Shown: piece after piece, positions 1-64,000 of the stretch
How the letters are laid out: every line of letters starts with the position of its first letter
Position numbering within the stretch: position 1 is the stretch's first letter
DNA from: Escherichia coli
Lineage (GTDB): Bacteria > Pseudomonadota > Gammaproteobacteria > Enterobacterales > Enterobacteriaceae
Length of the DNA stretch: 64,000 nucleotides
NCBI RefSeq assembly: GCF_013315695.1
Contig: NZ_CP054353.1
Reading direction: 5' to 3' (one strand)
Position numbers and translations under genes: made by a program
Notes under the pieces: generated by a model
What the model was told of the DNA's origin: nothing
Databases searched by the model: none
What the model saw: the letters and a program-made list of their open reading frames with translations, nothing else

Positions 1-869
1 TAGTGGGTCAGCGGCGGCTCTTTTGCTGACTTGCGGCCTAAACGCTCCATGCTGCGGGCGATCATATCCAGCATCGGGTAAGGAACCGAACGAATACGAC
101 AGTCAATATTCAACTCGTCGATCAGCTTCTGCACGATGCTGCGCAGTGTGCGATGCTCGCCGTTGGTGATGTTGTACACACGCCCGGAAGGTAGCTTATC
201 GCAGGCTTCCTGGCTTGCCAGCCACATGGCGTGCACGGCATTTTCATAGTAGGTCATATCGACCAGCGCACTGCCGCCGTGCGGTAACAGAATGCTGCCG
301 TAGTGGTGCATCATATGCGCCAGACGGGGGATAAAGACTTTATCGTGCGGTCCGAACAGACTTTGTGGGCGCAGAATAGTAAAGCGCGTTTGTGGATTTG
401 CCTGCGAAAGCATATTGATCACTTCTTCGCTGGCTGCTTTGCTACGGGCAAACTCGTTAGCGAAGCGGTGAGGGCGAAAATCTTCTTTAATATCGCGATG
501 GTGGTGATAATCGAAGTACAGGGAGGGGGAAGAGATATGAATAAAGTTACGCACACCCCAGGCGACAGCCCATTCACCCAGGCGGCGAGTGGCGCGAACG
601 TTAGCCAGATCGAAAGCCTGTTGTGTCCCCCAGGGCGAGGTAAAGCTGGAGCAGTGCCACAGCGTATCAATGCCCGCGAGCATCACTTTAGCTTGTGATG
701 AGACCAGCTCGGTCAGATCCGCCGGAACAAACTCTGCGCCCATTTTTTCCAGCAATTTACCCATTGCCTCGTTGCGACCGGTCGCTCGCACGCTGATGCC
801 TTTCTGGCATAAAAACTCTACCGCGTTTCGACCTAAGCCGCTGGTGGCGCCGGTAACCAGTACCTTCAT
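1..869 (-). CDS. ybjS: NAD-dependent epimerase/dehydratase family protein YbjS (C-terminus beyond window edge)
   Basis: Minus-strand ORF from ATG at 869 ([19 protein letters not shown]..., Rossmann G-x-x-G motif) stays open to position 1; lies upstream of ybjT as in E. coli. Confidence 0.75.
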
Positions 870-967
870 ATCAATCCACTGTTGTTGAGAAAATAACGTG
901 CGCATTCTTCCGTGATTTCCTCCATGATGCAATGGGAAACATGAAAGAATAACGCAGGTTTTGTCGA

Positions 968-2398
968 TTAATCTGTGCTTTGTTCTGCCAGTCTGGCGAT
1001 TCGTTTTGCCATTCCGCGAAAAATAAACAGATGCGCGGGGATCATCAATAACCAGTAAAACAACCCTGGCATACCGTGCGGATGCCAGAATGCGCGAACA
1101 TCGATAGTACGATAGTCACCTTTATCTTCCAGGGTAAAACACAGTCGTCCCAGCCCCGGCGCTTTCATGCCAAATAACAGCGTAAGTTGTTTTTGCGGTT
1201 CAACGACAATCACTTTCCAGCTATCCACCGCATCTCCGGTCTGCAAATATTCACGCTCCGGGCGGCCTTTTGCCAGCTTATGACCGATCGCGCGGTCCAT
1301 CAGCGCCCGGGTCTGCCACAAAATATTACCAAAGAAATAACGCTCTCTACCGCCGATTTGATTCACCACCTGCCATAAAGCCGCAAGGCTGGCGGACGTT
1401 TTAACGGTAAACCCCGCCTGTTTGGCGAAATAACCGTACTCCGGTCGCCAGCGGGCAAAGGCCTGAGCGTCGTATCCCCAGTCGCTGGAGTTGACCAGCT
1501 TTTCTTCCTCTTTCAGGGTGCGACGTACCGCGTCATCGAAAGCAATCAGCCGTTGTGGGATGAGTGCACGTAACGCGGTGTCATCTGCCAGCAGATCGTG
1601 TTTCAGCCCCTGAATCAACGCTTTGGCGGTGGTGGGCGGTACGGAAGTAATCACATTGAGAAACCACACCGAAATCCAGCGGGTCGGAAAGGGGATGGGG
1701 ATCAACCAGCGGCGCTTACCGCTCACCGCCATAAAATGTTCAAACTGTTGCTGATAACTGAGTACTTCTGGCCCAGCGGCTTCGAAGATGCGATGTTCGC
1801 AGGCCGGATGATCTAACAGCGCCACCAGATAGTGCAGCAGGTTTTCCAGCGCAATGGGCGTGGTGCGTGAACGGACCCAGCGTGGCGGCGTTAACACGGG
1901 CAAGTTGTAAACCATATCGCGCATGACTTCGAACGCCGCTGAACCTGCACCAACGATTATTCCGGCACGCAATTCGGTCACCGGGACACCCGCTTCACGA
2001 AGAATATCCGCCGTAGCCTGACGGGCGCGCAGATGGTCCGACTGCTCATGTGGCGGGGCCTGCAACGAACTGAGAAAGATTAATTGCTTAACTGGGACTT
2101 CACGTAGCGCATCGCGGACGTTGAGGGCCACCTGGCGCTCCTGAGCGATAAAATCGCCGCCTTCGCCCATGCTGTGCACCAGAAAATAGACCGTATCGAT
2201 ATCCTGCAACAGGGCCGGAAGGTTATCCGGCCAGCTGAGATCGACTTTATGGCAACTGACATTTGCCAGTTGCAGCTTTGCAAGCCTGTCGACATGACGT
2301 GCCGCCGCCAGGATCTGATGCCCCTGCTGGCTGAGTGTTCGCACCAGATGCTGACCAATGTAGCCACTGGCACCGAGAACTAAAATGCGTTGCGGCAC
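968..2398 (-). CDS. ybjT: DUF2867/NAD(P)-binding domain protein YbjT
   Basis: ORF 968..2473; likely GTG start at 2398 giving ...[18 protein letters not shown] (Rossmann motif); recognised as E. coli YbjT from memory. Confidence 0.8.
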
Positions 2399-2408
2399 GT
2401 CTCCCTCC

Positions 2409-3410
2409 TTAACGCGCCAGGAATGCGCGCCAGTGGGCGGCGACTTCCGCCAGCTGAGCGCGCGAGACGTCAAGATGCGTCACCAGGCGGACAATCGGCG
2501 AGGCGTTAATCAGCACGTTTCTCGCTTTCATGTATTCGCCTAACGCGGCAGCATTTTCTTCCCCGACGCGAACAAACAGCATATTGGTGTCCTGACGCAT
2601 CACATCCGCGCCTGCTTCACGCAGCTGCTCCGCCATCCAGGCAGCGTTGTCGTGGTCTTCCTGCAAGCGCGCAACGTTATTTTTCAGGGCATATATTCCG
2701 GTGGCAGCCAGAATGCCGGACTGGCGCATCCCGCCACCTGTCATTTTCCGCCAGCGAATGGCACGTTTAATGTAATCACGATTACCGACGAGTAATGAAC
2801 CGACTGGCGTCCCAAGACCTTTCGACAGGCAAATGGTGAACGAATCACAATATTGTGTGATCTCTTTCAGTTCGCAGCCGTAAGCCACCACAGCATTAAA
2901 GATGCGCGCACCGTCCACATGCAGCGCCAGATTGCGCTCGCGGGTAAATTCCCATGCTTCTTTGAGGTATTCACGCGGCAGCACTTTGCCGTTGTGAGTG
3001 TTTTCCAGACTGAGTAATTTGGTGCGGGCGAAATGGATATCGTCGGGTTTGATTTTCATCGCCACTTTATCCAGCGGTAGCGTGCCGTCGGCAGCCGCGT
3101 CGATGGGTTGCGGTTGAATACTGCCCAGCACCGCCGCGCCACCGGCTTCAAACAGATAGTTATGCGCGGCCTGACCGACAATATACTCTTCGCCGCGTTC
3201 ACAGTGACTGAGCAGAGCGACCAGGTTGGCCTGAGTGCCGGTAGGCAGAAAAATGGCGGCTTCTTTACCGGAAAGCTCTGCTGCATAGTCCTGCAGAGCA
3301 TTAACGGTAGGGTCGTCTCCGTAAACGTCGTCCCCAACCGGGGCGGCCATCATCGCTTCGAGCATGGCGCGGCTCGGTCGGGTAACGGTATCACTGCGTA
3401 AATCAATCAT
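2409..3410 (-). CDS. ltaE: low-specificity L-threonine aldolase
   Basis: 333-aa [16 protein letters not shown]..., PLP-dependent aldolase signature; synteny ybjT-ltaE-poxB. Confidence 0.9.
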
Positions 3411-3446
3411 GGCATGTCCTTATTATGACGGGAAATGCCACCCTTT

Positions 3447-5165
3447 TTACCTTAGCCAGTTCGTTTTCGCCAGTTCGATCACTTCATCACCGCGTCCGCT
3501 GATGATTGCGCGCAACATATACAAGCTGAAACCTTTGGCCTGTTCGAGTTTGATCTGCGGTGGAATGGCTAATTCTTCTTTGGCTACTACCACATCCACC
3601 AACACCGGACCGTCGATGGAAAAGGCGCGTTGCAGGGCTTCATCGACTTCAGAGGCTTTTTCCACGCGAATACCCGTAATTCCGCACGCTTCGGCAATGC
3701 GGGCAAAGTTGGTGTCGTGCAGCTCAGTACCGTCTGTCAGGTAGCCTCCGGCTTTCATCTCCATCGCCACAAAGCCCAGCACGCTGTTATTAAAGACGAT
3801 AATTTTCACTGGCAATTTCATCTGCATTACTGAGAGGAAATCGCCCATCAACATACTGAAACCGCCATCGCCGCACATGGCGACCACCTGACGTTCCGGC
3901 TCGGTTGCCTGCGCACCCAGCGCCTGCGGCATGGCGTTAGCCATCGAACCGTGGTTAAACGAACCTAACAGACGACGCTTGCCGTTCATTTTCAGATAAC
4001 GTGCCGCCCACACCGTTGGCGTACCAACGTCACAGGTAAAGATGGCGTCATCGGCGGCAAAATGACTAATTTGCTGCGCCAGATATTGCGGGTGAATGGC
4101 TTTCTCGCTCGGTTTAGCTAAATCATCCAGCCCTTTGCGGGCGTCGCGGTAATCTTCCAGCGCTTTATCCAGAAACTTGCGATCGGTTTTTTCTTCCACC
4201 AGTGGCAGCAATGCCCGCAGGGTTGATTTGATATCGCCGACCAGTGCCATATCTACCTTGCTATGCGCGCCGATGCTGGCTGGGTTGATATCAATCTGAA
4301 TAATTTTGGCATCGGTCGGGTAGAACGCGCGGTAGGGAAATTGCGTGCCGAGCAGCACTAACGTATCGGCATTCATCATGGTATGGAAACCTGACGAGAA
4401 GCCGATTAATCCCGTCATTCCGACATCATACGGATTATCGTATTCGACATGCTCTTTACCGCGCAGGGCATGAACAATAGGCGCTTTAATTTTCCCGGCA
4501 AACTCAACTAACTCTTTATGCGCCCCCGCGCAGCCGCTGCCACACATCAGGGCGATATTGCTGGAATAACGCAGCAGTTGCGCCAGTTTGCGTAACTCTT
4601 CTTCTTCCGGCGTCACGACTGGTTGTGGCGCATTATACCAGTGGGTAGTTGCCCCTTCTGGTGCAGGTTTTAACGCCACGTCGCCCGGTAACACGACAAC
4701 GGAAACGCCACGGTTTAGCACTGCTTTGCGCATAGCAATTGCCAGCACTTGTGGGATCTGCTCTGGGCTGGAAACCAGCTCGCAATAGTGACTACATTCG
4801 CGGAATAGCTCTTGTGGGTGGGTTTCCTGGAAATAGCCGCTGCCAATTTCGCTGGAGGGAATATGAGCGGCAATCGCCAGTACCGGAACGTGATTGCGGT
4901 GGCAATCGAACAGGCCGTTGATTAAGTGCAGGTTGCCGGGGCCGCACGATCCGGCACAGACCGCCAGTTCTCCGCTAAGTTGTGCTTCAGCGCCAGCGGC
5001 AAACGCCGCCACTTCTTCATGCCGGGTGGACATCCACTCGATGGTGCCCATGCGATTAAGACTGTCACTAAGACCGTTCAGAGAGTCGCCCGTGACTCCC
5101 CAGATGCGTTTCACTCCTGCCGATTCGAGTGTTTTGGCGATATAAGCTGCAACCGTTTGTTTCAT
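3447..5165 (-). CDS. poxB: pyruvate oxidase (ubiquinone-dependent pyruvate dehydrogenase), TPP/FAD enzyme
   Basis: 572-aa [34 protein letters not shown]..., TPP-binding GDGG motif. Confidence 0.9.
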
Positions 5166-5297
5166 GGTTCTCCATCTCCTGAATGTGATAACGGTAACAA
5201 GTTTAGTTCATCTGACGGAGGGGGAAGGGATGGGAGAAAAAGGAGGCACTAACGGTTAAATAGCCCGATGAAAGGAATATCATCGGGCATAAGGCGA

Positions 5298-6266
5298 TTA
5301 TGCGAGAACCAAATCCCCCTGCGGATGGCAGGAGCAGGCCAGTACGTAACCTTCAGCGATTTCGGCGTCGGTCAGCGTCATTGTGCTGCTCACCGTATAT
5401 TCACCGGAAACCACTTTCGTCTTACAGCAGCCGCAAACACCTGCGCGGCAGGCGGCGACAACCGGAACGTTATTGCTTTCCAGCGCCTCCAGTAGCGTGG
5501 TGCCAACCGGGGCGTAAAATTCTCGTGCCGGTTGCAGTTTGGTGAATTTCAGACCGCTGATCGCCGCTTCCGCTACTGGGGTGAAGAATTTCTCTTTAAA
5601 GAAACGCGTCACGCCGAGCGCTTTCACTTCCTGCTCTACCCAATCCATATATGGAGCAGGGCCACAGGTCATCACGGTACGTGAGGCTAAATCAGGGACA
5701 CCTGCCAGCAGTTCGCGAGTGAGACGACCAGCGATAAAGCCTTCGGTAACGTTATTTTCCGCCACCAGCGTTACCGGATAGTTACGCCACTCATCGGCGA
5801 AAATCACATCCTGCGGCGTACGCACGTTGTAGATCACCTGCACATCGGCCTGTGGACGGTTCTTCGCCAGCCAGCGACGCATCGACATAATCGGCGTAAC
5901 GCCGCAGCCTGCCGCCAGCAACAGGAATTTATCTTCTGCTTTATCGTCGCAGGTAAATTCCCCCATCGCGTCCGAAAGCCAGAGATAATCACCGCGTTTT
6001 ACATCGCGCGTCAGCCACTGGGAGCCGACACCGTCATCAATCCGCCGCACAGTCAGGGTGATGTATTCACTCACGCCTGGCGTGGAGGAAATGGTGTAAG
6101 CACGCAGCGTTTCCGCTGAGTTACGCACGCTGACCAGTGCATATTGCCCGGCGCGATATGGGTAGTAATCGTGGCAAATCAGGGAAATCGTCCACACATC
6201 CGGCGTTTCTTGCGTAATGTGATGAACCTGCATCCGCCACGGGCATTGATTCGTTGGCATCGTCAT
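5298..6266 (-). CDS. hcr: NADH oxidoreductase for hybrid-cluster protein (FAD/NAD and 2Fe-2S ferredoxin domains)
   Basis: ORF 5298..6272; likely start MTMPTNQCPW at 6266; C-terminal CxxGxCGxC...C 2Fe-2S motif; immediately downstream of hcp. Confidence 0.9.
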   Translation of the reverse strand: MTMPTNQCPWRMQVHHITQETPDVWTISLICHDYYPYRAGQYALVSVRNSAETLRAYTISSTPGVSEYITLTVRRIDDGVGSQWLTRDVKRGDYLWLSDAMGEFTCDDKAEDKFLLLAAGCGVTPIMSMRRWLAKNRPQADVQVIYNVRTPQDVIFADEWRNYPVTLVAENNVTEGFIAGRLTRELLAGVPDLASRTVMTCGPAPYMDWVEQEVKALGVTRFFKEKFFTPVAEAAISGLKFTKLQPAREFYAPVGTTLLEALESNNVPVVAACRAGVCGCCKTKVVSGEYTVSSTMTLTDAEIAEGYVLACSCHPQGDLVLA

Positions 6267-6277
6267 CGACAAACTCC

Positions 6278-7930
6278 TTACGCGCTCAACAGTTGCTTCA
6301 TGTCTTCTTCAACAGTGGTGATAGAACGCAGGCCGAATTTCTCGTTCAGCACCGCCAGCAGGTCTGGTGTCAGGAAACCAGGTGCAGTCGGGCCGGTGAC
6401 GATATTTTTCACACCCAGAGAAAGCAGCGTCAGCAGAATGACAATCGCTTTCTGTTCAAACCAGGAGAGCACCAGCGACAGCGGCAGATCGTTGACTCCG
6501 CAGCCCAGTTTCTCTGCCAGCGTTACCGCCAGAATAATTGCTGAGTAAGCATCGTTACACTGACCAGCATCTACCAGACGCGGCAGACCTTCGATATCGC
6601 CAAACTCAAGTTTATTAAAGCGATATTTACCGCAAGCGAGGGTCAGGATCAGGCAGTCATCCGGCACGCTGGTGGCGAAATCGGTGAAGTAGTGACGCTC
6701 GCCGCGTGCGCCGTCACAGCCGCCAAGCAGGAAGATATGACGCAGTTTTTCACGGCTCACCAGATCAATCAGCGTATCGGCTGCGCCAAGCAGTGTCTGG
6801 CGACCAAAGCCCACGGTGATCAGGTGCGGAATTTCGCTGTACGGGAAGCCCGCCATCTGTTGCGCCTGGGCAATGACCGCAGAGAAATCTTCGCCATCCA
6901 GATGACGCACACCCGGCCAGCCAACGATGCTGCGGGTCCAGATACGATCGTCATAAGCGCCTACGGTTGGGTCGATGATGCAGTTTGAGGTCATCACGAT
7001 GGGGCCAGGGAAACGAGCGAACTCCACTTGCTGATTCTGCCAGCCGCTGCCGTAGTTACCGACCAGATGCTTGAATTTACGCAGCTCCGGGTAACCATGC
7101 GCAGGCAGCATTTCGCCGTGGGTGTAGACATTAACGCCCGTGCCTTCTGTCTGTTCCAGCAGGTTGTAGAGATCTTTGAGATCGTGACCGGAAATCAGAA
7201 TGCATTTACCCGCCGTCGCTTTGACGTTGACCTGGGTTGGCGTCGGGTGACCGTATTTACTGGTTTCGCCTGCATCCAGAATGCTCATCACTTTGAAGTT
7301 CATCTGGCCGATTTCCATTGAACACTCAAGAAGCGCGTTCATATCGGCAGGCCAGGTCCCCAGCCACGCCATGATTTTATGGTACTGGGCATAAATATCA
7401 TTGTCGTATTGACCGAGAACGTGTGCGTGTTCCATATAGGCCGCCGCACCTTTCAGGCCATACAGGCACAGCAGACGCAGGCCGAGAATGTTTTCGCCAA
7501 TCGCCGCTTTATCTTTGTTAGGGGTAAATTCTGCTGCCTGACGTTGCAGCTCGCCGAGATCGTCGCTCACCAGTTGCAGGTCAGCCATCGGGTTATCGAC
7601 GCGGGCGTTGGCATCTACAGCCAGGCAGTGTGCTTTCAGCGCCTCGCGCAGGGCAATCGCTTCACGAGCGTAGCCGACAATACGCGGAGAATCGAAGTTA
7701 ACGTTGGTCAGGGTTGAGAAAAAGGCACGTGGCGCAAAGCTGTCTACATCGTGGTTGATGATGCCGTATTCACGCGCTTTTACCGCCCAGGCCGAAAGCC
7801 CTTGCAGCGCCGCGATGAGTAAATCCTGAAGGTCAGAGGTTTCCGCCGTTTTACCACACATCCCCTGCGCGTATGAGCAGCCGTTTCCTGCCGGAGTACG
7901 GATAGTTTGTTCACATTGCACACAAAACAT
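6278..7930 (-). CDS. hcp: hybrid-cluster protein (hydroxylamine reductase)
   Basis: ORF 6278..7936; N-terminal MFCVQCEQT cysteine motif; ~550 aa. Confidence 0.9.
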
Positions 7931-8073
7931 GATCACACCTTTTAAAGTTATATTTAATATACATGTTTAAGGTTAAGACGCTTAACGCGGGGATAAAAGG
8001 GATTTTTCATGCAACTTTAAGGGAGATTGATTTAGCGCAATTTTGGCGGCAGGGATCTACCGCCAGAGAGGTA

Positions 8074-8973
8074 TTACGCGGAAAAAAAGGCGATGAGGAT
8101 CGGCACTAACAGGCTGAGAATAAAACCGTGAACAATCGCCGCCGGGACCATATCCAGCCCGCCAGTACGTTGAAGAACGGGCAGGGTGAAATCCATCGAC
8201 GTCGCACCGCATAAGCCCAGTGCAGTAGAGCGGCTACGGCGAATCAGCCCAGGGATTAACATAATAGCAATCAGCTCACGGGCCAGATCATTAAAAAACG
8301 CCGCGCTCCCGATTACTGGACCAAAAGATTCGGTCAATAAAATACCGGAAAGAGAATACCAGCCGAAACCGGAGGCCATTGCCAGCGCGGTATTGATGGG
8401 AAGATCAAGAATAAAGGCGTTAATTAAACCACCAATTAATGAACTGGCAACCACCACCACGGCGACAATCATTCCCCGGCGATTAAGGACAATCTGCTTT
8501 AAGGTCATGCCATTATTGCGCAACTGAATACCGACGAGGAAAAGTAGCAGAATTAAGGTGTATTCACTGGCTTTGGTCGCGTGTTGTAAGAAAGCCAGTC
8601 CACTCAGACCAATGGCAAAACCAATCACTACTACGCCGCACAGTTTTAGCGACTCCAGTGCCATCGCAATACGCGACGGGAGTTTTTCTTGATGATGGTG
8701 GTTGCGCCATGGCAGGCCGCGCTCCAGCCACAACAACGCAATAATATTGCAGAGTAAAATAATGGTAATGCTGACGGAGGAATAATGCAGAATCGCCAAC
8801 AGGTTACTGGCGAGGTTATCGAGAAACGCCAGACTGATACCCATAAAAAAGAGAATGAGGTAAACCATCCAACTTAATAGCTGATTAATAACTCTTAATG
8901 CAGCTTTTTGGCGAAGCGGAATGAGGTAACCCACAATCAGGGGAACCAGAATGATTAACAGCCCAGAAAACAT
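8074..8973 (-). CDS. ybjE: lysine exporter LysO (YbjE), inner-membrane protein
   Basis: ORF 8074..9021, highly hydrophobic; likely start MFSGLLIILVPL at 8973. Confidence 0.85.
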   Translation of the reverse strand: MFSGLLIILVPLIVGYLIPLRQKAALRVINQLLSWMVYLILFFMGISLAFLDNLASNLLAILHYSSVSITIILLCNIIALLWLERGLPWRNHHHQEKLPSRIAMALESLKLCGVVVIGFAIGLSGLAFLQHATKASEYTLILLLFLVGIQLRNNGMTLKQIVLNRRGMIVAVVVVASSLIGGLINAFILDLPINTALAMASGFGWYSLSGILLTESFGPVIGSAAFFNDLARELIAIMLIPGLIRRSRSTALGLCGATSMDFTLPVLQRTGGLDMVPAAIVHGFILSLLVPILIAFFSA

Positions 8974-9312
8974 GAAAACCCAGTCCTTGCAAAGATGAAG
9001 TCGAAATGCGCGATGACACACTACTGAAAGCGGAAGGACGAGTAAAGTTGCAATTAAAAGGAAATGTTATGCAAAAGGAGCAGTAGAGTATTCGTTTTCA
9101 TTTAAAGATGTTCTTGCGCTTTAATTACAAACCGCACCGGTGTTGGTGGCGTCAAAATCGCTGAAGCGTTCCCCGAAGGCCGGGGCAGCCCACATGGATG
9201 TGGGCTGAGGGCGCGTCTTACAAGGATAATGAGATGGACGCTCCAGATTTTACGGTATCAAAGTACCAGACTGGATCGTTGCAATACGTCCTGAAAAATT
9301 AGGGGCGTCCAC

Positions 9313-10338
9313 ATGAAAGTATCAACTCTTGGTATCGACCTGGCAAAGAACGTTTTTCAGCTTCATGGTGTCGATCATGAAGGCCATACTATTTTGCGTA
9401 AAAAGCTCACCCGGGCTAAGTTTGTTCAGTTTGTGATTCAACTGGAACCTTGTCTGATTGGCATGGAAGCCTGCTCATCCAGTCATTATTTTGCGCGATT
9501 ATTCACCCGCTATGGTCATGAGGTAAAACTCATACCTCCGCAGTATGTGAAGCCTTATGTGAAAACGAACAAGACGGATGCAGCAGATGCTGAAGCAATC
9601 TGCGAAGCGGTAACCCGTCCGAATATGCGTTTTGTTCAGATAAAAACCGAAGAGCAGCAGGCCGTTTTAGCGTTACACACTGAACGGGGAATACTTATCC
9701 GTGAGCGGATTGCCTGTGCCAATAGTTTAAGAGCCACACTTGCTGAGTTTGGTATTACGATTGCGGCCGGACAAAGCCATTTAACACGTGAGCTGCCAGC
9801 CATTCTGGAGGATGGCGAAAATGGTTTATCTCCCTTTGTCAGAACCAGCATCTACAGACAGTCTAAACATATCCGGGAACTTGAAGAACAAGTTAAACAG
9901 GTAGAAGAAGCTCTGGCCTCCTGGTATAGAACGCAGGAAGCCTGCCAGAGAATGGCCAAGATCCCGGGGGTTGGCATGCTAACGGCCACTTATGTGGTAG
10001 CAGCAGTGGGTAATGCCCGACAATTCAGTACCGCAAAGCAGTTCGCTTCATGGCTGGGGCTGACACCAAAGGAACATTCCAGCGGCGGGAAACAGCAACT
10101 GGGAGGGATCAGCAAACGTGGAGATGGATATTTCCGATACCTGCTGGTTCACGGCGCACGCGCACTTACCGCCTGGGTCAACCGAAACGGCGCGGTTGAG
10201 GAGAATTCCTGGCTTCAGGGACTCCTTGAGCGGAAGCACTACAATGTAGCTGTTGTCGCCATGGCGGCAAAAACAGCGAGGATCATGTGGTCAATGTTGT
10301 CACACAATACTGAATATCAACCTCGGCAGCTCGCCTGA
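9313..10338 (+). CDS. IS110-family (IS1111-subgroup-like) transposase
   Basis: 341-aa ORF MKVSTLGIDLAKNVFQLHG...EACSSSHYFAR...VKSNKTDAADAEAICEA; matches the N-terminal RuvC-like DEDD architecture of IS5075/IS1111-type transposases as I recall them. Confidence 0.85.
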   Translation: MKVSTLGIDLAKNVFQLHGVDHEGHTILRKKLTRAKFVQFVIQLEPCLIGMEACSSSHYFARLFTRYGHEVKLIPPQYVKPYVKTNKTDAADAEAICEAVTRPNMRFVQIKTEEQQAVLALHTERGILIRERIACANSLRATLAEFGITIAAGQSHLTRELPAILEDGENGLSPFVRTSIYRQSKHIRELEEQVKQVEEALASWYRTQEACQRMAKIPGVGMLTATYVVAAVGNARQFSTAKQFASWLGLTPKEHSSGGKQQLGGISKRGDGYFRYLLVHGARALTAWVNRNGAVEENSWLQGLLERKHYNVAVVAMAAKTARIMWSMLSHNTEYQPRQLA

Positions 10339-10800
10339 CACAAGGTCAGTCAATCTGACGAGGTGCTGAAAAAAAGTTAACGTCCTGGTAGGTGCAGGTG
10401 ACTTCAGAAGATGGCAAAACAGGTAAGACCGCAGGCAGGATACACCGAGAGGTAACAAGGGCAAGTTAGCCCGTAGAGGATGATTGGTACCTGCCTGGCG
10501 GATTTCATCATGGTTCGGGATAAAAATCCCATCAGAAACCGGATATATGGCTGCACCTACCCGTTTTATTACATAACTGAAGAAAGCATTGCATTCCGGG
10601 AGCGTCCATATATGTTACCTCGCGCCCGACCCGGTAGCCGTAAGGGATAAGCCGAGGGCACCGCGCAGCGGCGATTTTGTTCGCCAGAGCCCGGGGGTGC
10701 AGGGGGCGGCGGCGATTGGCCGCCCCCTGCGCGCTCCTTGCGCCAGTGATTATATGAAGCAATGCACATGACAGGAGCGCAACAGGATGAGAGACTGAAC
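10339..10800 (+). ncRNA. candidate IS-encoded guide (seekRNA/bridge-RNA-like) structured region at the 3' end of the transposase
   Basis: No credible ORF; GC-rich with strong hairpins, e.g. gcagggggcggc-ggcgattg-gccgccccctgc near 10700; IS1111-subgroup elements carry their guide RNA downstream of tnp. Confidence 0.3.
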
Positions 10801-10840
10801 TATTCTCGTTATTTTCGGACCTGATGACATTAATTAATTT

Positions 10841-10924
10841 TAAAATATCATCTTAAATACGCCAGTCACCACCAGTAGCCCAATCAGGAAAATAATCAAT
10901 ACAGCCCAGAGTATAATTTTCATT
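10841..10924 (-). CDS. yohP: small membrane protein YohP (27 aa)
   Basis: Minus-strand ORF translating to MKIILWAVLIIFLIGLLVVTGVFKMIF; too short for the ORF track. Confidence 0.85.
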
Positions 10925-11146
10925 GGCGTTCCTTTATTTGTGAGTGCTGAATAAGTATAGGAAAAAACGAAGCCCTTTGCCGCTATTCATAAACGATTAA
11001 GATAAATCGGAAGATATCATTCGCTTAGTGTATATTTTTCTGGATATGTCGTTTTATTGCCACTGATGTATTGCCACGCGAAACTAAAAAATATATCGCA
11101 ACACACGGTAATCTCCGCGCACCTTTTCTTACCTGATTATTCCCCC

Positions 11147-12583
11147 ATGAATCGTGATTCTTTTTATCCAGCCATCGCCTGTTTTCCGCTGTTACTGATG
11201 CTAGCCGGGTGTGCGCCTATGCATGAAACCCGCCAGGCGTTAAGCCAGCAAACACCCGCGGCACAAGTTGACACCGCATTACCCACGGCGCTGAAAAATG
11301 GTTGGCCAGACAGCCAATGGTGGCTGGAGTATCACGATAATCAACTCACCTCATTAATTAATAACGCACTACAGAACGCACCGGATATGCAGGTGGCTGA
11401 ACAGCGCATTCAGCTGGCTGAAGCCCAGGCGAAGGCAGTTGCCACTCAGGATGGTCCACAGCTCGACTTTTCTGCGGATATGGAGCGGCAAAAAATGTCG
11501 GCAGAAGGGTTAATGGGGCCGTTTGCTTTGAACGATCCTGCCGCAGGTACGACCGGTCCGTGGTACACCAACGATACTTTTGGCTTAACGGCGGGCTGGC
11601 ATCTCGATATCTGGGGAAAGACTCGGGCGGAGGTTACTGCTCGCCTCGGTACGGTTAAAGCACGGGCGGCGGAACGCGAGCAAACCCGCCAATTGCTGGC
11701 TGGCAGCGTAGCCCGCCTGTACTGGGAGTGGCAAACCCAGGCGGCGTTAAACACGGTCTTACAGCAAATCGAAAAAGAGCAGAACACCATTATCGCCACC
11801 GATCGCCAGCTATATCAGAACGGGATTACTTCTGCAGTTGAAGGTGTGGAAACCGATATTAATGCCAGCAAAACCCGGCAGCAGCTCAACGATGTCGCGG
11901 GGAAAATGAAAATTATTGAGGCACGGTTAAGTGCGCTCACCAACCACCAGACAAAGTCATTGAAGCTTAAACCGGTCGCGTTGCCGAAAGTGGCAAGTCA
12001 GCTTCCTGATGAACTCGGGTACTCCTTACTGGCCCGGCGGGCAGATTTGCAGGCGGCGCACTGGTACGTTGAGTCATCGTTAAGCACTATTGATGCGGCA
12101 AAAGCGGCATTTTATCCTGACATCAACCTGATGGCCTTTCTGCAACAGGATGCGTTGCACTTAAGCGATCTGTTCCGTCATTCCGCGCAGCAAATGGGCG
12201 TTACGGCAGGCCTGACGCTACCCATTTTCGATAGTGGTCGTCTTAACGCCAATCTCGATATCGCAAAAGCCGAAAGCAACTTGTCTATCGCCAGCTACAA
12301 CAAAGCGGTGGTTGAAGCGGTAAATGACGTGGCGCGGGCGGCCAGCCAGGTTCAGACACTGGCGGAGAAAAACCAGCATCAGGCGCAAATTGAGCACGAT
12401 GCCTTGCGTGTGGTAGGTCTTGCGCAGGCGCGCTTTAACGCGGGCATCATTGCTGGTTCCCGCGTCAGCGAAGCCAGAATCCCCGCGCTGCGTGAGCGGG
12501 CCAATGGCCTGTTATTGCAAGGGCAGTGGCTGGATGCCTCCATTCAACTCACCGGTGCGCTGGGCGGGGGTTACAAACGCTGA
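11147..12583 (+). CDS. mdtQ: multidrug efflux outer-membrane factor lipoprotein (OprM/NodT family), apparently intact
   Basis: ORF 11057..12583; likely start MNRDSFYPAIACFPLLLMLAGC (lipobox) at 11147; OMF family features. Confidence 0.8.
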   Translation: MNRDSFYPAIACFPLLLMLAGCAPMHETRQALSQQTPAAQVDTALPTALKNGWPDSQWWLEYHDNQLTSLINNALQNAPDMQVAEQRIQLAEAQAKAVATQDGPQLDFSADMERQKMSAEGLMGPFALNDPAAGTTGPWYTNDTFGLTAGWHLDIWGKTRAEVTARLGTVKARAAEREQTRQLLAGSVARLYWEWQTQAALNTVLQQIEKEQNTIIATDRQLYQNGITSAVEGVETDINASKTRQQLNDVAGKMKIIEARLSALTNHQTKSLKLKPVALPKVASQLPDELGYSLLARRADLQAAHWYVESSLSTIDAAKAAFYPDINLMAFLQQDALHLSDLFRHSAQQMGVTAGLTLPIFDSGRLNANLDIAKAESNLSIASYNKAVVEAVNDVARAASQVQTLAEKNQHQAQIEHDALRVVGLAQARFNAGIIAGSRVSEARIPALRERANGLLLQGQWLDASIQLTGALGGGYKR

Positions 12584-12635
12584 TGATATGCGCCTTCTAT
12601 ACTTAACATTTATTCAGCGTTAAGTGGAGAACTCG

Positions 12636-13397
12636 ATGGCACAGGTCGCGATAATTACCGCCTCCGATTCGGGGATCGGCAAAGAGTGCGCGTTATTACT
12701 GGCGCAGCAGGGGTTTGATATTGGCATTACCTGGCACTCAGATGAAGAAGGGGCAAAAGATACCGCGCGTGAGGTAGTTAGCCACGGCGTACGTGCGGAG
12801 ATCGTGCAACTGGATCTCGGCAATCTACCAGAAGGGGCACTGGCGCTGGAGAAACTTATTCATCGGCTGGGGCGTATTGATGTGCTGGTGAATAATGCGG
12901 GCGCAATGACCAAAGCGCCGTTTCTTGATATGGCTTTCGATGAGTGGCGCAAGATTTTTACCGTTGATGTCGATGGTGCATTTTTATGCTCGCAAATTGC
13001 TGCCCGCCAGATGGTGAAGCAAGGGCAGGGCGGTCGCATCATCAACATTACATCGGTACATGAACATACGCCGCTGCCGGATGCCAGCGCCTACACAGCC
13101 GCTAAACATGCGCTCGGCGGGTTAACCAAAGCAATGGCGTTGGAGTTGGTCAGGCATAAAATTTTGGTGAACGCAGTCGCACCTGGGGCGATCGCCACGC
13201 CAATGAACGGCATGGATGACGGCGATGTGAAGCCCGACGCGGAGCCTTCGATTCCCTTGCGACGTTTTGGCACAACGCATGAGATTGCCAGTCTGGTGGT
13301 ATGGCTTTGTTCGGAGGGCGCAAATTACACCACCGGGCGGTCGTTGATAGTGGATGGCGGCTTTATGTTGGCGAATCCGCAGTTCAACCCAGAATAG
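12636..13397 (+). CDS. yohF: short-chain dehydrogenase/reductase YohF
   Basis: ORF 12624..13397; start MAQVAIITASDSGIGKE (SDR TGxxxGxG motif), YxxxK catalytic motif. Confidence 0.85.
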   Translation: MAQVAIITASDSGIGKECALLLAQQGFDIGITWHSDEEGAKDTAREVVSHGVRAEIVQLDLGNLPEGALALEKLIHRLGRIDVLVNNAGAMTKAPFLDMAFDEWRKIFTVDVDGAFLCSQIAARQMVKQGQGGRIINITSVHEHTPLPDASAYTAAKHALGGLTKAMALELVRHKILVNAVAPGAIATPMNGMDDGDVKPDAEPSIPLRRFGTTHEIASLVVWLCSEGANYTTGRSLIVDGGFMLANPQFNPE

Positions 13398-13516
13398 CGC
13401 AGTGAGGTGCGTGGTTATTTCATTGGGTTAGGCCAGATAAGACACGCCAGCGTCGCATCAGGCATGGTGCACCGGATGTCGGATGCGGCGCGAACACCTT
13501 ATCCAGGGCAATAGTT
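13398..13516. repeat. REP/BIME-like palindromic units in the yohF-yohD intergenic region
   Basis: gccagataagacacgccagcgtcgcatcaggca and ccggatgtcggatgcggcgcgaacaccttatccagg resemble E. coli REP consensus. Confidence 0.55.
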
Positions 13517-14095
13517 TTACGCCTGATGATCCGGCTTTTTCTTCCCGCGCCGTTTCAGCCACCAGCGCACGCCTACCACCAGAACCACGACCAGAATCAA
13601 CCAGACCCAGTGCTTCAAATGCTGGTCGAGATTGTGCAACCACGGCGCAATCACCTGCCCACCAGCGTAACCGATAGTGGTAAAAATCAGCGACCAGGCA
13701 AATGCGCCGAGAATATTCAGCGGCAGAAAGATTTTCGGCGGCAGCTGGCTGGCACCAATCAGCGTCGGGCCAATGACCCGAAAGCCATACATAAAACGCG
13801 TACCAATGACAAACAGATACGGATGGCGTTGGATAAGTTTCTGCGCCCGCTCAATTTTATCCTGATGTTTCGAGAAACGGCGTAACAGCTTGCCGCCAAA
13901 CCGCCGCCCGCACAGATAAAGCACCTGGTCGCCAATCATGCCGCCAAGCGCCACAGAAAGTACCACCAGCGGGAACTTTAATAGCCCCTGATGTGCCGCA
14001 ACGCCTCCCAGCAAAGTCACGGTTTCACCTTCCGCCAGGCTACCGATCACCAGCGCGGCATAACCATATTGTGAGATGAGTGTATTGAGATCCAT
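13517..14095 (-). CDS. yohD: DedA-family inner-membrane protein YohD
   Basis: ORF 13517..14131; likely start MDLNTLISQYGYAALVIGSLAEGE at 14095. Confidence 0.85.
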   Translation of the reverse strand: MDLNTLISQYGYAALVIGSLAEGETVTLLGGVAAHQGLLKFPLVVLSVALGGMIGDQVLYLCGRRFGGKLLRRFSKHQDKIERAQKLIQRHPYLFVIGTRFMYGFRVIGPTLIGASQLPPKIFLPLNILGAFAWSLIFTTIGYAGGQVIAPWLHNLDQHLKHWVWLILVVVLVVGVRWWLKRRGKKKPDHQA

Positions 14096-14264
14096 AGGAC
14101 AGTCTGTCTCCCTTTGCTTGCCTGTAAGCATACACCCTGTGAATCATTCACGCTGAAAAAGGACGTACATCAGACGGTGCAAATTACATGAGCGAACAAA
14201 AAATAATCACAAGCTGACTTATACTTGAACTGTCAGGTTCATGAACTCACAACAAGGGGGCGGT

Positions 14265-14852
14265 ATGAGCCATGTCTGGGGACTGTTTTCCCATCCCGAT
14301 CGTGAAATGCAGGTGATTAATCGCGAAAACGAAACGATTTCTCACCATTACACCCACCACGTTTTGCTGATGGCGGCGATTCCGGTGATTTGCGCCTTCA
14401 TTGGCACTACACAGATTGGCTGGAATTTTGGCGATGGCACTATCCTGAAGTTATCCTGGTTTACCGGACTGGCGCTGGCTGTCTTGTTTTACGGCGTTAT
14501 GCTGGCTGGGGTTGCGGTGATGGGGCGGGTCATCTGGTGGATGGCGCGTAATTATCCGCAGCGTCCGTCACTTGCGCACTGCATGGTCTTCGCGGGCTAC
14601 GTTGCAACTCCGCTGTTTTTAAGCGGTCTGGTGGCGCTTTACCCGCTGGTCTGGTTGTGTGCGCTGGTCGGCACGGTGGCGCTGTTTTACACCGGCTACC
14701 TGCTGTATCTCGGTATTCCGAGCTTCCTGAATATCAACAAAGAGGAAGGACTTAGCTTCTCCAGTTCGACACTGGCGATAGGCGTGCTGGTGCTGGAAGT
14801 GCTGCTCGCCCTTACCGTTATACTATGGGGCTACGGTTATCGTTTGTTCTAG
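14265..14852 (+). CDS. yohC: Yip1-family inner-membrane protein YohC
   Basis: ORF 14241..14852; likely start MSHVWGLFSHPDRE at 14265; multi-pass membrane. Confidence 0.85.
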   Translation: MSHVWGLFSHPDREMQVINRENETISHHYTHHVLLMAAIPVICAFIGTTQIGWNFGDGTILKLSWFTGLALAVLFYGVMLAGVAVMGRVIWWMARNYPQRPSLAHCMVFAGYVATPLFLSGLVALYPLVWLCALVGTVALFYTGYLLYLGIPSFLNINKEEGLSFSSSTLAIGVLVLEVLLALTVILWGYGYRLF

Positions 14853-15025
14853 AAAGTTCTTTTGCGCTGCATTGCTGGCGTAAATGTCAGCAATGCAGCA
14901 TTTCCTCACGATTCTTCTTTGACGATCGCACTTTTTGCTCGTTATGATGGCGTCGCTAGCCTCAGTAAATCCTTACTCCGGCGGTGCGCAACCCGTGCGC
15001 GTGAACCACTATCTGAATGCTCATC

Positions 15026-15958
15026 ATGCCGAAATTTCGAGTTTCTTTATTTAGCCTGGCCCTGATGCTGGCTGTGCCTTTTGCACCGCAGGCCGTTGCG
15101 AAAACGGCAGCCGCTACCACCGCGTCACAACCGGAAATTGCCTCCGGTAGCGCGATGATTGTTGATCTGAATACCAACAAAGTGATCTATTCGAACCACC
15201 CGGATCTGGTGCGTCCGATTGCGTCTATCAGCAAATTAATGACCGCGATGGTTGTGCTGGATGCACGACTGCCGCTGGATGAAAAACTAAAAGTGGATAT
15301 CAGCCAGACGCCGGAGATGAAAGGGGTCTATTCGCGCGTACGACTGAACAGCGAAATCAGCCGTAAAGATATGCTGTTGCTGGCGCTGATGTCTTCAGAA
15401 AACCGCGCGGCGGCAAGCCTTGCGCACCATTATCCCGGTGGTTACAAAGCCTTTATTAAGGCGATGAACGCGAAAGCGAAATCGCTCGGAATGAACAACA
15501 CGCGCTTTGTTGAACCAACCGGATTGTCGGTGCATAACGTTTCAACCGCCCGTGACTTAACCAAACTGCTCATTGCCAGCAAACAATATCCGCTGATCGG
15601 GCAGTTAAGTACCACCCGGGAAGATATGGCAACCTTCTCTAACCCGACGTATACGCTGCCGTTCCGCAATACTAACCATCTGGTGTATCGCGATAACTGG
15701 AATATTCAGTTAACTAAAACCGGCTTTACCAATGCGGCGGGCCATTGTCTGGTGATGCGTACGGTTATCAATAATAAACCGGTGGCGCTGGTAGTGATGG
15801 ACGCGTTTGGCAAATATACCCATTTTGCCGATGCCAGCCGCCTGCGTACCTGGATTGAGACCGGTAAAGTGATGCCTGTTCCGGCAGCAGCGTTGAGCTA
15901 TAAAAAACAAAAAGCCGCCCAGATGGCGGCGGCGGGGCAGACGGCACAGAACGATTAA
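15026..15958 (+). CDS. pbpG: D-alanyl-D-alanine endopeptidase PBP7
   Basis: ORF 15017..15958; start [15 protein letters not shown] signal peptide; SxxK (ASISK), SxN and KTG motifs. Confidence 0.9.
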
Positions 15959-15996
15959 ATGAATGACGGATGGCGATACTCTGCCATCCGTAATTT

Positions 15997-17712
15997 TTAC
16001 TCCACTTCCTGCCAGTTTTTCCGCTTACTGGTTTTACCGATCCCCGGATTCATACTGTTGGTCGGATCGTTCTCGCGATAGAACTTCTGCAACGTCTCCG
16101 GTGCTTTATACAAATGACCGACGTTATGCTCGGCAGGGTATTGCGCGCCGCGCTGCTGCAGCAGTTCCAGCATCTGTTCTTTCAACGCATGCACATCCAC
16201 GCCTTTTTTCACGATGTAATCCTGATGGAAGACATAGCACATAAAATGGCCGTAATAGAGCTTGTGCACCAGCTGGCTGTCGATCTCCGGCGGTAAATGC
16301 TCATACCATTCGGTGTCGTTACGCCGCAGAGCGATATCCAGCGCCAGAATGTCTTCGACTTCATCGGAATGCACAGCCTGATAACGAATTGCTGCGCCCG
16401 CAGCGGCGAAACGGTGTAAAAACGCTTTGCTGCCTTCCTCCGGCGTACAGACAAAGAAATCGCCCTCGGCCTGTTTGAAATAATCCACCAGCCACGATTT
16501 GGCTTCACCGACGCCATCGCCCGCCATTTTTAACAGCAGATGATGCTCGTATTTATCGCGCCAGTTTTTCATGCGTGGCGGTAAATGGCTGGGGAACAGG
16601 TGACCGAATTTTTGCATTGCACGGTCGGTAAAATGCGGACGGAAGAATTTCACTTTCTCCAGCATCGCATCGGTGCGTCCCTTGAGATTAAAGAAGAACG
16701 GCATCTTGTCGGTGCCTAACTTATCAATCATCAGGAAGGTGTCTTTGCCGTATTTTTCCGCAATATCGTAGATATCCCGGTGCATATATTCCCCGGCAAC
16801 CGGCAAATTTTCGAAATTAGCCAGAATATGACGGCGGATTTCGGTCAGCACTTCCGGCTGGTTGGTGCCGATATAAAACACCTGCTGATTTTTTTCCGCT
16901 TCGAAGGTATCAAGACGTACCGCAAAGACGGCCAGCTTACCTGCGCAACCAGAAGATTCAAATAACCGATCCGGATCAGCGTTATAACGTGCGGGCGTGT
17001 CGGCTTCAATATCACGAACGCGGTGGACATAGTCATAATCGTGGGCGTGACGACCATCGTGGCGCACATCGTCATCTTTGATGCGATCGTCATCCAGCTT
17101 GCTAAGGATCTGCTCCGGCGTTTCGCCCAGATCAATCCCCAGATGGTTAACCAGCGTCAGCTTGCCATCTTCATTTATACGCGCGAATAACGACATTTCG
17201 GTATACGCCGGGCCACGTTGCACCAGCGAACCACCAGAGTTATTACAGATACCGCCGATGACCGATGCGCCTATACACGATGATCCAATCACCGAGTGCG
17301 GTTCGCGTCCCAGCGGTTTGAGGGCTTTTTCCAGTGAATAGAGCGTGGTGCCCGGATAGGCCAGCACCTGTTCGCCCTTGCCGAGAACGTGTAGCTTGTC
17401 GAGACGCAGGGTGCTGATGATCACGATATCGCGATCATAGTCGTTACCGTTTGGCGTAGATCCTTCGGTCAGACCTGTATTGGCGGCCTGCATGAGAATA
17501 ATTTTGTCGGCGGTGACGCAGGCTTTCAGCACCCGCCACAATTCCAGTAGTGAGCCAGGGAAAACGACAGCCAGCGCGTCGCCCTGACCAGAACGGAAGC
17601 CCTTGCGATAGCGGGCCGTTTTTGCGGGATCGGTGAGCAGGTGTGAATGACCGACCAGACGGGCAAGTTCATTCAAAAAGGCTTTATTATCAGTTGTTGT
17701 CATGGAAGACAT
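15997..17712 (-). CDS. dld: FAD-dependent D-lactate dehydrogenase
   Basis: ORF 15997..17745; likely start MSSMTTTDNKAFLNELARLVG at 17712. Confidence 0.9.
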   Translation of the reverse strand: MSSMTTTDNKAFLNELARLVGHSHLLTDPAKTARYRKGFRSGQGDALAVVFPGSLLELWRVLKACVTADKIILMQAANTGLTEGSTPNGNDYDRDIVIISTLRLDKLHVLGKGEQVLAYPGTTLYSLEKALKPLGREPHSVIGSSCIGASVIGGICNNSGGSLVQRGPAYTEMSLFARINEDGKLTLVNHLGIDLGETPEQILSKLDDDRIKDDDVRHDGRHAHDYDYVHRVRDIEADTPARYNADPDRLFESSGCAGKLAVFAVRLDTFEAEKNQQVFYIGTNQPEVLTEIRRHILANFENLPVAGEYMHRDIYDIAEKYGKDTFLMIDKLGTDKMPFFFNLKGRTDAMLEKVKFFRPHFTDRAMQKFGHLFPSHLPPRMKNWRDKYEHHLLLKMAGDGVGEAKSWLVDYFKQAEGDFFVCTPEEGSKAFLHRFAAAGAAIRYQAVHSDEVEDILALDIALRRNDTEWYEHLPPEIDSQLVHKLYYGHFMCYVFHQDYIVKKGVDVHALKEQMLELLQQRGAQYPAEHNVGHLYKAPETLQKFYRENDPTNSMNPGIGKTSKRKNWQEVE

Positions 17713-17907
17713 TTTCCACTCCTTGTGGTGGCGAAAAAATATCACAAACTAGAATAGCGCCTTGTATGACAATTCAGCGAGTGAATATTTTGAAAATTCA
17801 GACAATAAACTGAGCATTCTTTTTCTCTCTCTATCATGCTTATGGCAAACTACGGTTTTTGCACCATTTTCGCTGCCTCGTCGGGCAACAGAGGAAGAAA
17901 AATCCAT

Positions 17908-20205
17908 ATGAAATGGCTATGTTCAGTAGGAATCGCGGTGAGTCTGGCCCTGCAGCCAGCACTGGCGGATGATTTATTCGGCAACCATCCATTAACGCCC
18001 GAAGCGCGGGATGCGTTCGTCACCGAACTGCTTAAGAAAATGACAGTTGATGAGAAAATTGGTCAGCTGCGTTTAATCAGCGTCGGCCCGGATAATCCGA
18101 AAGAGGCGATCCGCGAGATGATCAAAGACGGGCAGGTTGGGGCGATTTTCAACACCGTAACCCGTCAGGATATCCGCGCCATGCAGGATCAGGTGATGGA
18201 ATTAAGCCGCCTGAAAATTCCTCTTTTCTTTGCTTACGACGTGCTGCACGGTCAGCGCACGGTGTTCCCGATTAGCCTCGGTCTGGCCTCGTCTTTTAAC
18301 CTCGATGCGGTGAAAACAGTCGGGCGTGTCTCTGCTTATGAAGCGGCAGATGATGGCCTGAATATGACCTGGGCACCGATGGTCGATGTTTCGCGCGATC
18401 CGCGCTGGGGACGTGCTTCCGAAGGTTTTGGCGAAGATACGTATCTCACCTCAATAATGGGTAAAACCATGGTGCAAGCGATGCAGGGTAAAAGTCCGGC
18501 AGATCGCTACTCGGTGATGACCAGCGTCAAACACTTTGCCGCTTACGGCGCGGTAGAAGGCGGTAAAGAGTACAACACCGTCGATATGAGTCCGCAGCGC
18601 CTGTTTAATGATTATATGCCGCCGTACAAAGCGGGGCTGGACGCAGGCAGCGGCGCGGTGATGGTGGCGCTGAACTCGCTGAACGGCACGCCAGCCACCT
18701 CCGACTCCTGGCTGCTGAAAGATGTTCTGCGCGACCAGTGGGGCTTTAAAGGCATCACCGTTTCCGATCACGGCGCAATCAAAGAGCTGATTAAACATGG
18801 CACAGCGGCAGACCCGGAAGATGCGGTGCGCGTGGCGCTGAAATCCGGCATCAACATGAGTATGAGCGACGAGTATTACTCGAAGTATCTGCCTGGGTTG
18901 ATCAAATCCGGCAAAGTGACGATGGAAGAGCTGGATGACGCTGCCCGTCATGTACTGAACGTTAAATATGATATGGGGTTGTTTAACGACCCGTACAGCC
19001 ATCTCGGTCCGAAAGAGTCTGACCCGGTGGATACCAATGCCGAAAGCCGCCTGCACCGCAAAGAAGCGCGTGAAGTGGCACGCGAAAGCCTGGTGTTGCT
19101 GAAAAACCGTCTCGAAACGTTACCGCTGAAAAAATCAGCCACCATTGCGGTGGTTGGGCCATTGGCGGACAGCAAACGTGACGTGATGGGCAGCTGGTCC
19201 GCAGCCGGTGTTGCCGATCAATCTGTTACTGTGCTAACAGGGATTAAAAACGCCGTCGGTGAAAACGGTAAAGTGCTGTACGCCAAAGGGGCGAACGTCA
19301 CCAGTGACAAAGGCATTATCGATTTCCTGAATCAGTATGAAGAGGCGGTCAAAGTCGACCCGCGCTCGCCGCAAGAGATGATTGATGAAGCGGTGCAAAC
19401 CGCGAAGCAATCTGATGTGGTGGTGGCTGTGGTCGGTGAAGCTCAGGGGATGGCGCACGAGGCCTCCAGCCGTACCGATATCACTATTCCGCAAAGCCAA
19501 CGTGACTTGATTGCGGCGCTGAAAGCCACCGGTAAACCACTGGTGCTGGTGCTGATGAACGGACGTCCGCTGGCGCTGGTGAAAGAAGATCAGCAGGCTG
19601 ATGCGATTCTGGAAACCTGGTTTGCGGGGACTGAAGGCGGTAATGCAATTGCCGATGTATTGTTTGGCGATTATAACCCGTCCGGCAAGCTGCCGATGTC
19701 CTTCCCGCGTTCTGTCGGGCAGATCCCGGTGTACTACAGCCATCTGAATACCGGTCGCCCGTATAATGCCGACAAGCCGAACAAATACACTTCGCGTTAT
19801 TTTGATGAAGCTAACGGGGCGCTTTATCCGTTCGGCTATGGTCTGAGCTATACCACTTTCACCGTCTCTGATGTGAAACTTTCTGCGCCGACCATGAAGC
19901 GTGACGGCAAAGTGACCGCCAGCGTGCAGGTGACGAACACCGGTAAGCGCGAAGGGGTGACGGTAGTTCAGATGTACCTGCAGGATGTGACGGCTTCCAT
20001 GAGTCGCCCGGTAAAACAGCTGAAAGGCTTTGAGAAAATCACCCTGAAACCGGGCGAAACCCAGACTGTCAGCTTCCCGATTGATATCGAGGCGCTGAAG
20101 TTCTGGAATCAACAGATGAAATATGACGCCGAGCCTGGCAAGTTCAATGTCTTTATCGGCACTGATTCCGCACGCGTTAAGAAAGGCGAGTTTGAGTTGC
20201 TGTAA
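17908..20205 (+). CDS. bglX: periplasmic beta-glucosidase (glycoside hydrolase family 3)
   Basis: ORF 17836..20205; likely start MKWLCSVGIAVSLALQPALA signal peptide at 17908; GH3 motifs. Confidence 0.9.
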   Translation: MKWLCSVGIAVSLALQPALADDLFGNHPLTPEARDAFVTELLKKMTVDEKIGQLRLISVGPDNPKEAIREMIKDGQVGAIFNTVTRQDIRAMQDQVMELSRLKIPLFFAYDVLHGQRTVFPISLGLASSFNLDAVKTVGRVSAYEAADDGLNMTWAPMVDVSRDPRWGRASEGFGEDTYLTSIMGKTMVQAMQGKSPADRYSVMTSVKHFAAYGAVEGGKEYNTVDMSPQRLFNDYMPPYKAGLDAGSGAVMVALNSLNGTPATSDSWLLKDVLRDQWGFKGITVSDHGAIKELIKHGTAADPEDAVRVALKSGINMSMSDEYYSKYLPGLIKSGKVTMEELDDAARHVLNVKYDMGLFNDPYSHLGPKESDPVDTNAESRLHRKEAREVARESLVLLKNRLETLPLKKSATIAVVGPLADSKRDVMGSWSAAGVADQSVTVLTGIKNAVGENGKVLYAKGANVTSDKGIIDFLNQYEEAVKVDPRSPQEMIDEAVQTAKQSDVVVAVVGEAQGMAHEASSRTDITIPQSQRDLIAALKATGKPLVLVLMNGRPLALVKEDQQADAILETWFAGTEGGNAIADVLFGDYNPSGKLPMSFPRSVGQIPVYYSHLNTGRPYNADKPNKYTSRYFDEANGALYPFGYGLSYTTFTVSDVKLSAPTMKRDGKVTASVQVTNTGKREGVTVVQMYLQDVTASMSRPVKQLKGFEKITLKPGETQTVSFPIDIEALKFWNQQMKYDAEPGKFNVFIGTDSARVKKGEFELL

Positions 20206-20212
20206 TGCTTTA

Positions 20213-20240
20213 GCAAGGGCGCGACGTTTGCGCCCTTTGC
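20213..20240 (+). terminator. stem-loop downstream of bglX (possible terminator)
   Basis: Inverted repeat caagggcgc-gacgtt-gcgccctttg directly after the bglX stop; no strong T-run. Confidence 0.45.
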
Positions 20241-20278
20241 CTGATGTTCATATCTTAACTTGCTGAATTTTCGCCCTT

Positions 20279-20315
20279 TGTAGGCCGGATAAGGCGCTCG
20301 CGCCGCATCCGGCAG
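20279..20315. repeat. REP element
   Basis: gtaggccggataaggcgctcgcgccgcatccggca matches the E. coli REP palindromic-unit consensus. Confidence 0.7.
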
Positions 20316-20456
20316 GAAACGCCGGACCGAATATGCCTCTTAAGTATTTATCTGATTCTGTAACTGAATCCGTCCGCTCAGGCTAACCCTGTCATTATCA
20401 ACTATGCTTTTCTCTTAATTCGCTGAAAACAACAGTAAAAGAATGAGGAAAGCATC

Positions 20457-21374
20457 ATGCCACTCTCAAAGGTCTGGGCAGGTTCACTGGTTTTGTTGGC
20501 AGCCGTGAGCCTGCCGCTGCACGCGGCTTCCCCAGTTAAAGTCGGTTCAAAAATCGATACCGAAGGCGCGCTGCTCGGCAATATCATTTTGCAGGTGCTG
20601 GAAAGCCACGGCGTACCAACGGTCAATAAAGTGCAACTTGGAACGACTCCTGTGGTGCGCGGGGCGATTACTTCCGGTGAACTGGATATCTATCCGGAAT
20701 ATACCGGCAATGGCGCGTTTTTCTTTAAAGATGAAAACGATGCGGCATGGAAAAATGCCGGGCAGGGCTACGAGAAAGTCAAAAAGCTCGATGCAGAGCA
20801 AAACAAGTTAATCTGGCTGACGCCCGCACCTGCGAATAACACCTGGACCATCGCCGTGCGTCAGGATGTGGCAGAGAAAAATAAACTCACTTCGCTTGCT
20901 GACCTGAGTCGTTACCTGAAAGAGGGCGGCACCTTCAAACTGGCTGCCTCAGCAGAGTTTATCGAACGCGCCGATGCGTTACCCGCGTTTGAAAAAGCCT
21001 ATGGCTTTAAGCTCGGTCAGGATCAGTTGCTGTCACTGGCTGGTGGCGATACGGCAGTGACGATCAAAGCCGCTGCTCAGCAAACCTCTGGCGTTAATGC
21101 CGCAATGGCTTACGGTACCGACGGTCCGGTCGCGGCGCTGGGGCTGCAAACCTTAAGCGATCCGCAAGGCGTGCAACCTATCTACGCACCTGCACCAGTG
21201 GTGCGTGAATCGGTGTTGAAGGAGTATCCGCAAATGGCACAGTGGCTACAGCCAGTCTTCGCCAGCCTCGATGCAAAAACATTGCAGCAACTGAATGCCA
21301 GCATTGCTGTGGAAGGACTGGATGCCAAAAAAGTGGCTGCCGACTACCTGAAACAAAAAGGGTGGACGAAGTAA
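20457..21374 (+). CDS. osmF: glycine-betaine-type ABC transporter periplasmic substrate-binding protein
   Basis: 305-aa ORF with signal peptide MPLSKVWAGSLVLLAAVSLPLHA; first gene of yehZYXW. Confidence 0.85.
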   Translation: MPLSKVWAGSLVLLAAVSLPLHAASPVKVGSKIDTEGALLGNIILQVLESHGVPTVNKVQLGTTPVVRGAITSGELDIYPEYTGNGAFFFKDENDAAWKNAGQGYEKVKKLDAEQNKLIWLTPAPANNTWTIAVRQDVAEKNKLTSLADLSRYLKEGGTFKLAASAEFIERADALPAFEKAYGFKLGQDQLLSLAGGDTAVTIKAAAQQTSGVNAAMAYGTDGPVAALGLQTLSDPQGVQPIYAPAPVVRESVLKEYPQMAQWLQPVFASLDAKTLQQLNASIAVEGLDAKKVAADYLKQKGWTK

Positions 21375-21380
21375 TTTCCC

Positions 21381-22538
21381 GTGACTTATCTACGTATTAA
21401 TCCTGTTCTGGCGCTGTTGCTGTTGCTGACGGCAATCGCAGCGGCGCTGCCGTTTATCAGTTACGCGCCTAATCGTTTAGTTTCGGGTGAGGGGCGTCAT
21501 CTCTGGCAGCTGTGGCCGCAAACGATCTGGATGCTGGTGGGCGTTGGTTGCGCCTGGATGACAGCCTGTTTTATTCCCGCTAAAAAAGGCAGCATTTTTG
21601 CACTCATTCTGGCGCAATTCGTCTTCGTATTGCTGGTGTGGGGAGCAGGAAAGGCGGCGACACAACTGGCACAAAATGGCAGTGCGCTGGCGCGTACCAG
21701 CCTCGGCAGTGGTTTCTGGCTGGCTGCGGCGCTGGCATTGCTGGCCTGTAGCGATGCCATCCGCCGAATCTCCACGCATCCGCTGTGGCGCTGGTTGTTG
21801 CATATGCAGATTGCCATTATTCCGCTGTGGTTGCTGTACTCCGGCACGCTTAACGATCTCTCGCTAATGAAAGAATACGCCAACCGTCAGGATGTGTTTG
21901 ACGACGCGCTGGCACAACATCTGACGTTGCTGTTTGGTGCGGTGCTGCCTGCGTTAGTGATTGGTGTGCCGTTGGGCGTCTGGTGCTACTTTTCCACTGC
22001 GCGGCAGGGGGCGATTTTTTCGCTACTCAATGTCATTCAGACCGTGCCTTCGGTGGCGCTCTTTGGCCTGTTGATTGCGCCGCTTGCCGCGCTGGTTACG
22101 GCCTTTCCGTGGCTGGGTAAGCTCGGCATAGCAGGAACCGGAATGACACCCGCACTGATTGCGCTGGTGCTCTATGCCTTGCTGCCGCTGGTGCGCGGCG
22201 TGGTAGTCGGCTTGAACCAGATCCCGCGCGATGTGCTGGAGAGCGCCAGAGCGATGGGCATGAGCGGGGCGCAGCGATTCCTGCATGTTCAGTTACCGCT
22301 GGCGTTACCGGTATTTCTGCGTAGCCTGCGGGTGGTGATGGTGCAAACCGTCGGCATGGCGGTGATTGCGGCGTTAATCGGCGCAGGCGGTTTTGGTGCG
22401 CTGGTTTTCCAGGGGCTGCTAAGCAGTGCCATTGATTTAGTGTTGCTGGGGGTGATCCCGGTAATTGTTCTGGCGGTGCTGATCGATGCGCTGTTCGATT
22501 TGCTTATCGCACTGCTGAAGGTGAAACGTAATGATTGA
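21381..22538 (+). CDS. yehY: ABC transporter permease YehY
   Basis: 385-aa hydrophobic ORF (GTG start), overlaps yehX start. Confidence 0.85.
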
Positions 22539-23457
22539 ATTTAGCCATGTCAGCAAACTGTTCGGCGCACAAAAAGCCGTTAACGATCTCAATCTCAATT
22601 TTCAGGAAGGGAGTTTTTCGGTGCTGATTGGCACTTCTGGCTCCGGCAAATCCACCACCCTGAAAATGATTAACCGCCTGGTGGAGCATGACAGCGGCGT
22701 GATCCGCTTTGCCGGAGAAGAAATTCGCTCGCTGCGAGTACTGGAGTTGCGCCGCCGGATGGGCTATGCCATTCAATCTATTGGCCTGTTTCCCCACTGG
22801 AGCGTGGCGCAAAATATTGCCACCGTGCCGCAATTACAAAAATGGTCACGGGCGCGGATCGACGATCGTATCGACGAATTAATGGCGCTACTGGGGCTGG
22901 AGCCAAATTTGCGTGAGCGTTATCCGCATCAGCTTTCCGGTGGTCAGCAGCAACGTGTGGGAGTGGCGCGCGCACTGGCTGCCGATCCGCAAGTCTTACT
23001 GATGGATGAACCTTTTGGCGCGCTGGACCCGGTAACGCGCGGCGCGTTGCAACAAGAGATGACGCGCATACACCGTTTGCTGGGGCGTACCATTGTGCTG
23101 GTCACTCATGATATTGATGAGGCGCTACGGCTGGCAGAACATCTGGTATTGATGGATCACGGTGAAGTGGTGCAGCAGGGCAATCCGCTGACGATGCTGA
23201 CTCGTCCGGCGAATGATTTTGTTCGCCAGTTTTTTGGACGTAGTGAACTGGGTGTGCGCCTGCTTTCGTTACGTAGTGTGGCGGATTACGTGCGTCGCGA
23301 AGAACGTGCAGAAGGTGAGGCACTGGCAGAAGAGATGACGCTACGCGATGCGCTCTCCCTGTTTGTCGCGCGGGGATGCGAGGTGCTGCCGGTGATGAAC
23401 ACGCAGGGCCAGCCTTGCGGCACGCTGCATTTTCAGGATCTGCTGGTGGAGGCGTAA
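22531..23457 (+). CDS. yehX: ABC transporter ATP-binding protein YehX
   Basis: Walker [13 protein letters not shown] signature LSGGQQQRV, Walker B LLMDEP. Confidence 0.9.
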
Positions 23458-23461
23458 ACGT

Positions 23462-24193
23462 ATGAAGATGTTGCGCGATCCGCTGTTCTGGCTCATTGCT
23501 CTGTTTGTGGCACTGATTTTCTGGCTGCCTTACAGCCAGCCGCTGTTTGCTGCCTTGTTCCCACAACTGCCACGCCCCGTTTATCAGCAAGAGAGTTTTG
23601 CAGCTCTGGCACTGGCTCATTTCTGGCTGGTGGGAATTTCGAGTTTGTTTGCGGTGATCATTGGTACTGGTGCCGGAATTGCTGTCACTCGCCCTTGGGG
23701 CGCGGAATTTCGTCCACTGGTGGAAACTATTGCCGCCGTTGGACAGACTTTTCCGCCCGTTGCAGTGCTGGCGATTGCCGTTCCGGTGATCGGCTTTGGC
23801 CTGCAACCGGCGATTATCGCCTTGATCCTTTACGGTGTGCTACCCGTCCTGCAGGCGACACTTGCCGGGCTGGGATCGATTGATGCCAGCGTGACCGAAG
23901 TTGCCAAAGGCATGGGAATGAGTCGTGGTCAGCGACTGCGTAAGGTCGAGCTACCGCTGGCGGCTCCGGTGATTCTGGCGGGCGTGCGAACTTCGGTGAT
24001 TATCAACATTGGTACGGCGACGATCGCCTCAACGGTAGGGGCCAGCACGCTGGGTACGCCCATCATCATCGGGCTTAGCGGATTTAATACCGCGTATGTG
24101 ATCCAGGGGGCGTTACTGGTGGCACTGGCGGCGATCATCGCAGACCGCCTGTTTGAAAGGCTGGTGCAGGCGTTCAGCCAGCACGCAAAATAA
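23462..24193 (+). CDS. yehW: ABC transporter permease YehW
   Basis: 243-aa hydrophobic ORF completing the yehZYXW operon. Confidence 0.85.
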
Positions 24194-24281
24194 AGGTATA
24201 ACCTGCGAGCATGACGCCACCAATTCCGCCTAACGCCATAAACAGGAACAGGGCGATGACTCCAATTTTAGCTATGCGCAT
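24174..24281 (-). CDS. yohO: small membrane protein YohO (35 aa)
   Basis: Minus-strand [38 protein letters not shown]; overlaps the yehW 3' end convergently. Confidence 0.7.
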
Positions 24282-24340
24282 AATGCACTCCTTATGTTAA
24301 CGAAAGGATTGTACAGTAAAGCGCATTTGTTAACGAATCA

Positions 24341-25027
24341 TTAAATGCCGAGTGGGAAAATATCATGGCCTTGTTCCTGCCAACTGGTGAGTTGCTGCTG
24401 TTGGGCGGAGGTTCGATTTTCACCGCACCACACCAGCAATGTACGGCCTTCGAACAGTTCAGGGCGTAGTTGATTGAGCGAGTGGGCGAGGACATCAATG
24501 CGCCATCCTTGTTGACTGGCAATCCAGCCCTCCAGCCACAGACGGGTGGTATCCTGAATATTCCAGCCAACCACCAGCGCATCTTTACCCTGTTTTTTAC
24601 GTGCCGAAGCCAGACAAATGGCAATGTAGTTGATCAGTACGCCGTCGAGGATCGCCAGCAGCGCCTGGAGAGTCGGTTGTTGGCACTGAAGCCGTCGGCG
24701 CAGTGGAATGAACAGATGTGTGGTGAGTGTCTGGGCGGGGTAATCCTGACCGCGCTCTTTGATCCACGTTCGCAGGCTATGCAGATTGCCGCTTTGCAGG
24801 TAAGTCAGTAATGTTTCTTGCTGATCGCGCCAGCCGTTCTGCACATCAACATTTTCATTACTGAGCAGCATTTTTACTTTGCTGACCTGCACGCCATTGT
24901 CGATCCAGCGTTTGATCTCGCGGATCCGGTCAATATCGGCATCGTTGAACAGCCGATGACCGCCGTCTGTCCGTTGCGGTTTCAGCAATCCGTAACGCCT
25001 CTGCCACGCGCGTAACGTGACAGGGAT
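24341..25027 (-). pseudogene. mlrA: MerR-family curli regulator MlrA (YehV), 5' end replaced by prophage DNA
   Basis: Reading frame matches MlrA from ...PVTLRAWQRRYGLLKPQRTDGGHRLF onward; upstream codons diverge and hit an in-frame stop, with no ATG for the native N-terminus (MALYTIGEVALLCDIN missing); first in-frame ATG gives the 215-aa ORF 24341..24988. Confidence 0.7.
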
Positions 25028-25062
25028 TAAGGGTAAACTAACTGATTTTACAAGTTTTTATT

Positions 25063-26349
25063 TTACCCCACTTTCTTATGGGGCATACATGGGACACTTT
25101 CAGATAGTCTTTTGTTAAGGAGTTCTATCTGTTCGTGATTGTTGTCTTTCATCCATGCTCCGTAAACATTGAATACCATTTGTGCGTTTGTGTGGCCCAT
25201 CTGGCTTGCGATAAAACTAGGATTAGCTCCAGCGGCAAGTGACCAGCATGCATAAGTATGCCTGGATTGGTACGATTTTCTGTGTCTCAGACCTGCGTGT
25301 TTTAAGATACTTGTCCATGACTCCCTGATGGAGTCAACCTTATAGTGCGGTCCGGAAAACTGCCGCTGTTTTATTACCTGAGGACTAAAAACAAAAGTGC
25401 ATTTATGCACAGTACTTCTCCCATATTCCCTCTGCTTTACCTCTACAGAATGTTGCTTTCCAAGCATGGTCATTTCCGCCTGACTTTTAAGAGCATCAAT
25501 AGCTGGTTGAACCAGATGAATTGTCCTTCCGGTGCCAGCATCGGTTTTTGGTGGAGTGAATTCGCCAAGTTTTGTATAATTCCTACGGATGGTTATAGTC
25601 CTTGCTTTAAGATCTATATCTTCCCATGCCAGCGATACCAGCTCCCCGTGACGAATACCCGTGTATACAGCGAGAATCCACAGGTTTTTTGTTTGTTGAT
25701 GACGGCAAGCCTCAATAAAACGAATAAATTCGTCACGGGTGAGAGGATCTGGTTTTACCTTGGACTTTTTTAAGGGAGCCAGACCGTTAAATGGGTTTCC
25801 TGAGGTATAACCATTATCTGTTGCAAATTGAAACATTCCAGCTATGGTTGTCATATAGTAGTTTACCGTGACCACTGAGCGCCCTTTTATGGAAGAAGTC
25901 TTTCCATTAGAAAGTTTTTGGTAACCGGTCAACAAATCTCTCCTTACGAAAAGTAAATCCTCTTTTGTTATGGATGAAACCAGTTTTTTTTCACCTAACA
26001 TTGGTAACATGTTTTTAATTACTGACTGGTAACGGTTAAGTGCATTCGCACAAATCTCAATTTTCTTAAGGTCCAACCATTTTTCCGAAAGTGCCTTAAC
26101 GGTTATCTCTCTTTTTCCCAGACCAAAGTGTTTCAGGTTAGGGGAATTAGGGAACTGCGCGGAGTAGTCGAAACTCCCCATTCTGATTGCAAAACAAACG
26201 GAAGTGCGAAGTTCACCAGCGATCTTCCGGTTTTTGGCTGTGTCAGGAACACCGAGGTTTTCTCTGACACGTTTGCCATTATAGTGAAACCATATACGGA
26301 GTGATCCTCCATGGTTTTCAACGCCTGTCGGGTATGATGCGTTACTCAT
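25063..26349 (-). CDS. int: tyrosine-type site-specific integrase
   Basis: 428-aa ORF with R (GIRHGEL), HxxR (SRHTYA) and catalytic Y (VFNVYGAW) motifs; adjacent to the attL junction. Confidence 0.9.
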   Translation of the reverse strand: MSNASYPTGVENHGGSLRIWFHYNGKRVRENLGVPDTAKNRKIAGELRTSVCFAIRMGSFDYSAQFPNSPNLKHFGLGKREITVKALSEKWLDLKKIEICANALNRYQSVIKNMLPMLGEKKLVSSITKEDLLFVRRDLLTGYQKLSNGKTSSIKGRSVVTVNYYMTTIAGMFQFATDNGYTSGNPFNGLAPLKKSKVKPDPLTRDEFIRFIEACRHQQTKNLWILAVYTGIRHGELVSLAWEDIDLKARTITIRRNYTKLGEFTPPKTDAGTGRTIHLVQPAIDALKSQAEMTMLGKQHSVEVKQREYGRSTVHKCTFVFSPQVIKQRQFSGPHYKVDSIRESWTSILKHAGLRHRKSYQSRHTYACWSLAAGANPSFIASQMGHTNAQMVFNVYGAWMKDNNHEQIELLNKRLSESVPCMPHKKVG

Positions 26350-26382
26350 TAAACCTCCCAGACGTCCAGGAGCATTAACAGG

Positions 26383-26637
26383 TTAACCGGAACTTGCATT
26401 TTTGGCACCTGGTTGTTTCTGGTTTTCGATCCATCGCATAATTTCTTCGATGTTGTACAGGCATTCACTGTAGTGCCTCGGATCACCTTCTACAGCGTAA
26501 TGGCGGTATTCTTTTCCCTGCATCCATGACTTTCTTCTTGCCCGCTCAATGGTGCCAGGCTTTAGCCCTGTTGATGCAATGAGGACTCTCTCCGTACACC
26601 ATTTGCTGGGGGTTATCTGATAGATGATTGTCTGCAT
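26383..26637 (-). CDS. xis: excisionase-like protein
   Basis: 84-aa basic ORF immediately upstream of int; typical xis position. Confidence 0.6.
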   Translation of the reverse strand: MQTIIYQITPSKWCTERVLIASTGLKPGTIERARRKSWMQGKEYRHYAVEGDPRHYSECLYNIEEIMRWIENQKQPGAKNASSG

Positions 26638-26654
26638 GCCAACCTCATAAAATT

Positions 26655-26790
26655 TTCATCCACGGCAGTGGCACCACACGTCAAACATTCGCTTCACAAC
26701 TTCACGACAGTAGAAGCCGTCAACATCTCGCGTCAGGTCATAGCGATTGCCGTAACGCTGGTGGACCCATCGTTCAAATGCTTTATTCAT
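26655..26790 (-). CDS. small phage protein (44 aa)
   Basis: ORF MNKAFERWVHQRYGNRYDLTRDVDGFY...; below the ORF-track size cutoff. Confidence 0.4.
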
Positions 26791-26793
26791 TCT

Positions 26794-27072
26794 TTACTTC
26801 CTTTTTATGGCTCGTAATTTTTTCAGGTGCTTTTCCTGCTCAGTGTCCGCGAGAATTTTGCGGTACTCCTGGTGGTCAATATGTTCGAACAGGCAGTTTA
26901 ACTCACCAATGCGTACCCGCCCGGATCGTCCGTCCATCCGTCGAAAGAACACTGAGTGCTCAGTGATGCGAGTAATCACCACGGGGTATCCGGCTCTGTC
27001 CGTGTATATCTGACCGCGTTGAATCAAAGCGAACATGTGGTTATCCCCATCGACAAATCGAGAACACAACAA
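26794..27072 (-). CDS. hypothetical early-left protein
   Basis: 92-aa ORF; true start may be the internal Met (MFALIQRGQIYTD...). Confidence 0.4.
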   Translation of the reverse strand: MLCSRFVDGDNHMFALIQRGQIYTDRAGYPVVITRITEHSVFFRRMDGRSGRVRIGELNCLFEHIDHQEYRKILADTEQEKHLKKLRAIKRK

Positions 27073-27120
27073 ACGCTGCTGCGAATACCACCCCCAGAGT
27101 TACGATTGCATCAGGCCAGC

Positions 27121-27639
27121 TCATTGATTCACCTCCTGCCTGTCGTCCGGCATTCGCTCACTACAGCTTATCCAACCATCCGGAGTTACCGGAGAGCTGG
27201 TTGACGCTTCCGGGATTTTCCGAAAATTATTGGTTGACGAATCTTTATTTTCCCGAAAGTTTCCGGACTGAAGCATGGCTTCGCGGCAATCGTTCCAGCC
27301 TGTAGCGTATGCAGCCGCTTTGCTGCTGCCTTCAACTGGCGCATCCTGCCAATACATTTCTTCCGGCACTACCGGCGCTGGAGGGGCGGCGTAAATGCCC
27401 TCTATCACTAAATGTTTGCGCTCAAAATCATCTGGCTCTCGATGATATACGTAACTCCAATCACCAAGGTTATCATTGCGCCTGCAACGGAAACCTATCG
27501 GCTCTGCTTCCAGCGATGCCAGAGCAATTCGTGCCAGTTCTTCCGCTTCTTCTGCTGGCAGTACAACGTTGCTACCCGGTCCGTATGTTTCGCGCCACTG
27601 CTTGATTGTCAGCAGTCGCTCTTTGGTAATAGTGATCAT
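27121..27639 (-). CDS. hypothetical early-left protein
   Basis: 172-aa ORF, 4-bp overlap (translational coupling) with the upstream gene. Confidence 0.5.
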   Translation of the reverse strand: MITITKERLLTIKQWRETYGPGSNVVLPAEEAEELARIALASLEAEPIGFRCRRNDNLGDWSYVYHREPDDFERKHLVIEGIYAAPPAPVVPEEMYWQDAPVEGSSKAAAYATGWNDCREAMLQSGNFRENKDSSTNNFRKIPEASTSSPVTPDGWISCSERMPDDRQEVNQ

Positions 27640-28151
27640 GCCGCGTTTCCTTCTTTCTTATTAACAATTACACCGTCATATATTTCATTAAGGTGCCCTC
27701 TCAACTCCATGCGCCTTAATGCAGATAACATGTAATCGCATTCAACCTGCTTATTCCCGGTAAATGGCTTATCGTCAGGATTACCCCAACAGCAATTACC
27801 CCTGGGCCATCCATGTACTTTCCGTACTCTTCCGTTAACAACGTGAAGTAATCCCCAGCCGGGAGGTAAATCCTCAACTGAAATAATTTCCGGCTCACTA
27901 ATAAAGAATCGCCAGTCGCCCATGCCAAGTGAGGGATTTTTACGGAAACGCTTTTTTCTATCTGCCAACAAGTCAGCACGAGAACACTTCGCCTCTATCA
28001 GGCATGATGCTGAATTTCTGAATCCCATAGCATCTGGCTGTTCTCCGGTACTGGTTACAGCAACAAAGCGGTCATGAAAGCAAACCTTGAACCCGTTGCG
28101 CTTAAGGAACTTGTACGCAATCTGACAGAGTTCGTGGTGTGTTAACGCCAT
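27636..28151 (-). CDS. PD-(D/E)xK-type nuclease-like protein
   Basis: 171-aa ORF with an E-x-PD...IEAK arrangement (GEQPDAMGF ... CLIEAKCS) typical of restriction-endonuclease-fold nucleases. Confidence 0.5.
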   Translation of the reverse strand: MALTHHELCQIAYKFLKRNGFKVCFHDRFVAVTSTGEQPDAMGFRNSASCLIEAKCSRADLLADRKKRFRKNPSLGMGDWRFFISEPEIISVEDLPPGWGLLHVVNGRVRKVHGWPRGNCCWGNPDDKPFTGNKQVECDYMLSALRRMELRGHLNEIYDGVIVNKKEGNAA

Positions 28152-28152
28152 A

Positions 28153-28752
28153 TCACTCTCCTTTGATGCGAATGTCAGCGACGCGTAATGCGTGTTCTAG
28201 GTCAATCAGGTAAAGCCAACTGCCATTTTCTTTAGGTATCATGACTTGTCGCTCATCTGCATTTATGGGGTGTCCATATCGAAGGTCGTAGCGAGTCGGT
28301 AATTGAACTTCCCGCGCTTCCAGTTCAGCAATACGCTTGCACCCATCAGAGATAACTCCCTCATAATACTCGCGCTGCTCGTTGAGTTTTGATTTTGTCT
28401 CCTCAAGCTCAACGCGCAGCTTCCCTACCGTTAGCGCAATATCCTCGTTCTCCTGGTCGCGGCGTTTGATGTATTGCTGGTTTCTTTCCTGTTCATCCAG
28501 CAGTGCCAGCACGGTAGCCGGGTTAGCCTCTGCTATGAATTCAGCGTTTGCATAAGCCTGAGCATCTGTTTCAACCAGGCAGTTAACGTGACATTCTGCA
28601 ATTACGCCACCGGGTTCTCCTTTCCATTTTTGACAAACAAAAACTCCTGTTAAATTGCCGTGTTGGTTAACAGATGTATGCCCTACGATGTAGCTTCCTT
28701 TAGTTGCTTTCTCTGCCTTTTCACGCAGTACCTGATAGTTAATGTTGCTCAC
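28153..28752 (-). CDS. Ead/Ea22-like protein
   Basis: 199-aa ORF with NPATVLALLDE motif and coiled-coil region, as in lambdoid ea22-like genes. Confidence 0.55.
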   Translation of the reverse strand: MSNINYQVLREKAEKATKGSYIVGHTSVNQHGNLTGVFVCQKWKGEPGGVIAECHVNCLVETDAQAYANAEFIAEANPATVLALLDEQERNQQYIKRRDQENEDIALTVGKLRVELEETKSKLNEQREYYEGVISDGCKRIAELEAREVQLPTRYDLRYGHPINADERQVMIPKENGSWLYLIDLEHALRVADIRIKGE

Positions 28753-28988
28753 TGGTTGCCTCCTTTACGGATCTGCGCTGCGATGCACGAAAAAAAAGAC
28801 TTTCGCGTATGACTGTTAAGAGCTGGCGCGAACGCCGCGTTAAGAACGGCGGCATCACAGCCGTCATCGATATAGAGCGCAATTTTTTTCTCCAGGCGTG
28901 CTTTGGCTTCCTGCAACTGCATATCCCGGCACGCACGCGGGATATACTCAGCAATTTGAGCGATAGATTTTTCGTTCTGTTTAAACAT
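28749..28988 (-). CDS. hypothetical small protein
   Basis: 79-aa ORF in a run of overlapping early-left genes. Confidence 0.4.
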   Translation of the reverse strand: MFKQNEKSIAQIAEYIPRACRDMQLQEAKARLEKKIALYIDDGCDAAVLNAAFAPALNSHTRKSFFSCIAAQIRKGGNQ

Positions 28989-29184
28989 GCTTCACCTCGA
29001 TAGGCTTGATGGTATCGATCAGCAGTCGGCGGCGAGTATTTTCTGCAAAGTGGCGGCGTCCGGTTTCTTTGTGGTAAAACTCGTTTTTTCCGACGACCCA
29101 CATCCGCTTTGTCTGGTGCAGTTTTTTTACCTGCGGACCGTCTCGGGTGATAACAATTCCTGTATGAGTTTTTATCACGCTCAT
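28981..29184 (-). CDS. hypothetical small basic protein
   Basis: 67-aa ORF overlapping its neighbours. Confidence 0.4.
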   Translation of the reverse strand: MSVIKTHTGIVITRDGPQVKKLHQTKRMWVVGKNEFYHKETGRRHFAENTRRRLLIDTIKPIEVKHV

Positions 29185-29543
29185 TTTTTATTCTTCGGTG
29201 CTTTCGGCATTACTGCCCAGTGAGTGATATTGACGTTTTCAAGGTCCCCGACCTGAAATGTCCACAGCCATTCTCCGGTTTCTTTTTGTCCCCAGGTGTA
29301 CCAGAGAGAACGCCAGCCAATTAGCCAGCCTTCTCCGTTAGCATCAAATAACAGAACACTTTCATTTGCTGGTGGCAGTTCAGCTGACACTGGTATTATT
29401 TTGTTTTCCAGTGCCGCACATTTAGCTTCAAGCGCGTCGAATTTACGTAACAGGTACTCAGCATTTGTTTCATTCACTTTCAGATCTCGCGGTACACATT
29501 TCCCGCGAAGAAACCCTTCCATTTCGAAAACATTCATGCGCAT
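29181..29543 (-). CDS. DUF551-like phage protein
   Basis: 120-aa ORF with GEGWLIGWRSLWYTWGQ tryptophan-rich motif. Confidence 0.45.
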   Translation of the reverse strand: MRMNVFEMEGFLRGKCVPRDLKVNETNAEYLLRKFDALEAKCAALENKIIPVSAELPPANESVLLFDANGEGWLIGWRSLWYTWGQKETGEWLWTFQVGDLENVNITHWAVMPKAPKNKK

Positions 29544-30139
29544 TTGCGTAACTCCGATAAATCGTTAAAACGTTCCATAAACATCCCGTAGGCATGACCC
29601 GGTGCCAGTGGAATCACGTTGAACATCTCTGTTGCCGGGATGCCTTCCAGTACTGGCCAGAAAGAGCCATCATCAAGCCCGAGATCGCGGCGTTCGGTTG
29701 CCAGCATGATGAGATCGGCATATTTCACAGGCGTGCGCATAACCGGGGGTAACCCGTATTTCTCACGGATTACGGCGTCTATTTTTTCTTCCATCCGTTT
29801 ATAGTCAGGAAGAAGGCGTTTCAGTGGAGCGGGAATATCCTGGCAATACGCTTCTGTTGCATCATGCATTAACGCTTCAAAAGCAAATTCCTGCGGCACC
29901 AGCTGGCTGCAAAGCACCGCATGCTGGGCGACACTGTAGAAGTGTGAAAGATGTCCTGCAAAGCGACAGATATTTGAAAGGGAAACCGCGATATCGTTAA
30001 TCACGATGTCGTCTTTATTTATCTTGTCATAATAAAAATGCTTCCCGGAAAAAGTTTTAATAAATGACATTTCGTTCTCCACTTTATATGCGCTGCACCG
30101 CTCTGAATTTTGATTGCAGCAATCCAGCCCATTTGACAT
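29534..30139 (-). CDS. HD-domain metal-dependent phosphohydrolase (5'-nucleotidase-like)
   Basis: 201-aa ORF with H...HD motif (SVAQHAVLCS ... ALMHDATEAY). Confidence 0.55.
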   Translation of the reverse strand: MSNGLDCCNQNSERCSAYKVENEMSFIKTFSGKHFYYDKINKDDIVINDIAVSLSNICRFAGHLSHFYSVAQHAVLCSQLVPQEFAFEALMHDATEAYCQDIPAPLKRLLPDYKRMEEKIDAVIREKYGLPPVMRTPVKYADLIMLATERRDLGLDDGSFWPVLEGIPATEMFNVIPLAPGHAYGMFMERFNDLSELRKCA

Positions 30140-30160
30140 GGGATGATTGCTGCAATTTTT

Positions 30161-31078
30161 TTAAGTTGTTGGATTTTGGCTTTTATCTTCTTTGTAAGAA
30201 AGAAGGTCACACATCAAATTAACTACCTTGCTGAATTGGAAAAGGTCAGCGCCAGTCTGATGACGCCACTGGAATGCTTTATCATCTTCATCATTAAATG
30301 TCTGAGATTGAGTATTGATGCGCGAAAAATGGAAATTTTCGGTAAGAATGAAGGTCACACCGCAACCGGATAACTCCATTTTATCAGCAGTGAAACTACT
30401 ACTAAGGCTATCGGCCAGTTCGCTTTGAATTGACTCATGCTCAGCTGAGTAGCGAATAATTTCCTTTTGATCTGCGTAGCGTGATAGCTGAATATAATTT
30501 CCGACAGTGAATCCTTCAAATGCATTGGCTGCACCATTGATGTAGTTATTCAGGCGTGTAGTCAGTCCATTCTTGATATCACTGATGTTGATTGTTTCTG
30601 TTTTCACTGAACCGACAACCTTAATCAGCATTGCGCATACCATACCGGCTATTATTTTATTGGTTGTGTTGATTACCAATAATTTCTCATCAGTGCTGTA
30701 CAATGCAAGAATCAGAGTAGACTTAACAAATGCCTGTTTGCATAGATCTACTCGTACGTTATCAATAATGGCCAGTCGTTCGGCACGCTTTAATTTATTC
30801 CCGGACATATTTTCGGTTGTTTGGATTCGAGAATTAGCTTCTTTCATGACGACATGTCGGGGAATTATTTTCTGATCATGACGGATTACCATTGCGTACC
30901 CACCAGATATCGGAGTTACCAGTTCACCAGTGACAGGATTCTCTACAAAAGAGGACCGTGAAAATTCTGTTTCCCCGATTTCAGAATAAGGGAGTTCGAG
31001 AAGATGACCTTCAATAGCCTGTATACTAGGTAATGTTGCTCGGTACACAATTGCGTTACGAAATTTTGGTAATTTCAT
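30161..31078 (-). CDS. RdgC-like recombination-associated protein
   Basis: Long ORF 30161..31279; likely start MKLPKFRNAIVYRATLP at 31078 with a GAGGAAAA RBS; RdgC-like N-terminus; AT-rich. Confidence 0.5.
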   Translation of the reverse strand: MKLPKFRNAIVYRATLPSIQAIEGHLLELPYSEIGETEFSRSSFVENPVTGELVTPISGGYAMVIRHDQKIIPRHVVMKEANSRIQTTENMSGNKLKRAERLAIIDNVRVDLCKQAFVKSTLILALYSTDEKLLVINTTNKIIAGMVCAMLIKVVGSVKTETINISDIKNGLTTRLNNYINGAANAFEGFTVGNYIQLSRYADQKEIIRYSAEHESIQSELADSLSSSFTADKMELSGCGVTFILTENFHFSRINTQSQTFNDEDDKAFQWRHQTGADLFQFSKVVNLMCDLLSYKEDKSQNPTT

Positions 31079-31692
31079 TCTATTTTCCTCTGCACAATGT
31101 ATTAGTTTCTCCACAAAACAGAGAAGAACACCTGCGGTGGCAGCCGCCCGGATGGATTGGGTTATGAGCCCGTCGTCCGGTGATGCTCTTCTCTGTTTTG
31201 TAAAAAGAGCGGTACCAGCCGGAAGCAAGTGTACAAACTGGTACCGCCAAAGCAGTGGCTGTTGTGGTGGGGTTGTCACTCAGGCGTATGGTCAACCTGA
31301 CAACCCGGTGTCCTCAACGGGGAAAGAGTAACCCCGCCATACTTACCGCCGCGCCATTTCGCGGATTACCACAACGCTGAGAGCACTTAGCCAGTTACGG
31401 CACCACACTTTGTCGCGGTTCCATAAATGCCCTCATCGTTGCACCCTGGTCTCTTCCCAGGCGTCAAACCGAATCGCCACGCTGGTTAGGCGTCTTATCA
31501 GCATCCTCATTGACTTGCACATTCCGGCTATCTGGTTTGTTTGCCCGAGCAAGGAGTGGATTGTCCCCTTTAACGTCCCCAGACCGCTAACGACGCATGT
31601 GCCATACGCCGTGTTACAACCAAATTTTGTTAGTACCTTGTTTGTAGGTCTGGAGAGAAAGATAAAATGAAGTTGCGCATTATGCAAGTGTT

Positions 31693-31710
31693 TTATTGCG
31701 AGATAAGCAA
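31693..31710. promoter_or_regulatory. candidate OL operator
   Basis: ttattgcgagataagcaa is a near-copy of ttattgcgcgttaagcaa in the cI-cro intergenic region. Confidence 0.5.
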
Positions 31711-31719
31711 TTTGGTGGG

Positions 31720-31745
31720 TAATGAAAAGCCACCTTCTGGTGGCT
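31720..31745 (-). terminator. intrinsic terminator downstream of cI
   Basis: agccacc-ttct-ggtggct hairpin followed (minus strand) by a U-rich tract, about 25 bp past the cI stop. Confidence 0.55.
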
Positions 31746-31766
31746 AATTGATGTTGAGGTAGGGGG

Positions 31767-32459
31767 TTAATTGTGTCGCTTAAGGGTCTGTGACTGACTG
31801 ATTAAGACCTTTCCAAAGACCATAAACCGGTGTTCGTTTTCGCTGGTAATTCCCCATTCGCGGTAAATCTGATTATCAGAAATTACCAGCAGTTTATCAG
31901 GTATCATTTGCAGTCGTTTGACGTAAATTTTATCATCAAAACCAAATACATATATACCATCCCCATCAAACTGATTGATACTGATATCAACGAAGATGAG
32001 ATCTCCTGGCTCAATGGTTGGACACATACTGTCCCCACGAACGTTGATAACTTTAATGTGATTTGCTGGTCGTCCACCAAACATCGATACAGCATTATCA
32101 GTTCTGTATTCAATGGCATGAATCACATCAATGACATCACCGCCCTGGATAAGGCCATTTCCCGCACTGGCACTGACATCCAGCATTTCAATACGGAATA
32201 CATCCTTCACCTGCGTAACATCCTCACTAATACTGTTTTTACATACAGTATTACTTTTGAGGTCTGAGGTAAAGAGATCAGCAATATCAACACCTAAGCT
32301 CCTGGCAATATTACTCAGGGCTTGTTCAGTGAATTGTTTCTGCTTACCTGTTTCGAGGCGCGAGATATTCGCCGCATCCACTCCTATTGCTTCAGCGAGA
32401 TCGGCGATTTTCATGTTCTTCGCCTGGCGAAGTTGTCTGACTCGATTTCCTATGTTCAT
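31767..32459 (-). CDS. cI: CI-like phage repressor (HTH plus S24 LexA-like peptidase domain)
   Basis: 230-aa ORF with N-terminal HTH (IADLAEAIGVDAANISRLETGK) and C-terminal S24 motifs (GDSMCPTI ... KRL); divergent from cro. Confidence 0.85.
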   Translation of the reverse strand: MNIGNRVRQLRQAKNMKIADLAEAIGVDAANISRLETGKQKQFTEQALSNIARSLGVDIADLFTSDLKSNTVCKNSISEDVTQVKDVFRIEMLDVSASAGNGLIQGGDVIDVIHAIEYRTDNAVSMFGGRPANHIKVINVRGDSMCPTIEPGDLIFVDISINQFDGDGIYVFGFDDKIYVKRLQMIPDKLLVISDNQIYREWGITSENEHRFMVFGKVLISQSQTLKRHN

Positions 32460-32556
32460 GCGTTTATTACATTTCTTTATTGCGCGTTAAGCAAATCAAC
32501 TTGCGCAAAATATTTGCGTGAAATAATATGCTCATCACGCAATATGTGGAGGTTAT
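32460..32556. promoter_or_regulatory. OR/PR/PRM-like switch region
   Basis: 97-bp AT-rich divergent intergenic region with repeated TTGCGC-containing operator-like half-sites. Confidence 0.6.
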
Positions 32557-32817
32557 ATGCAATCACCATTACGGAATGTGCGTAAGGCGCACGGATTTAC
32601 TTTGCAGCATGTTGCTGCGGGCGTTCAGGTCAATCCAGCGACGCTGAGTCGTATTGAAAGACTGGAACAAATTCCATCTATCGATCTTGCAGAACGTCTG
32701 GCCAATTTTTTTAAGGGTGAAATCAGCGAAATGCAGATTCTTTATCCGGCACGTTTTCAATCTAGCCAAAACCAGAATGGGTTTAAACCACAGGAACAGG
32801 AGGTAAGCCGTGGGTAA
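32557..32817 (+). CDS. cro: Cro-like HTH (XRE-family) regulator
   Basis: 86-aa ORF with HTH LQHVAAGVQVNPATLSRIE; first gene rightward of the switch. Confidence 0.75.
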   Translation: MQSPLRNVRKAHGFTLQHVAAGVQVNPATLSRIERLEQIPSIDLAERLANFFKGEISEMQILYPARFQSSQNQNGFKPQEQEVSRG

Positions 32818-33367
32818 GCATCATTGGAAAGTGGAAAAACAGCCTGAGTGGTACGTGAAAGCTGTCAGAAAAACTATCGCGGCGTTGCCGGGGGGTTACG
32901 CTGAAGCTGCTGAGTGGCTGGATGTAACAGAGAACGCATTATTCAACCGCCTTCGTGCAGATGGCGATCAGATTTTCCCGCTGGGATGGGCAATGGTTTT
33001 ACAGCGTGCGGCTGGCACTCACTACATTGCGGATGCTGTCGCACAGTCTGCTGGTGGGGTGTTCGTATCGCTTCCTGAAATTGAGGCAGTAGAGAACGCC
33101 GATATAAACCAGCGCCTGCTGGAAGTCATTGAACAGATCGGCAGTTATTCCAGACAGATTCGTTCAGCAATCGAAGACGGTGTAGTGGAACCGCATGAGA
33201 AGACAGCAATTAACGACGAACTGTATCTTTCAATTTCGAAGCTCCAGGAGCATGCAGCACTGGTCTACAAAATCTTCTGCGCTCCAGAAAAGAGTAACGC
33301 CCGCGAGTGTGCAGCTCCGGGCGTCGTGGCGTCGATTGCTTCTGGTTGTGGAGAAACTAACGCATGA
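32810..33367 (+). CDS. hypothetical regulator in the cII position (possibly YmfL-like)
   Basis: 185-aa ORF overlapping the cro stop and the next start. Confidence 0.4.
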   Translation: MGKHHWKVEKQPEWYVKAVRKTIAALPGGYAEAAEWLDVTENALFNRLRADGDQIFPLGWAMVLQRAAGTHYIADAVAQSAGGVFVSLPEIEAVENADINQRLLEVIEQIGSYSRQIRSAIEDGVVEPHEKTAINDELYLSISKLQEHAALVYKIFCAPEKSNARECAAPGVVASIASGCGETNA

Positions 33368-34509
33368 ATAGTTTAACGGCAAATAACCGTTTGTCGCAAC
33401 AGCTGGTGGTCAGCGTCGCTGAACACCTGTTGTTACGGCATGAATGCAGATTACCAAATCACCTGGCTGTAAGTAACCACAGAGAACTTTACCTGACTGT
33501 GGGGGGCGAGTTGTGCAGGAACTTAACCGCTGGTTTCGTGACGGAAGAGGGCTTTATGTCCATGTTATTCGTTGGGAGCCAGAAACACAGCGCGTTATCT
33601 ATCTTCGCAAAGACTACCCGCATGAGTGCTTTAGTCCTTTGTGGAAATTCAGGCGTGATTTTGTTGAGTGTGAAGGACCACCAGCATATTGATTCTGCAA
33701 TTCCGGGACGTTACACTGTTCAGGCACCTTATAAAGCGGGTGCCGGGATTGGCGTCCTGAAATTCGCACATGCGCATAACCGCGCTTCAGCGGTTTTTTT
33801 GCGCACGTTTCCTCACATCCAAATTATGGTGGGGCGTGCAGGGGCATCGAAAGATGCGCCGGGGTCATGTGCGACCGGTTACGCCAACCCTGTACGTCTC
33901 ACCACCTCTGTGATTGGCGTCCCATGTGGTGAGTTTTCAAAATTCGCACATGAGGATGTCACTATGGCAACCACCCCTACCCAAACTCACCCTAAAATTG
34001 ATGTTATCCATGGGAAGGCTGTTACCTCTTCTTTGGCCGTTGCCGAATATTTCTGCAAGCAGCACAAAAACGTTATTCAAAAAATCCAGACGCTTGAGTG
34101 CTCTGTTGAATTCACTGAGCTGAATTTTCAGCCCAGTGATTACACCGATTGCACAGGCCGCAAACTCCCTTGTTACCAAATCACCCGCGACGGTTTTGCG
34201 TTTCTTGCCATGGGCTTCACGGGGAAACGTGCTGCCCGGTTCAAAGAGGCATACATCAATGCCTTTAACCAGATGGAGAAACAGCTTTCAAATCCCTCTG
34301 TACTGAGCGACGTTGCACATAACGCCAGCGTTCTCTATTCCTACATTTCATCAATTCATCAGGTCTGGCTGCAGCAGCTTTATCCTATGTTGGCAAAAGC
34401 CGAATCTCCGCTGGCTGTTAGCTTGTATGACTATATTAATGATGCTTCGGCGCTGGCCTGCCTCATAAATTTGTCGCTGAATCCTTCAGAGGTAAGGGGG
34501 CGTAAATGA
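33364..34509 (+). CDS. Rha-family phage regulatory protein, copy 1 (variable N-terminal region plus Rha domain)
   Basis: C-terminal ITRDGFAFLAMGFTGKRAARFKEAYINAFNQME matches the Rha-domain signature as I recall it; possible internal start near 33965 (MATTPTQ...). Confidence 0.65.
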   Translation: MNSLTANNRLSQQLVVSVAEHLLLRHECRLPNHLAVSNHRELYLTVGGELCRNLTAGFVTEEGFMSMLFVGSQKHSALSIFAKTTRMSALVLCGNSGVILLSVKDHQHIDSAIPGRYTVQAPYKAGAGIGVLKFAHAHNRASAVFLRTFPHIQIMVGRAGASKDAPGSCATGYANPVRLTTSVIGVPCGEFSKFAHEDVTMATTPTQTHPKIDVIHGKAVTSSLAVAEYFCKQHKNVIQKIQTLECSVEFTELNFQPSDYTDCTGRKLPCYQITRDGFAFLAMGFTGKRAARFKEAYINAFNQMEKQLSNPSVLSDVAHNASVLYSYISSIHQVWLQQLYPMLAKAESPLAVSLYDYINDASALACLINLSLNPSEVRGRK

Positions 34510-35387
34510 TCCGGAATATTTTCAAACTGTTTACCAATCGCCACCAGCATATTGATTCTGCAATTCCGGGACGTTACACTGTTCAGGCACCTTATAAAGC
34601 GGGTGCCGGGATTGGCGTCCTGAAATTGTCAACGGCGATGTATGACGCGCCAGCGTCTTTTTTATCGTCCGCATTTGCTCACATCCAGATTATGGTGGGC
34701 TGGGCGGGGGCACCGAAAGGTGCGCCGGTCTCCGTTGACGCCGGTTACGCCAACCCCGTCCAGTTCACCACCAGTGAAATTGGCGTTTCCGGTGGTGGAA
34801 GTTTTTCACTGTCAACGGAGGCTGCCATCATGGCTACGATCCCAGCCCTCACTCAACCTGAAATCACCATTGACAACGGCCAGGCCGTTACCACTTCTTT
34901 GGCTGTTGCCAACTTCTTCTCCAAGCGTCACGACGATGTGCTGAAAAAGATCCGCACTCTGGATTGTTCCCCTGAGTTTTGTGCCCGCAATTTTGCGGAG
35001 ACATCGATTTCGGTAAATCAACCGAACGGTGGTACACGCAAGCTCCTTTGCTATCAAATCACACGAGACGGTTTTGCGTTTCTTGCTATGGGTTTCACGG
35101 GTAAACGTGCTGCCCGGTTCAAAGAGGCATACATCAATGCCTTTAACCAGATGGAAAAACTGCTTTCAAAGCCATCCACGCTGAGCGATGCCGCAGATAA
35201 CGCCAGCGTGCTTTACTCCCACCTGTCGGTAATCCACAAGGTCTGGCTGCAGCAGCTTTATCCCATGTTGGCAAAAGCCGAATCCCCGCTGGCTGTAAGT
35301 CTGTATGACCGCATCAACGACGCGGCGCTACTGGCCAGTCTCATAAATTTGTCGCTGAACCCTTCAGAGGTAAGGGGGCGTAAATGA
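34506..35387 (+). CDS. Rha-family phage regulatory protein, copy 2 (tandem paralogue)
   Basis: 293-aa ORF; same Rha C-terminal motif; N-terminus MIRNIFKLFTNRHQHIDSAIPGRY repeats a segment inside copy 1. Confidence 0.65.
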   Translation: MIRNIFKLFTNRHQHIDSAIPGRYTVQAPYKAGAGIGVLKLSTAMYDAPASFLSSAFAHIQIMVGWAGAPKGAPVSVDAGYANPVQFTTSEIGVSGGGSFSLSTEAAIMATIPALTQPEITIDNGQAVTTSLAVANFFSKRHDDVLKKIRTLDCSPEFCARNFAETSISVNQPNGGTRKLLCYQITRDGFAFLAMGFTGKRAARFKEAYINAFNQMEKLLSKPSTLSDAADNASVLYSHLSVIHKVWLQQLYPMLAKAESPLAVSLYDRINDAALLASLINLSLNPSEVRGRK

Positions 35388-35608
35388 TCCGGAATATTTT
35401 CAAACGGTTTACCAATCATACTTTCCGTTGTCCTCGTCCGGGTCAGTGGTACACCACGCCTGCAGGGCATGTTCTACGTGTTAGCCTGGTTGACCGTGAA
35501 TGTCAGAAGGTGATTTGTGAACCGCTGGGCCGTAATTACCGCGTCAGTATGCCGCTTATAGCCTTTCGCTCCGGAAAAAACATGAAGCATCTCGGAGGTG
35601 CTGCATGA
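35384..35608 (+). CDS. small protein sharing the repeat-derived N-terminus
   Basis: 74-aa ORF starting MIRNIFKRFTN, the same N-terminal motif as Rha copy 2. Confidence 0.35.
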   Translation: MIRNIFKRFTNHTFRCPRPGQWYTTPAGHVLRVSLVDRECQKVICEPLGRNYRVSMPLIAFRSGKNMKHLGGAA

Positions 35609-36423
35609 GTATGGAGTTGATGGTTAAAGCGATGAAAATTCGAGTGGGAAATCCATTGCGAAAACTGGTTCTGATTAAGCTGGCTGATAATGCCAGCGAT
35701 CAGGGTGAGTGCTGGCCCAGCTACCAGCATATTGCTGACCAGTGCGAGATTAGCAAACGTTCTGTGATGAATCATATTGCGGCCCTTTGTGAGTCCGGGC
35801 TGGTAAAAAAAGTCACCCGGAAAGGTGAAAAAGGTAACTCAAGTAATATCTATCTCCTTCATCTTGATGGTGCAGGAGATTCACTAGGGGGTAGTGCAAA
35901 TAATTCACTATCTGGTGCAGCAAATTCACCAGGTAGTGCAGGAGTTGCACCAGGGGGTAGTGCAGGAGATTCACCCAGAACCAGTCACTCTTTTGAACCA
36001 GTCAAAGAACCAGTCAATGAACCAATAGCTGTTGGTGCATCTGCTGATGAGTCTGTGCGAGTTCGTTCAAACCGACCGGAATACTCTCCGGAGTTTGAGC
36101 AGGCATGGCTGGCCTATCCAAAACGTGCTGGTGGCAATTCAAAATCTGCAGCCTTCAAAGCCTGGAAAGCCCGTTTGAATGAGGGGGTAAACCCCGAAAC
36201 CATGCTGGAAGGTGTGAAACGCTACGCGGGCTGGGTATCTGCGATGGGTAACAGCGGCACACAATTTGTGAAACAGGCTGTCACGTTCTTTGGCCCGGAT
36301 CGTCATTTCGAAGAATCCTGGGAAGTTCCTGCGGTATCTGCAGTCAGACGCGAGGACCCGTACTTCAAAGCCAGTTACGACAACGTGGACTACAGCCAGA
36401 TCCCGGAAGGATTCAGGGGGTGA
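35605..36423 (+). CDS. replication initiation protein (O-like, N-terminal HTH)
   Basis: 272-aa ORF in the O position; N-terminal HTH-like segment; internal DNA iterons at 35868-35976. Confidence 0.6.
   Translation: MSMELMVKAMKIRVGNPLRKLVLIKLADNASDQGECWPSYQHIADQCEISKRSVMNHIAALCESGLVKKVTRKGEKGNSSNIYLLHLDGAGDSLGGSANNSLSGAANSPGSAGVAPGGSAGDSPRTSHSFEPVKEPVNEPIAVGASADESVRVRSNRPEYSPEFEQAWLAYPKRAGGNSKSAAFKAWKARLNEGVNPETMLEGVKRYAGWVSAMGNSGTQFVKQAVTFFGPDRHFEESWEVPAVSAVRREDPYFKASYDNVDYSQIPEGFRG
35868..35976. repeat. iteron-like direct repeats (candidate replication origin) inside the O-like gene
   Basis: About five imperfect ~20-bp repeats of the form GGTAGTGCA(GGAG/AAAT)..TTCAC encoding a low-complexity G/S/A linker. 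Confidence 0.5.
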
Positions 36424-36914
36424 TCATGAGTCTTTTGAATGAAGTTCAGAAATTCATTGAAGCCCATCCGGGCTGTACTTCCGGAGACATTGCGGATGCT
36501 TTTGCTGGTTACTCACGGCAGCGCGTTCTGCAGTCAGCAAGCAAGTTACGTCAGAGTGGGCGTGTGGCTCACCGTTGTGAAGGAGATACACGCAGACATT
36601 TCCCACGCCTGACTGAGAGAGCGCAGGATCCGGAACCACAACCAGTTCGTGAAACCAGACCTGTGCGCAATTTCTATGTCGGCACTAACGATCCCCGTGT
36701 GATTTTGTGCCTGACCCGCCAGGCTGAAGAACTGGAGTCCAGGGGCTTATACCGTCGTGCTGCAACGGTGTGGATGGCGGCATTCCGTGAAAGCCACTCC
36801 CAGCCAGAACGAAACAATTTTCTGGCACGTCGTGAGCGGTGCTTACGGAAAAGCAGCAAGCGCGCTGCATCGGGTGAAGAGTGGTATCTGTCAGGGAATT
36901 TCGTGGGGGCTTAA
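36420..36914 (+). CDS. hypothetical protein (replication-module position)
   Basis: 164-aa basic ORF translationally coupled to both neighbours. Confidence 0.4.
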   Translation: MIMSLLNEVQKFIEAHPGCTSGDIADAFAGYSRQRVLQSASKLRQSGRVAHRCEGDTRRHFPRLTERAQDPEPQPVRETRPVRNFYVGTNDPRVILCLTRQAEELESRGLYRRAATVWMAAFRESHSQPERNNFLARRERCLRKSSKRAASGEEWYLSGNFVGA

Positions 36915-37567
36915 TGAGTAATAAATATTGCCAGGCGCTGGTGGAACTGCGGAACAAACCAGCCCATGAACTGAAGGAAGTGGGCGATCAGTGGCGCACG
37001 CCGGACAACATTTTCTGGGGAATTAACACCCTGTTTGGCCCGTTTGTTCTGGATCTGTTCACTGACGGTGATAACGCCAAATGTGCTGCGTATTACACTG
37101 CGGAAGACAACGCGCTGGCGCATGACTGGTCTGAACGTCTTGCGGAGCTTAAAGGTGCTGCCTTTGGTAATCCCCCGTACAGCCGCGCCAGTCAGCATGA
37201 GGGGCAATACATCACCGGCATGCGTTACATCATGAAACATGCCAGTGCCATGCGTGATAAAGGCGGGCGCTATGTTTTCCTGATCAAAGCTGCCACCAGC
37301 GAAGTGTGGTGGCCGGAAGATGCAGATCATATTGCTTTTATTCGCGGGCGTATTGGTTTTGAACTGCCTGCCTGGTTTATCCCGAAAGACGAAAAGCAGG
37401 TGCCAACAGGTGCTTTCTTCGCTGGTGCTATTGCTGTTTTCGACAAGACCTGGAAGGGACCGGCAATCAGCTACATAGGGCGCGATGAACTTGAGGCATG
37501 TGGTGAGGCGTTTCTGGCGCAGGTTCGCCAGCAGGCGGAAAAACTGGTCAGGGAGATGGCGGCATGA
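36914..37567 (+). CDS. phage DNA N6-adenine methyltransferase (Dam-like)
   Basis: ORF 36881..37567; likely start MSNKYCQ at 36914; NPPY catalytic motif (AFGNPPYS). Confidence 0.7.
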   Translation: MSNKYCQALVELRNKPAHELKEVGDQWRTPDNIFWGINTLFGPFVLDLFTDGDNAKCAAYYTAEDNALAHDWSERLAELKGAAFGNPPYSRASQHEGQYITGMRYIMKHASAMRDKGGRYVFLIKAATSEVWWPEDADHIAFIRGRIGFELPAWFIPKDEKQVPTGAFFAGAIAVFDKTWKGPAISYIGRDELEACGEAFLAQVRQQAEKLVREMAA

Positions 37568-37890
37568 CGACGTTAACTCAATGCCAGCAGCAGGTGCTGG
37601 ATATGCTGATTTCTTATCAGAAAGAACGTGGCTTCCCGCCAACCAATCAGGAGGTGGCAACCATGCTGGGATACCGTTCGGTGAATGCAGCGGTGGAGCA
37701 TCTTCGCGCACTGGAGAAAAAAGGCGTCATCACGATAAAGCGTGGCGTGGCCCGGGGGATAACGCTTCATACTGCGATGAAGGACGACGACAGCGAGGCG
37801 GTCGGGATTATCCGCGCACTGCTTGCCGGTGAGGAAAACGCAAGGCTGCGTGCAACCCACTGGTTACATGAGAGGGGCCTGAAAGTATGA
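37564..37890 (+). CDS. LexA N-terminal DNA-binding-domain-like protein
   Basis: 108-aa ORF, winged-HTH segment LTQCQQQVLDMLISYQKERGFPPTNQEVATMLGYRSVNAAVEHLRALEKKGVI resembling the LexA DNA-binding domain; no peptidase domain. Confidence 0.55.
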   Translation: MTTLTQCQQQVLDMLISYQKERGFPPTNQEVATMLGYRSVNAAVEHLRALEKKGVITIKRGVARGITLHTAMKDDDSEAVGIIRALLAGEENARLRATHWLHERGLKV

Positions 37891-38282
37891 AGCTAATACT
37901 GCCTTTTCCGCCCAGCGTGAACACGTACTGGCGACACCCCAACAAAGGGGCGTTTGCTGGTAAGAGCCTGATAAGCGCGGCGGGGCGAAAATTCCAGAGC
38001 GCGGCGTGTGCAGCAATAGTTGAGCAGTTACGTCGTCTGCCGAAACCAACGTCGGCACCTGCTTCAGTGGAGATCGTGTTGTTTCCTCCGGATAACCGGA
38101 TCCGCGATCTGGACAACTATAACAAGGCGCTGTTTGACGCCCTGACCCACGCGGGTGTGTGGGAAGACGACAGTCAGGTGAAAAGAATGCTGGTGGAGTG
38201 GGGACCGGTTATCCCGGAGGGGAAGGTCGAGATCACTATCAGTAAGTACGAAAAAGCGAGTTGCAAATTAGCAACTCGGTAA
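37887..38282 (+). CDS. rusA: RusA-family Holliday-junction resolvase
   Basis: 131-aa ORF MKLILPFPPSVNTYW...DLDNYNKALFDALTHAGVWEDDSQV, conserved RusA motifs. Confidence 0.8.
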   Translation: MKLILPFPPSVNTYWRHPNKGAFAGKSLISAAGRKFQSAACAAIVEQLRRLPKPTSAPASVEIVLFPPDNRIRDLDNYNKALFDALTHAGVWEDDSQVKRMLVEWGPVIPEGKVEITISKYEKASCKLATR

Positions 38283-38432
38283 CGGAATTGAGCAACACCC
38301 TAAATTTGGGTATTACCTCGTTAAAGATACTGTATTTATGAACAGTGTATCCTTGATAACTATTAAAAATCGCAGTAAGTTCATCCTGCATCAACGAAAA
38401 GGGAGTGCAGTCCCGCTCGTGGATAAAAATTT

Positions 38433-39260
38433 GTGGAGAAACCAATGAATCAGTTGCTTGTAATTGATGGCGTTTCTGTGCGCCAGTACTTCGAATCTAA
38501 CTACTGTCTTAACGACCTTCAGAAAGCTGCTCTTCTTGCCGCTGGTGAGAATCGCTCCTCCCGTTCGCTGGAAGTTCACGAGTTTATGCGTCGTCCTGAA
38601 ACGAAGGCTCTTGTGGAATTATTGGAAGAAGAAACTACGGGAGATTCCCGTAGTATTCCTGTCATCACCATTCAGGGGCGCAATGGTGGGACGTATGTCT
38701 GTAAAGAGCTGGTCTATGCATATGCAATGTGGATCAGCCCGGCATTCAGCTTAAAAGTGATACGTACTTTTGATGCGCTTCATAATTCATCACCAGAAGA
38801 AACCACATCCGACAAAATTAAATCCGGGGTCATTCTGCTTGAATCAGCAGCAAAGACTCTAAATCTGTCAAACTCCTCGAAACTTGGTGCATACCAGAAA
38901 TTATCAAAGGTAGCTGGTCTTCCTGAACTTATGCCGATCTATGCCATTGATGCACCTGCTGATGCGCCAGATGGTTCAAGCCGCCCTACGCTGTCGCTGA
39001 GTGCACTGCTGAAGCAGTATGGTATCCGCCTGACGGCTAATCAGGCATATCACCAGATGGCGAAGCTGGGGATCGTTGAACAACGCGAACGATACAGCCG
39101 TACCGCGATTAACAACATCAAAAAATTCTGGTCGCTGACCGCGAAAGGCTGCATGTTCGGCAAGAACATCACCAGTCCTGCAAATCCGCGCGAGACGCAG
39201 CCGCATTTCTTCGAATCCCGATTTCCTGAGCTGTTAAAGCTGCTCGATACCGTTCATTGA
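38433..39260 (+). CDS. KilA-N domain protein
   Basis: 275-aa ORF; N-terminal region resembles the KilA-N domain. Confidence 0.5.
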   Translation: MEKPMNQLLVIDGVSVRQYFESNYCLNDLQKAALLAAGENRSSRSLEVHEFMRRPETKALVELLEEETTGDSRSIPVITIQGRNGGTYVCKELVYAYAMWISPAFSLKVIRTFDALHNSSPEETTSDKIKSGVILLESAAKTLNLSNSSKLGAYQKLSKVAGLPELMPIYAIDAPADAPDGSSRPTLSLSALLKQYGIRLTANQAYHQMAKLGIVEQRERYSRTAINNIKKFWSLTAKGCMFGKNITSPANPRETQPHFFESRFPELLKLLDTVH

Positions 39261-39261
39261 G

Positions 39262-40257
39262 GTGACTGTGAGAGCACTACTGACCCCTGAAATTGCCCCG
39301 CGTATGGGGATCGTATTGTTCAGGCCAGGTTCAGAGCTGATGCCCCTGTTTATGCAGGGGCGTGTCCTGCTGGAGCCTGAGCCGGAGCGTTATTCATCTT
39401 TCGCCAGTGGTGCCGTTCCGGCGGCATCACAACCGCTGGCGGATGATCCTGCCGTTCGGGCCGTGTTCCGCCATGAGGCAGTGATCCGTCGTGCTGGTGG
39501 CGTGGAATGTCTTGAAAGCTGGTTACTTCGTGAAAAAGGCTGCCAGTGGCCTCATTCCGGATGGCACAGCGAGAACATGACCACAATGCGACACGCTCCG
39601 GGTGCAATCCGTCTGTGCTGGCACTGCGATAACCAGCTGCGCGATCAGTTCACGGAACGGCTGGAATCAATGGCAACGGATAACTGTGCCCGCTGGGTGT
39701 TGTCTGTTGTGCGTCGGGATCTCGGTTTTGATGACAGTCACGTTGTGACAATGCCGGAACTGTGCTGGTGGCTGATTCGTAATGACCTGGCGGATGCCTT
39801 ACCGGAAAGTGCAGCCCGTAAGGCACTGAGATTACCGAAGCCTGTTGTGCCGTCTGTCACCCGGGAAAGTGACCTTGTGCCTTCGGTTCCTGCCACCAGC
39901 ATCATCCAGGATAAAGCGAAAAAGGTGCTGGCGCTGAAAGTGGATCCGGAGTCGCCGGAGTCTTTTATGTTACGCCCCAAACGTCGCCGCTGGGTTAATG
40001 AAAAGTACACGCGCTGGGTTAAGACGCAGCCGTGTGCATGTTGTGGAAAGCCTGCTGATGATCCCCACCACCTGATAGGCCACGGTCAGGGGGGAATGGG
40101 TACAAAAGCGCATGACCTCTTCGTGCTGCCTTTGTGCAGAAAGCATCACGACGAGCTGCATGCGGATACCGTGGCATTTGAAGAGAAGTATGGCTCCCAG
40201 CTGGAGCTGATATTTCGTTTTATCGATCGTGCGCTGGCAATAGGCGTGCTGGCCTGA
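39262..40257 (+). CDS. DUF968-like protein (YdfU-like)
   Basis: 331-aa ORF (GTG start) with C-terminal cysteine/histidine cluster CACCGKPADDPHHLIGH...CRKHHDELH. Confidence 0.5.
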   Translation: MTVRALLTPEIAPRMGIVLFRPGSELMPLFMQGRVLLEPEPERYSSFASGAVPAASQPLADDPAVRAVFRHEAVIRRAGGVECLESWLLREKGCQWPHSGWHSENMTTMRHAPGAIRLCWHCDNQLRDQFTERLESMATDNCARWVLSVVRRDLGFDDSHVVTMPELCWWLIRNDLADALPESAARKALRLPKPVVPSVTRESDLVPSVPATSIIQDKAKKVLALKVDPESPESFMLRPKRRRWVNEKYTRWVKTQPCACCGKPADDPHHLIGHGQGGMGTKAHDLFVLPLCRKHHDELHADTVAFEEKYGSQLELIFRFIDRALAIGVLA

Positions 40258-40259
40258 TT

Positions 40260-40646
40260 TTGTGGAGAAAGTTGATGCGTGATATTCAAATGGTTCTTGA
40301 ACGTTGGGGGGCATGGGTGGCAAATAATCACGAGGATGTGGAATGGTCATCTGTTGCTGCAGGTTTTAAGGGATTAATTCCTTCGAAAGTAAAATCCCGC
40401 CCGCAATGTAGCGATGACGATGGCCTGATCATTAGCTCTGCGATGACAGTTCTTAAGAAAAAGGAACCGTATCAATACGAATTACTGGAAATGTATTATG
40501 TGTATGGGGTTACATTACGGGTGTTGGGGGTAAAACTGGGGATATCACTTAATCAGGTTGTTATCAGACTGCAGAAAGCTGAAGGGTTTATTGACGGTTG
40601 TCTGGCAATGTTGGGGGTATCTTTAGAAATTGATTGTTACATATAG
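40260..40646 (+). CDS. late-gene antiterminator Q
   Basis: 128-aa ORF resembling the short Q proteins of E. coli cryptic prophages (QuuD-like); true start may be MRDIQMVLERW at 40275; sits directly upstream of the late region. Confidence 0.7.
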   Translation: MWRKLMRDIQMVLERWGAWVANNHEDVEWSSVAAGFKGLIPSKVKSRPQCSDDDGLIISSAMTVLKKKEPYQYELLEMYYVYGVTLRVLGVKLGISLNQVVIRLQKAEGFIDGCLAMLGVSLEIDCYI

Positions 40647-40685
40647 TAATAAATTCAATCAAAGTAAATAATCATATTTTATTAT

Positions 40686-40718
40686 AACCTCCTGATGATA
40701 CCTGTTCATTGGGAGGTT
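40686..40718 (+). promoter_or_regulatory. RBS-sequestering hairpin upstream of the 214-aa cargo gene
   Basis: aacctcc(40686-40692) pairs with ggaggtt(40712-40718), which contains the GGAGG RBS for the ATG at 40722. Confidence 0.45.
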
Positions 40719-41339
40719 ATTATGGATAAAAATGTAGAGCATGTATTAGTTGATGCAATTGAAAATAAGCAATCTTTAACAGTCGTTTACTTAGGAGGGA
40801 GCCAGCCCGGAACATTAAGGAATATTTCTCCGATTAGTATAAATGGGGATAAATTGCGGGCAAGATGCCATAGTTCTGGAGCAGTAAAGGTTTTCAATCT
40901 TGGGAAAATACAGTTACCCAGTGACTCCTGCGCGGTATCTATGCACTATGGAGATTTAGAAGTTAAAGCTTATGAGACGATGCAGAGCGTAAATGACAAC
41001 TTTCATGCCCTTTATCCTGAAGGACGATGGGGTGTTGATTTTAATGAGCATCGCTTTGCTTTATTTGATTTTTTTAAAAACGGGAAACGAAAAAAAACGG
41101 CATTTATGGCAATTGAGTTCAGGGAAAGAGATGAAGAGAAAATAATAACAGGTGTAACAATTGATATTGGTATATCTGGAACAGTGATTTCTGAGAAGTC
41201 CCGAATCCCAAAAAGACGACCATGGGTAGTGGTTGGTCCCGAACACGGAGAATACAGTACTTATTCAACTTTGGACAAGGCTGCTACAGCGTTTTTTGAG
41301 AGGCTTTCGTTGATAGCATCCGGCCTGGAAGATAATTGA
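40695..41339 (+). CDS. hypothetical cargo protein downstream of Q, family not recognised
   Basis: 214-aa ORF, AT-rich; probable start MDKNVEH at 40722 preceded by a GGAGG RBS; segment YLGGSQPGTLRNISPISINGDKLRARC...FNLGKI could be a small beta-barrel ligand-binding domain. Confidence 0.5.
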   Translation: MIPVHWEVIMDKNVEHVLVDAIENKQSLTVVYLGGSQPGTLRNISPISINGDKLRARCHSSGAVKVFNLGKIQLPSDSCAVSMHYGDLEVKAYETMQSVNDNFHALYPEGRWGVDFNEHRFALFDFFKNGKRKKTAFMAIEFRERDEEKIITGVTIDIGISGTVISEKSRIPKRRPWVVVGPEHGEYSTYSTLDKAATAFFERLSLIASGLEDN

Positions 41340-41468
41340 TTTTATGTTTGGTATTCAGAGTTCGCCGTGCTTAAGAAAGTCAAGATTCTAAAAATACTGA
41401 ATGAGCTACTTGTGTTATAACAAAAATGCTATTAGTGTGTTAAGAGTGGTTACTTCGCCACACAACTT

Positions 41469-41494
41469 AAACCCGCCACTGAGCGGGTTTTTTG
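41469..41494 (+). terminator. rho-independent terminator
   Basis: acccgc-cactga-gcgggt stem-loop followed by TTTTTT. Confidence 0.75.
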
Positions 41495-41617
41495 TACCTG
41501 TAAACTTGGTGCAGTACAGTAAACACGCTGGTGGTCGTGAATACTGGCTTTTTATCTTGCTGGCTTTTTAGACAAGAGTTATTGGTATGTCACGTTAACC
41601 GGAAAGGGTAAAAAGAC

Positions 41618-41815
41618 ATGCTGAAACAGCAGGATATGACAGAAACCGCCAGAGTTGTGTTTGATGAATTAAGCGTTACCGAACCGGCGACAGTCGGGGA
41701 GATTGCGCAGAATACTTACCTTTCACGCGAACGCTGCCAGTTAATACTGACCCAGCTTGTTATGGCGGGTCTGGCAGACTATCAGTGCGGTTGTTACAGA
41801 CGCCTTCAGTCCTGA
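41618..41815 (+). CDS. small winged-HTH-like regulator
   Basis: 65-aa ORF; PATVGEIAQNTYLSRERCQLILTQLVMAGL resembles a PapI/FaeA-like winged helix. Confidence 0.4.
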   Translation: MLKQQDMTETARVVFDELSVTEPATVGEIAQNTYLSRERCQLILTQLVMAGLADYQCGCYRRLQS

Positions 41816-41949
41816 AGGCTTTTTATTTGTGGTGAATGGGCGGCTGGTGGGGGGGCGACACCTGTCAGTCCTTTGCTTATGTGTTGATGATAATTTACCT
41901 TTTGGGGCTATAATTGAGCTAACCAATTGCTAATGAAAGTAAAATTATA

Positions 41950-42663
41950 ATGGCTGTTGTCTGTTCAGTTATCATGGTTTGCTCCCCAATTAATATTTTT
42001 CTTGAAAAGGATACGTTGTCACTTAAGCCAGGCTCAGTTGTTCTGGCCACCAAATGCATCAGGGAGCTTTTCCTTATGCATTATGGCAAAGTTAAAATTG
42101 TCGATATAAGCGAATCCGTCGTAAGTCAATATCTGGAAAGTCAGCATAAGCTGACGAGGACTCGTCTGACTGACATTCCGCTTTACCTGTTGCTGGAACC
42201 CAACAATCCTGCGTTGGCTGCGGCTTTAATTACCAGCCAGGGATTTTCCGGAGAGGCCACGGATATGTTTCTTATGATGGCCTGCCTGTCTCTGTTTGAA
42301 ACAGATGAACGGATGTCATTGTTTTTAAGTGGATGTTTATCCAGCATAAGTGCCAAAGTCAGGGCGATAATTCAGACAGATATATCAGCAAGCTGGACGC
42401 TTGGTGCGATTGCTCTACAGTTGCATATGAGTGAGAGTTTGTTAAAGACAAAACTGAAAAATGAAGGGGGCATGTTCAGTCGCTTGTTGCTGGAAGAGCG
42501 GATGCGTGTTGCTGTAAATATGTTATGTTCCCGGCATGGATATGGACAGGCTATAGCAGAAAAATGCGGTTATTCAAGCAGGTCCTACTTTATTTCTGTA
42601 TTTCACCGCTATTATGGCTTCCCGCCAGACAGATATGTATCCAGGCAAGGGCTTGATTATTGA
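41950..42663 (+). CDS. AraC-family transcriptional regulator
   Basis: 237-aa ORF with C-terminal AraC-type dual HTH (WTLGAIALQLHMSESLLKTKLK ... IAEKCGYSSRSYFISVFHRYYGFPP); AT-rich. Confidence 0.7.
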   Translation: MAVVCSVIMVCSPINIFLEKDTLSLKPGSVVLATKCIRELFLMHYGKVKIVDISESVVSQYLESQHKLTRTRLTDIPLYLLLEPNNPALAAALITSQGFSGEATDMFLMMACLSLFETDERMSLFLSGCLSSISAKVRAIIQTDISASWTLGAIALQLHMSESLLKTKLKNEGGMFSRLLLEERMRVAVNMLCSRHGYGQAIAEKCGYSSRSYFISVFHRYYGFPPDRYVSRQGLDY

Positions 42664-42691
42664 TTTTCATCTGATTATTATTTTTTGGCTC

Positions 42692-42767
42692 GGCCCTTTA
42701 GCTCAGTGGTGAGAGCGAGCGATTCATAATCGCCAGGTCGCTGGTTCAAATCCAGCAAGGGCCACCA
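42692..42767 (+). tRNA. tRNA with CAU anticodon (Ile2/Met-type; ileZ-like)
   Basis: Cloverleaf GGCCCTT-TA-GCTCAGTGGTGAGAGC..anticodon loop TTCATAA..GGTTCAAATCC..AAGGGCC-A-CCA. Confidence 0.85.
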
Positions 42768-42774
42768 TCACATA

Positions 42775-42851
42775 CCGCCATTAGCTCATCAGGATAGAGC
42801 GCCAGCCTTCGAAGCTGGTTGCGCGGGGTTCGAGTCCTCGATGGCGGTCCA
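42775..42851 (+). tRNA. tRNA-Arg (anticodon UCG; argN-like)
   Basis: Acceptor CCGCCAT/ATGGCGG, anticodon loop CTTCGAA, T-loop GGTTCGAGTCC, encoded CCA. Confidence 0.8.
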
Positions 42852-42864
42852 TTATCTGTACCCT

Positions 42865-42941
42865 GCGTTATTAGCTCAGCCGGACAGAGCAATTGCCTTC
42901 TAAGCAATCGGTCACTGGTTCGAATCCAGTACAACGCGCCA
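42865..42941 (+). tRNA. tRNA-Arg (anticodon UCU; argO/argU-like)
   Basis: GCGTTATTAGCTCAGCCGGACAGAGC..anticodon loop CTTCTAA..GGTTCGAATCC..CGCCA, close to host argU. Confidence 0.8.
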
Positions 42942-42954
42942 GACTTATTTTTCC

Positions 42955-42980
42955 CGGCTCGCTTTTGCGGGCTTTTTTTT
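42955..42980 (+). terminator. rho-independent terminator after the tRNA cluster
   Basis: gctcgc-tttt-gcgggc hairpin followed by eight T. Confidence 0.7.
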
Positions 42981-43433
42981 AAATGTCTCACAATTCAGAC
43001 GGTTGACAGTTGTCTGTTTTGCGGGGAGTTTGTTAAAAGAAACTGGCATGGTGAATCCCCCTGTGCGGAGGGGCAATCAGCAACTGGTGTTTTGTCACCG
43101 ACCCTTATCCTTTCTGTGCGGGTTCAGGTGCTGATACTGAACTCACCGGGAGGCACCCGGCATCATGTGCATGATGATACAGATACGCGGCTTTAGCCCC
43201 TCTCCGGAGGGGCTTTCTTGTGGGCAAAAAAAAGCCCGAGTGGGTTCGGGCAACAGCATGAGATATACATTTTTATAATCGAATGGATTTTAACCAGAAT
43301 TCATAAGGCTGCGCAACTGCGCGGTCTTTTTCGAATTGCGGGCTGTCGTCTCTCTTCTGCCATTGTCCTGTAACTTCCGGACTTCAGCCCGCTCCTTATT
43401 TTACTCACAATATTATCCCGGCCGGGAGGATTC

Positions 43434-45395
43434 ATGGCATTTAAACACTATGACGTGGTCAGGGCGGCATCGCCGTCAGACCTTGCGAAACGACTGACAC
43501 AAAAACTGAAGGAGGGGTGGCAGCCATTTGGCAGTCCGGTGGCCATCACGCCTTATACCCTGATGCAGGCCATTGCGGCGGAAGGTGATGTCACCACACC
43601 TGTGGTGGTGAAGCCGTCGGATGGAGAAGGCGCAGTTATCAGCAACACCAGCAACCCGGAGTATTACTTTGTTGTTGCCCTGGCCGGGCAGTCAAACGGT
43701 ATGGCGTATGGTGAAGGGCTTCCGCTGCCGGAGACATATGACCGTCCGGACCCGCGTATTAAACAGCTGGCGCGTCGCAGCACTGTCACGCCGGGTGGTG
43801 CGTCCTGTAACTACAATGACATTATTCCTGCGGACCACTGCCTGCATGATGTTCAGGATTTGAGTAAGTTTTCACACCCGAAAGCCAGCGCAGCTCAGTA
43901 TGGATGCGTGGGGCAGGGATTACATATCGCGAAGAAATTGTTGCCGTTTATTCCGGCGAATGCCGGTATTCTTCTGGTTCCGTGCTGCCGTGGTGGTTCT
44001 GCATTTTTGGCGGGCGATGAAGGTACCTTCAGCGAATCCACCGGCGCAAGCGAGACCTCGGCACGCTGGGGTGTAGATAAGCCACTGTACAAGGACCTGC
44101 TTACCCGTACTCAGGCCGCACTGAAGGCCAACCCTAAAAATATTCTGCTTGCAGTGGTCTGGATGCAGGGCGAGTTTGATTTGAAACAGGGTGCATACGC
44201 CACTCAGCCGGGGCTGTTTGATTCCATGGTGGAAAAATATCGTTCTGACCTGTCGGAATTCGGAGGTCAGTGTCTCGGGGGCTCTCCGTCATCAGTTCCC
44301 TGGATTTGTGGCGACACGACCTACTACTGGAAGCAGACTTATTCTTCGCAATACGATGCGGTGTATGGTGCATATAAGACGAAATCCGCAAAAAAAATCT
44401 TCTTTGTGCCGTTTATGACGGATGAAAACGGGCGAAATGTGGGTACCAACGAGCCGTCAGAAGATCCGGATGTTGCGGATATTGGGTATTACGGAGCCGG
44501 TGGTCGAACGGACGCCAAAACCTGGACGACGGCTGACCGTAAAACGCATTTTGGATCATGGGCACGTCGTGGGATTATTTCCGACCGTCTGGCAACGGCG
44601 ATTCTTGTGCATGCCGGGAGAACCGCTGAATTCATTACCGGAAAACAGCCTGATACGGTGAAGCCCACCGGACCTTCCGGTGAAGGTACGGAGAGAGAGC
44701 CGGAAGGTCCGGTCAGTAACCGAACCCTGATGAGTCTGCTGGCGTCCGGCGAAGACCTGGCATCACAGGGCTGGCGCTATTATCACAAACCGGCGAGCGG
44801 AGACAATGTTAACAAAAACATTGCTGAAGCGGTGGTCAGTGATGCGGGGGCTACGGGAGGTAAGGCCCTGCAACTGAATAAACCGGAAAACCACATCTGG
44901 TTTCTGGAGCATGATGCAGCCGGGCAGGGGGCAGAGTTGCTGAAGAAAGGAGGACGTGTGAGCGTACGGTTTAAGTTGCCGGGTTCACTGGTGCCGAATC
45001 AGTTTGCCCTGGGCATTTACTGGCAGTTGTCGTCCCTGCCGGAGGGAGTGACGCTGGCAGAGGAAGGCAACGACATGCTGATGTCCTTCTTTCTGCAGAC
45101 GGATGCGACGAACCTGAACGCGATGCACCACAAGAAGCCGAATGCGAAGCTGGAAACGTTCGGGGTCTTTGATAACGGATGGCACACACTGGCTTTTGAG
45201 TTTGCCGGAAACAACAGCATTCAGGTGACGCCGGTACTGGATGAGAAACGGGGGACGCCGTTCACACTGGTGAAATCTCCGGCATCAGGGGCGGCGGACA
45301 AACTGCAACTGACAGGCATATCAAAGGCGGCGACATATACGCTGCTGATTGACAGTGTGAAGGTGGAAGTGAACAACGCGGATGCCGCGGCATGA
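43434..45395 (+). CDS. nanS-p: prophage sialate O-acetylesterase (NanS-p-like)
   Basis: 653-aa ORF; position and sequence recalled as the esterase found downstream of stx in Stx phages. Confidence 0.65.
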   Translation: MAFKHYDVVRAASPSDLAKRLTQKLKEGWQPFGSPVAITPYTLMQAIAAEGDVTTPVVVKPSDGEGAVISNTSNPEYYFVVALAGQSNGMAYGEGLPLPETYDRPDPRIKQLARRSTVTPGGASCNYNDIIPADHCLHDVQDLSKFSHPKASAAQYGCVGQGLHIAKKLLPFIPANAGILLVPCCRGGSAFLAGDEGTFSESTGASETSARWGVDKPLYKDLLTRTQAALKANPKNILLAVVWMQGEFDLKQGAYATQPGLFDSMVEKYRSDLSEFGGQCLGGSPSSVPWICGDTTYYWKQTYSSQYDAVYGAYKTKSAKKIFFVPFMTDENGRNVGTNEPSEDPDVADIGYYGAGGRTDAKTWTTADRKTHFGSWARRGIISDRLATAILVHAGRTAEFITGKQPDTVKPTGPSGEGTEREPEGPVSNRTLMSLLASGEDLASQGWRYYHKPASGDNVNKNIAEAVVSDAGATGGKALQLNKPENHIWFLEHDAAGQGAELLKKGGRVSVRFKLPGSLVPNQFALGIYWQLSSLPEGVTLAEEGNDMLMSFFLQTDATNLNAMHHKKPNAKLETFGVFDNGWHTLAFEFAGNNSIQVTPVLDEKRGTPFTLVKSPASGAADKLQLTGISKAATYTLLIDSVKVEVNNADAAA

Positions 45396-45546
45396 TAAAA
45401 AAAGGCCGCCAGCAATGAAGGAAAGGGATGAACTGTGTCCACTACATGAATGCTGGCGGCTGGTAAAACGACCACGATGACACCGAAGTTTGCGATATTT
45501 TTCTACAAAAATAAGTAAATCATGTCAACTATCACGGTGAGAAACC

Positions 45547-45729
45547 ATGACATTTCTGAACCAGTTAATGCTGTACTTCTGTACGGCAGTCTGTGTTATG
45601 TATCTTCTTTCGGGTGGGTACAGGGCAGTGCGCGATTTCTGGCGCAGGCAGATTGATAAAAGGGCCGCTGAGAGAATCAGCGCCAGTCAGTCAGCCGGAA
45701 GCAAACCCGAAGATCCGCTCATTCCGTAG
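45547..45729 (+). CDS. small hydrophobic protein
   Basis: 60-aa ORF with one predicted TM segment, upstream of the lysis cassette. Confidence 0.35.
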   Translation: MTFLNQLMLYFCTAVCVMYLLSGGYRAVRDFWRRQIDKRAAERISASQSAGSKPEDPLIP

Positions 45730-45766
45730 TCACTTTCTTGACAACACCTTTCAACGAGAAAATCCC

Positions 45767-46036
45767 ATGTCAGAAATCACATCCCTGGTCACTGCTGAGG
45801 CAGTGAAGGAAGTCCTGCGCTCTGAAGAAGTCCTGAGCGCACTGAAACAGAAACTCCGCCAGAACCTTGAGGCGCGTCTTGATGCAGAAGTGGATGCCAT
45901 TCTGGATGAGCTGCTGGGCGTACCAGCGGTTCCGGAGCCGGAAGGCATTGCGGATGACAGTACTGTTTCAGATGGCGTCGGGTCTCAGCCTGACGGTAGT
46001 GAAGAGCCTCAGCCTGACGGCGAAATGATGATGTAA
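45767..46036 (+). CDS. acidic hypothetical protein
   Basis: Internal start MSEITSLVTAE of ORF 45593..46036; highly acidic C-terminus. Confidence 0.4.
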   Translation: MSEITSLVTAEAVKEVLRSEEVLSALKQKLRQNLEARLDAEVDAILDELLGVPAVPEPEGIADDSTVSDGVGSQPDGSEEPQPDGEMMM

Positions 46037-46111
46037 CCATGCGCAGGGGGTGTCGGTGTGAGCTGATGCCCCACTTGTTGTTGTGAGCTTCCGGATTGCG
46101 GGAGACGGGGT

Positions 46112-46327
46112 ATGTACCAGATGGAAAAAATCACAACAGGTGTGTCATACACCACGTCAGCGGTGGGAACGGGCTACTGGTTCCTGCAGTTGCTGGACAG
46201 GGTTTCCCCGTCTCAGTGGGCGGCAATAGGCGTGCTGGGGAGTCTGCTGTTTGGGCTGCTGACATATCTGACTAACCTGTATTTCAAAATCAGAGAGGAC
46301 CGGCGTAAGGCGGCGCGGGGAGAGTAA
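46112..46327 (+). CDS. holin (phage-21 S-type pinholin)
   Basis: 71-aa [46 protein letters not shown]..., two TM segments, charged C-terminus; recalled as S21 family. Confidence 0.85.
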
Positions 46328-46328
46328 A

Positions 46329-46682
46329 GTGATGAATAAAAAATATGAACTGGTTGTTAAGGGGATAAATAATTACGGGGATAAGGTTACTGTTACTGTG
46401 AAGCCGGAAGGTGACGGGCAAGCGTCGCTGTTGTTGCCAGATGTGGCGATTAGTCTTGACCGTACTGAAGGTGCCACGCTGGAGTTTTACGAAGCTGAGG
46501 CGAAAAAGCAGGCGAAGCAGTTTTTCATGGATGTTGCTGCCGGGTTATGTGAAGGGGATGGTCCGTTGCCGGAAAAGCGCCCCGTAATTTTAGAGGCGCA
46601 GGATGTGTTGATAACCTACAAAGGAAAGCTACCGGGAAGAATTACTGGTTCTCTGAAGACTCCACCGGAATCACAACCTTAA
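46329..46682 (+). CDS. hypothetical protein inserted between holin and endolysin
   Basis: 117-aa hydrophilic ORF starting 1 bp after the holin stop. Confidence 0.5.
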   Translation: MMNKKYELVVKGINNYGDKVTVTVKPEGDGQASLLLPDVAISLDRTEGATLEFYEAEAKKQAKQFFMDVAAGLCEGDGPLPEKRPVILEAQDVLITYKGKLPGRITGSLKTPPESQP

Positions 46683-46745
46683 TTCACTGACCGGAACAGA
46701 TAAACCTGTCCGTGGGCAGAAACCGATAAATCCTGATAAATATCC

Positions 46746-47279
46746 ATGAACGCAAAAATCAGATACGGCCTGTCGGCTGCCGTTCTGGCGCTGATTGCCG
46801 CAGGTGCGCCTGCGCCTGACATTCTCGACCAGTTTCTGGATGAAAAGGAAGGTAACCACACCACGGCATACCGTGATGGTGCGGGTATCTGGACTATCTG
46901 CCGCGGTGCCATCCTGGTGGATGGCAAACCTGTCGTTCCGGGCATGAAGTTGTCGAAGGAAAAATGCGACCAGGTTAACGCCATTGAGCGTGATAAAGCG
47001 CTGGCGTGGGTGGAGAAAAACATCAGAGTGCCGCTGACCGAACCCCAGAAAGCGGGGATCGCGTCATTCTGTCCGTACAACATTGGTCCCGGTAAGTGTT
47101 TCCCGTCGACGTTTTATAAACGAATTAATGCAGGTGATCGCAGGGGAGCGTGTGAGGCGATTCGCTGGTGGATTAAGGACGGTGGCAGAGACTGCCGTAT
47201 CCGCTCAAACAACTGTTATGGTCAGGTATCCCGTCGTGACCAGGAGAGCGCGCTGGCGTGCTGGGGAATCGACAGATAA
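46746..47279 (+). CDS. SAR endolysin (lysozyme, GH24; phage-21 R-type)
   Basis: N-terminal signal-anchor-release segment (LSAAVLALIAAGAPA) and E-D-T catalytic triad spacing (EGNHTTAYRDGAGIWTICRG). Confidence 0.85.
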   Translation: MNAKIRYGLSAAVLALIAAGAPAPDILDQFLDEKEGNHTTAYRDGAGIWTICRGAILVDGKPVVPGMKLSKEKCDQVNAIERDKALAWVEKNIRVPLTEPQKAGIASFCPYNIGPGKCFPSTFYKRINAGDRRGACEAIRWWIKDGGRDCRIRSNNCYGQVSRRDQESALACWGIDR

Positions 47280-47370
47280 GCAGAATATTTTGCTGAAAAA
47301 TAAGGCATGGCCACGCGGGCGGATAACACGAAATCCTGCGAACTGGCGAAACGTAAGTGAATAAAAGTAA

Positions 47371-47410
47371 AAACCCCGTTTGTTGGCACCAAGCGGGGTT
47401 TTGTGTTTCC
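47371..47410 (+). terminator. strong stem-loop with U-tract inside the lysis cassette
   Basis: aaaccccgtttg-ttggcac-caagcggggttt followed by tgtgttt. Confidence 0.5.
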
Positions 47411-47438
47411 TGACTCCGGAAAAGTCAAAGGAGAAAGT

Positions 47439-47576
47439 GTGTTTGATTTTAGCAAACTGATTCGGGAGATTCGAGTGATGGCTGAAAAATTATCCACCTG
47501 GAAGTTCATTCTTATCTGGCTGGTGTTTGTGATTATGGCCTCCGGTTATTTCATCGGTCAGATACGCTGGTGGTGA
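47439..47576 (+). CDS. small membrane protein (45 aa from GTG, or 32 aa from ATG at 47478)
   Basis: AGGAG RBS 9 nt upstream of GTG; product ...MAEKLSTWKFILIWLVFVIMASGYFIGQIRWW; stop overlaps the Rz start. Confidence 0.4.
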   Translation: MFDFSKLIREIRVMAEKLSTWKFILIWLVFVIMASGYFIGQIRWW

Positions 47577-47577
47577 A

Positions 47578-48015
47578 ATGAACCGCGTACTGTGCGTGGT
47601 CATCATTGCCCTGCTGGTGGCCTGTGGTGCGCTTAGTCTGGGGCTGAATCATTACCGTGATAACGCCATGACCTACAAAGAGCAGCGCGATAAAGCCACA
47701 TCCATCATCGCTGATATGCAGAAGCGTCAACGTGATGTAGCAGAACTCGACGCCAGATACACAAAGGAGCTTGCTGATGCTAACGCGACTATCGAAAGTC
47801 TCCGTGCTGATGTTTCTGCTGGTCGTAAGCGCCTGCAAGTCGCCGCCACCTGTGCAAAGTCAACGACCGGAGCCAGCAGCATGGGCGATGGAGAAAGCCC
47901 AAGACTTACAGCAGATGCTGAACTCAATTATTACCGTCTCCGAAGTGGAATCGACAAGATAACCGCGCAGGTTAACTACCTGCAGGAATACATCAGGACG
48001 CAATGCCTGAAATAA
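47578..48015 (+). CDS. i-spanin Rz
   Basis: 145-aa ORF with N-terminal TM and coiled-coil periplasmic domain; Rz1 embedded. Confidence 0.8.
   Translation: MNRVLCVVIIALLVACGALSLGLNHYRDNAMTYKEQRDKATSIIADMQKRQRDVAELDARYTKELADANATIESLRADVSAGRKRLQVAATCAKSTTGASSMGDGESPRLTADAELNYYRLRSGIDKITAQVNYLQEYIRTQCLK
47771..47962 (+). CDS. o-spanin Rz1 (lipoprotein) embedded in Rz in the +1 frame
   Basis: Lipobox LVVSAC followed by a proline-rich segment; fully inside Rz. Confidence 0.7.
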   Translation: MLMLTRLSKVSVLMFLLVVSACKSPPPVQSQRPEPAAWAMEKAQDLQQMLNSIITVSEVESTR

Positions 48016-48216
48016 TTTTTTTGCAAATCACAAAGTCAATTTAATGAGCCTCGCGATGCGGGGCTTTTTGCAATAAATGCGTACCGCAACGCATGTTTTT
48101 TACACCGAACCTGCCCCTTTGGAATGGGCCTTTGAGGATACCAGTTAGTGCTGGCGAGCCTCGGTGGGCTGGTTTCCTATGCGGCAAAGGTTCATTTCAA
48201 ATGGTAGGTAAACGTT

Positions 48217-48738
48217 ATGAATATCGTGCCACTTAATTACAAAGGTGAAATTGTCAGTTTCAACACTGATGGTTGGATCAACGTCACAGGTGTTGCTGAG
48301 AGATTTGGAAAACGCATTGATAACTGGATGCGTTTGGCAGAAACGCTTGAATACGTTCGTGCTTTAGACGAAGCGTTGACCGGGAAAGAATCTCAAATTT
48401 TACATCCCTCACAATCGAGGTATGTAAAAACCAGCAAGGCACGAAAGGACAGGGGTGGTGGTACGTGGCTACATCCAAAACTTTCAGTTGCATTTGCCCG
48501 TTGGTGTGATGCTCGTTTTGCTGTGTGGTGCGACCTGCACATTGATAGTCTGCTTCGCGGTGAACTGACTGAGCAGCAGAAATATGAGCAAGCATGTCGC
48601 ATTCGCGATGACCGGAAATCAAAAGCCAGCAATGGGGCAAGAGAGATGGCTCGCTGGCGATGGGATAAGCCGGTTATTGAAGCAAATGTTGAGTACTGGC
48701 GCGAGCAACTGCAGTTGACTCTCGATATCGCGTGCTGA
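48217..48738 (+). CDS. KilA-N-like domain protein
   Basis: 173-aa ORF with WLHPKLSVAFARWCDARFAVW motif. Confidence 0.45.
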   Translation: MNIVPLNYKGEIVSFNTDGWINVTGVAERFGKRIDNWMRLAETLEYVRALDEALTGKESQILHPSQSRYVKTSKARKDRGGGTWLHPKLSVAFARWCDARFAVWCDLHIDSLLRGELTEQQKYEQACRIRDDRKSKASNGAREMARWRWDKPVIEANVEYWREQLQLTLDIAC

Positions 48739-49719
48739 TGGCAAACGCAAAACTGCGTTATCGGAAAAATCAAAGCATTACGAGAACTGAGCAACGGCTA
48801 TCCATTACAAAGCCCATCTACGGGTGGGCTTGATAATGAAACCGGAATTTATTCTTGGCAACCAGTTACGGCAGTACCACGAAACAACCCAAGCCAGTAA
48901 GTGGGGAAATAACACTGGCAGCCACTGAAAGATGAAGCTCCTGCCTTAAGGCAAAAAAGATTCTTTGTGGTGGCGGACTGATGGAAAGACATCGGTTATT
49001 GCAGAGGCCATTCAATGAGTGGTCTCGACAATGGCTTATACCCTACACGGGATAACTTAACTGATATCCCTTTTAAAGGATAAAGGTATTCAAGCCTGAC
49101 ACATCATGCGCTGTATCGTCGCCGTATTCCTGCATTAACAGAGACCGCAGCCCGACAGGGAGACTCCTCTGCGCGAGTGTGCGGGGATAATCAAAAACGA
49201 TACACACCGGGGTTTACCGCGTTAACGGAGCGCGGCGTTGTCCCCTCATAGTCGCCTGTCCGGTGCGATGGTGGAAGAAACCGGATGTTTATCACTATTA
49301 ATTGATGACACAGAAATGGATTCATTGAATTTCAGCACGTTTTTGTATTCGTGTTATTGAACATCTGTTTATTTTACTTTTAACATATTGATAATAAAAA
49401 GAGCTGTAAATCTTTAGATGAGTCGATTTTGTCCGGGGAAGTTCAAATGGATTTTATGCTGACGGTTTCTGGTGTGGTTATCCTGTCCATTGCTTATACT
49501 GCAGATAAATATGGCTGCCATTTGTTATCACGTATTGGCGCTTATTGTTCGTTGATGCTGATTTTCTCGTCGCTTTTTTTTGAGTAAGTTATATTAATTA
49601 TAACAAATAATTTTCTGTGTTATTTTTTCAGGCTATCCCGTCAGAGGGGAAGCCTGTACTGCCGGGGAGCGAATGGAAAACTGATGTGTCCGGTAACTGC
49701 GTGTTCTGTGAACACCATG

Positions 49720-49905
49720 TTACTTAATTATGTAATTCATACCCGAACTCTCTGTTGACAGCCTTCTTCTGCAGGCTTCAATAACCCACGCTGAAAAGTT
49801 TCCTGAACCTTTCAGATCAAGAGCGATGTTAATTTGTTCAATCATCTGGTTTGGAAATCGGATGTTGCGGGTTGTTGTTCTGCGGGTTCTGTTCTTTGAT
49901 GACAT
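49720..49905 (-). CDS. small ribbon-helix-helix-like DNA-binding protein (YlcI/DUF3950-like)
   Basis: 61-aa ORF MSSKNRTRRTTTRNIRFPNQMIEQINIALDLKGSGNFSAWVIEACRRRL. Confidence 0.45.
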   Translation of the reverse strand: MSSKNRTRRTTTRNIRFPNQMIEQINIALDLKGSGNFSAWVIEACRRRLSTESSGMNYIIK

Positions 49906-50112
49906 AATGTTTCCCCATATTCAGTGTTGCTGATTTGTATTATCTGAAGTTGCTTTTACGTTAATTTGATGCAGATCAATTAATACGATACCTGCGTCAT
50001 AATTGATTATTTCTCGTGGTTTGATGGCGTACACACATGTTGTGATAAACCTTATATAGATGATAATCATTATCATTTTCGTGGGTCCTTTCCGGCGATC
50101 CGACCGGTTACG

Positions 50113-50124
50113 GGGCGGCGACCT
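50113..50124 (+). other. cosN cohesive-end site
   Basis: gggcggcgacct followed by cgcggattttcactatttatgaaaattttccgg, matching the lambda left cohesive end GGGCGGCGACCT as recalled. Confidence 0.8.
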
Positions 50125-50308
50125 CGCGGATTTTCACTATTTATGAAAATTTTCCGGGATCCATGTCCGGTTTCTCTGCAAGTTAACCATATGAAAAATA
50201 TAAAAACATGCTTTCCATGAACCGGGCATGCGCAAAAAATAGACACTAAAACCGGACATGACCGGTTTTGTTGTGATTGTGAGGTGAGAGTTTTTTGCGA
50301 GGTGAGGA

Positions 50309-50818
50309 GTGGCTACGCAGACTGAAGTTGCCAGGCATTTAAGTCTGACCGATCGCCAGCTTCGCAGATTGCAGAAATTGCCGGGTGCCCCGATATCGAA
50401 TAAGCGAGGGCAACTGGATCTGGATGCCTGGCGCGATTTTTACATATCGTATCTGAGAAGAAGTAAAAACGATGTGCCTGATGGCGATAGCGAAGACGAC
50501 TATGAGGAGAAATTGCTTATTGCCAGATGGGAACTGACAGCAGAACAGGCTGTTACACAGCAGTTAAAAAATGAGGTGTCAAAAGGAAAACTTATTGACA
50601 CCGGGTTCTGTATTTTTGCCCTCAGCAAGCTGGCAATGGCGTTATCCAGTACGCTTGATTCCATCCCTTTATCCATGCAGCGACAGTTTCCTGATTTAAC
50701 ACCGCGCCATCTTGACCATCTGAAAACCCTTATTGCGAAGGGGGCAAATCAGTGTGCGCGGGCGGGGGATAAATTACCGGATTTACTCGATGAATATATC
50801 AGAGCAACAACTGAATAA
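50309..50818 (+). CDS. terminase small subunit (Nu1-like)
   Basis: 169-aa ORF (GTG start); C-terminal similarity to lambda Nu1. Confidence 0.8.
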   Translation: MATQTEVARHLSLTDRQLRRLQKLPGAPISNKRGQLDLDAWRDFYISYLRRSKNDVPDGDSEDDYEEKLLIARWELTAEQAVTQQLKNEVSKGKLIDTGFCIFALSKLAMALSSTLDSIPLSMQRQFPDLTPRHLDHLKTLIAKGANQCARAGDKLPDLLDEYIRATTE

Positions 50819-52707
50819 TATGATGAGTGCTGTCACAACAGCATTACAGCCCCTGATAAGGGCATTGCCGGTGACGCCAGTTGAATGGGCTGATCAAAAT
50901 TATTATCTGCCTAAAGAATCTTCATATGGTGAGGGAGAATGGAAAACGCTGCCGTTCCAGATCGCCATCATGAACAGCATGGGGAATGATCAGATCCGGA
51001 CTGTTAATCTGATTAAATCTGCCCGTGTTGGCTATACAAAGATGTTGCTGGGGGTGGTCGGGTATTTTATTGAGCATAAATCCCGAAACAGTCTGCTTTT
51101 TCAGCCCACGGATTCTGCCGCTGAAGATTTTATGAAGTCTCACGTGGAGGCGACGATTCGGGATGTGCCATGTCTGAAAGACCTTTCTCCATGGCTGGGG
51201 CGTAAACATCGTGACAATACTCTCACGCTGAAACGCTTTTCATCGGGTGTGGGCTTCTGGTGCCTGGGCGGCGCTGCCGCCAAAAACTACCGTGAAAAAT
51301 CCGTGGACGTGGTCTGCTATGACGAACTTTCCTCGTTCGAACCGGATGTCGAAAAAGAGGGTTCGCCAACCCTGCTTGGGGATAAACGTATTGAGGGCTC
51401 TGTATGGCCCAAATCCATTCGCGGCTCGACGCCTAAAATCAAAGGCACCTGCCAGATCGAAAAAGCGGCCAACGAGTCGGCGCATTTCATGCGTTTTTAT
51501 GTGCCCTGCCCGCACTGTGGGGAGGCGCAGTATCTGAAATTTGGCGATGAGTCCACGCCTTTTGGCCTTAAATGGGAGAAGGACAGCCCCGAAAGCGTTT
51601 TCTACCTCTGTGAACATCATGGCTGCGTGATCCATCAGTCTGAGCTTGACCAGAGCAACGGGCGGTGGATCTGTGAAAACACGGGGATGTGGACCCGCGA
51701 CGGTCTGACGTTTTTCAGCGCTGCGGATAATGAAATTCCGCCGCCGCGCTCCATCACATTCCATATCTGGACGGCGTACAGTCCGTTCACCACCTGGGTA
51801 CAGATTGTCTATGACTGGCTGGATGCACTGAAAGATCCCAACGGCCTGAAAACCTTTGTGAACACCACGCTGGGCGAGACCTGGGAAGAGGCCGTGGGCG
51901 AAAAACTCGATCACCAGGTGCTGATGGATAAGGTTGTGCGTTACACGGCTGCGGTGCCTTCCCGGGTGGTTTATCTGACGGCGGGCATTGACTCGCAGCG
52001 AAACCGTTTTGAGATGTATGTCTGGGGATGGGCTCCGGGAGAGGAAGCCTTTCTGGTGGATAAAATCATCATTATGGGGCGTCCCGATGAGGAAGAGACG
52101 CTGTTACGTGTGGATGTGGCGATCAACAAAAAATACCGCCATGCAGACGGAACCGAAATGACCATTTCCCGTGTCTGCTGGGACACCGGGGGGAATTGTC
52201 TATCAGAGGTCAAAAAAACACGGTGTTTTCCGGGTGCTGCCGGTAAAAGGTGCATCTGTTTATGGCAAGCCGGTGATCACCATGCCAAAAACCCGCAATC
52301 AGCGGGGCGTGTATCTGTGCGAAGTGGGGACGGACACCGCAAAAGAAATTCTCTATGCCCGTATGAAAGCCGATCCCACGCCTGCGGATGAAGCCACGTC
52401 GTATGCCATCCGTTTTCCTGATGATCCGGAGATTTTTTCGCAGACAGAGGCGCAGCAACTGGTGGCGGAAGAGCTTGTGGAGAAGTGGGAAAAAGGAAAG
52501 ATGCGTCTGCTGTGGGATAACAAAAAGCGGCGTAACGAAGCGCTGGACTGCCTGGTGTATGCCTACGCGGCATTACGTGTGTCCGTGCAACGCTGGCAGC
52601 TTGATCTGGCTGTACTGGCAAAATCCCGGGAAGAAGAGACGACCCGGCCAACCCTTAAAGAACTGGCAGCGAAGCTGTCCGGAGGAGTGAATGGTTACAG
52701 TCGCTGA
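50790..52707 (+). pseudogene. terminase large subunit (lambda A-like) with a frameshift at 52188-52193
   Basis: N-terminal frame (MNISEQQLNN...RVCWDTGG) and C-terminal frame (GIVYQRSKKHGVFRVLPVKGASVYGKPV...) both match lambda gpA as recalled, but are offset by one base at a run of six G. Confidence 0.8.
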
Positions 52708-52897
52708 ACTGCAGGCGCTGCGTCAGGCGCGCCTTGATTTATTAACCGGTAAACGGGTGGTGTCTGTCCAGAAAGATGGTCGCAGAATTGAATATACGGC
52801 AGCTTCTCTGGATGAGCTTAACCGGGCGATCAATGATGCGGAGTCGGTACTGGGGACAACCCGCCGTCGCCGTCGTCCGCTGGGAGTGAGGTTATGA
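52691..52897 (+). CDS. head-tail joining protein W
   Basis: 68-aa ORF ...LTGKRVVSVQKDGRRIEYTAASL... close to lambda gpW. Confidence 0.85.
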   Translation: MVTVAELQALRQARLDLLTGKRVVSVQKDGRRIEYTAASLDELNRAINDAESVLGTTRRRRRPLGVRL

Positions 52898-54486
52898 AAC
52901 GAACGCCTGTCCTGATTGATGTGAACGGCGTTCCGCTTCGGGAGAGCCTCAGCTACAACGGTGGCGGTGCAGGATTTGGCGGGCAAATGGCAGAGTGGTT
53001 GCCACCCTCGCAGAGTGCCGATGCGGCCCTGCTGCCCGCGTTGCGTCTGGGGAATGCCCGTGCAGATGATCTGGTGCGCAATAACGGAATAGCGGCCAAT
53101 GCGGTGGCCCTGCATAAGGATCACATTGTCGGGCATATGTTTCTGATCAGTTACCGTCCGAACTGGCGCTGGCTGGGGATGCGGGAGACCGCGGCAAAAA
53201 GTTTTGTCGATGAGGTGGAGGCGGCCTGGTCAGAATACGCAGAAGGGATGTTTGGTGAGATCGACATGGAAGGGAAACGCACGTTCACGGAATTTATCCG
53301 TGAAGGTGTGGGCGTTCATGCGTTTAACGGCGAAATCTTTGTGCAGCCGGTCTGGGATACGGAGAGCACGCAACTGTTTCGTACGCGTTTTAAAGCCGTG
53401 AGTCCGAAACGGGTGGACACGCCAGGACACGGTATGGGGAACCGTTTTCTGCGGGCCGGTGTGGAGGTCGATCGATATGGTCGTGCCGTTGCGTACCATA
53501 TCTGTGAGGATGATTTTCCTCGCTCCGGGAGTGGACGATGGGAACGGATCCCGCGTGAACTTCCCACCGGGCGTCCGGCCATGCTGCATATTTTCGAGCC
53601 GGTGGAGGACGGGCAGACCCGTGGGGCCAATCAGTTTTACAGCGTAATGGAACGGCTGAAGATGCTCGATTCCCTGCAGGCAACACAGCTTCAGTCGGCC
53701 ATAGTGAAGGCGATGTATGCAGCGACGATTGAAAGTGAACTTGATACCGAAAAGGCCTTTGAATATATCGCCGGTGCGCCGCAGGGGCAGAAGGATAATC
53801 CGCTTATTAATATTCTGGAGAAGTTCTCCACCTGGTATGACACGAATAGCGTGACGCTGGGCGGTGTCAAAATTCCGCACCTTTTCCCCGGTGATGATCT
53901 GAAACTTCAGACCGCGCAGGATTCAGACAATGGATTTTCGGCGCTTGAACAGGCGCTGCTGCGGTATATCGCCGCCGGTCTTGGCGTTTCCTACGAACAG
54001 TTGTCCCGTGATTACTCGAAGGTCAGTTATTCAAGTGCCCGCGCATCCGCCAATGAGTCGTGGCGCTATTTTATGGGGCGGCGAAAATTTATTGCGTCCC
54101 GGCTGGCCACGCAGATGTTTTCCTGCTGGCTGGAAGAGGCACTTCTTCGGGGGATTATTCGTCCGCCACGGGCGCGTTTTGATTTTTATCAGGCGCGATC
54201 AGCCTGGTCACGGGCTGAGTGGATTGGAGCCGGAAGAATGGCCATTGACGGGCTCAAGGAGGTTCAGGAATCAGTGATGCGCATTGAGGCCGGACTGAGC
54301 ACGTATGAGAAAGAGCTGGCGCTGATGGGCGAGGATTATCAGGACATTTTCCGCCAGCAGGTCAGGGAATCTGCAGAGCGGGAAAAAGCCGGACTCTCAC
54401 GTCCGGTGTGGATAGCGCAGGCGTATCAGCAGCAGATAGCGGAGAGTCGCAGGCCGGAAGAGGAGACAACACCACGTGAGACGTAA
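52894..54486 (+). CDS. portal protein (lambda B-like)
   Basis: 530-aa ORF with long near-identical stretches to lambda gpB (VEDGQTRGAN.FYSVME..KMLD.LQ.TQLQSAIVKAMYAATIESELDT). Confidence 0.9.
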   Translation: MKRTPVLIDVNGVPLRESLSYNGGGAGFGGQMAEWLPPSQSADAALLPALRLGNARADDLVRNNGIAANAVALHKDHIVGHMFLISYRPNWRWLGMRETAAKSFVDEVEAAWSEYAEGMFGEIDMEGKRTFTEFIREGVGVHAFNGEIFVQPVWDTESTQLFRTRFKAVSPKRVDTPGHGMGNRFLRAGVEVDRYGRAVAYHICEDDFPRSGSGRWERIPRELPTGRPAMLHIFEPVEDGQTRGANQFYSVMERLKMLDSLQATQLQSAIVKAMYAATIESELDTEKAFEYIAGAPQGQKDNPLINILEKFSTWYDTNSVTLGGVKIPHLFPGDDLKLQTAQDSDNGFSALEQALLRYIAAGLGVSYEQLSRDYSKVSYSSARASANESWRYFMGRRKFIASRLATQMFSCWLEEALLRGIIRPPRARFDFYQARSAWSRAEWIGAGRMAIDGLKEVQESVMRIEAGLSTYEKELALMGEDYQDIFRQQVRESAEREKAGLSRPVWIAQAYQQQIAESRRPEEETTPRET

Positions 54487-55981
54487 TCTTTCACACATTA
54501 TTGCCGCAGCATTCAATGAACCGCTGCTTCTGGAGCCCGCCTATGCGCGGGTTTTCTTTTGCGCGCTCGGGCGCGAGATGGGGGCAGCAAGTCTTTCGGT
54601 ACCGCAACAGCAGGTACAGCTTGATGCTCCCGGGATGCTGGCTGAAACGGACGAGTACATGGCCGGAGGTAAACGACCGGCCCGTGTTTACCGGGTGGTG
54701 AACGGTATTGCGGTACTGCCGGTGACCGGCACGCTGGTGCACCGGCTGGGGGGGATGCGGCCATTTTCCGGAATGACTGGCTATGACGGCATTGTCGCCT
54801 GTCTTCAGCAGGCAATGGCAGATAGCCAGGTGCGGGGCATACTGCTGGACATTGACAGTCCGGGCGGGCAGGCCGCCGGCGCGTTTGACTGCGCTGACAT
54901 GATTTACCGCCTCCGGCAGCAGAAGCCGGTCTGGGCACTGTGTAATGACACGGCCTGTTCTGCAGCCATGCTGCTGGCGTCGGCCTGCTCCCGACGGCTG
55001 GTTACCCAGACATCCCGTATCGGCTCCATTGGCGTGATGATGAGCCATGTCAGCTATGCCGGTCATCTGGCGCAGGCCGGTGTGGATATCACGCTGATTT
55101 ACTCAGGAGCGCACAAGGTGGATGGCAATCAGTTTGAAGCGTTGCCGGCAGAGGTTCGCCAGGACATGCAGCAGCGGATTGATGCGGCGCGCCGGATGTT
55201 TGCCGAAAAAGTGGCGATGTATACCGGTCTGTCTGTTGATGCGGTCACGGGAACAGAGGCTGCCGTTTTTGAAGGTCAGTCCGGCATTGAGGCCGGGCTG
55301 GCGGATGAATTAATCAATGCGTCGGATGCCATCAGTGTGATGGCCACGGCGCTGAACAGTAATGTCAGAGGAGGCACTATGCCGCAATTAACTGCAACGG
55401 AAGCCGCCGTGCAGGAGAACCAGCGAGTGATGGGGATCCTGACATGCCAGGAAGCGAAAGGACGTGAACAGCTTGCCACGATGCTGGCAGGGCAACAGGG
55501 CATGAGCGTTGAACAGGCCCGGGCGATTCTGGCCGCGGCGGCACCGCAGCAGCCGGTGGCATCCGCACAGAGTGAAGCCGATCGCATTATGGCGTGTGAA
55601 GAAGCGAACGGTCGTGAACAACTGGCGGCAACGCTGGCGGCGATGCCGGAGATGACGGTGGAAAAAGCCCGCCCGATCCTGGCTGCTTCACCGCAGGCGA
55701 ATGCCGGACCATCACTCCGTGATCAGATCATGGCACTGGATGAGGCAAAAGGGGCTGAGGCGCAGGCTGAACAGCTGGCTGCCTGCCCGGGAATGACTGT
55801 GGAGAGCGCCCGGGCTGTGCTGGCTGCGGGATCAGGTAAGGCAGAACCGGTCTCTGCATCCACAACCGCCCTGTTTGAACATTTCATGGCGAACCATTCA
55901 CCGGCTGCGGTCCAGGGGGGCGTGTCACAGGCGTCAGAAGACGGTGATGCGGACGTGAAAATGCTCATGGCCATGCCATGA
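54476..55981 (+). CDS. head protease/scaffold (lambda C/Nu3-like, S49 peptidase family)
   Basis: 501-aa ORF; C-terminal half carries three tandem ~35-aa repeats. Confidence 0.8.
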   Translation: MRRNLSHIIAAAFNEPLLLEPAYARVFFCALGREMGAASLSVPQQQVQLDAPGMLAETDEYMAGGKRPARVYRVVNGIAVLPVTGTLVHRLGGMRPFSGMTGYDGIVACLQQAMADSQVRGILLDIDSPGGQAAGAFDCADMIYRLRQQKPVWALCNDTACSAAMLLASACSRRLVTQTSRIGSIGVMMSHVSYAGHLAQAGVDITLIYSGAHKVDGNQFEALPAEVRQDMQQRIDAARRMFAEKVAMYTGLSVDAVTGTEAAVFEGQSGIEAGLADELINASDAISVMATALNSNVRGGTMPQLTATEAAVQENQRVMGILTCQEAKGREQLATMLAGQQGMSVEQARAILAAAAPQQPVASAQSEADRIMACEEANGREQLAATLAAMPEMTVEKARPILAASPQANAGPSLRDQIMALDEAKGAEAQAEQLAACPGMTVESARAVLAAGSGKAEPVSASTTALFEHFMANHSPAAVQGGVSQASEDGDADVKMLMAMP

Positions 55982-56017
55982 AGTCAGTGCTGAACATCAA
56001 TACGAGGTTTTTACAAT

Positions 56018-56368
56018 ATGGTGACGAAAACCATCACTGAACAGCGTGCGGAAGTACGTATTTTTGCCGGTAATGATCCGGCTCACACCGCCACAGGCAG
56101 CAGCGGGATTTCCTCGGCAACACCGGCACTGACACCCCTGATGCTGGATGGGGCCACCGGGAAACTGGTGGTCTGGGACGGACAGAAAGCCGGTAGTGCG
56201 GTTGGCATACTGGTACTGCCGCTTGAAGGCACAGAGGAGGTGCTGACCTATTACAAGTCGGGGACCTTTGCGACGGAGGCAATCCGCTGGCCTGAAAGTG
56301 TGGATGAACACAAAAAGGCCAACGCCTTTACCGGCAGTGCCCTGAGTCACGCGGCGCTGCCGTAACAC
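56018..56368 (+). CDS. head decoration protein D
   Basis: 115-aa ORF ...DPAHTAT...TPLMLD...YYKSGTF... lambda gpD-like. Confidence 0.85.
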
Positions 56369-56422
56369 GTTATCAGGCCACCGCGTTGGCCTGACTGATT
56401 TCTTAATGAAAGGAACTGATTT

Positions 56423-57451
56423 ATGGGATTGTTTACGACCCGCCAGTTACTCGGTTATACCGAACAAAAAGTTAAATTCCGTGCGCTGTTTCTGGAGCTG
56501 TTTTTCCGCCGTACGGTGAATTTCCACACCGAAGAGGTGATGCTGGACAAAATTACCGGAAAAACGCCGGTGGCGGCCTATGTCTCCCCGATCGTTGAAG
56601 GAAAAGTGCTTCGCCATCGCGGTGGTGAAACCCGCGTGTTACGTCCGGGCTACGTCAAGCCCAAACACGAATTTAATTACCAGCAGGCGGTTGAGCGCCT
56701 TCCTGGTGAAGATCCGGCTCAGCTGAACGACCCGGCCTACCGTCGTCTGCGTATCATTACCGATAACCTCAAACAGGAAGAGCACGCCATTGTCCAGGTG
56801 GAAGAAATGCAGGCGGTGAATGCCGTGCTGTATGGCAAATACACCATGGAAGGGGATCAGTTTGATACTGTCGAGGTGGATTTCGGGCGCTCTGAAGGAA
56901 ATAACATTGAGCAGGCTGACGGTAAAAAATGGTCTGAGCAGGACCGTGATACGTTTGATCCGACGCATGATATTGACCTCTACTGCGATCAGGCCAGCGG
57001 CCTTGTGAATATCGCCATTATGGACGGTACGGTCTGGCGTCTGCTGAATGGCTTTAAGCTGTTCCGCGAAAAACTGGATACCCGTCGCGGCTCAAATTCA
57101 CAACTCGAAACGGCAGTGAAAGATCTGGGGGCGGTGGTGTCCTTCAAGGGGTATTACGGCGATCTGGCCATTGTGGTGGCGAAAACGTCTTATGTGGCAG
57201 AGGACGGTACCGAAAAACGTTATCTGCCGGAGGGCATGCTGGTGCTGGGGAATACGGCAGCAGAGGGCATTCGTTGCTATGGTGCCATTCAGGATGCGCA
57301 GGCGTTGTCCGAAGGTGTGGTGGCCTCTTCCCGTTACCCGAAACACTGGCTGACCGTGGGCGATCCGGCCCGTGAATTCACCATGACGCAGTCCGCACCG
57401 CTGATGGTGCTGCCGGATCCGGATGAGTTTGTGGTGGTACAGGTGAAATAA
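56423..57451 (+). CDS. major capsid protein E
   Basis: 342-aa ORF with extended identity to lambda gpE (GYVKPKHE ... TRRGSNS.LETAVKDLG ... GDPAREFTM.QSAPLM). Confidence 0.9.
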   Translation: MGLFTTRQLLGYTEQKVKFRALFLELFFRRTVNFHTEEVMLDKITGKTPVAAYVSPIVEGKVLRHRGGETRVLRPGYVKPKHEFNYQQAVERLPGEDPAQLNDPAYRRLRIITDNLKQEEHAIVQVEEMQAVNAVLYGKYTMEGDQFDTVEVDFGRSEGNNIEQADGKKWSEQDRDTFDPTHDIDLYCDQASGLVNIAIMDGTVWRLLNGFKLFREKLDTRRGSNSQLETAVKDLGAVVSFKGYYGDLAIVVAKTSYVAEDGTEKRYLPEGMLVLGNTAAEGIRCYGAIQDAQALSEGVVASSRYPKHWLTVGDPAREFTMTQSAPLMVLPDPDEFVVVQVK

Positions 57452-57502
57452 TCCGTGAGCGGGGGCGAAATGCCCCCGTGTCTTTTTTCACAGGAGGCTG
57501 AG

Positions 57503-57886
57503 ATGGCAACAAAAGAAGAAAATCTGAATCGTCTTCGTCAACTGGCTGGCCTGCTGGGGCGCGAGGCGGATATGTCGGGGAGTGCTGCGGATATTGCTCA
57601 ACGTGTGTCTGAGTGGGAAGAGGAGCTTGCTGTTTCCCCGGAGGGCATTATGCACTCTGATGAGAGCGGGGCTGATCAAAATCACACAGACGATGGTGAG
57701 CAGTTGCACAACACTGATGCTCCGGATGATGTTAAAGCGGTCCGTGTGCGGAAATGCCTGCATGTGATGGGGTATTGCCCGGAGACAGGCCGTCCCGTTG
57801 AACTGACGTACCGGGGCATGCGTGTTATGGTGCCATCACCACTGGCGACAGCCATGATACAGCACGGAACGGCTGAGCATGCGTGA
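57503..57886 (+). CDS. DNA-packaging protein FI
   Basis: ORF 57455..57886; AGGAGG RBS before MATKEENLNRLRQLAG at 57503. Confidence 0.65.
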   Translation: MATKEENLNRLRQLAGLLGREADMSGSAADIAQRVSEWEEELAVSPEGIMHSDESGADQNHTDDGEQLHNTDAPDDVKAVRVRKCLHVMGYCPETGRPVELTYRGMRVMVPSPLATAMIQHGTAEHA

Positions 57887-58232
57887 TTTTCAGAATGCCT
57901 TTGATGCTGCCCTCGCCGGGGTGGACAGTACGATCGTTGAAGTGATGGGGATCCGTGCGCAGTTCACCTCCGGAGCACAACGTGGCGGCGAAGTTCAGGG
58001 GGTTTTTGACGATCCGGAGTCGCTGGGTTTTGCCGGTGGCGGGGTCCGTATTGAAGGAAGCAGCCCGTCATTATTTGTGCGGACGGATACGGTGCGTGCC
58101 GTGCGGCGTGGTGACACGCTGACCATTAACGGCGAGATGTTCTGGGTGGATCGTGTTTCTCCGGATGACGGGGGAAGCTGTTATCTCTGGCTCAACCGTG
58201 GGCAACCACCCGCTGTTAACCGGCGACGATAA
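57879..58232 (+). CDS. head-tail joining protein FII
   Basis: 117-aa ORF ending ...FWVDRVSPDDGGSCYLWLNRGQPPAVNRRR, near-identical to lambda gpFII. Confidence 0.85.
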   Translation: MRDFQNAFDAALAGVDSTIVEVMGIRAQFTSGAQRGGEVQGVFDDPESLGFAGGGVRIEGSSPSLFVRTDTVRAVRRGDTLTINGEMFWVDRVSPDDGGSCYLWLNRGQPPAVNRRR

Positions 58233-58247
58233 ACGCAGGGTGAAATT

Positions 58248-58823
58248 ATGGCGATAAAAGGGCTTGATCAGGCGATTGATAATCTGAGCCGGGTTCGTAA
58301 AAACGCCATTCCGGCGGCTTCAGCAATGACGATTAACCGCGTGGCCACAACGGCGATTAATCAGTCTTCATCACAGGTTGCCCGGGAGACAAAGGTACGC
58401 CGGAAACTGGTTAAGGAACGGTCCAGACTGAAACGGGCCACGGTCAGAAATCCGAATGCAAAAATTATCGTTAACCGCGGTGATCTCCCTGTGATTAAGC
58501 TGGGGATCAGAATGCTGGGGCGTCGTCCGGACAGCATACTCAAAGCCGGTCAGCATCGTTATCAGCGGGCATTTATCCAGCGATTAAATAATGGGCGCTG
58601 GCATGTTATGCAACGTCTTCCCCAGGCCAGATATGAGGAGGGCAATGACGACAAGGGAAGGAAAAAGCGTAATCGCCTTCCCATTCAGGTGGTGAAAATC
58701 CCGATGGCGGCCCCACTGAAACAGGCATTTGATGAGAATGTTGACCGTATCCGGCGTGAACGCCTGCCTAAAGAACTGGCATACGCGCTGAAACAACAAC
58801 TGAGGATTGCGATAAAACGATGA
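58248..58823 (+). CDS. minor tail protein Z
   Basis: 191-aa ORF MAIKGLDQAIDNLSR...ARETKVRRKLVKER.RLKRATV, lambda gpZ-like. Confidence 0.85.
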   Translation: MAIKGLDQAIDNLSRVRKNAIPAASAMTINRVATTAINQSSSQVARETKVRRKLVKERSRLKRATVRNPNAKIIVNRGDLPVIKLGIRMLGRRPDSILKAGQHRYQRAFIQRLNNGRWHVMQRLPQARYEEGNDDKGRKKRNRLPIQVVKIPMAAPLKQAFDENVDRIRRERLPKELAYALKQQLRIAIKR

Positions 58824-59215
58824 AACACACTGACATTCGTGCCGCAGTGCTGGATGCACTCGAGCAGCATGAACACGGGGCGACGCTGTTTGATGGTCGC
58901 CCCGTTGTTTTTGACGAAGAGGATTTTCCTGCGATCGCGGTTTATCTGACGGATGCAGAGTATACCGGTGAAGAGCTGGATGCAGATACCTGGCGGGCCA
59001 CGCTGCATATTGAGGTGTTTTTACCGGCACAGGTACCGGATTCAGAGCTTGATCAGTGGATGGAAAGCCGGATTTACCCGGCGATGACTGCGATCCCGGC
59101 ACTGGCAGGACTGATTACCACGATGGTTACGCAGGGCTATGAGTATCGTCGTGATGACGATATGGCGTTATGGAGCTCTGCGGATCTGACTTATTCCATT
59201 ACATACGAGATGTGA
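58820..59215 (+). CDS. tail terminator protein U
   Basis: 131-aa [36 protein letters not shown]..., lambda gpU-like. Confidence 0.85.
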
Positions 59216-59222
59216 GGACGAT

Positions 59223-59969
59223 ATGGCAACACCAAATCCCCTGGAGCCGGTAAAAGGTGCCGGTACCACTCTGTGGGTTTACAACGGCAAGGCTGATGCT
59301 TATGCAAACCCGTTGTCAGACGATGACTGGCAGCGACTGGCTAAGGTGAAGGATCTGACGCCGGGCGAGATGACGGCTGAATCCTACGATGATAACTACC
59401 TGGATGATGAAGACGCGGACTGGAGCGCGACCGGGCAGGGGCAGAAATCTGCAGGTGATACCAGTTTTACGCTGGCCTGGAAACCGGGAGAGGAAGGTCA
59501 GAAAGGGCTTATAGGCTGGTTTGAAAGCGGCGATGTCCGGGCCTATAAAATCCGTTTTCCGAATGGCACGGTGGATGTGTTTCGTGGCTGGGTCAGCAGT
59601 ATCGGTAAGGCCGTGACGGCGAAAGAAGTGATCACCCGCACGGTGAAAGTCACTAACGTGGGTAAACCTTCTGTAGCGGAAGAACGCAGCAAAATTACGC
59701 CGGTCACTGCGATTAAGGTAACGCCGACAGGTACGGTTGAAAAAGGGAAAACAACCACCCTGACCGTTACTGTGGAACCGGAAAATGCAACGGATAAGAC
59801 ATTCAGGGCGATTTCCGCCGATCCATCAAAAGCCACCATTAGCGTGAAAGATATGACGATTACTGTGACGGGGGTTAAGGATGGAAAAGTCAGCATCCCT
59901 GTGATTTCCGGTAATGGTCAGTTTGCTGCGGTGGCTGAAATTACCGTTAATAATGTGCCGGGTGGCTAA
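59223..59969 (+). CDS. major tail tube protein V (C-terminal Ig-like domain)
   Basis: 248-aa ORF ...[11 protein letters not shown]...[40 protein letters not shown], lambda gpV-like. Confidence 0.9.
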
Positions 59970-59987
59970 AGAGCTGAGAGATAAGCG

Positions 59988-60419
59988 ATGTTCCTGAAAA
60001 CAGAACAATTTGAATATAACGGTGTATCCGTCACGCTTTCTGAGCTGTCTGCGCTGCAGCGTATTGAGCATCTTGCCCTCCTGAAACGGCGGGCAGAAGA
60101 GGCTGAAGCCAGCGGCAACCTGCAGGTGAGTGTGGAAGATCTTGTCAGAACCGGCGCGTTTCTGGTGGCGATGTCCCTGTGGCATAACCATCCACAGAAA
60201 ACGCAGTCACCGTCAATGAATGAGGCCGTGATGAAGATAGAGCAGGAAGTGCTCACCACCTGGCCTGCCGATGCCATTGCCCGGGCGGAAGACGTGGTGT
60301 TGTGCCTGTCCGGGATGATCGAAGCTGTTCGTCCGGATACTGATATTACTGAAGTGGCGAAAAATAACACGCTGACTGATGATGATTTTTCTGCGGGAAA
60401 GTCTTCGACGGCGAGCTGA
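59988..60419 (+). CDS. tail assembly chaperone G
   Basis: 143-aa ORF followed by an overlapping -1 frame ORF (T). Confidence 0.8.
   Translation: MFLKTEQFEYNGVSVTLSELSALQRIEHLALLKRRAEEAEASGNLQVSVEDLVRTGAFLVAMSLWHNHPQKTQSPSMNEAVMKIEQEVLTTWPADAIARAEDVVLCLSGMIEAVRPDTDITEVAKNNTLTDDDFSAGKSSTAS
60395..60401 (+). promoter_or_regulatory. programmed -1 ribosomal frameshift slippery site (G to G-T fusion)
   Basis: Heptamer GGGAAAG at the 3' end of G, as in lambda G/GT; -1 frame continues as ORF 60446..60859. Confidence 0.75.
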
Positions 60420-60445
60420 ACTTTGCCCTCAGACTGGCGCGTGAG

Positions 60446-60859
60446 ATGGGGAGACCCGACTGGCGCGCCATGCTTGCCGGGATGACATCCACCGAATATG
60501 CCGACTGGCACCGTTTTTACCGCACGCATTATTTTCAGGATACCCAGCTGGATATGCATTTTTCCGGGCTGACGTACGCTGTACTCAGCCTGTTTTTTTG
60601 CGATCCGGATATGCATCCCTCTGATTTCAGTCTGCTTGTCCCCCGGCATGAGGAAGAGCAGGTGGAGAGGCCGGATGAGGACAAAATGCTGATGCAGAAA
60701 GCGGCAGGACTTGCCGGAGGCGTCCGGTTCGGTGGGGACGGAGGGCGCGATATTTTATCGTCTGCGGATGTGGCGGATGTCATGGTGGATGATGCCGCAT
60801 TAATGATGGCTTCAGCGGGGATTCCGGGAGGTGTGAGATATGTCCCAGCCGGTTGGTGA
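60446..60859 (+). CDS. T-frame portion of the G-T tail assembly protein
   Basis: 137-aa ORF in the -1 frame relative to G, ends overlapping the H start. Confidence 0.7.
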   Translation: MGRPDWRAMLAGMTSTEYADWHRFYRTHYFQDTQLDMHFSGLTYAVLSLFFCDPDMHPSDFSLLVPRHEEEQVERPDEDKMLMQKAAGLAGGVRFGGDGGRDILSSADVADVMVDDAALMMASAGIPGGVRYVPAGW

Positions 60860-63401
60860 TCTTGTTATTGACCTTAGTCTGGATGCTGTCCGTTTCGATG
60901 AGCAGATGAGCCGGGTAAGGCGTCATTTTTCAGGTCTGGATACCGACGCCAGAAAAACCGCCAGTGCTGTTGAACAGGGCCTGAGCCGCCAGGCGCTGGC
61001 TGCACAAAAAGCAGGGATTTCCGTCGGGCAGTATAAAGCGGCCATGCGAACCCTGCCCGCACAGTTTACGGATATCGCCACGCAGCTTGCCGGTGGTCAG
61101 AATCCCTGGCTGATCCTGCTGCAACAGGGCGGTCAGGTGAAGGACTCCTTCGGCGGGATGATCCCCATGTTCAGGGGGCTTGCCGGTGCGATCACCCTGC
61201 CGATGGTCGGGGTCACCTCGCTGGCGGTGGCGACAGGTGCGCTGGTGTACGCCTGGTACCAGGGAGATTCCACGCTTTCAGCGTTTAATAAAACCCTGGT
61301 TCTTTCCGGTAATCAGTCCGGACTGACTGCCGATCGCATGCTGACGCTCTCCAGAGCCGGACAGGCCGCAGGGCTGACGTTTAACCAGGCGAGTGAGTCA
61401 CTGGCAGCCATGGTGAATGCCGGTGTGCGTGGTGGTGAACAGTTTGATGCCATCAACCAGAGTGTCGCGCGTTTTGCGTCTGCATCCGGTGTGGAGGTGG
61501 ACAAGGTTGCAGAGGCTTTCGGAAAACTGACCACTGACCCGACGTCGGGGCTGATTGCGATGGCGAAGCAGTTCCATAACGTGACGGCGGAGCAGATTGC
61601 GTATGTTGCTCAGTTGCAGCGTTCCGGCGATGAAACCGGGGCATTGCAGGCGGCGAACGAGGCCGCAACGAAAGGGTTTGATGACCAGACCCGCCGCCTG
61701 AAAGAGAACATGGGCACGCTGGAGACCTGGGCAGACAGGACAGCGCGGGCATTCAAATCCATGTGGGATGCGGTGCTGGATATTGGTCGTCCTGATACCG
61801 CGCAGGAGATGCTGATTAAGGCAGAGGCTGCGTTTAAGAAAGCAGACGACATCTGGAATCTGCGCAAGGATGATTATTTTGTTAACGATGAAGCGCGGGC
61901 GCGTTACTGGGATGATCGTGAAAAGGCCCGTCTTGCGCTTGAAGCCGCCCGAAAGAAGGCTGAGCAGCAGACTCAACAGGACAAAAATGCGCAGCAGCAG
62001 AGCGATACCGAAGCGTCACGGCTGAAATATACCGAAGAGGCGCAGAAGGCTTACGAACGGCTGCAGACGCCGCTGGAGAAATATACCGCCCGTCAGGAAG
62101 AACTGAACAAGGCACTGAAAGACGGGAAAATCCTGCAGGCGGATTACAACACGCTGATGGCGGCGGCGAAAAAGGATTATGAAGCGACGCTGAAAAAGCC
62201 GAAACAGTCCGGCGTGAAGGTGTCTGCGGGCGATCGTCAGGAAGACAGTGCTCATGCTGCCCTGCTGACGCTTCAGGCAGAACTCCGGACGCTGGAGAAG
62301 CATGCCGGAGCAAATGAGAAAATCAGCCAGCAGCGCCGGGATTTGTGGAAGGCGGAGAGTCAGTTCGCGGTACTGGAGGAGGCGGCGCAACGTCGCCAGC
62401 TGTCTGCACAGGAGAAATCCCTGCTGGCGCATAAAGATGAGACGCTGGAGTACAAACGCCAGCTGGCTGCACTTGGCGACAAGGTTACGTATCAGGAGCG
62501 CCTGAACGCGCTGGCGCAGCAGGCGGATAAATTCGCACAGCAGCAACGGGCAAAACGGGCCGCCATTGATGCGAAAAGCCGGGGGCTGACTGACCGGCAG
62601 GCAGAACGGGAAGCCACGGAACAGCGCCTGAAGGAACAGTATGGCGATAATCCGCTGGCGCTGAATAACGTCATGTCAGAGCAGAAAAAGACCTGGGCGG
62701 CTGAAGACCTGCTTCGCGGGAACTGGATGGCAGGCCTCAGGTCCGGCTGGAGTGAGTGGGAAGAGAGTGCCACGGACAGTATGTCGCAGGTAAAAAGTGC
62801 TGCCACGCAGACCTTTGACGGTATTGCACAGAATATGGCAGCGATGCTGACCGGCAGCGAACAGAACTGGCGTGGTTTCACCCGTTCTGTGCTGTCCATG
62901 CTGACAGAGATTTTTCTGAAGCAGGCGATGGTGGGGATAGTCGGGAGTATCGGCAGCGCCATTGGCGGTGCTTTCGGTGGTGGTGCGTCTGCCTCCACGG
63001 GGACGGCCATTCAGGCTGCGGCGGCGAACTTCCATTTCGCGACCGGGGGATTTACGGGGACGGGGGGTAAATATGAACCTGCGGGGATTGTTCATCGCGG
63101 GGAGTTTGTCTTCACGAAGGAGGCGACCAGCCGGATTGGTGTCGGCAATCTGTACCGCCTGATGCGGGGCTATGCGGAAGGTGGTTATGTCGGCGGTGCC
63201 GGAAGTCCGGCGCAGATGCGGCGGGCGGAAGGCATTAATTTTAATCAGAACAATCACGTGGTGATTCAGAACGACGGCCCCAACGGGCGGGCAGGGCCGC
63301 AGCTGATGAAAGCGGTGTATGAGATGGCCCGCAAGGGGGCACAGGATGAACTCCGGCTGCAGTTGCGTGATGGCGGTATGTTATCAGGGAGCGGTGGATG
63401 A
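60840..63401 (+). CDS. tail tape-measure protein H
   Basis: 853-aa ORF, same length as lambda gpH, with coiled-coil-rich centre. Confidence 0.9.
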   Translation: MSQPVGDLVIDLSLDAVRFDEQMSRVRRHFSGLDTDARKTASAVEQGLSRQALAAQKAGISVGQYKAAMRTLPAQFTDIATQLAGGQNPWLILLQQGGQVKDSFGGMIPMFRGLAGAITLPMVGVTSLAVATGALVYAWYQGDSTLSAFNKTLVLSGNQSGLTADRMLTLSRAGQAAGLTFNQASESLAAMVNAGVRGGEQFDAINQSVARFASASGVEVDKVAEAFGKLTTDPTSGLIAMAKQFHNVTAEQIAYVAQLQRSGDETGALQAANEAATKGFDDQTRRLKENMGTLETWADRTARAFKSMWDAVLDIGRPDTAQEMLIKAEAAFKKADDIWNLRKDDYFVNDEARARYWDDREKARLALEAARKKAEQQTQQDKNAQQQSDTEASRLKYTEEAQKAYERLQTPLEKYTARQEELNKALKDGKILQADYNTLMAAAKKDYEATLKKPKQSGVKVSAGDRQEDSAHAALLTLQAELRTLEKHAGANEKISQQRRDLWKAESQFAVLEEAAQRRQLSAQEKSLLAHKDETLEYKRQLAALGDKVTYQERLNALAQQADKFAQQQRAKRAAIDAKSRGLTDRQAEREATEQRLKEQYGDNPLALNNVMSEQKKTWAAEDLLRGNWMAGLRSGWSEWEESATDSMSQVKSAATQTFDGIAQNMAAMLTGSEQNWRGFTRSVLSMLTEIFLKQAMVGIVGSIGSAIGGAFGGGASASTGTAIQAAAANFHFATGGFTGTGGKYEPAGIVHRGEFVFTKEATSRIGVGNLYRLMRGYAEGGYVGGAGSPAQMRRAEGINFNQNNHVVIQNDGPNGRAGPQLMKAVYEMARKGAQDELRLQLRDGGMLSGSGG

Positions 63402-63727
63402 AAACCTTTCGCTGGAAAGTGAAGCCGGATATGGAGGTGAACTCGCAGCCATCGGTGCGTGAAGTGCGTTTTGGTGACGGGTACTCACAGCGTATGGCGG
63501 CAGGGCTGAATGCTGACCTGAAAACATACAGGGTGACGCTTTCCGTGACCCGGGAGGAGGCCCGGCATCTGGAAGCGTTCCTGGCAGAGCACGGTGGCTG
63601 GAAGGCATTTTTGTGGAAGCCACCCTATGCATACCGGCAGATAAAGGTGACCTGTGCCGGGTGGTCTGCGCGGGTCGGGATGTTGCGCGTTGAGTTCAGC
63701 GCGGAGTTTAAGCAGGTGGTGAACTGA
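63398..63727 (+). CDS. minor tail protein M
   Basis: 109-aa ORF MKTFRWKVKP...VRFGDGYSQR...VTCAGWSARVGMLRVEFSAEFKQVVN, lambda gpM-like. Confidence 0.9.
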   Translation: MKTFRWKVKPDMEVNSQPSVREVRFGDGYSQRMAAGLNADLKTYRVTLSVTREEARHLEAFLAEHGGWKAFLWKPPYAYRQIKVTCAGWSARVGMLRVEFSAEFKQVVN

Positions 63728-64000
63728 TGCAGGATATTCGCGAAGAAAGTCTGAACGAGTCGGTTAAGTCAGAGCAGTCACCGCGGGTGGTACTCTGGGA
63801 AATCGACCTGACGGTACAGGGTGGTGAGCGGTATTTTTTCTGTAATGAGCTGAATGAAAAAGGGGAGCCGGTCACCTGGCAGGGGCGTAAGTATGAGGCA
63901 TACCCGATTGACGGCAGCGGCTTTGAGATGAACGGCCGGGGCAGCAGTGCCAGACCGTCGCTGACGGTGTCCAATCTGTTCGGTCTGGTCACCGGGATGG
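63727..64000 (+). CDS. minor tail protein L (N-terminal part; continues beyond window)
   Basis: ORF from ATG at 63727: MQDIREESLNESVKSEQSPRVVLWEIDLTVQGGERYFFCNE..., lambda gpL-like. Confidence 0.85.
   Translation, partial: MQDIREESLNESVKSEQSPRVVLWEIDLTVQGGERYFFCNELNEKGEPVTWQGRKYEAYPIDGSGFEMNGRGSSARPSLTVSNLFGLVTGM

Follow-up and report, generated by a model that had tools for sequence, protein, structure and literature searches.

Two small genes lie one behind the other in the late region of a prophage of Escherichia coli, and the question that this locus raises is whether they work together. The DNA analyzed is a stretch of 64,000 nucleotides (contig NZ_CP054353.1), which is called the window here. 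An earlier note on this DNA had read the two genes as a two-component regulatory module, in which a small PapI-like winged-helix protein would be the partner of an AraC-family regulator. Both ORFs were found between the Q cargo gene and the tRNA cluster, as the note had described (ORF list, ARAGORN). The gene order around them is that of a lambdoid late region: KilA-N, DUF968, Q, WYL, the 65-aa ORF, the AraC ORF, three tRNAs, a sialate esterase, and the lysis genes. The coordinates are displayed in Table 1.

Table 1. Features of the late region around the two ORFs, in window positions.
Feature	Position	Strand	Basis or remark
Q antiterminator gene, ~125-aa Q type	40260-40646	+	PHROG 79 'anti-termination protein Q-like', E 2.4e-44
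Cargo gene with a WYL domain, after Q and ahead of the late promoter	40695-41339	+	RefSeq 'WYL domain-containing protein' (S88)
Candidate late promoter pR' (TTGTGT-N17-TAGTGT) and Q-type-specific transcribed start	41413-41447	+	Inferred from position and alignment
tR'-like intrinsic terminator, AAACCCGC-loop-GCGGGTTTTTT and T-run	41468-41495	+	RNA fold -13.8 kcal/mol, z -2.4
Late-operon leader with Chi (41527-41534) and ribosome-binding site of the 65-aa gene	41496-41617	+	Conservation
65-aa ORF	41618-41815	+	ATG start, ORF list
Terminator-like hairpin over the stop codon of the 65-aa gene, then T-run	41802-41826	+	Terminator scan; -11.2 kcal/mol
Long hairpin with Chi (41843-41850) in its 5' arm; last backbone element before the cargo slot	41836-41880	+	RNAalifold, 16-pair stem
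AT-rich psr cassette, ~800 bp; cargo in the methyltransferase slot of most relatives	41881-42688	+	Homology break
Promoter-like site ATGATA-16-TATAAT	41887-41914	+	Scan; perfect TATAAT at 41909-41914
237-aa ORF	41950-42663	+	ATG start, ORF list
tRNA cluster: Met-CAT, Arg-TCG, Arg-TCT	42692-42941	+	ARAGORN and Rfam tRNA matches; right edge of the cassette
SASA-type sialate esterase	43434-45395		Downstream of the tRNAs, ahead of the lysis genes

The Q gene is named 'antiterminator Q family protein' by RefSeq, and its product shares 53-60% identity with the Q proteins of phiP27, 1720a-02, and an O103 prophage. The WYL gene that follows it matches PHROG 8498 (function unknown) and, weakly, the WYL model of PADLOC (E 0.0012); its GC content is 39.5%, and its slot holds different genes in relatives. 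At the other end of the locus, the first tRNA of the cluster is called tRNA-Ile by RefSeq in some genomes, as for ileZ of Stx phages. The span 41340-42700 is present with 100% identity in several human E. coli isolates, such as the urine isolate FDAARGOS_144, whose prophage adjoins mlrA/yehV, and with 99.6% identity in the meningitis strain S88. A PerC-family regulator gene is carried on the same prophage as the AraC gene, and the hosts that match are urinary and meningitis isolates. Concerning base composition, both ORFs had been described as AT-rich. This is correct for the AraC gene (43.8% GC) and for the span 41884-42688 as a whole (41.7%), but the 65-aa gene has 50.5% GC in a window of 51.7%.

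Profile searches confirmed that the larger gene encodes an AraC-family regulator. Pfam HTH_18 was detected at residues 155-230 (E 1.1e-9) together with two HTH_AraC motifs (residues 141-173 and 202-224), which places the protein in the AraC/XylS family. The NCBIfam model of YdeO aligns over residues 1-229 (model 1-230, E 4e-31), and the next-best NCBIfam match, GadX (E 1.2e-24), covers the DNA-binding half. As the YdeO match is full-length and includes the N-terminal domain, the start at 41950 is favored over the 195-aa calls present in some records. An identity as YdeO proper was rejected, with 108.5 bits in the equivalog NF007407 against a cut-off of 348, and since the YdeO and GadX scores are far under the equivalog cut-offs, the protein counts as a paralogue, not an orthologue, of the GAD regulators. 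Compared with YdeO, GadX, and GadW, the window gene is phage-borne and AT-rich, and its product has a shorter C-terminus.

The 237-aa protein is identical at 234 of its 237 positions (98.7%) to Z2104 of EDL933, which is annotated as the AraC-type regulator of prophage CP-933O. The three differences, A103V, H195Y, and I200V (window residue first, EDL933 residue last), are conservative substitutions. The EDL933 regulator gene maps within O-island 57 as published (1,849,324-1,929,825), and the examined part of OI-57 contains no other AraC-type gene. According to two reviews, Z2104 is PsrB (PMC10877973, PMC8565820), and it is through them that the reports on the Psr family (PsrA, PsrB) by Tree et al. 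(2011) and Yang et al. (2015) are cited here. PsrB binds directly to the hdeA and gadE promoters, raises acid resistance and mouse stomach passage, represses type III secretion indirectly via GadE and YhiF, and is active when psrB is given alone in trans (PMC10877973, PMC8565820). Judged by near-identity, the ORF at 41950-42663 is an allele of this characterized regulator psrB, a YdeO/GadX-like activator of the AraC family. Hence, the idea of a prophage AraC-like regulator of the kind that rewires acid resistance and virulence was well founded. The same near-identity means that the likely targets of the window gene, which the earlier note had left open, are already published: gadE and hdeA, in the same regulon as that of YdeO, GadX, and GadW (PMC10877973, PMC8565820). 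Most likely, the window PsrB would bind the gadE and hdeA promoters and activate the GAD acid-fitness island. The larger gene is a known and already studied cargo regulator, and its importance as a discovery is small.

The surroundings of the gene are also alike in CP-933O, where psr occupies the same late-region place (Q, 65-aa gene, 237-aa AraC gene, tRNAs, sialate esterase, lysis genes) and where a PerC/Pch-family regulator gene is likewise present on the prophage. On the other hand, the window prophage has a different Q type, an added WYL gene, and a third tRNA, and prophages of its type are located at mlrA/yehV in urinary and meningitis-type isolates. Members of the Psr family are prophage-borne and linked with Pch/PerC regulators and effector loci, and PsrA and PsrB are about 90% identical to each other. 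In this survey, the other psr alleles and homologues showed 90%, 78% (77%), 62%, and 59% identity to the 237-aa protein, and the 90% allele (L024) is presumed to be PsrA-like. The tag Z1789, which the reviews give for PsrA, does not fit, because tblastn found no homologue in EDL933 CP-933N (1,625,001-1,690,000) or in Sakai Sp6 even at E 10, and Z1789 appears as "putative envelope protein" in the EDL933 transcriptome table. A further AraC-like regulator from a prophage, PatE (Z0321/ECs_0287, CP-933H/Sp1), activates gadE and hdeAB; at hdeA, it works through the promoter region that PsrB also uses. However, it is only 37% identical to the window protein, its gene is located at one end of a degraded prophage, beside an IS element and outside the Q-to-lysis region, and no 65-aa gene was found near it. 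Close relatives of the 237-aa protein occur in E. coli and Shigella only, and the gene is intact in 725 of the 5426 complete E. coli genomes that form the survey set. The 65-aa gene is also annotated as intact by RefSeq.

The 65-aa ORF is a real gene. Compared with its SfV and Salmonella homologues, it shows a dN/dS of 0.05-0.10 with synonymous sites near saturation. An AF2 model built on a 24-sequence alignment (pLDDT 92.4, pTM 0.79) has the predicted topology H1-S1-H2-H3-S2-wing-S3, with helices at residues 9-16, 26-33, and 37-49 and a hairpin at 53-62. Foldseek returned generic winged-helix domains only (OhrR/MarR, IclR, the N-terminal domain of O-methyltransferases, T4 MotA; best E 1.6e-3), with a TM-score of about 0.8 to those of MarR/OhrR, and a PDB search with the family profile gave weak winged-helix matches only. 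The protein is predicted to be a stand-alone winged helix, in agreement with its earlier description as a small winged-HTH protein.

The family to which it belongs is PHROG 331 (function unknown; E 6e-37). In Pfam, it has weak matches to TrmB (i-E 0.0031) and DprA_WH, and NCBI labels its relatives phiP27 L23, SfV orf47, and mEp460 gp52 as 'TrmB family transcriptional regulator'. This name was rejected, as TrmB is reached at E<=0.001 in 2 of the 24 family members against 9 of 24 for DprA_WH, and the 65 residues leave no second domain; canonical TrmB proteins are much longer and carry a C-terminal sugar-binding domain. The defence-system models of PADLOC gave nothing meaningful for either the 65-aa or the 237-aa protein. 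The 65-aa protein is acidic, with a pI of 4.8 (4.5-5.6 in most relatives), which is uncommon among free-standing winged helices that bind DNA. Its mEp460 counterpart is basic and 51% identical, although the leader and the first 11 codons of the gene are common to both.

The proposed relationship with PapI could not be upheld. PapI and FaeA are also small stand-alone winged helices (65-77 aa), but the FaeA/PapI models of Pfam gave no match for the 65-aa protein at E<=10 and none at E<=0.1 among the 24 family members. A profile comparison of the family with PapI reached a probability of 45% at 18% identity with the helices in register. The PapI likeness is a generic similarity of fold class. Membership in the PapI/FaeA family was also rejected on location, as in all loci examined the gene was placed between Q and the lysis genes of a lambdoid prophage and not beside a fimbrial operon.

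Concerning the regulatory anatomy, four phages with the ~125-aa Q type have in common a block that ends in GTTAAGAGTGGTTACTTCGCCACA directly before the terminator. At loci with other Q families, this block is missing and conservation begins at the hairpin. The tR'-like hairpin is kept in phiP27, SfV, 1720a-02, and mEp460, and its equivalent in SfV is annotated as a putative rho-independent terminator. We infer that the GTTAAGAGTGGTTACTTCGCCACA block and the hairpin represent pR' with its Q-specific start region, followed by tR'; the candidate pR' was not reported by the consensus promoter scan. With this assignment, the WYL gene would lie upstream of pR' and the 65-aa gene would be the first late gene. 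The leader between the terminator and the 65-aa gene is near-identical across phages of four Q families and in mEp460, and the promoter scan found no sigma-70-like site in its 120 nt. Each ORF had been credited with its own upstream region; each has one, but that of the 65-aa gene is this conserved late-operon leader and not a promoter of its own.

Two further hairpins follow. In 11 homologous sequences, the stem at 41802-41826 is preserved, and two of its pairs show compensatory changes. The block at 41836-41880 is conserved across E. coli, Salmonella, and Klebsiella, and its variation is all one-sided, with the pairing kept. Rfam searches of 40000-44000 gave no family for the pR'-tR' leader or for the hairpins near the 65-aa gene. 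Chi sites are very dense in the whole window (30 against 2.7 expected), and given this density, the Chi pair that flanks the 65-aa gene was rejected as a special feature. Moreover, EDL933 RNA-seq tables list low reads in uninduced cells for both Z2103 and Z2104, although the mapping is ambiguous for multi-copy prophage genes. Given these reads, the 65-aa gene may not be strictly Q-dependent.

The comparison of neighbors separates the history of the two genes. The 65-aa gene was found in 2140 of the 5426 E. coli genomes (39%), in 4057 copies. It is joined to a methyltransferase gene in 1595 of these 5426 genomes and to the AraC gene in 696. Homologues are present in phiP27 (L23), SfV (orf47), mEp460, cdtI, and many Stx2a/c/d/k phages, and in phages or prophages of Klebsiella, Salmonella, Citrobacter, Hafnia, Morganella, and Providencia. 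phiP27 L23 and SfV orf47 are the same gene as the 65-aa ORF (92-97% identical, in the same place after Q and the terminator). In phiP27, SfV, mEp460, 1720a-02, the Salmonella loci examined, and most Klebsiella loci, the order is Q, terminator, 65-aa gene, and methyltransferase, so that the gene after the PHROG 331 member is a DNA methyltransferase and not psr. This enzyme, an N6_N4 DNA methyltransferase of about 350 aa, starts about 150 nt after the 65-aa gene in these loci. The Q genes upstream of the 65-aa gene belong to at least four unrelated families in phages of E. coli, Shigella, Salmonella, and Klebsiella. By this synteny, the lambdoid late operon opens with the 65-aa gene, a conserved part of the backbone and not a partner of psr.

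The boundaries of the psr cassette are consistent with this. When the DNA is aligned with that of phiP27, SfV, and 1720a-02, collinearity begins at about 41420, extends over the 65-aa gene and some 65 nt more, breaks off at about 41881, and resumes at the first tRNA. This pattern of break and return indicates that an AT-rich cassette replaced a methyltransferase cassette; as judged from these alignments, in this lineage psr took the place of the DNA methyltransferase that normally lies 3' of the 65-aa gene. The promoter-like site of the cassette is kept in the 90% and 77% alleles. All examined psr alleles with at least 77% identity start 135-139 nt after the 65-aa gene, behind different Q genes, and this constant spacing is best explained by one ancestral insertion that would later have spread by recombination through the conserved flanks. 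In the more divergent homologues (62% and 59%), the orders are 65-aa gene/methyltransferase/psr and 65-aa gene/methyltransferase/TolA-like gene/psr.

Regarding this data, the 65-aa gene and psrB are very probably two unrelated elements, adjacent through phage mosaicism. A true regulatory pair, in which the 65-aa winged helix would be a PapI/Lrp-like co-regulator of PsrB or a small anti-activator in the joint control of acid resistance and virulence, appears quite improbable. The constant adjacency just described, which extends over 696 genomes, speaks for a pair, so that by synteny alone a functional link within the lineage of these alleles may exist, and so do the low-level uninduced EDL933 reads of both genes; in addition, an acidic winged helix could be a protein-binding adaptor. 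Nevertheless, the 65-aa gene is found in about three times as many genomes as psr. It usually precedes a methyltransferase and occurs in many phages without an AraC gene, which leaves little of the two-component module, and it is present in genera for which the search gave no close psr homologue. The two genes also come apart from the other side, as a methyltransferase separates the divergent psr homologues from the 65-aa gene and PatE has none. Between both genes stands a conserved terminator hairpin, and the psr cassette begins only past the conserved backbone. Furthermore, psrB alone is reported to be active (PMC10877973, PMC8565820), and the 65-aa protein carries no PapI/FaeA signature.

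Another explanation starts from the backbone position of the 65-aa gene. Its product, made first after Q antitermination, would control the cargo slot by acting on the Chi-bearing hairpin/repeat at 41836-41880, which we consider unlikely. The further detail that it would gate the expression or recombination of the slot content (methyltransferase, psr, tRNAs, stx), like the controller protein of a restriction-modification system, is to be regarded as unlikely as well. The 45-nt element is more conserved than the synonymous sites of the 65-aa gene in E. coli, Salmonella, and Klebsiella and is present in both the methyltransferase and the psr versions, and a winged helix is suited to operator binding. 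However, G-U pairs are preserved where the element varies, as expected of an RNA hairpin more than of a symmetric DNA operator; the conservation of the element may also reflect Chi, recombination, or RNA processing, and the protein is acidic. Known controller proteins have Xre-type HTH folds and not winged helices, which counts against this explanation too. It is barely credible, finally, that the 65-aa ORF is no gene but a random open frame in the leader of the late promoter, like lambda orf-64 in the same Q-to-S gap. Its size and position do resemble those of orf-64, and it has no significant Pfam match, but the dN/dS at saturated synonymous sites refutes such an origin. The fold is confident, the family spans at least five genera, and the ORF lies downstream of the terminator and not within the leader RNA. 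It also has no similarity to lambda orf-64, as BLASTP gave no alignment at E<=100.

For two unrelated elements brought together by mosaicism, an account can be proposed that is grounded in the gene identities, the fold, the selection, the synteny, and the cassette boundaries. psrB would be self-contained cargo, probably transcribed from its own promoter in the lysogen; once the prophage is induced, Q-modified polymerase that started at pR' would read through into psrB as well. In this host, the window PsrB would switch on the GAD acid-fitness island and raise the acid survival of the lysogen; in strains that carry the LEE, it would repress type III secretion indirectly via GadE and YhiF. The 65-aa gene lies after pR'/tR' and is bracketed by terminator hairpins, a position that points to expression mainly when Q antiterminates, during lytic growth. 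Its protein may serve the phage, and not PsrB, by binding nucleic acid in the adjacent conserved leader and cargo-slot region or by regulating it, which is offered as a tentative role, with a protein-binding role as the main alternative.

As for the meaning of these findings, the PsrB allele is widespread outside EHEC, since the 725 genomes with the gene include urinary and neonatal-meningitis isolates. The urinary and meningitis hosts of window-type prophages are presumably devoid of the LEE, and if so, only the acid-resistance arm of PsrB could matter in them. On its part, the highly conserved 65-aa gene heads the late operon, and the slot that follows it carries stx-linked cargo in several phages with Shiga toxin. 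If the 65-aa protein were indeed a gatekeeper of this slot, it would also set the expression or recombination of the Shiga toxin genes in phiP27, Stx2k, and Stx2c phages.

A second slot for variable cargo separates the antiterminator gene Q from the inferred late promoter. In the window it is occupied by a WYL-domain gene, whereas phiP27 carries a GIY-YIG nuclease and an O103 prophage an Rce1/CPBP-like protease at this place, and in further relatives the slot is filled by unknown genes. This second slot may carry defence-type genes. The features discussed here are collected in the following table.

Features of the prophage and their positions in the window
Feature	Position	Strand	Details
PerC-family (Pch-like) transcriptional regulator gene	about 36420-36914		early (nin) region of the same prophage; position taken from L038, 15081-15575
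WYL-domain gene	40695-41339		3' of Q, 5' of the inferred late promoter
Chi, upstream site	41527-41534		upstream of the small gene; same orientation as the hairpin Chi
Hairpin	41836-41880		16 pairs
Chi, hairpin site	41843-41850		within the 5' arm
First tRNA	42692-42767		ARAGORN: tRNA-Met, anticodon CAT
STnc100	43017-43225	+	Rfam match, 131.7 bits (gathering score 47)
Anti-sRNA AsxR	43229-43281	-	Rfam match, 63 bits, exactly its gathering score

Variation also reaches the small gene that opens the late operon. When phage mEp460 (L014, 3283-3704) was compared with 41400-41815 of the window, the leader was nearly identical and the first 11 codons of the gene (MLKQQDMTETA) were common to both, but the remainder of the mEp460 protein is only about 50% identical to its counterpart and is basic, whereas the window protein is acidic. 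Such a change from shared to divergent sequence suggests that a recombination breakpoint is located inside the gene.

Furthermore, the cargo cassette starts immediately 3' of a Chi-bearing hairpin that is kept in E. coli, Salmonella and Klebsiella prophages. It is more conserved than the synonymous sites of the adjoining small gene, and every variant is one-sided and retains base pairing. The hairpin could have a role in RNA processing, in recombination or as a binding site. Chi (GCTGGTGG) is over-represented in the whole window (30 observed versus 2.7 expected from shuffles), and the majority of the sites in the prophage part lie on the + strand.

Concerning the Psr family, two reviews (PMC10877973, PMC8565820) give PsrA as Z1789 of O-island 50. 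This published locus tag appears to be at odds with the genome: tblastn found no AraC homologue in EDL933 CP-933N (L018/L019) or in Sakai Sp6 (L017), and Z1789 is listed as a putative envelope protein in an EDL933 transcriptome table. The psr gene is nevertheless present in two copies in O157:H7 genomes, at other sites. Psr genes have been reported as associated with Pch regulators, and here one prophage bears both psrB and a PerC-family gene, a parallel to that association although the host is a urinary isolate.

The first tRNA of the cluster is named tRNA-Ile by RefSeq in many genomes and is the counterpart of the ileZ-type tRNA of Stx phages. It is probably decoded as Ile following lysidine modification.

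Both Rfam small-RNA matches are placed 3' of the tRNA cluster and 5' of the esterase gene, and a weaker match to AgvB coincides with the AsxR site. The STnc100 and AsxR matches indicate that the late-region cargo comprises regulatory RNAs in addition to PsrB.

Follow-up and report, generated by a model that had tools for sequence, protein, structure and literature searches.

A probable late-operon leader module of a Stx-lineage lambdoid prophage, with a tRNA trio, a convergent sRNA pair and an unoccupied main cargo slot

Results

A tRNA trio with its own promoter and terminator

The window, that is, the whole stretch of 64,000 nucleotides of Escherichia coli DNA that was analysed, contains a lambdoid prophage, which resides in an E. 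coli chromosome of the human extraintestinal type. What was computed here covers sequence identity, family membership, junctions, codon bias, conserved promoters and distribution. On the strand of the late genes, downstream of Q/pR' and upstream of the lysis cassette, ARAGORN found exactly three tRNA genes in the order CAU-UCG-UCU: a tRNA-Ile2 (anticodon CAU, ileZ-type, 42692..42767, plus strand), a tRNA-Arg (anticodon UCG, argN-type, 42775..42851, plus strand) and a second tRNA-Arg (anticodon UCU, argO-type, 42865..42941, plus strand), which scored 72, 56 and 64 bits, respectively, with the Rfam tRNA model (gathering score 29). The three phage tRNAs claimed in an earlier note on this DNA are therefore real and lie where it had placed them. 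Upstream of them are Q (PF06530) and a 933W-like pR'/qut/tR' stretch.

Both ARAGORN and PGAP label the CAU tRNA as 'Met'. In an alignment with K-12 ileX and metT, however, its pairs C4:G69 and C5:G68 are of the ileX and not of the metT type, and because these pairs are the TilS identity elements of E. coli (PMC11947777), its sequence identifies it as an Ile2-type tRNA, predicted to read AUA after lysidine modification, and not as a tRNA-Met. Compared with 933W, the Ile2 gene is identical to ileZ at 75/76 positions (the sole difference is U32 for C32), the UCG gene to argN at 74/77 and the UCU gene to argO at 75/77; the last carries A37 and an acceptor-stem mismatch, A6.C67, which may lower its function.

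[quoted passage not shown] This geometry agrees with that of pT annotated in 933W, and the -35/17-nt/TATTAT element occurs at a fixed distance in 23/23 distinct upstream contexts from 77 relatives. The trio is followed by an intrinsic terminator (42956..42980, plus strand) made of a 7-bp stem with five G-C pairs (42956-42973) and a T8 run; its fold (-11.5 kcal/mol, z = -2.9) bears out the strong terminator proposed earlier, and it is homologous to the 933W 'terminator upstream of the stx genes'. Over the tRNAs and the terminator together, identity with the ileZ-argN-argO and terminator segment of 933W is 93.5%.

Per thousand codons, the five that are cognate to the trio number 14.4 in the host (7,022 codons); early phage genes have 35.3, late ones 32.3 and the adjacent morons 67.8, an excess over the host with p < 1e-10 in each of the three gene sets. 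Comparing phage with host codon usage had been suggested in the earlier note, and the phage genes indeed proved richer in the rare codons read by the trio, at 2.3-5x the level of the flanking host genes. The tRNAs would supply decoders for AUA, AGA/AGG and CGA/CGG, codons that the host seldom uses and that phage and moron genes use in excess.

An unoccupied cargo slot of four base pairs

At the end of the terminator T-run, blastn against 933W and the cargo of relatives define an unoccupied cargo (moron) slot of 4 bp (42980..42983, unstranded), where 933W holds 1,335 bp (stx2AB and flanks). The junctions with 933W are clean at base level: window 42688-42979 aligns with L001 2873-3165, and window 42984-43541 with L001 4501-5053. 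In Stx-converting phages, stxA and stxB separate the tRNA terminator from the sRNA pair; the window has neither gene there. The reading of the locus as a Stx2-phage layout lacking the toxin operon agrees with this, as the gene order matches that of 933W and stx2AB is absent. The supposed empty stx-equivalent site is also empty, but it is the 4-bp junction and not the spacer of about 450 bp, which is the conserved right-hand (downstream) flank of the slot and is present in toxin-carrying phages as well. The late-leader region is not cargo-free overall, since an AraC-family moron and two further ORFs lie between Q and the tRNAs.

In relatives, cargo always sits between the terminator T-run and a CACAATTCAG box. 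Among 120 leader-anchored relatives the slot is empty in 34, holds tandem STnc100 units without CDS cargo in 25 and stx2AB in 8, and in several others it contains a TerB-like or a lipoprotein ORF; the gap from the tRNAs to the CACAATTCAG box was measurable in 76 of these relatives (empty in 34/76). The contiguous empty junction was found in 1,039/5,426 complete E. coli genomes.

The spacer (42942-43433) measures 492 bp, or about 453 bp from the terminator end, and runs to the esterase ATG at 43434. It contains only short overlapping ORFs, none with family support, so that the description of some 450 bp of non-coding DNA before the esterase is sound. Its hairpin-rich character is also evident: the 40200-43600 region has 12 terminator-like sites vs 2.8 +/- 1.7 expected from shuffles, three of the 12 fall in the spacer, and individual hairpins fold better than shuffles. 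When compared with Stx phages, as had been proposed, the spacer turned out to be homologous to the stx2-flanking region, with 77-80% identity to the 445 bp that separate stxB from the esterase in 224 phage records besides 933W and Sakai.

The Stx2-phage layout and the homologous flanks could suggest that the spacer is the decayed remnant of a former stx operon, eroded in place. However, the whole spacer aligns downstream of 933W stxB and not to stx, and 4 bp stand where 933W has 1,335 bp; moreover, searches with the 1,335-bp 933W cassette (blastn, word size 7) and with StxA and StxB (tblastn) yielded only chance-level matches in the spacer and in the whole window. At the level of sequence, in-place decay is already refuted, and we give it practically no credence. 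Of the remnants or regulatory RNA that the spacer had been thought to hold, the regulatory RNA was borne out by matches to two Rfam sRNA families, and the remnants were not, as there is no trace of stx at permissive thresholds.

A second history is that the slot was vacated by precise deletion or recombination in a Stx or other cargo-bearing ancestor, instead of never having been filled. The same flanks are common to cargo-bearing and empty relatives, several cargoes end at their right flank in ...TTTTAAATGTCT, a sequence that in the empty form is fused seamlessly to the terminator T-run, and lambdoid mosaics swap such modules readily, module-wise assortment being observed here. On the other hand, empty is the commonest state (34/76 measurable relatives, with a further 25 that differ by tandem STnc100 alone), the empty junction recurs in the 1,039 complete genomes, and no scar tells loss from never having gained, so that the direction of change needs a phylogeny. 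We consider vacating of the slot rather unlikely, although far from negligible.

A convergent sRNA pair in the spacer

The spacer carries two convergent sRNA genes, an STnc100/EcOnc27-type sRNA on the plus strand and an anti-sRNA of the AsxR/AgvB family on the minus strand, whose 3' end is separated from the STnc100 match by about 3 nt. The former (42989..43225, RF02076; Rfam match 43017-43225) covers positions 1-206 of the 206 of the model with 131.7 bits (gathering score 47, E = 1.1e-29). The 933W copy, used as positive control, scored 207.7 bits, and the window score is lower because the linker segments and the pre-terminator segment differ. From sequence, the 5' end is ambiguous between two candidate promoters: it could lie at ~42991, after a -10-like TTAAAT (42979-42984), or at 43046, after an extended -10-like TGTTAAAAG (43031-43039), the latter corresponding to the mapped 5' end of PasD2. 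A perfect TTGACA at 43003-43008 was rejected as the -35 element: 24 nt separate it from the conserved -10-like element, and what stands at 17-nt spacing makes a poor hexamer. The terminator hairpin (43195-43214) folds with -18.2 kcal/mol (z = -2.2) and is followed by a poor U-tract (UUUCUU). RNAalifold recovers the family architecture with compensatory changes in 3/43 pairs and none in the other 40, and the single-sequence fold has z = -1.7. The 31 variants show segmental mosaicism, and tandem copies occur in relatives.

Two other proposals for this sequence were discarded. A small ORF starting at an AUG in the STnc100 core ranges from 8 to 44 aa, keeps only MVNPP(V/E)RRG, which coincides with an invariant hairpin, and has no Shine-Dalgarno sequence, while the copies in EDL933 show variable and, for the most part, low coverage by ribosomes. 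A fragment of STnc100 upstream of stxA in 933W, suggested by a 19/23-nt resemblance between the left end of the cassette and the hairpin at 43113-43135, was ruled out with an Rfam score of 18.9 bits (E = 0.33) over tRNA and terminator.

The anti-sRNA (43226..43281, minus strand; RF02703, RF02702) consists of a variable region at the 5' end, the hairpin GCCCGAACCCACUCGGGC and a tail of U8. It scored 63.0 bits with the AsxR model RF02703, exactly at the threshold (gathering score 63), and 43.4 bits with the AgvB model RF02702, under its threshold of 56; AsxR of 933W, as positive control, gave 88.1 bits. Its architecture is that of the family, with a conserved 3' region of ~42 nt (hairpin and U-tract), convergence with a plus-strand sRNA and location at a moron site. 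The promoter, read from the sequence at 43287..43316 on the minus strand, has TTGCGC (43316-43311), an 18-nt spacer and TAAAAT (43292-43287), and places the predicted transcription start at 43281; both hexamers are identical in the alignment with 933W, where the 5' end of AsxR has been mapped as a primary start site (Tree 2014).

Judged by its sequence against the named alleles taken from the supplement of Tree 2014, the window anti-sRNA is a new, unnamed fourth allele of the AsxR/AgvB family. Its 5' variable region, CGAUUAUAAAAAUGUA, is closest to that of AsxR, CGAUUAUUAAACGAGUA, from which it differs at U8>A and nt 12-16. The FnrS duplex is disrupted at its centre by U8>A. Pairing with the FnrS terminator loop is predicted at -5.0 kcal/mol for the window allele vs -7.7 for AsxR, neither above shuffles, and an unrestricted FnrS duplex search gave no informative signal for the window anti-sRNA. 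The CACAACA motif of AgvB, which mimics GcvB targets, is absent from the window allele (CGAUUAUAAAAAUGUAUAUC). A lesser possibility is that the new allele acts as a sponge for a different core sRNA, neither FnrS nor GcvB. This allele is the best match (>=95% identity) in ~178/5,426 genomes, S88 among them, and was never annotated.

A structured leader ahead of the esterase gene

Between the sRNA pair and the first conserved late gene, a terminator-like hairpin with a U-run, leader hairpin 1 (43305..43334, plus strand), folds with -15.6 kcal/mol (z = -4.2, 0/200 shuffles) and is kept in relatives, with a mean pairwise identity of 0.91 in the leader-anchored sample. It precedes a structured esterase 5' leader (43338..43433, plus strand), in which a long hairpin at 43338-43392 (leader hairpin 2; -21.3 kcal/mol, z = -4.6, 0/200 shuffles) is followed by a small hairpin over the Shine-Dalgarno sequence GGGAGG (43422-43427); the whole leader folds with z = -3.4. 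The gene that follows (43434..45395, plus strand) encodes a nanS-p-type sialate O-acetylesterase (Pfam DUF1737, SASA and DUF6645) and is homologous to 933W L0105. In the esterase-holin interval we observed an unrelated minus-strand terminator hairpin at the position equivalent to PasA/PasC, and BLAST detected no similarity to PasA or PasC between esterase and holin.

The ~130-nt leader (43305-43433) shows 91-94% identity beside esterases that are only 65-69% identical. Given that the leader-anchored sample is biased by its own anchor, conservation was re-tested with an esterase-anchored sample, in which the leader appeared not as universally conserved but as a separate module that assorts independently of the esterase body. 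The block matched no Rfam family. It is conceivable, though we hold it as a tentative and somewhat doubtful proposal, that 43305-43433 is an undescribed cis-regulatory RNA module gating transcription and translation into the esterase/lysis cassette and passed between lambdoid phages separately from the esterase body.

Discussion

We conclude that the region is very probably the late-operon leader module of a Stx-lineage lambdoid prophage whose main cargo slot is unoccupied, with an own-promoter tRNA trio, a convergent sRNA pair and a structured esterase leader. Expression, Hfq dependence, targets, terminator function and Q read-through are what we infer in the following proposal. The slot after the terminator T-run is a hot spot, filled in related phages by stx2AB or other morons. 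Downstream of it, an STnc100/EcOnc27-type RNA of ~180-235 nt would be made on the late-gene strand and a 56-nt anti-sRNA on the opposite one, each from its own promoter and ending at its own intrinsic terminator; by analogy with the characterised relatives, both would be made in the lysogen, be of the Hfq type and act in trans on host RNAs, and the anti-sRNA would sponge or destabilise a core sRNA. The terminator-like hairpin and the structured 5' leader stand ahead of the esterase and the lysis genes. In lysogens, transcripts begun at the tRNA and sRNA promoters would be stopped by three terminators in a row, and we propose that for this reason they would not run on into the holin and lysis genes; upon induction, RNA polymerase that starts at pR' and is modified by Q would read through all terminators.

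In the published layout, convergent sRNAs lie between a moron CDS and a conserved ORF; in Sp5 these are EcOnc27 and AsxR, and Hfq binds both (Tree 2014). EcOnc27 is ~235/247 nt in Sakai (Tree 2014), 11 STnc100 copies are transcribed in EDL933, one of them confirmed by northern blot, and overexpression of EcOnc27 alters fimZ and espA transcripts. Could the two RNAs instead be cis elements of the late transcript, serving as terminators or in processing, stability or esterase translation, such that the Rfam matches reflect conserved leader structure? STnc100 lies on the late-gene strand within a Q-dependent transcription unit, its helices are near-invariant and not covarying, its 5' end is ambiguous, it occurs in tandem in relatives, and neither STnc100 nor the Pas sRNAs have an established function. 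Nevertheless, at homologous loci of EHEC and EPEC, discrete RNAs that have the expected sizes and are bound to Hfq were detected without induction, and trans activity has been demonstrated for AsxR and AgvB (Tree 2014). The anti-sRNA, moreover, cannot be a cis element of the late mRNA, because its gene lies on the other strand and has a conserved promoter of its own. We thus find a purely cis-acting role improbable and retain the proposal of two sRNAs.

The arrangement is common and already described (Plunkett 1999 annotation; Tree 2014; Zhu 2026), and because the architecture is published, its discovery value is small. Neither sRNA is annotated in any matching RefSeq genome, and the Ile2 tRNA is labelled Met in many. 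The base-level definition of the stx2 insertion slot, from the T-run to the CACAATTCAG box, helps to find new cargo and to track toxin gain and loss in surveillance genomes. The toxin-linked sRNA pair is widespread in extraintestinal E. coli, in prophages that lack the toxin, and has its own anti-sRNA seed allele there; variants of these RNAs predictive of HUS have been reported (PMC12711010), and any role of the pair in EHEC virulence should be weighed against this broad toxin-free distribution.

Comparison with known systems

PasD1 and PasD2 of EPEC E2348/69 (Pearl Mizrahi 2021, Zhu et al. 2026) are located, like the window RNA, directly upstream of a SASA esterase, and share with it the 5' core GCAUGGUGAAUCC...GGAGGGGC and the closing helix. 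BLAST similarity is nevertheless limited to 26-29 nt of the 5' core, PasD2 scores 41.4 bits on the STnc100 model, the window has neither the PasD UGUGAG seed nor the PasD terminator context, and PasD loci have no convergent anti-sRNA; on the short alignment, the missing seed and the PasD2 score, we rejected the window RNA as a PasD variant. An equivalence between the PasD2 terminator and leader hairpin 1, which have the GGCTGCGCA arm and a U-run in common, was not retained, since global alignment gave no support for wider homology; the resemblance is no more than suggestive.

With STnc100/EcOnc27/sRNA103, the window RNA shares the closing helix GCAUGGUG/CACCAUGC, three inner hairpins, the terminator, a full-length model match and the location upstream of the esterase. 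The anti-sRNA agrees with AsxR (EcOnc02), EcOnc03 and AgvB (EcOnc01) in position, strand, convergent partner and promoter hexamers; its 56 nt fall within the 51-60 nt of the AsxR/AgvB family, and its terminator hairpin and 3' body are identical to those of EcOnc03.

The reference order in 933W and VT2-Sakai (Sp5) is Q-pR'-ileZ-argN-argO-terminator-stx2AB-EcOnc27/AsxR-nanS-p-S-R-Rz. The window differs from it in that stx2AB is absent, in the extra morons between Q and the tRNAs (a 214-aa ORF, a 65-aa wHTH ORF and the AraC-family ORF), in the STnc100 linker segments and anti-sRNA 5' region, which are other alleles, and in the tRNAs, with U32 in ileZ and A6.C67 and A37 in argO. Gene order and strand are otherwise the same, with the esterase and lysis genes next in both, the promoter geometry of the tRNAs and of the anti-sRNA is shared, and window 42984-43541, from the spacer into the start of the esterase, is 79.6% identical.

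The empty toxin site

Host genes of the E. coli chromosome extend to ~24.9 kb of the window, where they give way to a lambdoid prophage that starts with an integrase-like ORF at 25063. The stretch of this prophage comprising the tRNA genes and the spacer that separates them from the esterase gene makes up the late-leader region of a lambdoid that resembles Stx phages. In pairwise blastn with the Stx2 phage 933W, positions 42688-42979 correspond to its tRNAs and terminator at 93.5% identity, and 42984-43541 correspond at 79.6% identity to the DNA running from 41 nt past the stxB stop into the esterase start. The slot between both blocks holds 1,335 bp including stx2AB in 933W, whereas only 4 bp (42980-42983) are present in the window, as expected from the earlier note, which had described a Stx2-phage layout without the toxin operon. 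Blastn and tblastn at permissive thresholds detected no stx remnant; the stx-equivalent site is therefore a clean junction, and the 450-bp spacer is its conserved right flank rather than the site itself. A BLASTN comparison of the spacer with Stx phages, proposed in that note, agreed: there were matches in 353 phage records, mostly from Stx1- or Stx2-converting phages, and in 224 records they covered at least 80% of the spacer. Its counterpart in 933W is the 445 bp between stxB and the esterase homologue L0105.

To assess occupancy of the slot, 120 viral contigs were collected with a 32-mer of the esterase leader as anchor, and in each the gap between the final tRNA and the conserved CACAATTCAG box was measured. 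The slot was empty, with 47-49 nt as in the window, in 34 loci, and carried stx2AB (~1,377 nt) in 8; other cargo (a TerB-like 143-aa ORF plus a small membrane ORF, a 142-aa lipoprotein ORF, or other ORFs) was found in 6 and short inserts of 75-106 nt with no CDS in 3. Another 25 loci had ~515 nt of tandem extra STnc100-like units with no CDS cargo, the first unit abutting the terminator as in the window; 12 had no tRNAs within at least 1,500 nt, and in 32 the contig was too short or the box was not found. Cargo always lay between the terminator T-run and '...TTAAAT..CT|CACAATTCAG'. A query spanning the empty junction found it uninterrupted in 1,039 of the 5,426 complete E. coli genomes. The slot is thus a cargo hot spot whose empty state is common. 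Human blood-culture isolates have the 2.1-kb module around the site at 100% identity, and strain S88 has it at 99.7%. The tandem units, two or three between the tRNA terminator and the esterase, are illustrated by the relative L006 (351-1028; Rfam scores of 165.4, 136.3 and a weak 30.1 bits) and 24 similar loci.

The tRNA trio and codon usage

ARAGORN found exactly three tRNA genes in the 64 kb, and the Rfam tRNA model confirmed each of the phage tRNAs that had been read from the sequence: CAU (42692-42767; 72 bits), UCG (42775-42851; 56 bits) and Arg-UCU (42865-42941; 64 bits). The CAU tRNA differs from 933W ileZ by a single base, U32 for C32, and its acceptor stem has the ileX-type C4:G69 and C5:G68 pairs, not the metT-type; as these are major E. 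coli TilS identity elements (PMC11947777), it is predicted to be an AUA-reading Ile2 tRNA despite its 'Met' label. That label is given by ARAGORN and likewise by PGAP in 100%-identical RefSeq genomes; copies at 99.7-99.8% identity are labelled tRNA-Ile. The UCU tRNA carries an acceptor-stem A6.C67 mismatch and A37, where 933W argO has G6-C67 and G37; this copy may be drifting or somewhat impaired. A promoter (-35/17-nt/TATTAT; 42653-42681 in the promoter scan of the window) is kept at a fixed distance 5' of the trio in 23 of 23 distinct upstream contexts, which supports putative expression of the tRNAs independently of Q.

Rare codons (ATA+AGA+AGG+CGA+CGG) amount to 14.4 per thousand in the flanking host genes, compared with 35.3 in phage early genes, 32.3 in phage late genes and 67.8 in the three morons just 5' of the tRNAs (p < 1e-10 for each phage class against the host), so that the suggested comparison of late genes with the host came out as anticipated. 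The AraC-family ORF and two neighbour ORFs have the highest AUA and AGR use in the window, ~5 times that of the host.

Genes flanking the region

The genes 5' of the tRNAs begin with a DUF968 ORF, followed by the antiterminator Q (40260-40646; PF06530), a low-GC (0.40) 214-aa ORF with a weak WYL-domain match (40695-41339; E = 0.0096), a pR'/qut/tR' leader stretch with 80.6% identity to 933W (41438-41498) that includes the terminator AAACCCGCCACTGAGCGGGTTTTTT (41471-41496), a 65-aa wHTH ORF, and an AraC-family HTH ORF (41950-42663; GC 0.44; PF00165 and PF12833) preceded by a promoter-like site (41887-41914). In 933W, pR' overlaps the 3' end of Q, whereas in the window the 214-aa ORF parts them (40647-41500), and hence it looks like an insertion that separates Q from its promoter. 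The AraC-family ORF is a moron placed directly 5' of tRNAs that would decode its codons. The 653-aa esterase (DUF1737/SASA/DUF6645; 43434-45395, ATG at 43434) is followed by DUF1378, P21-type holin and lysozyme genes. Directly past its stop (45396-45480) the minus strand has a strong terminator-like hairpin, GCCGCCAGCA...UGCUGGCGGCC followed by U7 (-25.6 kcal/mol, z = -4.3), in the position and strand of the EPEC sRNAs PasA and PasC; it showed no sequence similarity to PasA, and a further antisense or convergent sRNA may end in it.

A convergent sRNA pair in the spacer

The strong terminator proposed after the tRNAs was recovered by the terminator scan as a G+C-rich stem (42956-42973) followed by T8 (-11.5 kcal/mol, z = -2.9). 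From the last tRNA to the esterase ATG there are 492 bp (42942-43433) with only short overlapping ORFs, and every hairpin in them folds better than shuffled controls; the interval 40200-43600 contains 12 terminator-like sites, where shuffled sequence gives 2.8 +/- 1.7. The description of ~450 bp of hairpin-rich non-coding DNA therefore stands. The same note had supposed that the spacer may hold remnants or regulatory RNA; the stx remnants are to be discarded, and the regulatory RNA is borne out by two Rfam sRNA families. In lambdoid prophages, convergent sRNA pairs lie between a moron CDS and a conserved downstream ORF, and in Sp5 the pair consists of EcOnc27 (plus strand, ~235/247 nt) and EcOnc02 = AsxR (minus strand), both Hfq-bound (Tree et al., 2014); the spacer has the same arrangement.

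The plus-strand member is a full-length STnc100 match (RF02076; 43017-43225; E = 1e-29, with 131.7 bits where the gathering score is 47), and the minus-strand member matches AsxR (RF02703; 43229-43281) with 63.0 bits, exactly the gathering score. The 933W controls score higher, 207.7 and 88.1 bits respectively, which makes the window copies diverged members. RNAalifold on 14 diverse STnc100 variants recovered the fold of the family, in which three hairpins are enclosed by the helix GCAUGGUG/CACCAUGC and a terminator comes after; since only 3 of 43 pairs had compensatory changes and the single-sequence folding z was -1.7, membership rests on the covariance-model score. A set of 31 variants are segmental mosaics with swapped linkers between invariant helices. 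STnc100/EcOnc27 RNAs have been seen in outer-membrane vesicles, 11 copies are transcribed in EDL933 (one confirmed by northern blot), and their overexpression raises fimZ and espA transcripts. Variants have been associated with HUS-predictive features (PMC12711010).

Two candidate 5' ends are plausible. The first, at ~42991, is 7 nt past a -10-like TTAAAT at the left edge of the block, conserved in all cargo classes (TGTAAT in 933W), and would give an RNA of ~230 nt that fits EcOnc27. The second, at 43046, is 7 nt past an invariant extended -10-like TGTTAAAAG; it would give ~176 nt and matches the mapped 5' end of PasD2 (GCAUGG...). STnc100/EcOnc27 is related to EPEC PasD; identity of the window RNA with PasD was nevertheless rejected, as the STnc100 model gives PasD2 only 41.4 bits and the window RNA lacks the UGUGAG seed of PasD2. 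The invariant core (43046-43132) begins with GC-AUG. The ORF that starts at this AUG is 8-44 aa long, depending on the variant, and only MVNPP(V/E)RRG is conserved in it. Given such lengths and no Shine-Dalgarno, we judged it non-coding, its conservation being at the RNA level; a leaderless micro-peptide stays formally conceivable because ribosome coverage of the EDL933 copies ranges from 0 to 3.2.

The anti-sRNA on the minus strand scores 43.4 bits on the AgvB model (threshold 56) and lacks the AgvB CACAACA motif. Compared with the 5' parts of AsxR (CGATTATTAAACGAGTATCTCATGCAATTGCCCG...), EcOnc03 (AAATGACAATGCAAGTATCTCATGCTGTTGCCCG...) and AgvB (CGATAACACAACAATATCAGTATCTCATGCTATTGCCCG...) in the supplement of Tree et al. 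(2014), the window allele (CGATTATAAAAATGTATATCTCATGCTGTTGCCCGAACCCACTCGGGCTTTTTTTT) has an AsxR-like but altered 5' region and an EcOnc03-type body. Its promoter (TTGCGC, 18-nt spacer, TAAAAT; +1 at 43281) has both hexamers identical in 933W, for which an experimentally mapped AsxR start is available (Tree et al., 2014). Pairing of its 5' end with the FnrS terminator loop gave -5.0 kcal/mol against -7.7 for AsxR, both indistinguishable from shuffles. Members of the cassette family are present in 868 of 5,426 genomes, and in ~178 of these the window allele (at least 95% identity), never annotated, is the best match. Most leader-anchored relatives have instead a 'type B' sRNA that is unrelated to it and forms another hairpin. 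In the minus-strand, convergent copy of the relative L002 (~4750-4860), this hairpin, GCCCGCGUCUCCCAGCGCGGGC, stands after ...CACGUUUUGUUGUUUAUUCCUUGCC and is followed by U7. Type B belongs to no Rfam family but matches the EPEC RIL-seq candidate E2348C_1409.E2348C_1408.IGR.

The esterase leader

The final ~130 nt before the esterase (43305-43433) had no Rfam or family match and comprise three hairpins: the first has a U-run (-15.6 kcal/mol, z = -4.2), the second is long (-21.3 kcal/mol, z = -4.6), and the third, a small one, covers the Shine-Dalgarno. In the leader-anchored sample, biased by its anchor, leader identity was 0.91 against 0.58-0.81 for the CDS. In the esterase-anchored sample, the leader occurs at 91-94% identity beside esterases of just 65-69% identity and is missing from many at 99-100%, where a minus-strand low-GC 111-aa ORF replaces both anti-sRNA and leader. 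This pattern shows the leader as a separately assorting module. The replacement in these phages is an AT-rich segment of ~420 bp, as in the relative L136 (region 2380-3000, with the 111-aa ORF at 2405-2740, minus strand), and it marks a second slot for cargo, bounded by the STnc100 terminator and the esterase ATG. The leader is likely both the last terminator shielding the lysis genes in the lysogen and the translational leader of the esterase.

Proposed function and relation to known phages

The sequence identities, the junctions, the conservation of promoters and of hairpins resembling terminators, the codon bias and the distribution are directly observed. From characterised homologues and established lambdoid late regulation we infer that the tRNAs and both sRNAs would be made in the lysogen from their own promoters, each unit being closed by an intrinsic terminator so that the esterase and lysis genes would stay silent. 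Upon induction, Q-modified polymerase starting at pR' would pass all terminators. The tRNAs would ease rare-codon limitation for phage and moron genes, and the sRNAs, with Hfq, may act on host RNAs, the anti-sRNA by sponging or destabilising a core sRNA. Both the initial observation and its interpretation hold. What is new here is limited to three things: an anti-sRNA allele without a name, the sRNA pair, which lacks annotation, and the esterase leader module, which is undescribed but modest; the feature is a toxin-free instance of the well-described Stx-phage module, which is very common in E. coli.

Follow-up and report, generated by a model that had tools for sequence, protein, structure and literature searches.

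The closest described systems are the NanS-p esterases of EHEC (933W z1466/L0105, phi24B vb_24B_21, which is gp84, and the EDL933 and O104:H4 alleles). They consist of three domains and occupy a slot in the late region that extends from Q and the tRNAs (and stx) to the holin. EHEC NanS-p alleles enable growth of the host on Neu5,9Ac2 (PMC8065619), and homologues are induced along with stx and the late genes, with mitomycin C or norfloxacin causing co-induction with stx2 (PMC10462455; PMC8065619). Chromosomal NanS (YjhS, PDB 3PT5) has a homologous core with a Ser-His dyad and the blocks GQSN, RGGSAF, MQGEFD and RxSH, but its 326 aa comprise this core only, with neither a DUF1737 nor a lectin-like domain, and its gene lies in the nanCMS operon and not in a prophage. 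NanS uses Ser19/His301, and a main-chain oxygen stands in for the Asp (PMC10792757, from which the definitions of the blocks and the dyad were taken).

One member of the family has been described as a capsid-decorating protein. Purified phi24B virions carry gp84, which is anchored by DUF1737; a DUF1737 hexamer occupies the central hexon, Tyr42 serves as the anchor "tooth", and the authors ascribe binding to flat hexons in the middle of the capsid faces of this T=9 podovirus head (bioRxiv 10.64898/2026.04.10.717836). Capsid binding by a DUF1737 esterase has thus been shown for a single phage, in a preprint. The same work compares gp84 with T4 Hoc. The shared idea is a capsid-surface module that engages mucus glycans; however, Hoc is an Ig-like monomeric binder devoid of enzyme activity, whereas at our locus DUF1737 would anchor an esterase together with a lectin-like domain, so that the likeness is one of analogy, not homology.

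The window, i.e. the whole stretch of 64,000 nucleotides of E. coli DNA analysed here, contains a lambdoid prophage that carries a gene of this family. Taken as a whole, the locus is best explained as a late-operon NanS-p esterase with a DUF1737 capsid adaptor, a reading that we consider likely. The encoded protein shares with EHEC NanS-p the three domains and the SGNH block variants, its gene lies in the same late-region slot, and the gene order is that of phi24B. It is only 60% identical to the phi24B and 933W proteins over the full length, and the NanS-p proteins in 352 phage records are all 55–65% identical to it. In further contrast to the EHEC systems, stx is absent from the prophage and from the region upstream of nanS-p. 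In its lineage the host is similar to ExPEC and commensal isolates from humans, the nearest genomes being human urine, biopsy and ExPEC isolates, and the strain context is not EHEC.

Identity and catalytic residues of the esterase

The coding sequence starts with ATG, is preceded by a Shine-Dalgarno-like GGGAGG (43424-43429) and encodes 653 aa followed by a stop codon. The first-pass annotation had described a 653-aa ORF between the tRNAs and the lysis cassette that resembles NanS-p esterases, and both the position and the likeness were borne out (Table 1). Pfam matches were obtained for DUF1737 (PF08410, aa 3-50, 9e-16), SASA (PF03629, aa 83-274, 6e-9; 36.2 bits, above the gathering threshold of 24.8) and DUF6645 (PF20350, aa 503-616, 2e-43), while PHROG 143 matched across the whole length. 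Among known structures, NanS (3PT5) aligned with aa 73-391 (E=1.4e-118) and the C-terminal domain of NanS-p (6YP6) with aa 464-648 (E=5e-61). An AF2 model of the full protein, built on a 31-sequence alignment, had a mean pLDDT of 67, with low confidence for the N-domain and an all-beta C-terminal domain at about 80–90. By tblastn, an identical protein (100% over all 653 aa) is encoded in E. coli FDAARGOS_144, where RefSeq annotates it as "SASA family carbohydrate esterase" (WP_001530582.1). The family is therefore already described and the protein itself already annotated. Judged from its sequence, the ORF almost certainly encodes a NanS-p-type sialate O-acetylesterase. A chance ORF or a pseudogene was ruled out by the intact reading frame, the Pfam and structure matches and the catalytic motifs.

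The four esterase blocks are present as GQSN (aa 85-88), RGGSAF (186-191), MQGEFD (244-249) and RKTHF (369-373); the last of these reads RKTH here and RASH or RSSH in EHEC NanS-p (block V). Residues S87, G187, Q245, G246, E247, R369 and H372 are invariant across 31 diverse homologues including NanS, and GQSN together with RxxHF was found in all of the 103 unique homologues. It had been proposed to check the conservation of a catalytic triad. This check is slightly misframed, because NanS relies on a Ser/His dyad in which a main-chain oxygen takes over from the Asp, but in substance it came out in favour of the esterase: S87 and H372 are both present and the block II and III motifs are kept. 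As in E. coli NanS, Ser87 would act as the nucleophile and His372 as the base of an SGNH/SASA core. From these residues we infer an active enzyme that would de-O-acetylate sialic acids such as Neu5,9Ac2 as well as O-acetylated mucin glycans.

The C-terminal lectin-like jelly-roll probably tethers the enzyme to glycans. For vb_24B_21, the aromatic residues Y510, Y515, Y540 and F611 have been proposed to bind the sugar (PMC10462455). In an alignment read by hand, three of these four positions remain aromatic in our protein (F524, Y529, F553), and the position of F611 is deleted.

Table 1. Position of nanS-p, its domains and neighbouring features in the window.
Feature	Position	Strand	Basis
Antiterminator Q gene, start of the late region with nanS-p	40260-40646	+	ORF; annotation of near-identical locus L001
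tRNA-Met (CAT; Met/Ile2-type)	42692-42767	+	ARAGORN; Rfam tRNA
tRNA-Arg (TCG)	42775-42851	+	ARAGORN; Rfam tRNA
tRNA-Arg (TCT)	42865-42941	+	ARAGORN; Rfam tRNA
STnc100/PasD-family sRNA-like element, spacer between tRNAs and nanS-p	43017-43225	+	Rfam RF02076, 131.7 bits (gathering 47)
AsxR-like antisense sRNA element	43229-43281	-	Rfam RF02703, 63 bits (exactly the gathering score)
nanS-p CDS	43434-45395	+	ORF list; Pfam, PHROG and PDB matches; 60% identity to phi24B vb_24B_21/gp84
N-terminal DUF1737 domain, aa 1-55	43434-43598	+	Pfam PF08410
SASA/SGNH esterase core, aa 73-391	43650-44606	+	3PT5 alignment; 55% identity to K-12 NanS
Ser87 codon (predicted catalytic dyad)	43692-43694		
His372 codon (predicted catalytic dyad)	44547-44549		
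C-terminal lectin-like jelly-roll domain (DUF6645), aa 464-653	44823-45392	+	Pfam PF20350; 6YP6
DUF1378 small ORF, between nanS-p and holin	45547-45729	+	Pfam; L001 annotation
DUF826 small ORF, between nanS-p and holin	45767-46036	+	Pfam; L001 annotation
Class II holin	46112-46327	+	ORF; L001 annotation
DUF1327/YdfR	46329-46682	+	ORF; L001 annotation; Pfam DUF1327
Lysozyme	46746-47279	+	ORF; L001 annotation
Rz with embedded Rz1	47578-48015	+	ORF; L001 annotation
Lambda-type head module	50309-57451	+	Pfam
gpD-like decoration protein	56018-56365	+	Pfam
gpE-like major capsid protein	56423-57451	+	Pfam

Position of nanS-p in the late region

The late genes of the prophage are arranged in the order Q, tRNAs, nanS-p, DUF1378, DUF826, S, R, Rz. 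The G+C content of nanS-p (53–54%) equals that of the lysis and head genes, while the block from Q to the tRNAs upstream has 42–46%; by its base composition the gene thus does not stand out from the neighbouring lysis and head genes, as a moron would. Consensus scans, which are weak evidence, placed terminator-like hairpins upstream at 42956-42973 and 43195-43214 and the next convincing one downstream at 46047-46072, and detected no promoter-like site on the + strand from 43214 to 43434. The STnc100/PasD-like element finishes at the hairpin at 43195-43214; synteny of PasD/STnc100 with the esterase has been described (bioRxiv 10.64898/2026.05.13.724894).

The 653-aa protein has no signal-peptide extension at its N-terminus, as is the case for K-12 NanS. 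A signal peptide on the chromosomal NanS was considered and ruled out, since the K-12 sequence begins directly at the catalytic core.

This gene context suggests that nanS-p is an ordinary gene of the Q-dependent late operon, situated just downstream of the position where Stx phages carry stx. From such membership we infer the timing of expression: NanS-p would therefore be expected to appear chiefly once the prophage is induced, with phage lysis as its sole way out of the cell. That nanS-p is a late gene whose product is released by lysis appears highly likely to us. The first-pass annotation had described the gene as a moron for host fitness and not as a phage function. As stated, this finds no support in the late-gene composition, the lack of a promoter-like site of its own in the interval scanned, the induction of homologues with the late genes and the missing signal-peptide extension, nor in the presence of phi24B gp84 on virions and the co-variation of DUF1737 with the head module described below. 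To see in nanS-p nothing but an add-on for the benefit of the host is probably an oversimplification; the growth benefit to the host may be a by-product of the phage function, or an addition to it, and not an alternative. Released NanS-p could also allow neighbouring lysogens to use the de-acetylated sialic acid.

The DUF1737 domain and the head module

By comparison with phi24B gp84, the DUF1737 domain is most likely a capsid-binding adaptor, and if so NanS-p would be a mucin-modifying enzyme displayed on the virion. Residues 1-34 are nearly identical to those of gp84. The variable "anchor loop" at about aa 31-49 is of type A (GSPVAITPYTLMQAIAAEG) in our protein and not of the phi24B type: the Tyr42 loop is replaced by a version that is 3 aa shorter, PVAITPYTLMQ, but keeps a Tyr (Y41) as a possible equivalent of Tyr42. 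The SSP motifs that have been proposed to mediate autoprocessing of gp84 are absent, according to an alignment read by hand. When the 62-aa N-domain served as query in a search for homologues, the matches were all short, partial fragments at contig ends.

The partner capsid differs as well. Instead of a T=9 capsid of the gp69 type, the prophage encodes a lambda-type head with a Nu1-like TerS, GpA TerL, a lambda-family portal, an S49 protease and gpD-like and gpE-like proteins; the gpE-type capsid protein has no significant sequence similarity to gp69. The literature searched, including the report on phage phi330 (PMC12502783), yielded no virion proteomics with NanS-p on a siphovirus. By analogy with phi24B, we would give even chances to NanS-p being capsid-anchored in phages with a lambda-type head of the present kind.

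We compared N-domains and head modules among 63 related, non-identical loci and 8 complete phage genomes. Similarity of the N-domain predicted a shared head module with an AUC of 0.84, a value reached in 0 of 1000 permutations; the head was typed via the terminase gene, not the capsid protein, for most of the 63 loci, and the locus pairs behind the AUC are not phylogenetically independent. Flanking segments ranged from 0.48 to 0.71 overall (linker 1, 0.68; SASA, 0.56; linker 2, 0.60; C-terminal domain, 0.62; holin, 0.54; lysozyme, 0.59). On the separate scale of DNA k-mers, nucleotides 1-165 encoding the N-domain reached 0.80 and the 8 kb of DNA upstream 0.50–0.63. The signal was restricted to aa 13-55 and had its maximum at aa 31-49, the stretch homologous to the capsid anchor loop of phi24B. 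Linkage to the head genes can be rejected as a sufficient cause of this correlation, because the segments between the N-domain and the head genes, although nearer to the latter, show weaker association; the 300 nt directly upstream of the N-domain show none.

At least three loop types could be distinguished. Type A accompanies siphovirus heads of the lambda gpE and HK97 types, type B heads whose capsid protein is a ClpP/Mu-gpT-like fusion, and type C the phi24B-type T=9 podovirus heads. One esterase body was found with three different N-domains, each alongside its usual head type. The 8 complete phage genomes, typed at the level of the capsid protein, all agree with the pattern, and 3 of the 23 dereplicated haplotypes depart from it. 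A third scan of IMG/VR, with a type-B query and the peptide patterns of the first scan, returned mostly the same contigs.

These data allow a tentative proposal, to which we assign somewhat less than even probability: DUF1737 could be an exchangeable capsid anchor whose loop types, at least three in number, are matched to head modules. Lambda-type temperate phages of ordinary commensal and ExPEC E. coli, intact relatives of the present prophage among them, would then carry an esterase and a lectin-like domain on their heads, and the ability of lysogens to grow on Neu5,9Ac2 would merely accompany an adaptation of the phage to mucus. If DUF1737 is such a head-matched anchor, a gene that is widespread in E. 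coli prophages and counted among "virulence or fitness" genes would primarily encode a virion component. Phages would bear a mucin-modifying enzyme on the particle, the copy number of NanS-p in pathogens would need to be re-read, and DUF1737 could serve as a natural tag, swappable between constructs, for display on lambda-like heads. With the co-variation, an extension of the phi24B observation to siphoviruses becomes directly testable.

In the present prophage, the TerL gene is split by an 11-bp deletion that causes a frameshift near position 52193, as an alignment with FDAARGOS_144 revealed. Because of this frameshift, only the role as released enzyme could still operate in this copy. The deletion occurs in no complete RefSeq E. 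coli genome and is thus private to our sequence; the prophage of FDAARGOS_144 has an intact terminase gene and, like phage PhiR5_1 (PV340545), is an intact relative that combines the type A N-domain with a lambda-type head.

Alternative roles of NanS-p

The foremost alternative is pure lysogenic conversion, in which NanS-p exists so that the lysogen population can feed on the O-acetylated sialic acids of mucin, DUF1737 does nothing for the phage in this type of prophage and the correlation with the head is due to shared ancestry only. EHEC NanS-p is indeed active and required for growth on Neu5,9Ac2 (PMC8065619; PMC10462455). DNA matching nanS-p is present in 3201 of 5426 complete E. coli genomes, and its occurrence at up to 15 places per genome fits selection for dosage in the host. 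Type A N-domains, moreover, go along with two different, unrelated families of capsid proteins, and the pattern has the exceptions given above. It is also conceivable to count the intact nanS-p beside a frameshifted terminase in favour of conversion; however, the deletion says nothing about selection, because it is private to our sequence and too recent. Against conversion stand the late-gene position and composition, the missing promoter-like site, the induction of homologues with the lytic genes and the finding of gp84 on phi24B virions. The limitation of the head association to aa 13-55 also runs counter to the pattern expected from mere linkage. On balance, we regard pure conversion as unlikely, though it is the strongest competitor of the late-operon esterase with a capsid adaptor.

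A second alternative places NanS-p on or with the virion but directs it at the bacterium: the enzyme would strip O-acetyl groups from the O-antigen or capsule for adsorption, and host mucin would not be its target. K1 polysialic acid can be O-acetylated, K1 ExPEC such as S88 are among the closest strains, and virion-borne esterases that attack bacterial polysaccharides are known from other phages, all of which would fit such a role. The possibility has been raised before (PMC8065619), but the homologues studied act on free Neu5,9Ac2 as well as mucin glycans (PMC8065619), and the core shares 55% identity with NanS, whose substrate is Neu5,9Ac2. Furthermore, the phi24B protein sits on the capsid faces and not on the tail, and a Pfam search detected no tail-attachment domain in our protein. 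Receptor access thus seems quite improbable.

Finally, the gene might be an inert passenger of a defective, decaying prophage, as the frameshifted TerL and some related loci in which nanS-p is cut to 77 aa or otherwise shortened could indicate, but this is very improbable given a full-length ORF with every catalytic motif, a frameshift confined to the present sequence and a product identical (100% by tblastn) to that of a prophage with an intact terminase gene.

Esterase gene, domains and catalytic residues

The nanS-p ORF was found exactly where the first-pass annotation had put it, between the tRNAs and the lysis cassette (feature table). It is followed by DUF1378, DUF826, a class II holin, a DUF1327/YdfR ORF, lysozyme and Rz with an embedded Rz1. 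Farther downstream lies a lambda-type head/tail module encoding Nu1, GpA, a lambda-family portal, an S49 protease, a gpD-like decoration protein, a gpE-like capsid protein, a V-like tail tube and a tape measure protein. There is no stx operon between the tRNAs and the nanS-p ORF.

The identification as NanS-p is supported by Pfam matches to DUF1737 (aa 3-50, 9e-16), SASA (aa 83-274, 36 bits against a cut-off of 24.8) and DUF6645 (aa 503-616, 2e-43). In a search of solved structures, aa 73-391 matched E. coli NanS/YjhS (3PT5, E=1.4e-118) and aa 464-648 the NanS-p C-terminal domain (6YP6, E=5e-61). End-to-end alignment with vb_24B_21 (gp84), the NanS-p of phage phi24B, gave 60% identity, and the core shares 55% identity with K-12 NanS. 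Chromosomal NanS (326 aa) is the core only, whereas NanS-p carries DUF1737 in front of the same core and a lectin-like domain behind it.

NanS has the SGNH blocks GQSNA, RGGSAF, MQGEFD and R-x-S-H, with the usual Asp replaced by a main-chain oxygen (PMC10792757). Here we found GQSN (85-88), RGGSAF (186-191), MQGEFD (244-249) and RKTHF (369-373), and S87, G187, Q245, G246, E247, R369 and H372 are invariant in 31 diverse homologues including NanS, so the esterase machinery is intact. The catalytic triad had been named as the refuting check; Ser and His are indeed conserved, but the proper yardstick is a dyad of Ser and His rather than a triad. Four aromatic residues of the vb_24B_21 C-terminal domain have been proposed to bind sugar; according to a manual reading of the alignment with gp84, three of them are still aromatic here and the fourth is deleted. 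The protein lacks an N-terminal signal-peptide extension, so extracellular glycans would be reachable only through lysis.

Features around nanS-p (window coordinates)
Feature	Position	Strand	Remarks
Antiterminator Q gene	40260-40646		farther upstream than the tRNAs
AT-rich block	40695-42663		42-46% G+C; between Q and tRNAs
Three tRNA genes	42692-42941		anticodons CAT, TCG, TCT; upstream of nanS-p
CAT tRNA	42692-42767		
STnc100 Rfam match	43017-43225	+	131.7 bits, gathering score 47; ends at terminator-like hairpin
AsxR ("anti-stx2 sRNA") Rfam match	43229-43281	-	antisense; 63 bits, exactly the gathering score
GGGAGG	43424-43429		Shine-Dalgarno-like; ahead of nanS-p ATG
nanS-p ORF	43434-45395	+	ATG start, 653 aa
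Terminator-like hairpin	46047-46072		strong, 11 bp (6 GC); just upstream of holin gene
DUF1327/YdfR-family ORF	46329-46682		between holin and lysozyme
GpA terminase gene	50733-52707		11-bp deletion near 52193

Several smaller features deserve mention. The STnc100 and AsxR matches both lie in the tRNA-to-nanS-p spacer, the latter even though the prophage lacks stx. The hairpin upstream of the holin gene has no Rfam family match; the Pas sRNA preprint places PasA/PasC in this interval. An ORF of variable length at the DUF1327/YdfR position also occurs in BP-4795, Stx2-86 and PhiR5_1. ARAGORN calls the CAT tRNA Met, near-identical RefSeq copies are annotated as tRNA-Met or tRNA-Ile, and that of phi24B as Ile (AUA); it is probably of the ileX/ileZ type with a modified anticodon.

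Host-fitness gene or phage gene

In EHEC, NanS-p alleles encode active esterases that permit growth on Neu5,9Ac2, and they are among the genes most strongly induced alongside stx2 and the late genes (PMC8065619, PMC10462455). The first-pass reading of a moron rather than a phage function is not supported as worded: besides this co-induction of homologues, the G+C content of nanS-p (53-54%) equals that of the lysis and head genes, a consensus scan (weak evidence) found no + strand promoter-like site from the upstream hairpins to the start of the gene, and gp84 reportedly ranks among the most plentiful proteins in purified phi24B virions (April 2026 preprint, 10.64898/2026.04.10.717836).

The AT-rich block between Q and the tRNAs encodes a 214-aa ORF (no Pfam match), a 65-aa ORF and a 237-aa AraC-family HTH protein, and looks more like a moron/regulator cassette than nanS-p does.

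N-domain variants and head type

According to the same preprint, gp84 is found at about 70 kDa on fresh particles, with processing during storage. Its DUF1737 (residues 2-57) forms a hexamer in the central hexon of each T=9 capsid face, anchored by a loop bearing Tyr42; this binding is described for one phage in one preprint, whose authors tie it to flat hexons at capsid-face centres (10.64898/2026.04.10.717836). The window's capsid protein is of the lambda gpE type and not significantly similar to that of phi24B. Over aa 1-34, the window N-domain shows almost no difference from gp84, but it departs from it in the segment homologous to the Tyr42 loop, which is 3 aa shorter (PVAITPYTLMQ) and retains a Tyr. 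The SSP motifs proposed for gp84 autoprocessing are not conserved.

We gathered related nanS-p loci from IMG/VR and typed the downstream packaging/head module of each, in most cases by the terminase gene and not the capsid protein. Three loop types were found.

Loop types and downstream head modules
Loop type	Sequence	Head modules (loci)
A (window)	PVAITPYTLMQ	lambda-type 24; HK97-type protease-capsid fusion 9; ClpP/gpT-type 1
B	GGPFSSYTDDGAALIQ	ClpP/Mu-gpT-like fusion capsid 18; lambda-type 2
C (phi24B)	SALISTAGYGAEFIQ	phi24B-type 8; HK97-type 1

One esterase body (SASA plus C-terminal domain clusters) was seen with all three N-types, each with its usual head. All 8 complete phage genomes, typed by capsid protein, fit the pattern: type A with a gpE-type (PhiR5_1, Stx1_9793) or HK97-type capsid (BP-4795, 1717, PPyecE_EH1910), type B with a ClpP/gpT-type capsid (Stx2_12E129_yecE), and type C in phi24B and Stx2-86. 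After dereplication, 3 of 23 haplotypes break the pattern, and type A occurs with two capsid-protein families.

For 63 non-identical loci, we then measured how well the similarity of each segment predicts a shared head type (AUC), the locus pairs not being phylogenetically independent.

Prediction of shared head type by segment (the two scales differ and their values are not comparable)
Segment	AUC	Scale
N-domain (aa 1-55)	0.84	protein identity
Linker 1	0.68	protein identity
SASA core	0.56	protein identity
Linker 2	0.60	protein identity
C-terminal domain	0.62	protein identity
Holin	0.54	protein identity
Lysozyme	0.59	protein identity
N-domain DNA (nt 1-165)	0.80	DNA k-mer similarity
Upstream, -8 kb to -1	0.50-0.63	DNA k-mer similarity
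300 nt directly upstream	0.52	DNA k-mer similarity
Downstream, +1 to +3.5 kb	0.48-0.59	DNA k-mer similarity
Downstream, +3.5 to +4.5 kb, adjoining head genes	0.71	DNA k-mer similarity

Permuted head labels gave 0.50 ± 0.02 and reached 0.84 in 0 of 1000 cases. In a 12-column scan along the protein, the association peaked at aa 31-49 (AUC 0.83-0.84), where identity is 0.92 in same-head pairs and 0.36-0.50 in different-head pairs; past about aa 61 it never exceeded 0.68. Simple linkage to the head genes would not yield such an isolated N-domain island. A capsid adaptor would be expected to give an island of this kind, some 5 kb away from the head genes and with the homologue of the capsid-contact loop at its centre. 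The literature we found mentioning DUF1737 reports no link between its variants and head type.

The chances that NanS-p is anchored to capsids of the window's head type appear evenly balanced, owing to kinship among the loci, terminase-based typing, the exceptions, the two capsid families with type A, the single preprint, the lack of conserved SSP motifs and an AF2 model too weak at the N-domain loop to inform the question. In the best-supported mechanism, NanS-p would be made late and freed by lysis, with catalysis by the Ser-His SGNH core, targeting by the lectin-like domain and head anchoring by DUF1737. It would benefit the phage in mucus, and the lysogen population as a shared good. NanS-p itself is a known family; the idea of a head-matched anchor most deserves attention.

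Bodies about 92% identical to phi24B gp84 bear type A or B N-domains, not C (loci L078-L082, L089 and others, versus L002), which places an apparent recombination breakpoint at about aa 55-75, in the first linker.

Terminase deletion and distribution

Compared with the otherwise near-identical prophage of E. coli FDAARGOS_144, GpA carries an 11-bp deletion (ATCGATGGCGA) that splits it into two overlapping ORFs and divides the nuclease domain. This deletion is absent from all 5426 complete E. coli genomes. Unless it is an assembly error, the prophage is probably packaging-defective, and NanS-p could then act solely as a lysis-released enzyme. For this one strain, that comes close to the host-fitness picture, but it is silent on why the gene exists.

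Matches to the 3.5-kb locus were found in 3201 of the 5426 genomes, at up to 15 places per genome, and copies of at least 99% identity occur in 16 records. The near-identical matches listed (98% or more) come from human isolates, among them urine and biopsy strains and ExPEC such as S88. The FDAARGOS_144 protein is 100% identical (tblastn) and annotated as "SASA family carbohydrate esterase". Identity to NanS-p in 352 phage records, nearly all of them Stx phages, is just 47-65%. The gene is an allele, as yet uncharacterised, of a well-known family, and its prophage is not an Stx phage and does not come from EHEC. In some prophages, nanS-p is cut to 77 aa (DUF1737 plus a short tail), and other loci encode 124-590 aa, so pseudogenisation of the esterase part recurs (IMG/VR loci L038, L039, L076, L166).

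Follow-up and report, generated by a model that had tools for sequence, protein, structure and literature searches.

A YdfR-family (DUF1327) gene as optional cargo between the pinholin and endolysin genes of an Escherichia coli prophage lysis cassette

The open reading frame that separates the pinholin gene (S) from the SAR-type endolysin gene (R) in the 64,000-nucleotide stretch of Escherichia coli DNA analysed here (the window) is, judged from its sequence, a genuine member of the YdfR/DUF1327 family, which already has a name. The gene is not part of the lysis machinery but optional cargo. What is established is its family identity, its position, the geometry of its start site, the fact that it is optional and does not covary with S or R, and the existence of relatives outside lysis cassettes. 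What the protein does is more tentative, and we give a probability of roughly 0.35–0.4 to the reading that it modulates the turnover of RNA that depends on host RNase E, late in lytic growth. Because the family is already named and the gene lies in its usual place, the finding as such is already known.

Identity, start codon and neighbourhood of the gene

The ORF list of the window confirmed a plus-strand ORF at 46329..46682, which comprises 117 aa when counted from a GTG codon, and sequence reading placed this GTG 1 nt past the holin stop codon (TAA, 46325-46327), as stated in a preliminary description of this DNA. What did not hold in that description is the start codon. An in-frame ATG at 46332 gives a 116-aa product, and because this is the start that RefSeq assigns to an identical copy and that all homologues share, the true ydfR start is most likely the ATG at 46332 and not the GTG at 46329. 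The GGAG core of a Shine-Dalgarno-like element, GGGGAGAG (46317-46324), lies 9 nt 5' of this ATG. At the other end, the distance to the endolysin gene, previously given as 64 bp, was measured as 63 nt. The flanking genes are as described earlier, a P21-type holin by Pfam, a phage lysozyme with a Gly/Ala-rich N-terminal segment and then Rz/Rz1 (Table 1).

The product matched the Pfam family DUF1327 (PF07041) over residues 2-113 with 140.8 bits (gathering cut-off, 25; E 1.7e-41), and nothing else consistent was found in Pfam at E <= 10. Its PHROG matches (406, 1085, 2091, 2735 and 34145) are all labelled "unknown function", no NCBIfam model matched it, and a profile search of PDB sequences returned only a chance match (eL18, E 0.41). 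At the DNA level, the ORF is 100% identical in E. coli MS7163, where RefSeq names the product "YdfR family protein" (WP_001037011.1), and the 1,251-bp cassette has 99.9% identical counterparts in prophages of E. coli MS7163, S88 and others, in which the three genes are annotated as "class II holin family protein", "YdfR family protein" and "lysozyme". The claim that the ORF bears no resemblance to known lysis proteins is correct in that no family member is a characterised lysis protein and no lysis-annotated homology was found in Pfam, PHROG or NCBIfam; novelty at the family level could not be upheld, as DUF1327/YdfR is present in RefSeq and K-12. A chance ORF is ruled against by the match to a curated family, by a frame that is uninterrupted in every one of the 50 ydfR genes extracted (one from the window and 49 from IMG/VR loci, with 33 distinct sequences among them), and by a dN/dS of ~0.32 between the two N-domain allele classes (dS ~1.2); among close ydfR alleles, dN/dS was 0.5-0.85 on small counts. 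No second DUF1327 copy was found within the window. A 58-aa ORF overlaps ydfR in another frame (46411-46587, +). Homologous loci, those of the divergent allele class among them (54 aa in L027), likewise keep this frame open, which probably follows from composition and sequence conservation.

The MS7163 prophage that carries the identical ORF is lambdoid, with an antiterminator Q gene, three tRNA genes, a nanS-p-like esterase gene, DUF1378 and DUF826 genes, the lysis cassette and lambda-like head and tail genes. In the window, the region from the tRNA genes to the holin gene (42692-46036) resembles the equivalent part of the antiterminator-Q-to-holin region of a Stx phage, without stx.

Table 1. 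Features of the window in and around the S-R junction
Feature	Coordinates	Strand	Evidence
tRNA-Met/Arg/Arg	42692-42941		
nanS-p-like esterase, 653 aa (DUF1737 + SASA + DUF6645)	43434-45395		
DUF1378 gene	45547-45729		
DUF826 gene	about 45767-46036		
Phage-21-type class II holin (pinholin) S, 71 aa, two possible starts (Met1, Met4)	46112..46327	+	PF04971 "Bacteriophage P21 holin S", E 9e-33; PHROG holin; RefSeq "class II holin family protein"
Shine-Dalgarno-like GGGGAGAG in last S codons, serving whichever gene comes next	46317..46324	+	Sequence reading; junction shared with other phages
Alternative GTG start of the ydfR-family gene	46329	+	Would yield 117 aa
ydfR-family gene (DUF1327), 116 aa + stop	46332..46682	+	PF07041, E 1.7e-41; 100% identity to WP_001037011.1
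Conserved N-domain, residues 1-75, acidic	46332..46556	+	AF2 pLDDT 89.4; 47% identity to K-12 YdfR residues 1-78; family alignment
Variable C-terminal module, residues 76-116, basic (pI 9.4), ends ESQP	46557..46679	+	Alignments; AF2 pLDDT <50; pI
Spacer, 63 nt	46683..46745	+	RNA fold z -0.82; no terminator-like site
Conserved R leader GAAACCGATAAATCCTGATAAATATCC, without Shine-Dalgarno; candidate right border of the cargo slot	46719..46745	+	Comparison of cassettes
Endolysin R, 177 aa, lysozyme family, Gly/Ala-rich SAR-kind N-terminal segment	46746..47279	+	PF00959, E 3.1e-24
Rz spanin	47578..48015	+	PF03245, E 7.5e-37
Rz1, embedded in Rz	47771-47962	+	ORF list

Presence, absence and borders of ydfR at the S-R junction

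Among 5,426 complete E. coli genomes, holin gene DNA was found in 4,295, at 13,414 places, and ydfR DNA in 3,158, at 6,730 places, i.e. about half as many places as for the holin gene; the ydfR count is a lower bound because divergent alleles were only partly detected. A holin of this type is encoded in 434 records of the GenBank phage collection, and a YdfR homologue in 101. The YdfR-carrying phages include Stx1a and Stx2c phages, H-19B, BP-4795, YYZ-2008 and mEp460, and YdfR is encoded in only 2 of the 124 records of Stx2a-converting phages with this holin. We also sampled IMG/VR for loci with a holin at least 97% identical to that of the window (80 loci, 76 of them informative), and the gene directly after S was ydfR in 58 of the 76, R in 8 and another insert in 10. 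The expectation that holin and endolysin genes are normally adjacent in such cassettes is therefore not borne out in E. coli, neither by these loci nor by the two place counts. In the eight loci in which R directly follows S, the holin is 100% identical to that of the window in three and 98.6% identical in five, and the functional phage 933W has the same holin and a near-identical endolysin without ydfR. The gene is thus missing from some otherwise equivalent cassettes, as the preliminary description had envisaged, and it is absent from many homologous cassettes of phages that still lyse, which by the terms of that description refutes its reading. ydfR is common yet optional, and it is dispensable for lysis.

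The left border of the junction is nearly constant. Whichever gene follows S starts 4 nt past the S stop codon, or 3 nt past it in two or three IMG/VR loci, and is preceded by a GGAGAG within S; the arrangement GGAGAG, TAA, 4 nt and ATG is common to 933W, in which the next gene is R, and to K-12, mEp460, Tritos and Evi, in which it is ydfR. The junctions read GGGGAGAGTAAAGTGATG in the window (S-ydfR), GAGGAGAGTAATCCAATG in K-12 (S-ydfR) and GGGGAGAGTAAGCTGATG in 933W (S-R), where R itself starts 4 nt past the S stop. On the right, nearly all of the compared cassettes with an insert, irrespective of which one, have a core, CCTGATAAATATCC, directly 5' of R; this core is usually part of a longer leader, ...CCGATAAATCCTGATAAATATCC-ATG, without a Shine-Dalgarno sequence, and is missing from the single direct S-R locus in the leader comparison (L033). 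In a comparison of the window, L033, L037 and 933W, the N-terminus of R read MNAKIRYG or MNTKIKYG when an insert was present after S; at the S-coupled site of direct cassettes it reads MNRKLRYG or MSRKLRYG. Endolysins with and without ydfR differ mainly at residues 2-6 and in a few scattered substitutions, and their N-terminal SAR segment, GLSAAVLALIAAGA, is identical in cassettes of both kinds. The space between the two borders can be empty or contain reverse-strand genes or ydfR, the latter in ten or more length variants. As a lead, we suggest that the S-R junction may be a cargo slot with fixed borders, i.e. an S-coupled start on the left and the conserved R leader on the right.

The same family occupies this slot elsewhere. 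In the cryptic prophage Qin of K-12, YdfR (b1555, P76160) is encoded in the same order, essQ-ydfR-rrrQ-rzpQ, with the same 4-nt spacing after the holin stop; it differs from the window in that the ydfR stop overlaps the R start, whereas the 63-nt spacer separates the two genes in the window. The YdfR proteins of H-19B, BP-4795 and YYZ-2008 are 88-91% identical to the window protein and that of mEp460 is 56% identical, all from the same slot. Upstream, these phages and the Stx1a and Stx2c phages have stx or other cargo that is missing from the window. In the H-19B record (AF034975), the 88.5% identical YdfR ORF in the lysis region (16461-16799) has no feature annotated.

A crude consensus scan of the plus strand found no sigma-70-like promoter between 45300 and 48300, and no terminator-like site was found after the ydfR ORF in the spacer (46683-46745), the fold of which (z -0.82) is not significant. 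G+C content is 0.48-0.55 across the ORF and 0.47-0.58 in its flanks. Because ydfR lacks a promoter- or terminator-like site of its own and has an S-linked start, we regard it as an integral member of the late operon, positioned such that its translation could be coupled to that of S; because it lacks a promoter-like site of its own, we infer that it is expressed from the Q-dependent late transcript, and late only.

Morons of lambdoid phages in the sense of Hendrix and colleagues, e.g. bor and lom of lambda, are autonomous transcription units within a late operon. Like them, ydfR is an optional gene between two conserved late genes, and it has the moron feature of being present or absent between otherwise homologous genomes (933W and the eight IMG/VR loci). 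Unlike them, it has neither a promoter- or terminator-like site of its own nor a G+C contrast, and its K-12 homologue yielded almost no RNA-seq reads in uninduced cells (PMC13232886). With three of four features lacking, we rejected a classical moron. Of the earlier proposal that the gene is a moron hitch-hiking on late transcription, the optional presence and the expression from the late transcript are retained, and the term moron applies only in a loose sense.

Other elements of the cassette were observed in passing. A GC-rich hairpin at 46047-46072 (+), ~40 nt 5' of the holin start and followed by ACTTGTTGTT, has 11 pairs in the terminator-like scan, and the RNA fold of 46040-46085 has a z of -2.8. 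The R-Rz junction contains a 13-bp GC-rich hairpin with a U-rich tail (47370-47402, +; dG -18.9 kcal/mol, z -2.7) and a 45-aa ORF that abuts the Rz start (47439-47576, +; PHROG 6632, unknown function; a hydrophobic stretch by eye). This junction resembles a second variable slot, in which 933W carries ant.

Modular architecture of YdfR and its distant relatives

The window protein has a GRAVY of -0.37 and a pI of 5.2, reading by eye revealed no long hydrophobic stretch that would suggest a membrane segment or signal sequence, and the AF2 model is that of a soluble beta-alpha domain, in agreement with its earlier description as soluble, hydrophilic and non-membrane. The N-domain was modelled with a pLDDT of 89.4 as three beta strands, one short helix and a long helix (beta-beta-beta-alpha), and the full-length model is poor at residues 74-116 (pLDDT <50). 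The window protein is 47% identical to K-12 YdfR over residues 1-78 (E 7e-23) and has no similarity to it beyond; the K-12 protein is 103 aa long with a helical tail, while the 116-aa window protein ends in the basic module, and the two C-terminal parts are unrelated.

In alignments, the family as a whole consists of a conserved N-domain of ~75 residues with interchangeable tails, in forms of 72 to 330 aa. The tail is absent in Evi (72 aa), of the K-12 type in proteins of 103-104 aa, and of the window type, PEKRPVILEAQDVLITYKGKLPGRITGSLKTPP, in proteins of 110-116 aa; the window-type module is extended by a coiled-coil-like segment in proteins of 162-183 aa, and by this segment together with a C-domain of ~160 residues in proteins of 268-330 aa (PHROG 1085; L069, L081, L012 and L010). 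This C-domain had no Pfam match and is also found as a separate gene right after S, without the DUF1327 N-domain (L016, L021). The L069 endolysin gene (R from 4148) has an in-frame stop at codon 88, from which we take it that decay is under way in some cassettes with long ydfR forms. The 116-aa form ending in ESQP recurs with the same spacer, bar 1-2 substitutions, in four loci (L026, L052, L064 and L067) and is found in protein clusters of about 1,000 members; a pseudogene or truncated remnant was rejected on these grounds, and we consider the window copy a standard variant.

An alignment of homologues contains 13 invariant positions (Y5, E6, L7, V9, K10, G11, R44, E46, G47, L50, Y53, E54 and A57), and the window protein has both N-domain motifs, YEL-VKG near the N-terminus and DR-EG-LE-YE-A before and in the helix. 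Across 32 diverse DUF1327 members, Y53 is invariant and Y5, E54 and A57 are nearly so. The DUF1327 family is acidic throughout (median pI 4.8), with conserved D43, R44, E46, G47, E51, Y53 and E54, and this acidity together with the conserved residues would suit a protein-binding surface.

Beyond the E. coli cassettes, a profile search of 1.84 billion cluster representatives gave only 97 matches. Apart from those in Escherichia and Shigella, most are standalone proteins (72-76 aa) encoded by Yersinia, Proteus, Providencia and Pantoea, all of which match PF07041, and the domain is ~30% identical across Enterobacterales, in unrelated positions. In the 12 distant gene contexts examined, DUF1327 genes were located between tail genes M and L, after the tape measure gene, after tail genes K and I, after Rz, just 5' of holin genes, between Q and the holin gene, and upstream of the gene for the small terminase subunit. 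The common denominator of these contexts is a co-oriented slot in the late operon and not the lysis cassette, and the placing of relatives in tail, terminase-proximal and Q-to-holin regions argues against a lysis-specific role.

Nearly all of the distant contexts share a second feature. In 11 of the 12, and in phage Evi, a convergent ORF lies 3-50 nt after the DUF1327 gene and encodes 70-100 aa (once 186 aa); loci with such a partner are among L087-L106 and L006 (Evi) and, in E. coli, L010, L012, L014, L019, L027, L038, L065 and L086. In most of them a GC-rich hairpin separates the two genes, in several it overlaps the DUF1327 stop codon, and that of Evi was scored as an intrinsic terminator of the gene on the minus strand. 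The partners belong to at least five families without detectable mutual homology, all of unknown function. Among 47 E. coli S-R slots with ydfR, the gap from ydfR to R was at least 233 nt in 22, with a reverse-strand ORF in the representatives inspected, and ydfR was alone with an intact ORF in the other 25, the window included. PADLOC defence models matched neither YdfR nor its long forms, and of the partner ORFs most of those tested had no match and one (L019c) had a single marginal match (E 0.0068). We regard the pairing as a regularity without explanation, and as a lead rather than a conclusion.

Possible functions of YdfR

Phage proteins that target RNase E or the degradosome include phiKZ Dip, T7 gp0.7 and T4 Srd, and the interaction surface of Dip is acidic; YdfR is acidic as well. 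K-12 YdfR likewise is a small phage-encoded protein reported to bind RNase E: Gopel et al. 2026 isolated its residues 1-72 in a bacterial two-hybrid screen (PMC13232886). RNase E constructs containing the catalytic N-terminal half interact with K-12 YdfR, Rne(1-598) co-purifies with Strep-YdfR, and DNase-resistant nucleic acid is present in the Strep-YdfR eluate, while overexpression of YdfR causes few transcriptome changes (PMC13232886). The RNase E-binding region coincides with the conserved N-domain of the family, and residues 1-74 are the sole part conserved between the K-12 and window proteins. A literature search on the YdfR family, b1555 and the holin, endolysin and Stx context gave nothing relevant beyond this paper and the supplement of a second one (PMC3879167, below); the literature searched contained no description of a fixed-border S-R cargo slot, of YdfR as a modular protein or of distant DUF1327 genes paired with convergent partners.

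Because the catalytic half of RNase E is the only experimentally supported partner of the family, we propose a mechanism around it. Ribosomes would start at the ATG 4 nt past the S stop, using the Shine-Dalgarno sequence within S, and hence at the site that R uses in insert-free cassettes. As ydfR is most likely promoterless, its product would be made late only, from the Q-dependent late transcript. This product, predicted to be small, soluble and acidic, with an N-domain of 75 residues (beta-beta-beta-alpha) and a basic tail of 40, would act as accessory cargo outside the lysis machinery and most likely bind a host protein through the N-domain. Homology points to the N-terminal, catalytic half of RNase E as the candidate partner, perhaps along with RNA. 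It is to the resulting effect on RNA turnover that the probability of roughly 0.35–0.4 applies.

It is unlikely, by our estimate, that the window gene is instead the orphaned half of a convergent two-gene module, in which DUF1327 would be a late antidote or regulator of a prophage-expressed reverse-strand gene and the partner would have been lost here or act in trans from another prophage. The convergent ORF within 3-50 nt of nearly all distant DUF1327 genes and that of Evi, the usual hairpin, the terminator score of the Evi hairpin for the minus-strand gene and the 22 of 47 E. coli slots that, by gap length, appear to hold a reverse-strand ORF all fit this proposal. However, with partners from at least five unrelated families a specific antidote role is hard to picture, intact ydfR stands alone in 25 of the 47 slots including that of the window, and PADLOC recognised neither YdfR nor, apart from the marginal match, the partners tested. 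A bolder version, in which DUF1327 is the constant late half of a mobile convergent two-gene prophage module across Enterobacterales and switches off or counters a variable, lysogen-expressed reverse-strand partner with a terminator of its own at the lytic switch, perhaps via RNase E or RNA, with the window copy as a solo survivor, seems quite improbable to us.

We give a similarly small chance to YdfR being a regulator of lysis timing. Soluble lysis regulators are encoded beside holin genes, e.g. P1 LydB, and SAR endolysins have regulators such as the Mu gp25 releasin. Made together with the pinholin, YdfR could delay or sharpen its triggering, either in the manner of LydB, as a soluble antiholin, or by holding the SAR endolysin in check. 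It can be likened to LydB and gp25 as a small non-membrane protein encoded beside the holin gene in a cassette with a SAR-type endolysin, and in the E. coli loci inspected ydfR immediately follows S, in a position suited to translational coupling. In the supplement of Paradis-Bleau et al. 2014, moreover, the K-12 ydfR deletion mutant is given as CPRG-positive, i.e. envelope-leaky (PMC3879167), a screen that is cited in PMC13232886. However, ydfR and the endolysin gene rrrQ overlap at the start of the latter, so that this leakiness may be a polar effect caused by read-through from the kanamycin cassette into rrrQ. Further against a regulator, and in contrast to LydB and gp25, YdfR matches no lysis-annotated PHROG or Pfam family, is optional alongside a holin that can be 100% identical and an unchanged SAR segment, and has relatives outside lysis cassettes, in tail and terminase-proximal regions. 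YdfR also lacks a membrane segment, and functional phages such as 933W do without it. The suggestion of a lysis regulator in the preliminary description is therefore unsupported.

Finally, a purely cis-acting role, in which any insert would alter the endolysin-to-holin ratio by taking R away from the S-coupled start and placing it behind a leader that has no Shine-Dalgarno sequence, and the protein would be irrelevant, would account for R standing at the coupled start only in direct cassettes and behind the CCTGATAAATATCC leader in nearly all insert-bearing ones compared, but is highly improbable given an ORF that is open in all 33 distinct DNA sequences with dN/dS <1, a domain conserved at ~30% identity across Enterobacterales in unrelated positions, and the K-12 cassette, in which the ydfR stop overlaps the R start (ATGA) so that R is still coupled.

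The seemingly extra gene of this cassette thus belongs to a named family that is present in most complete E. coli genomes (3,158/5,426) and in K-12, and it does not add a new component to lysis. YdfR is among the commonest E. coli prophage genes without an assigned function, for which RNase E binding provides an experimental lead, and the near-constant pairing of distant DUF1327 genes with convergent small genes deserves a dedicated survey.
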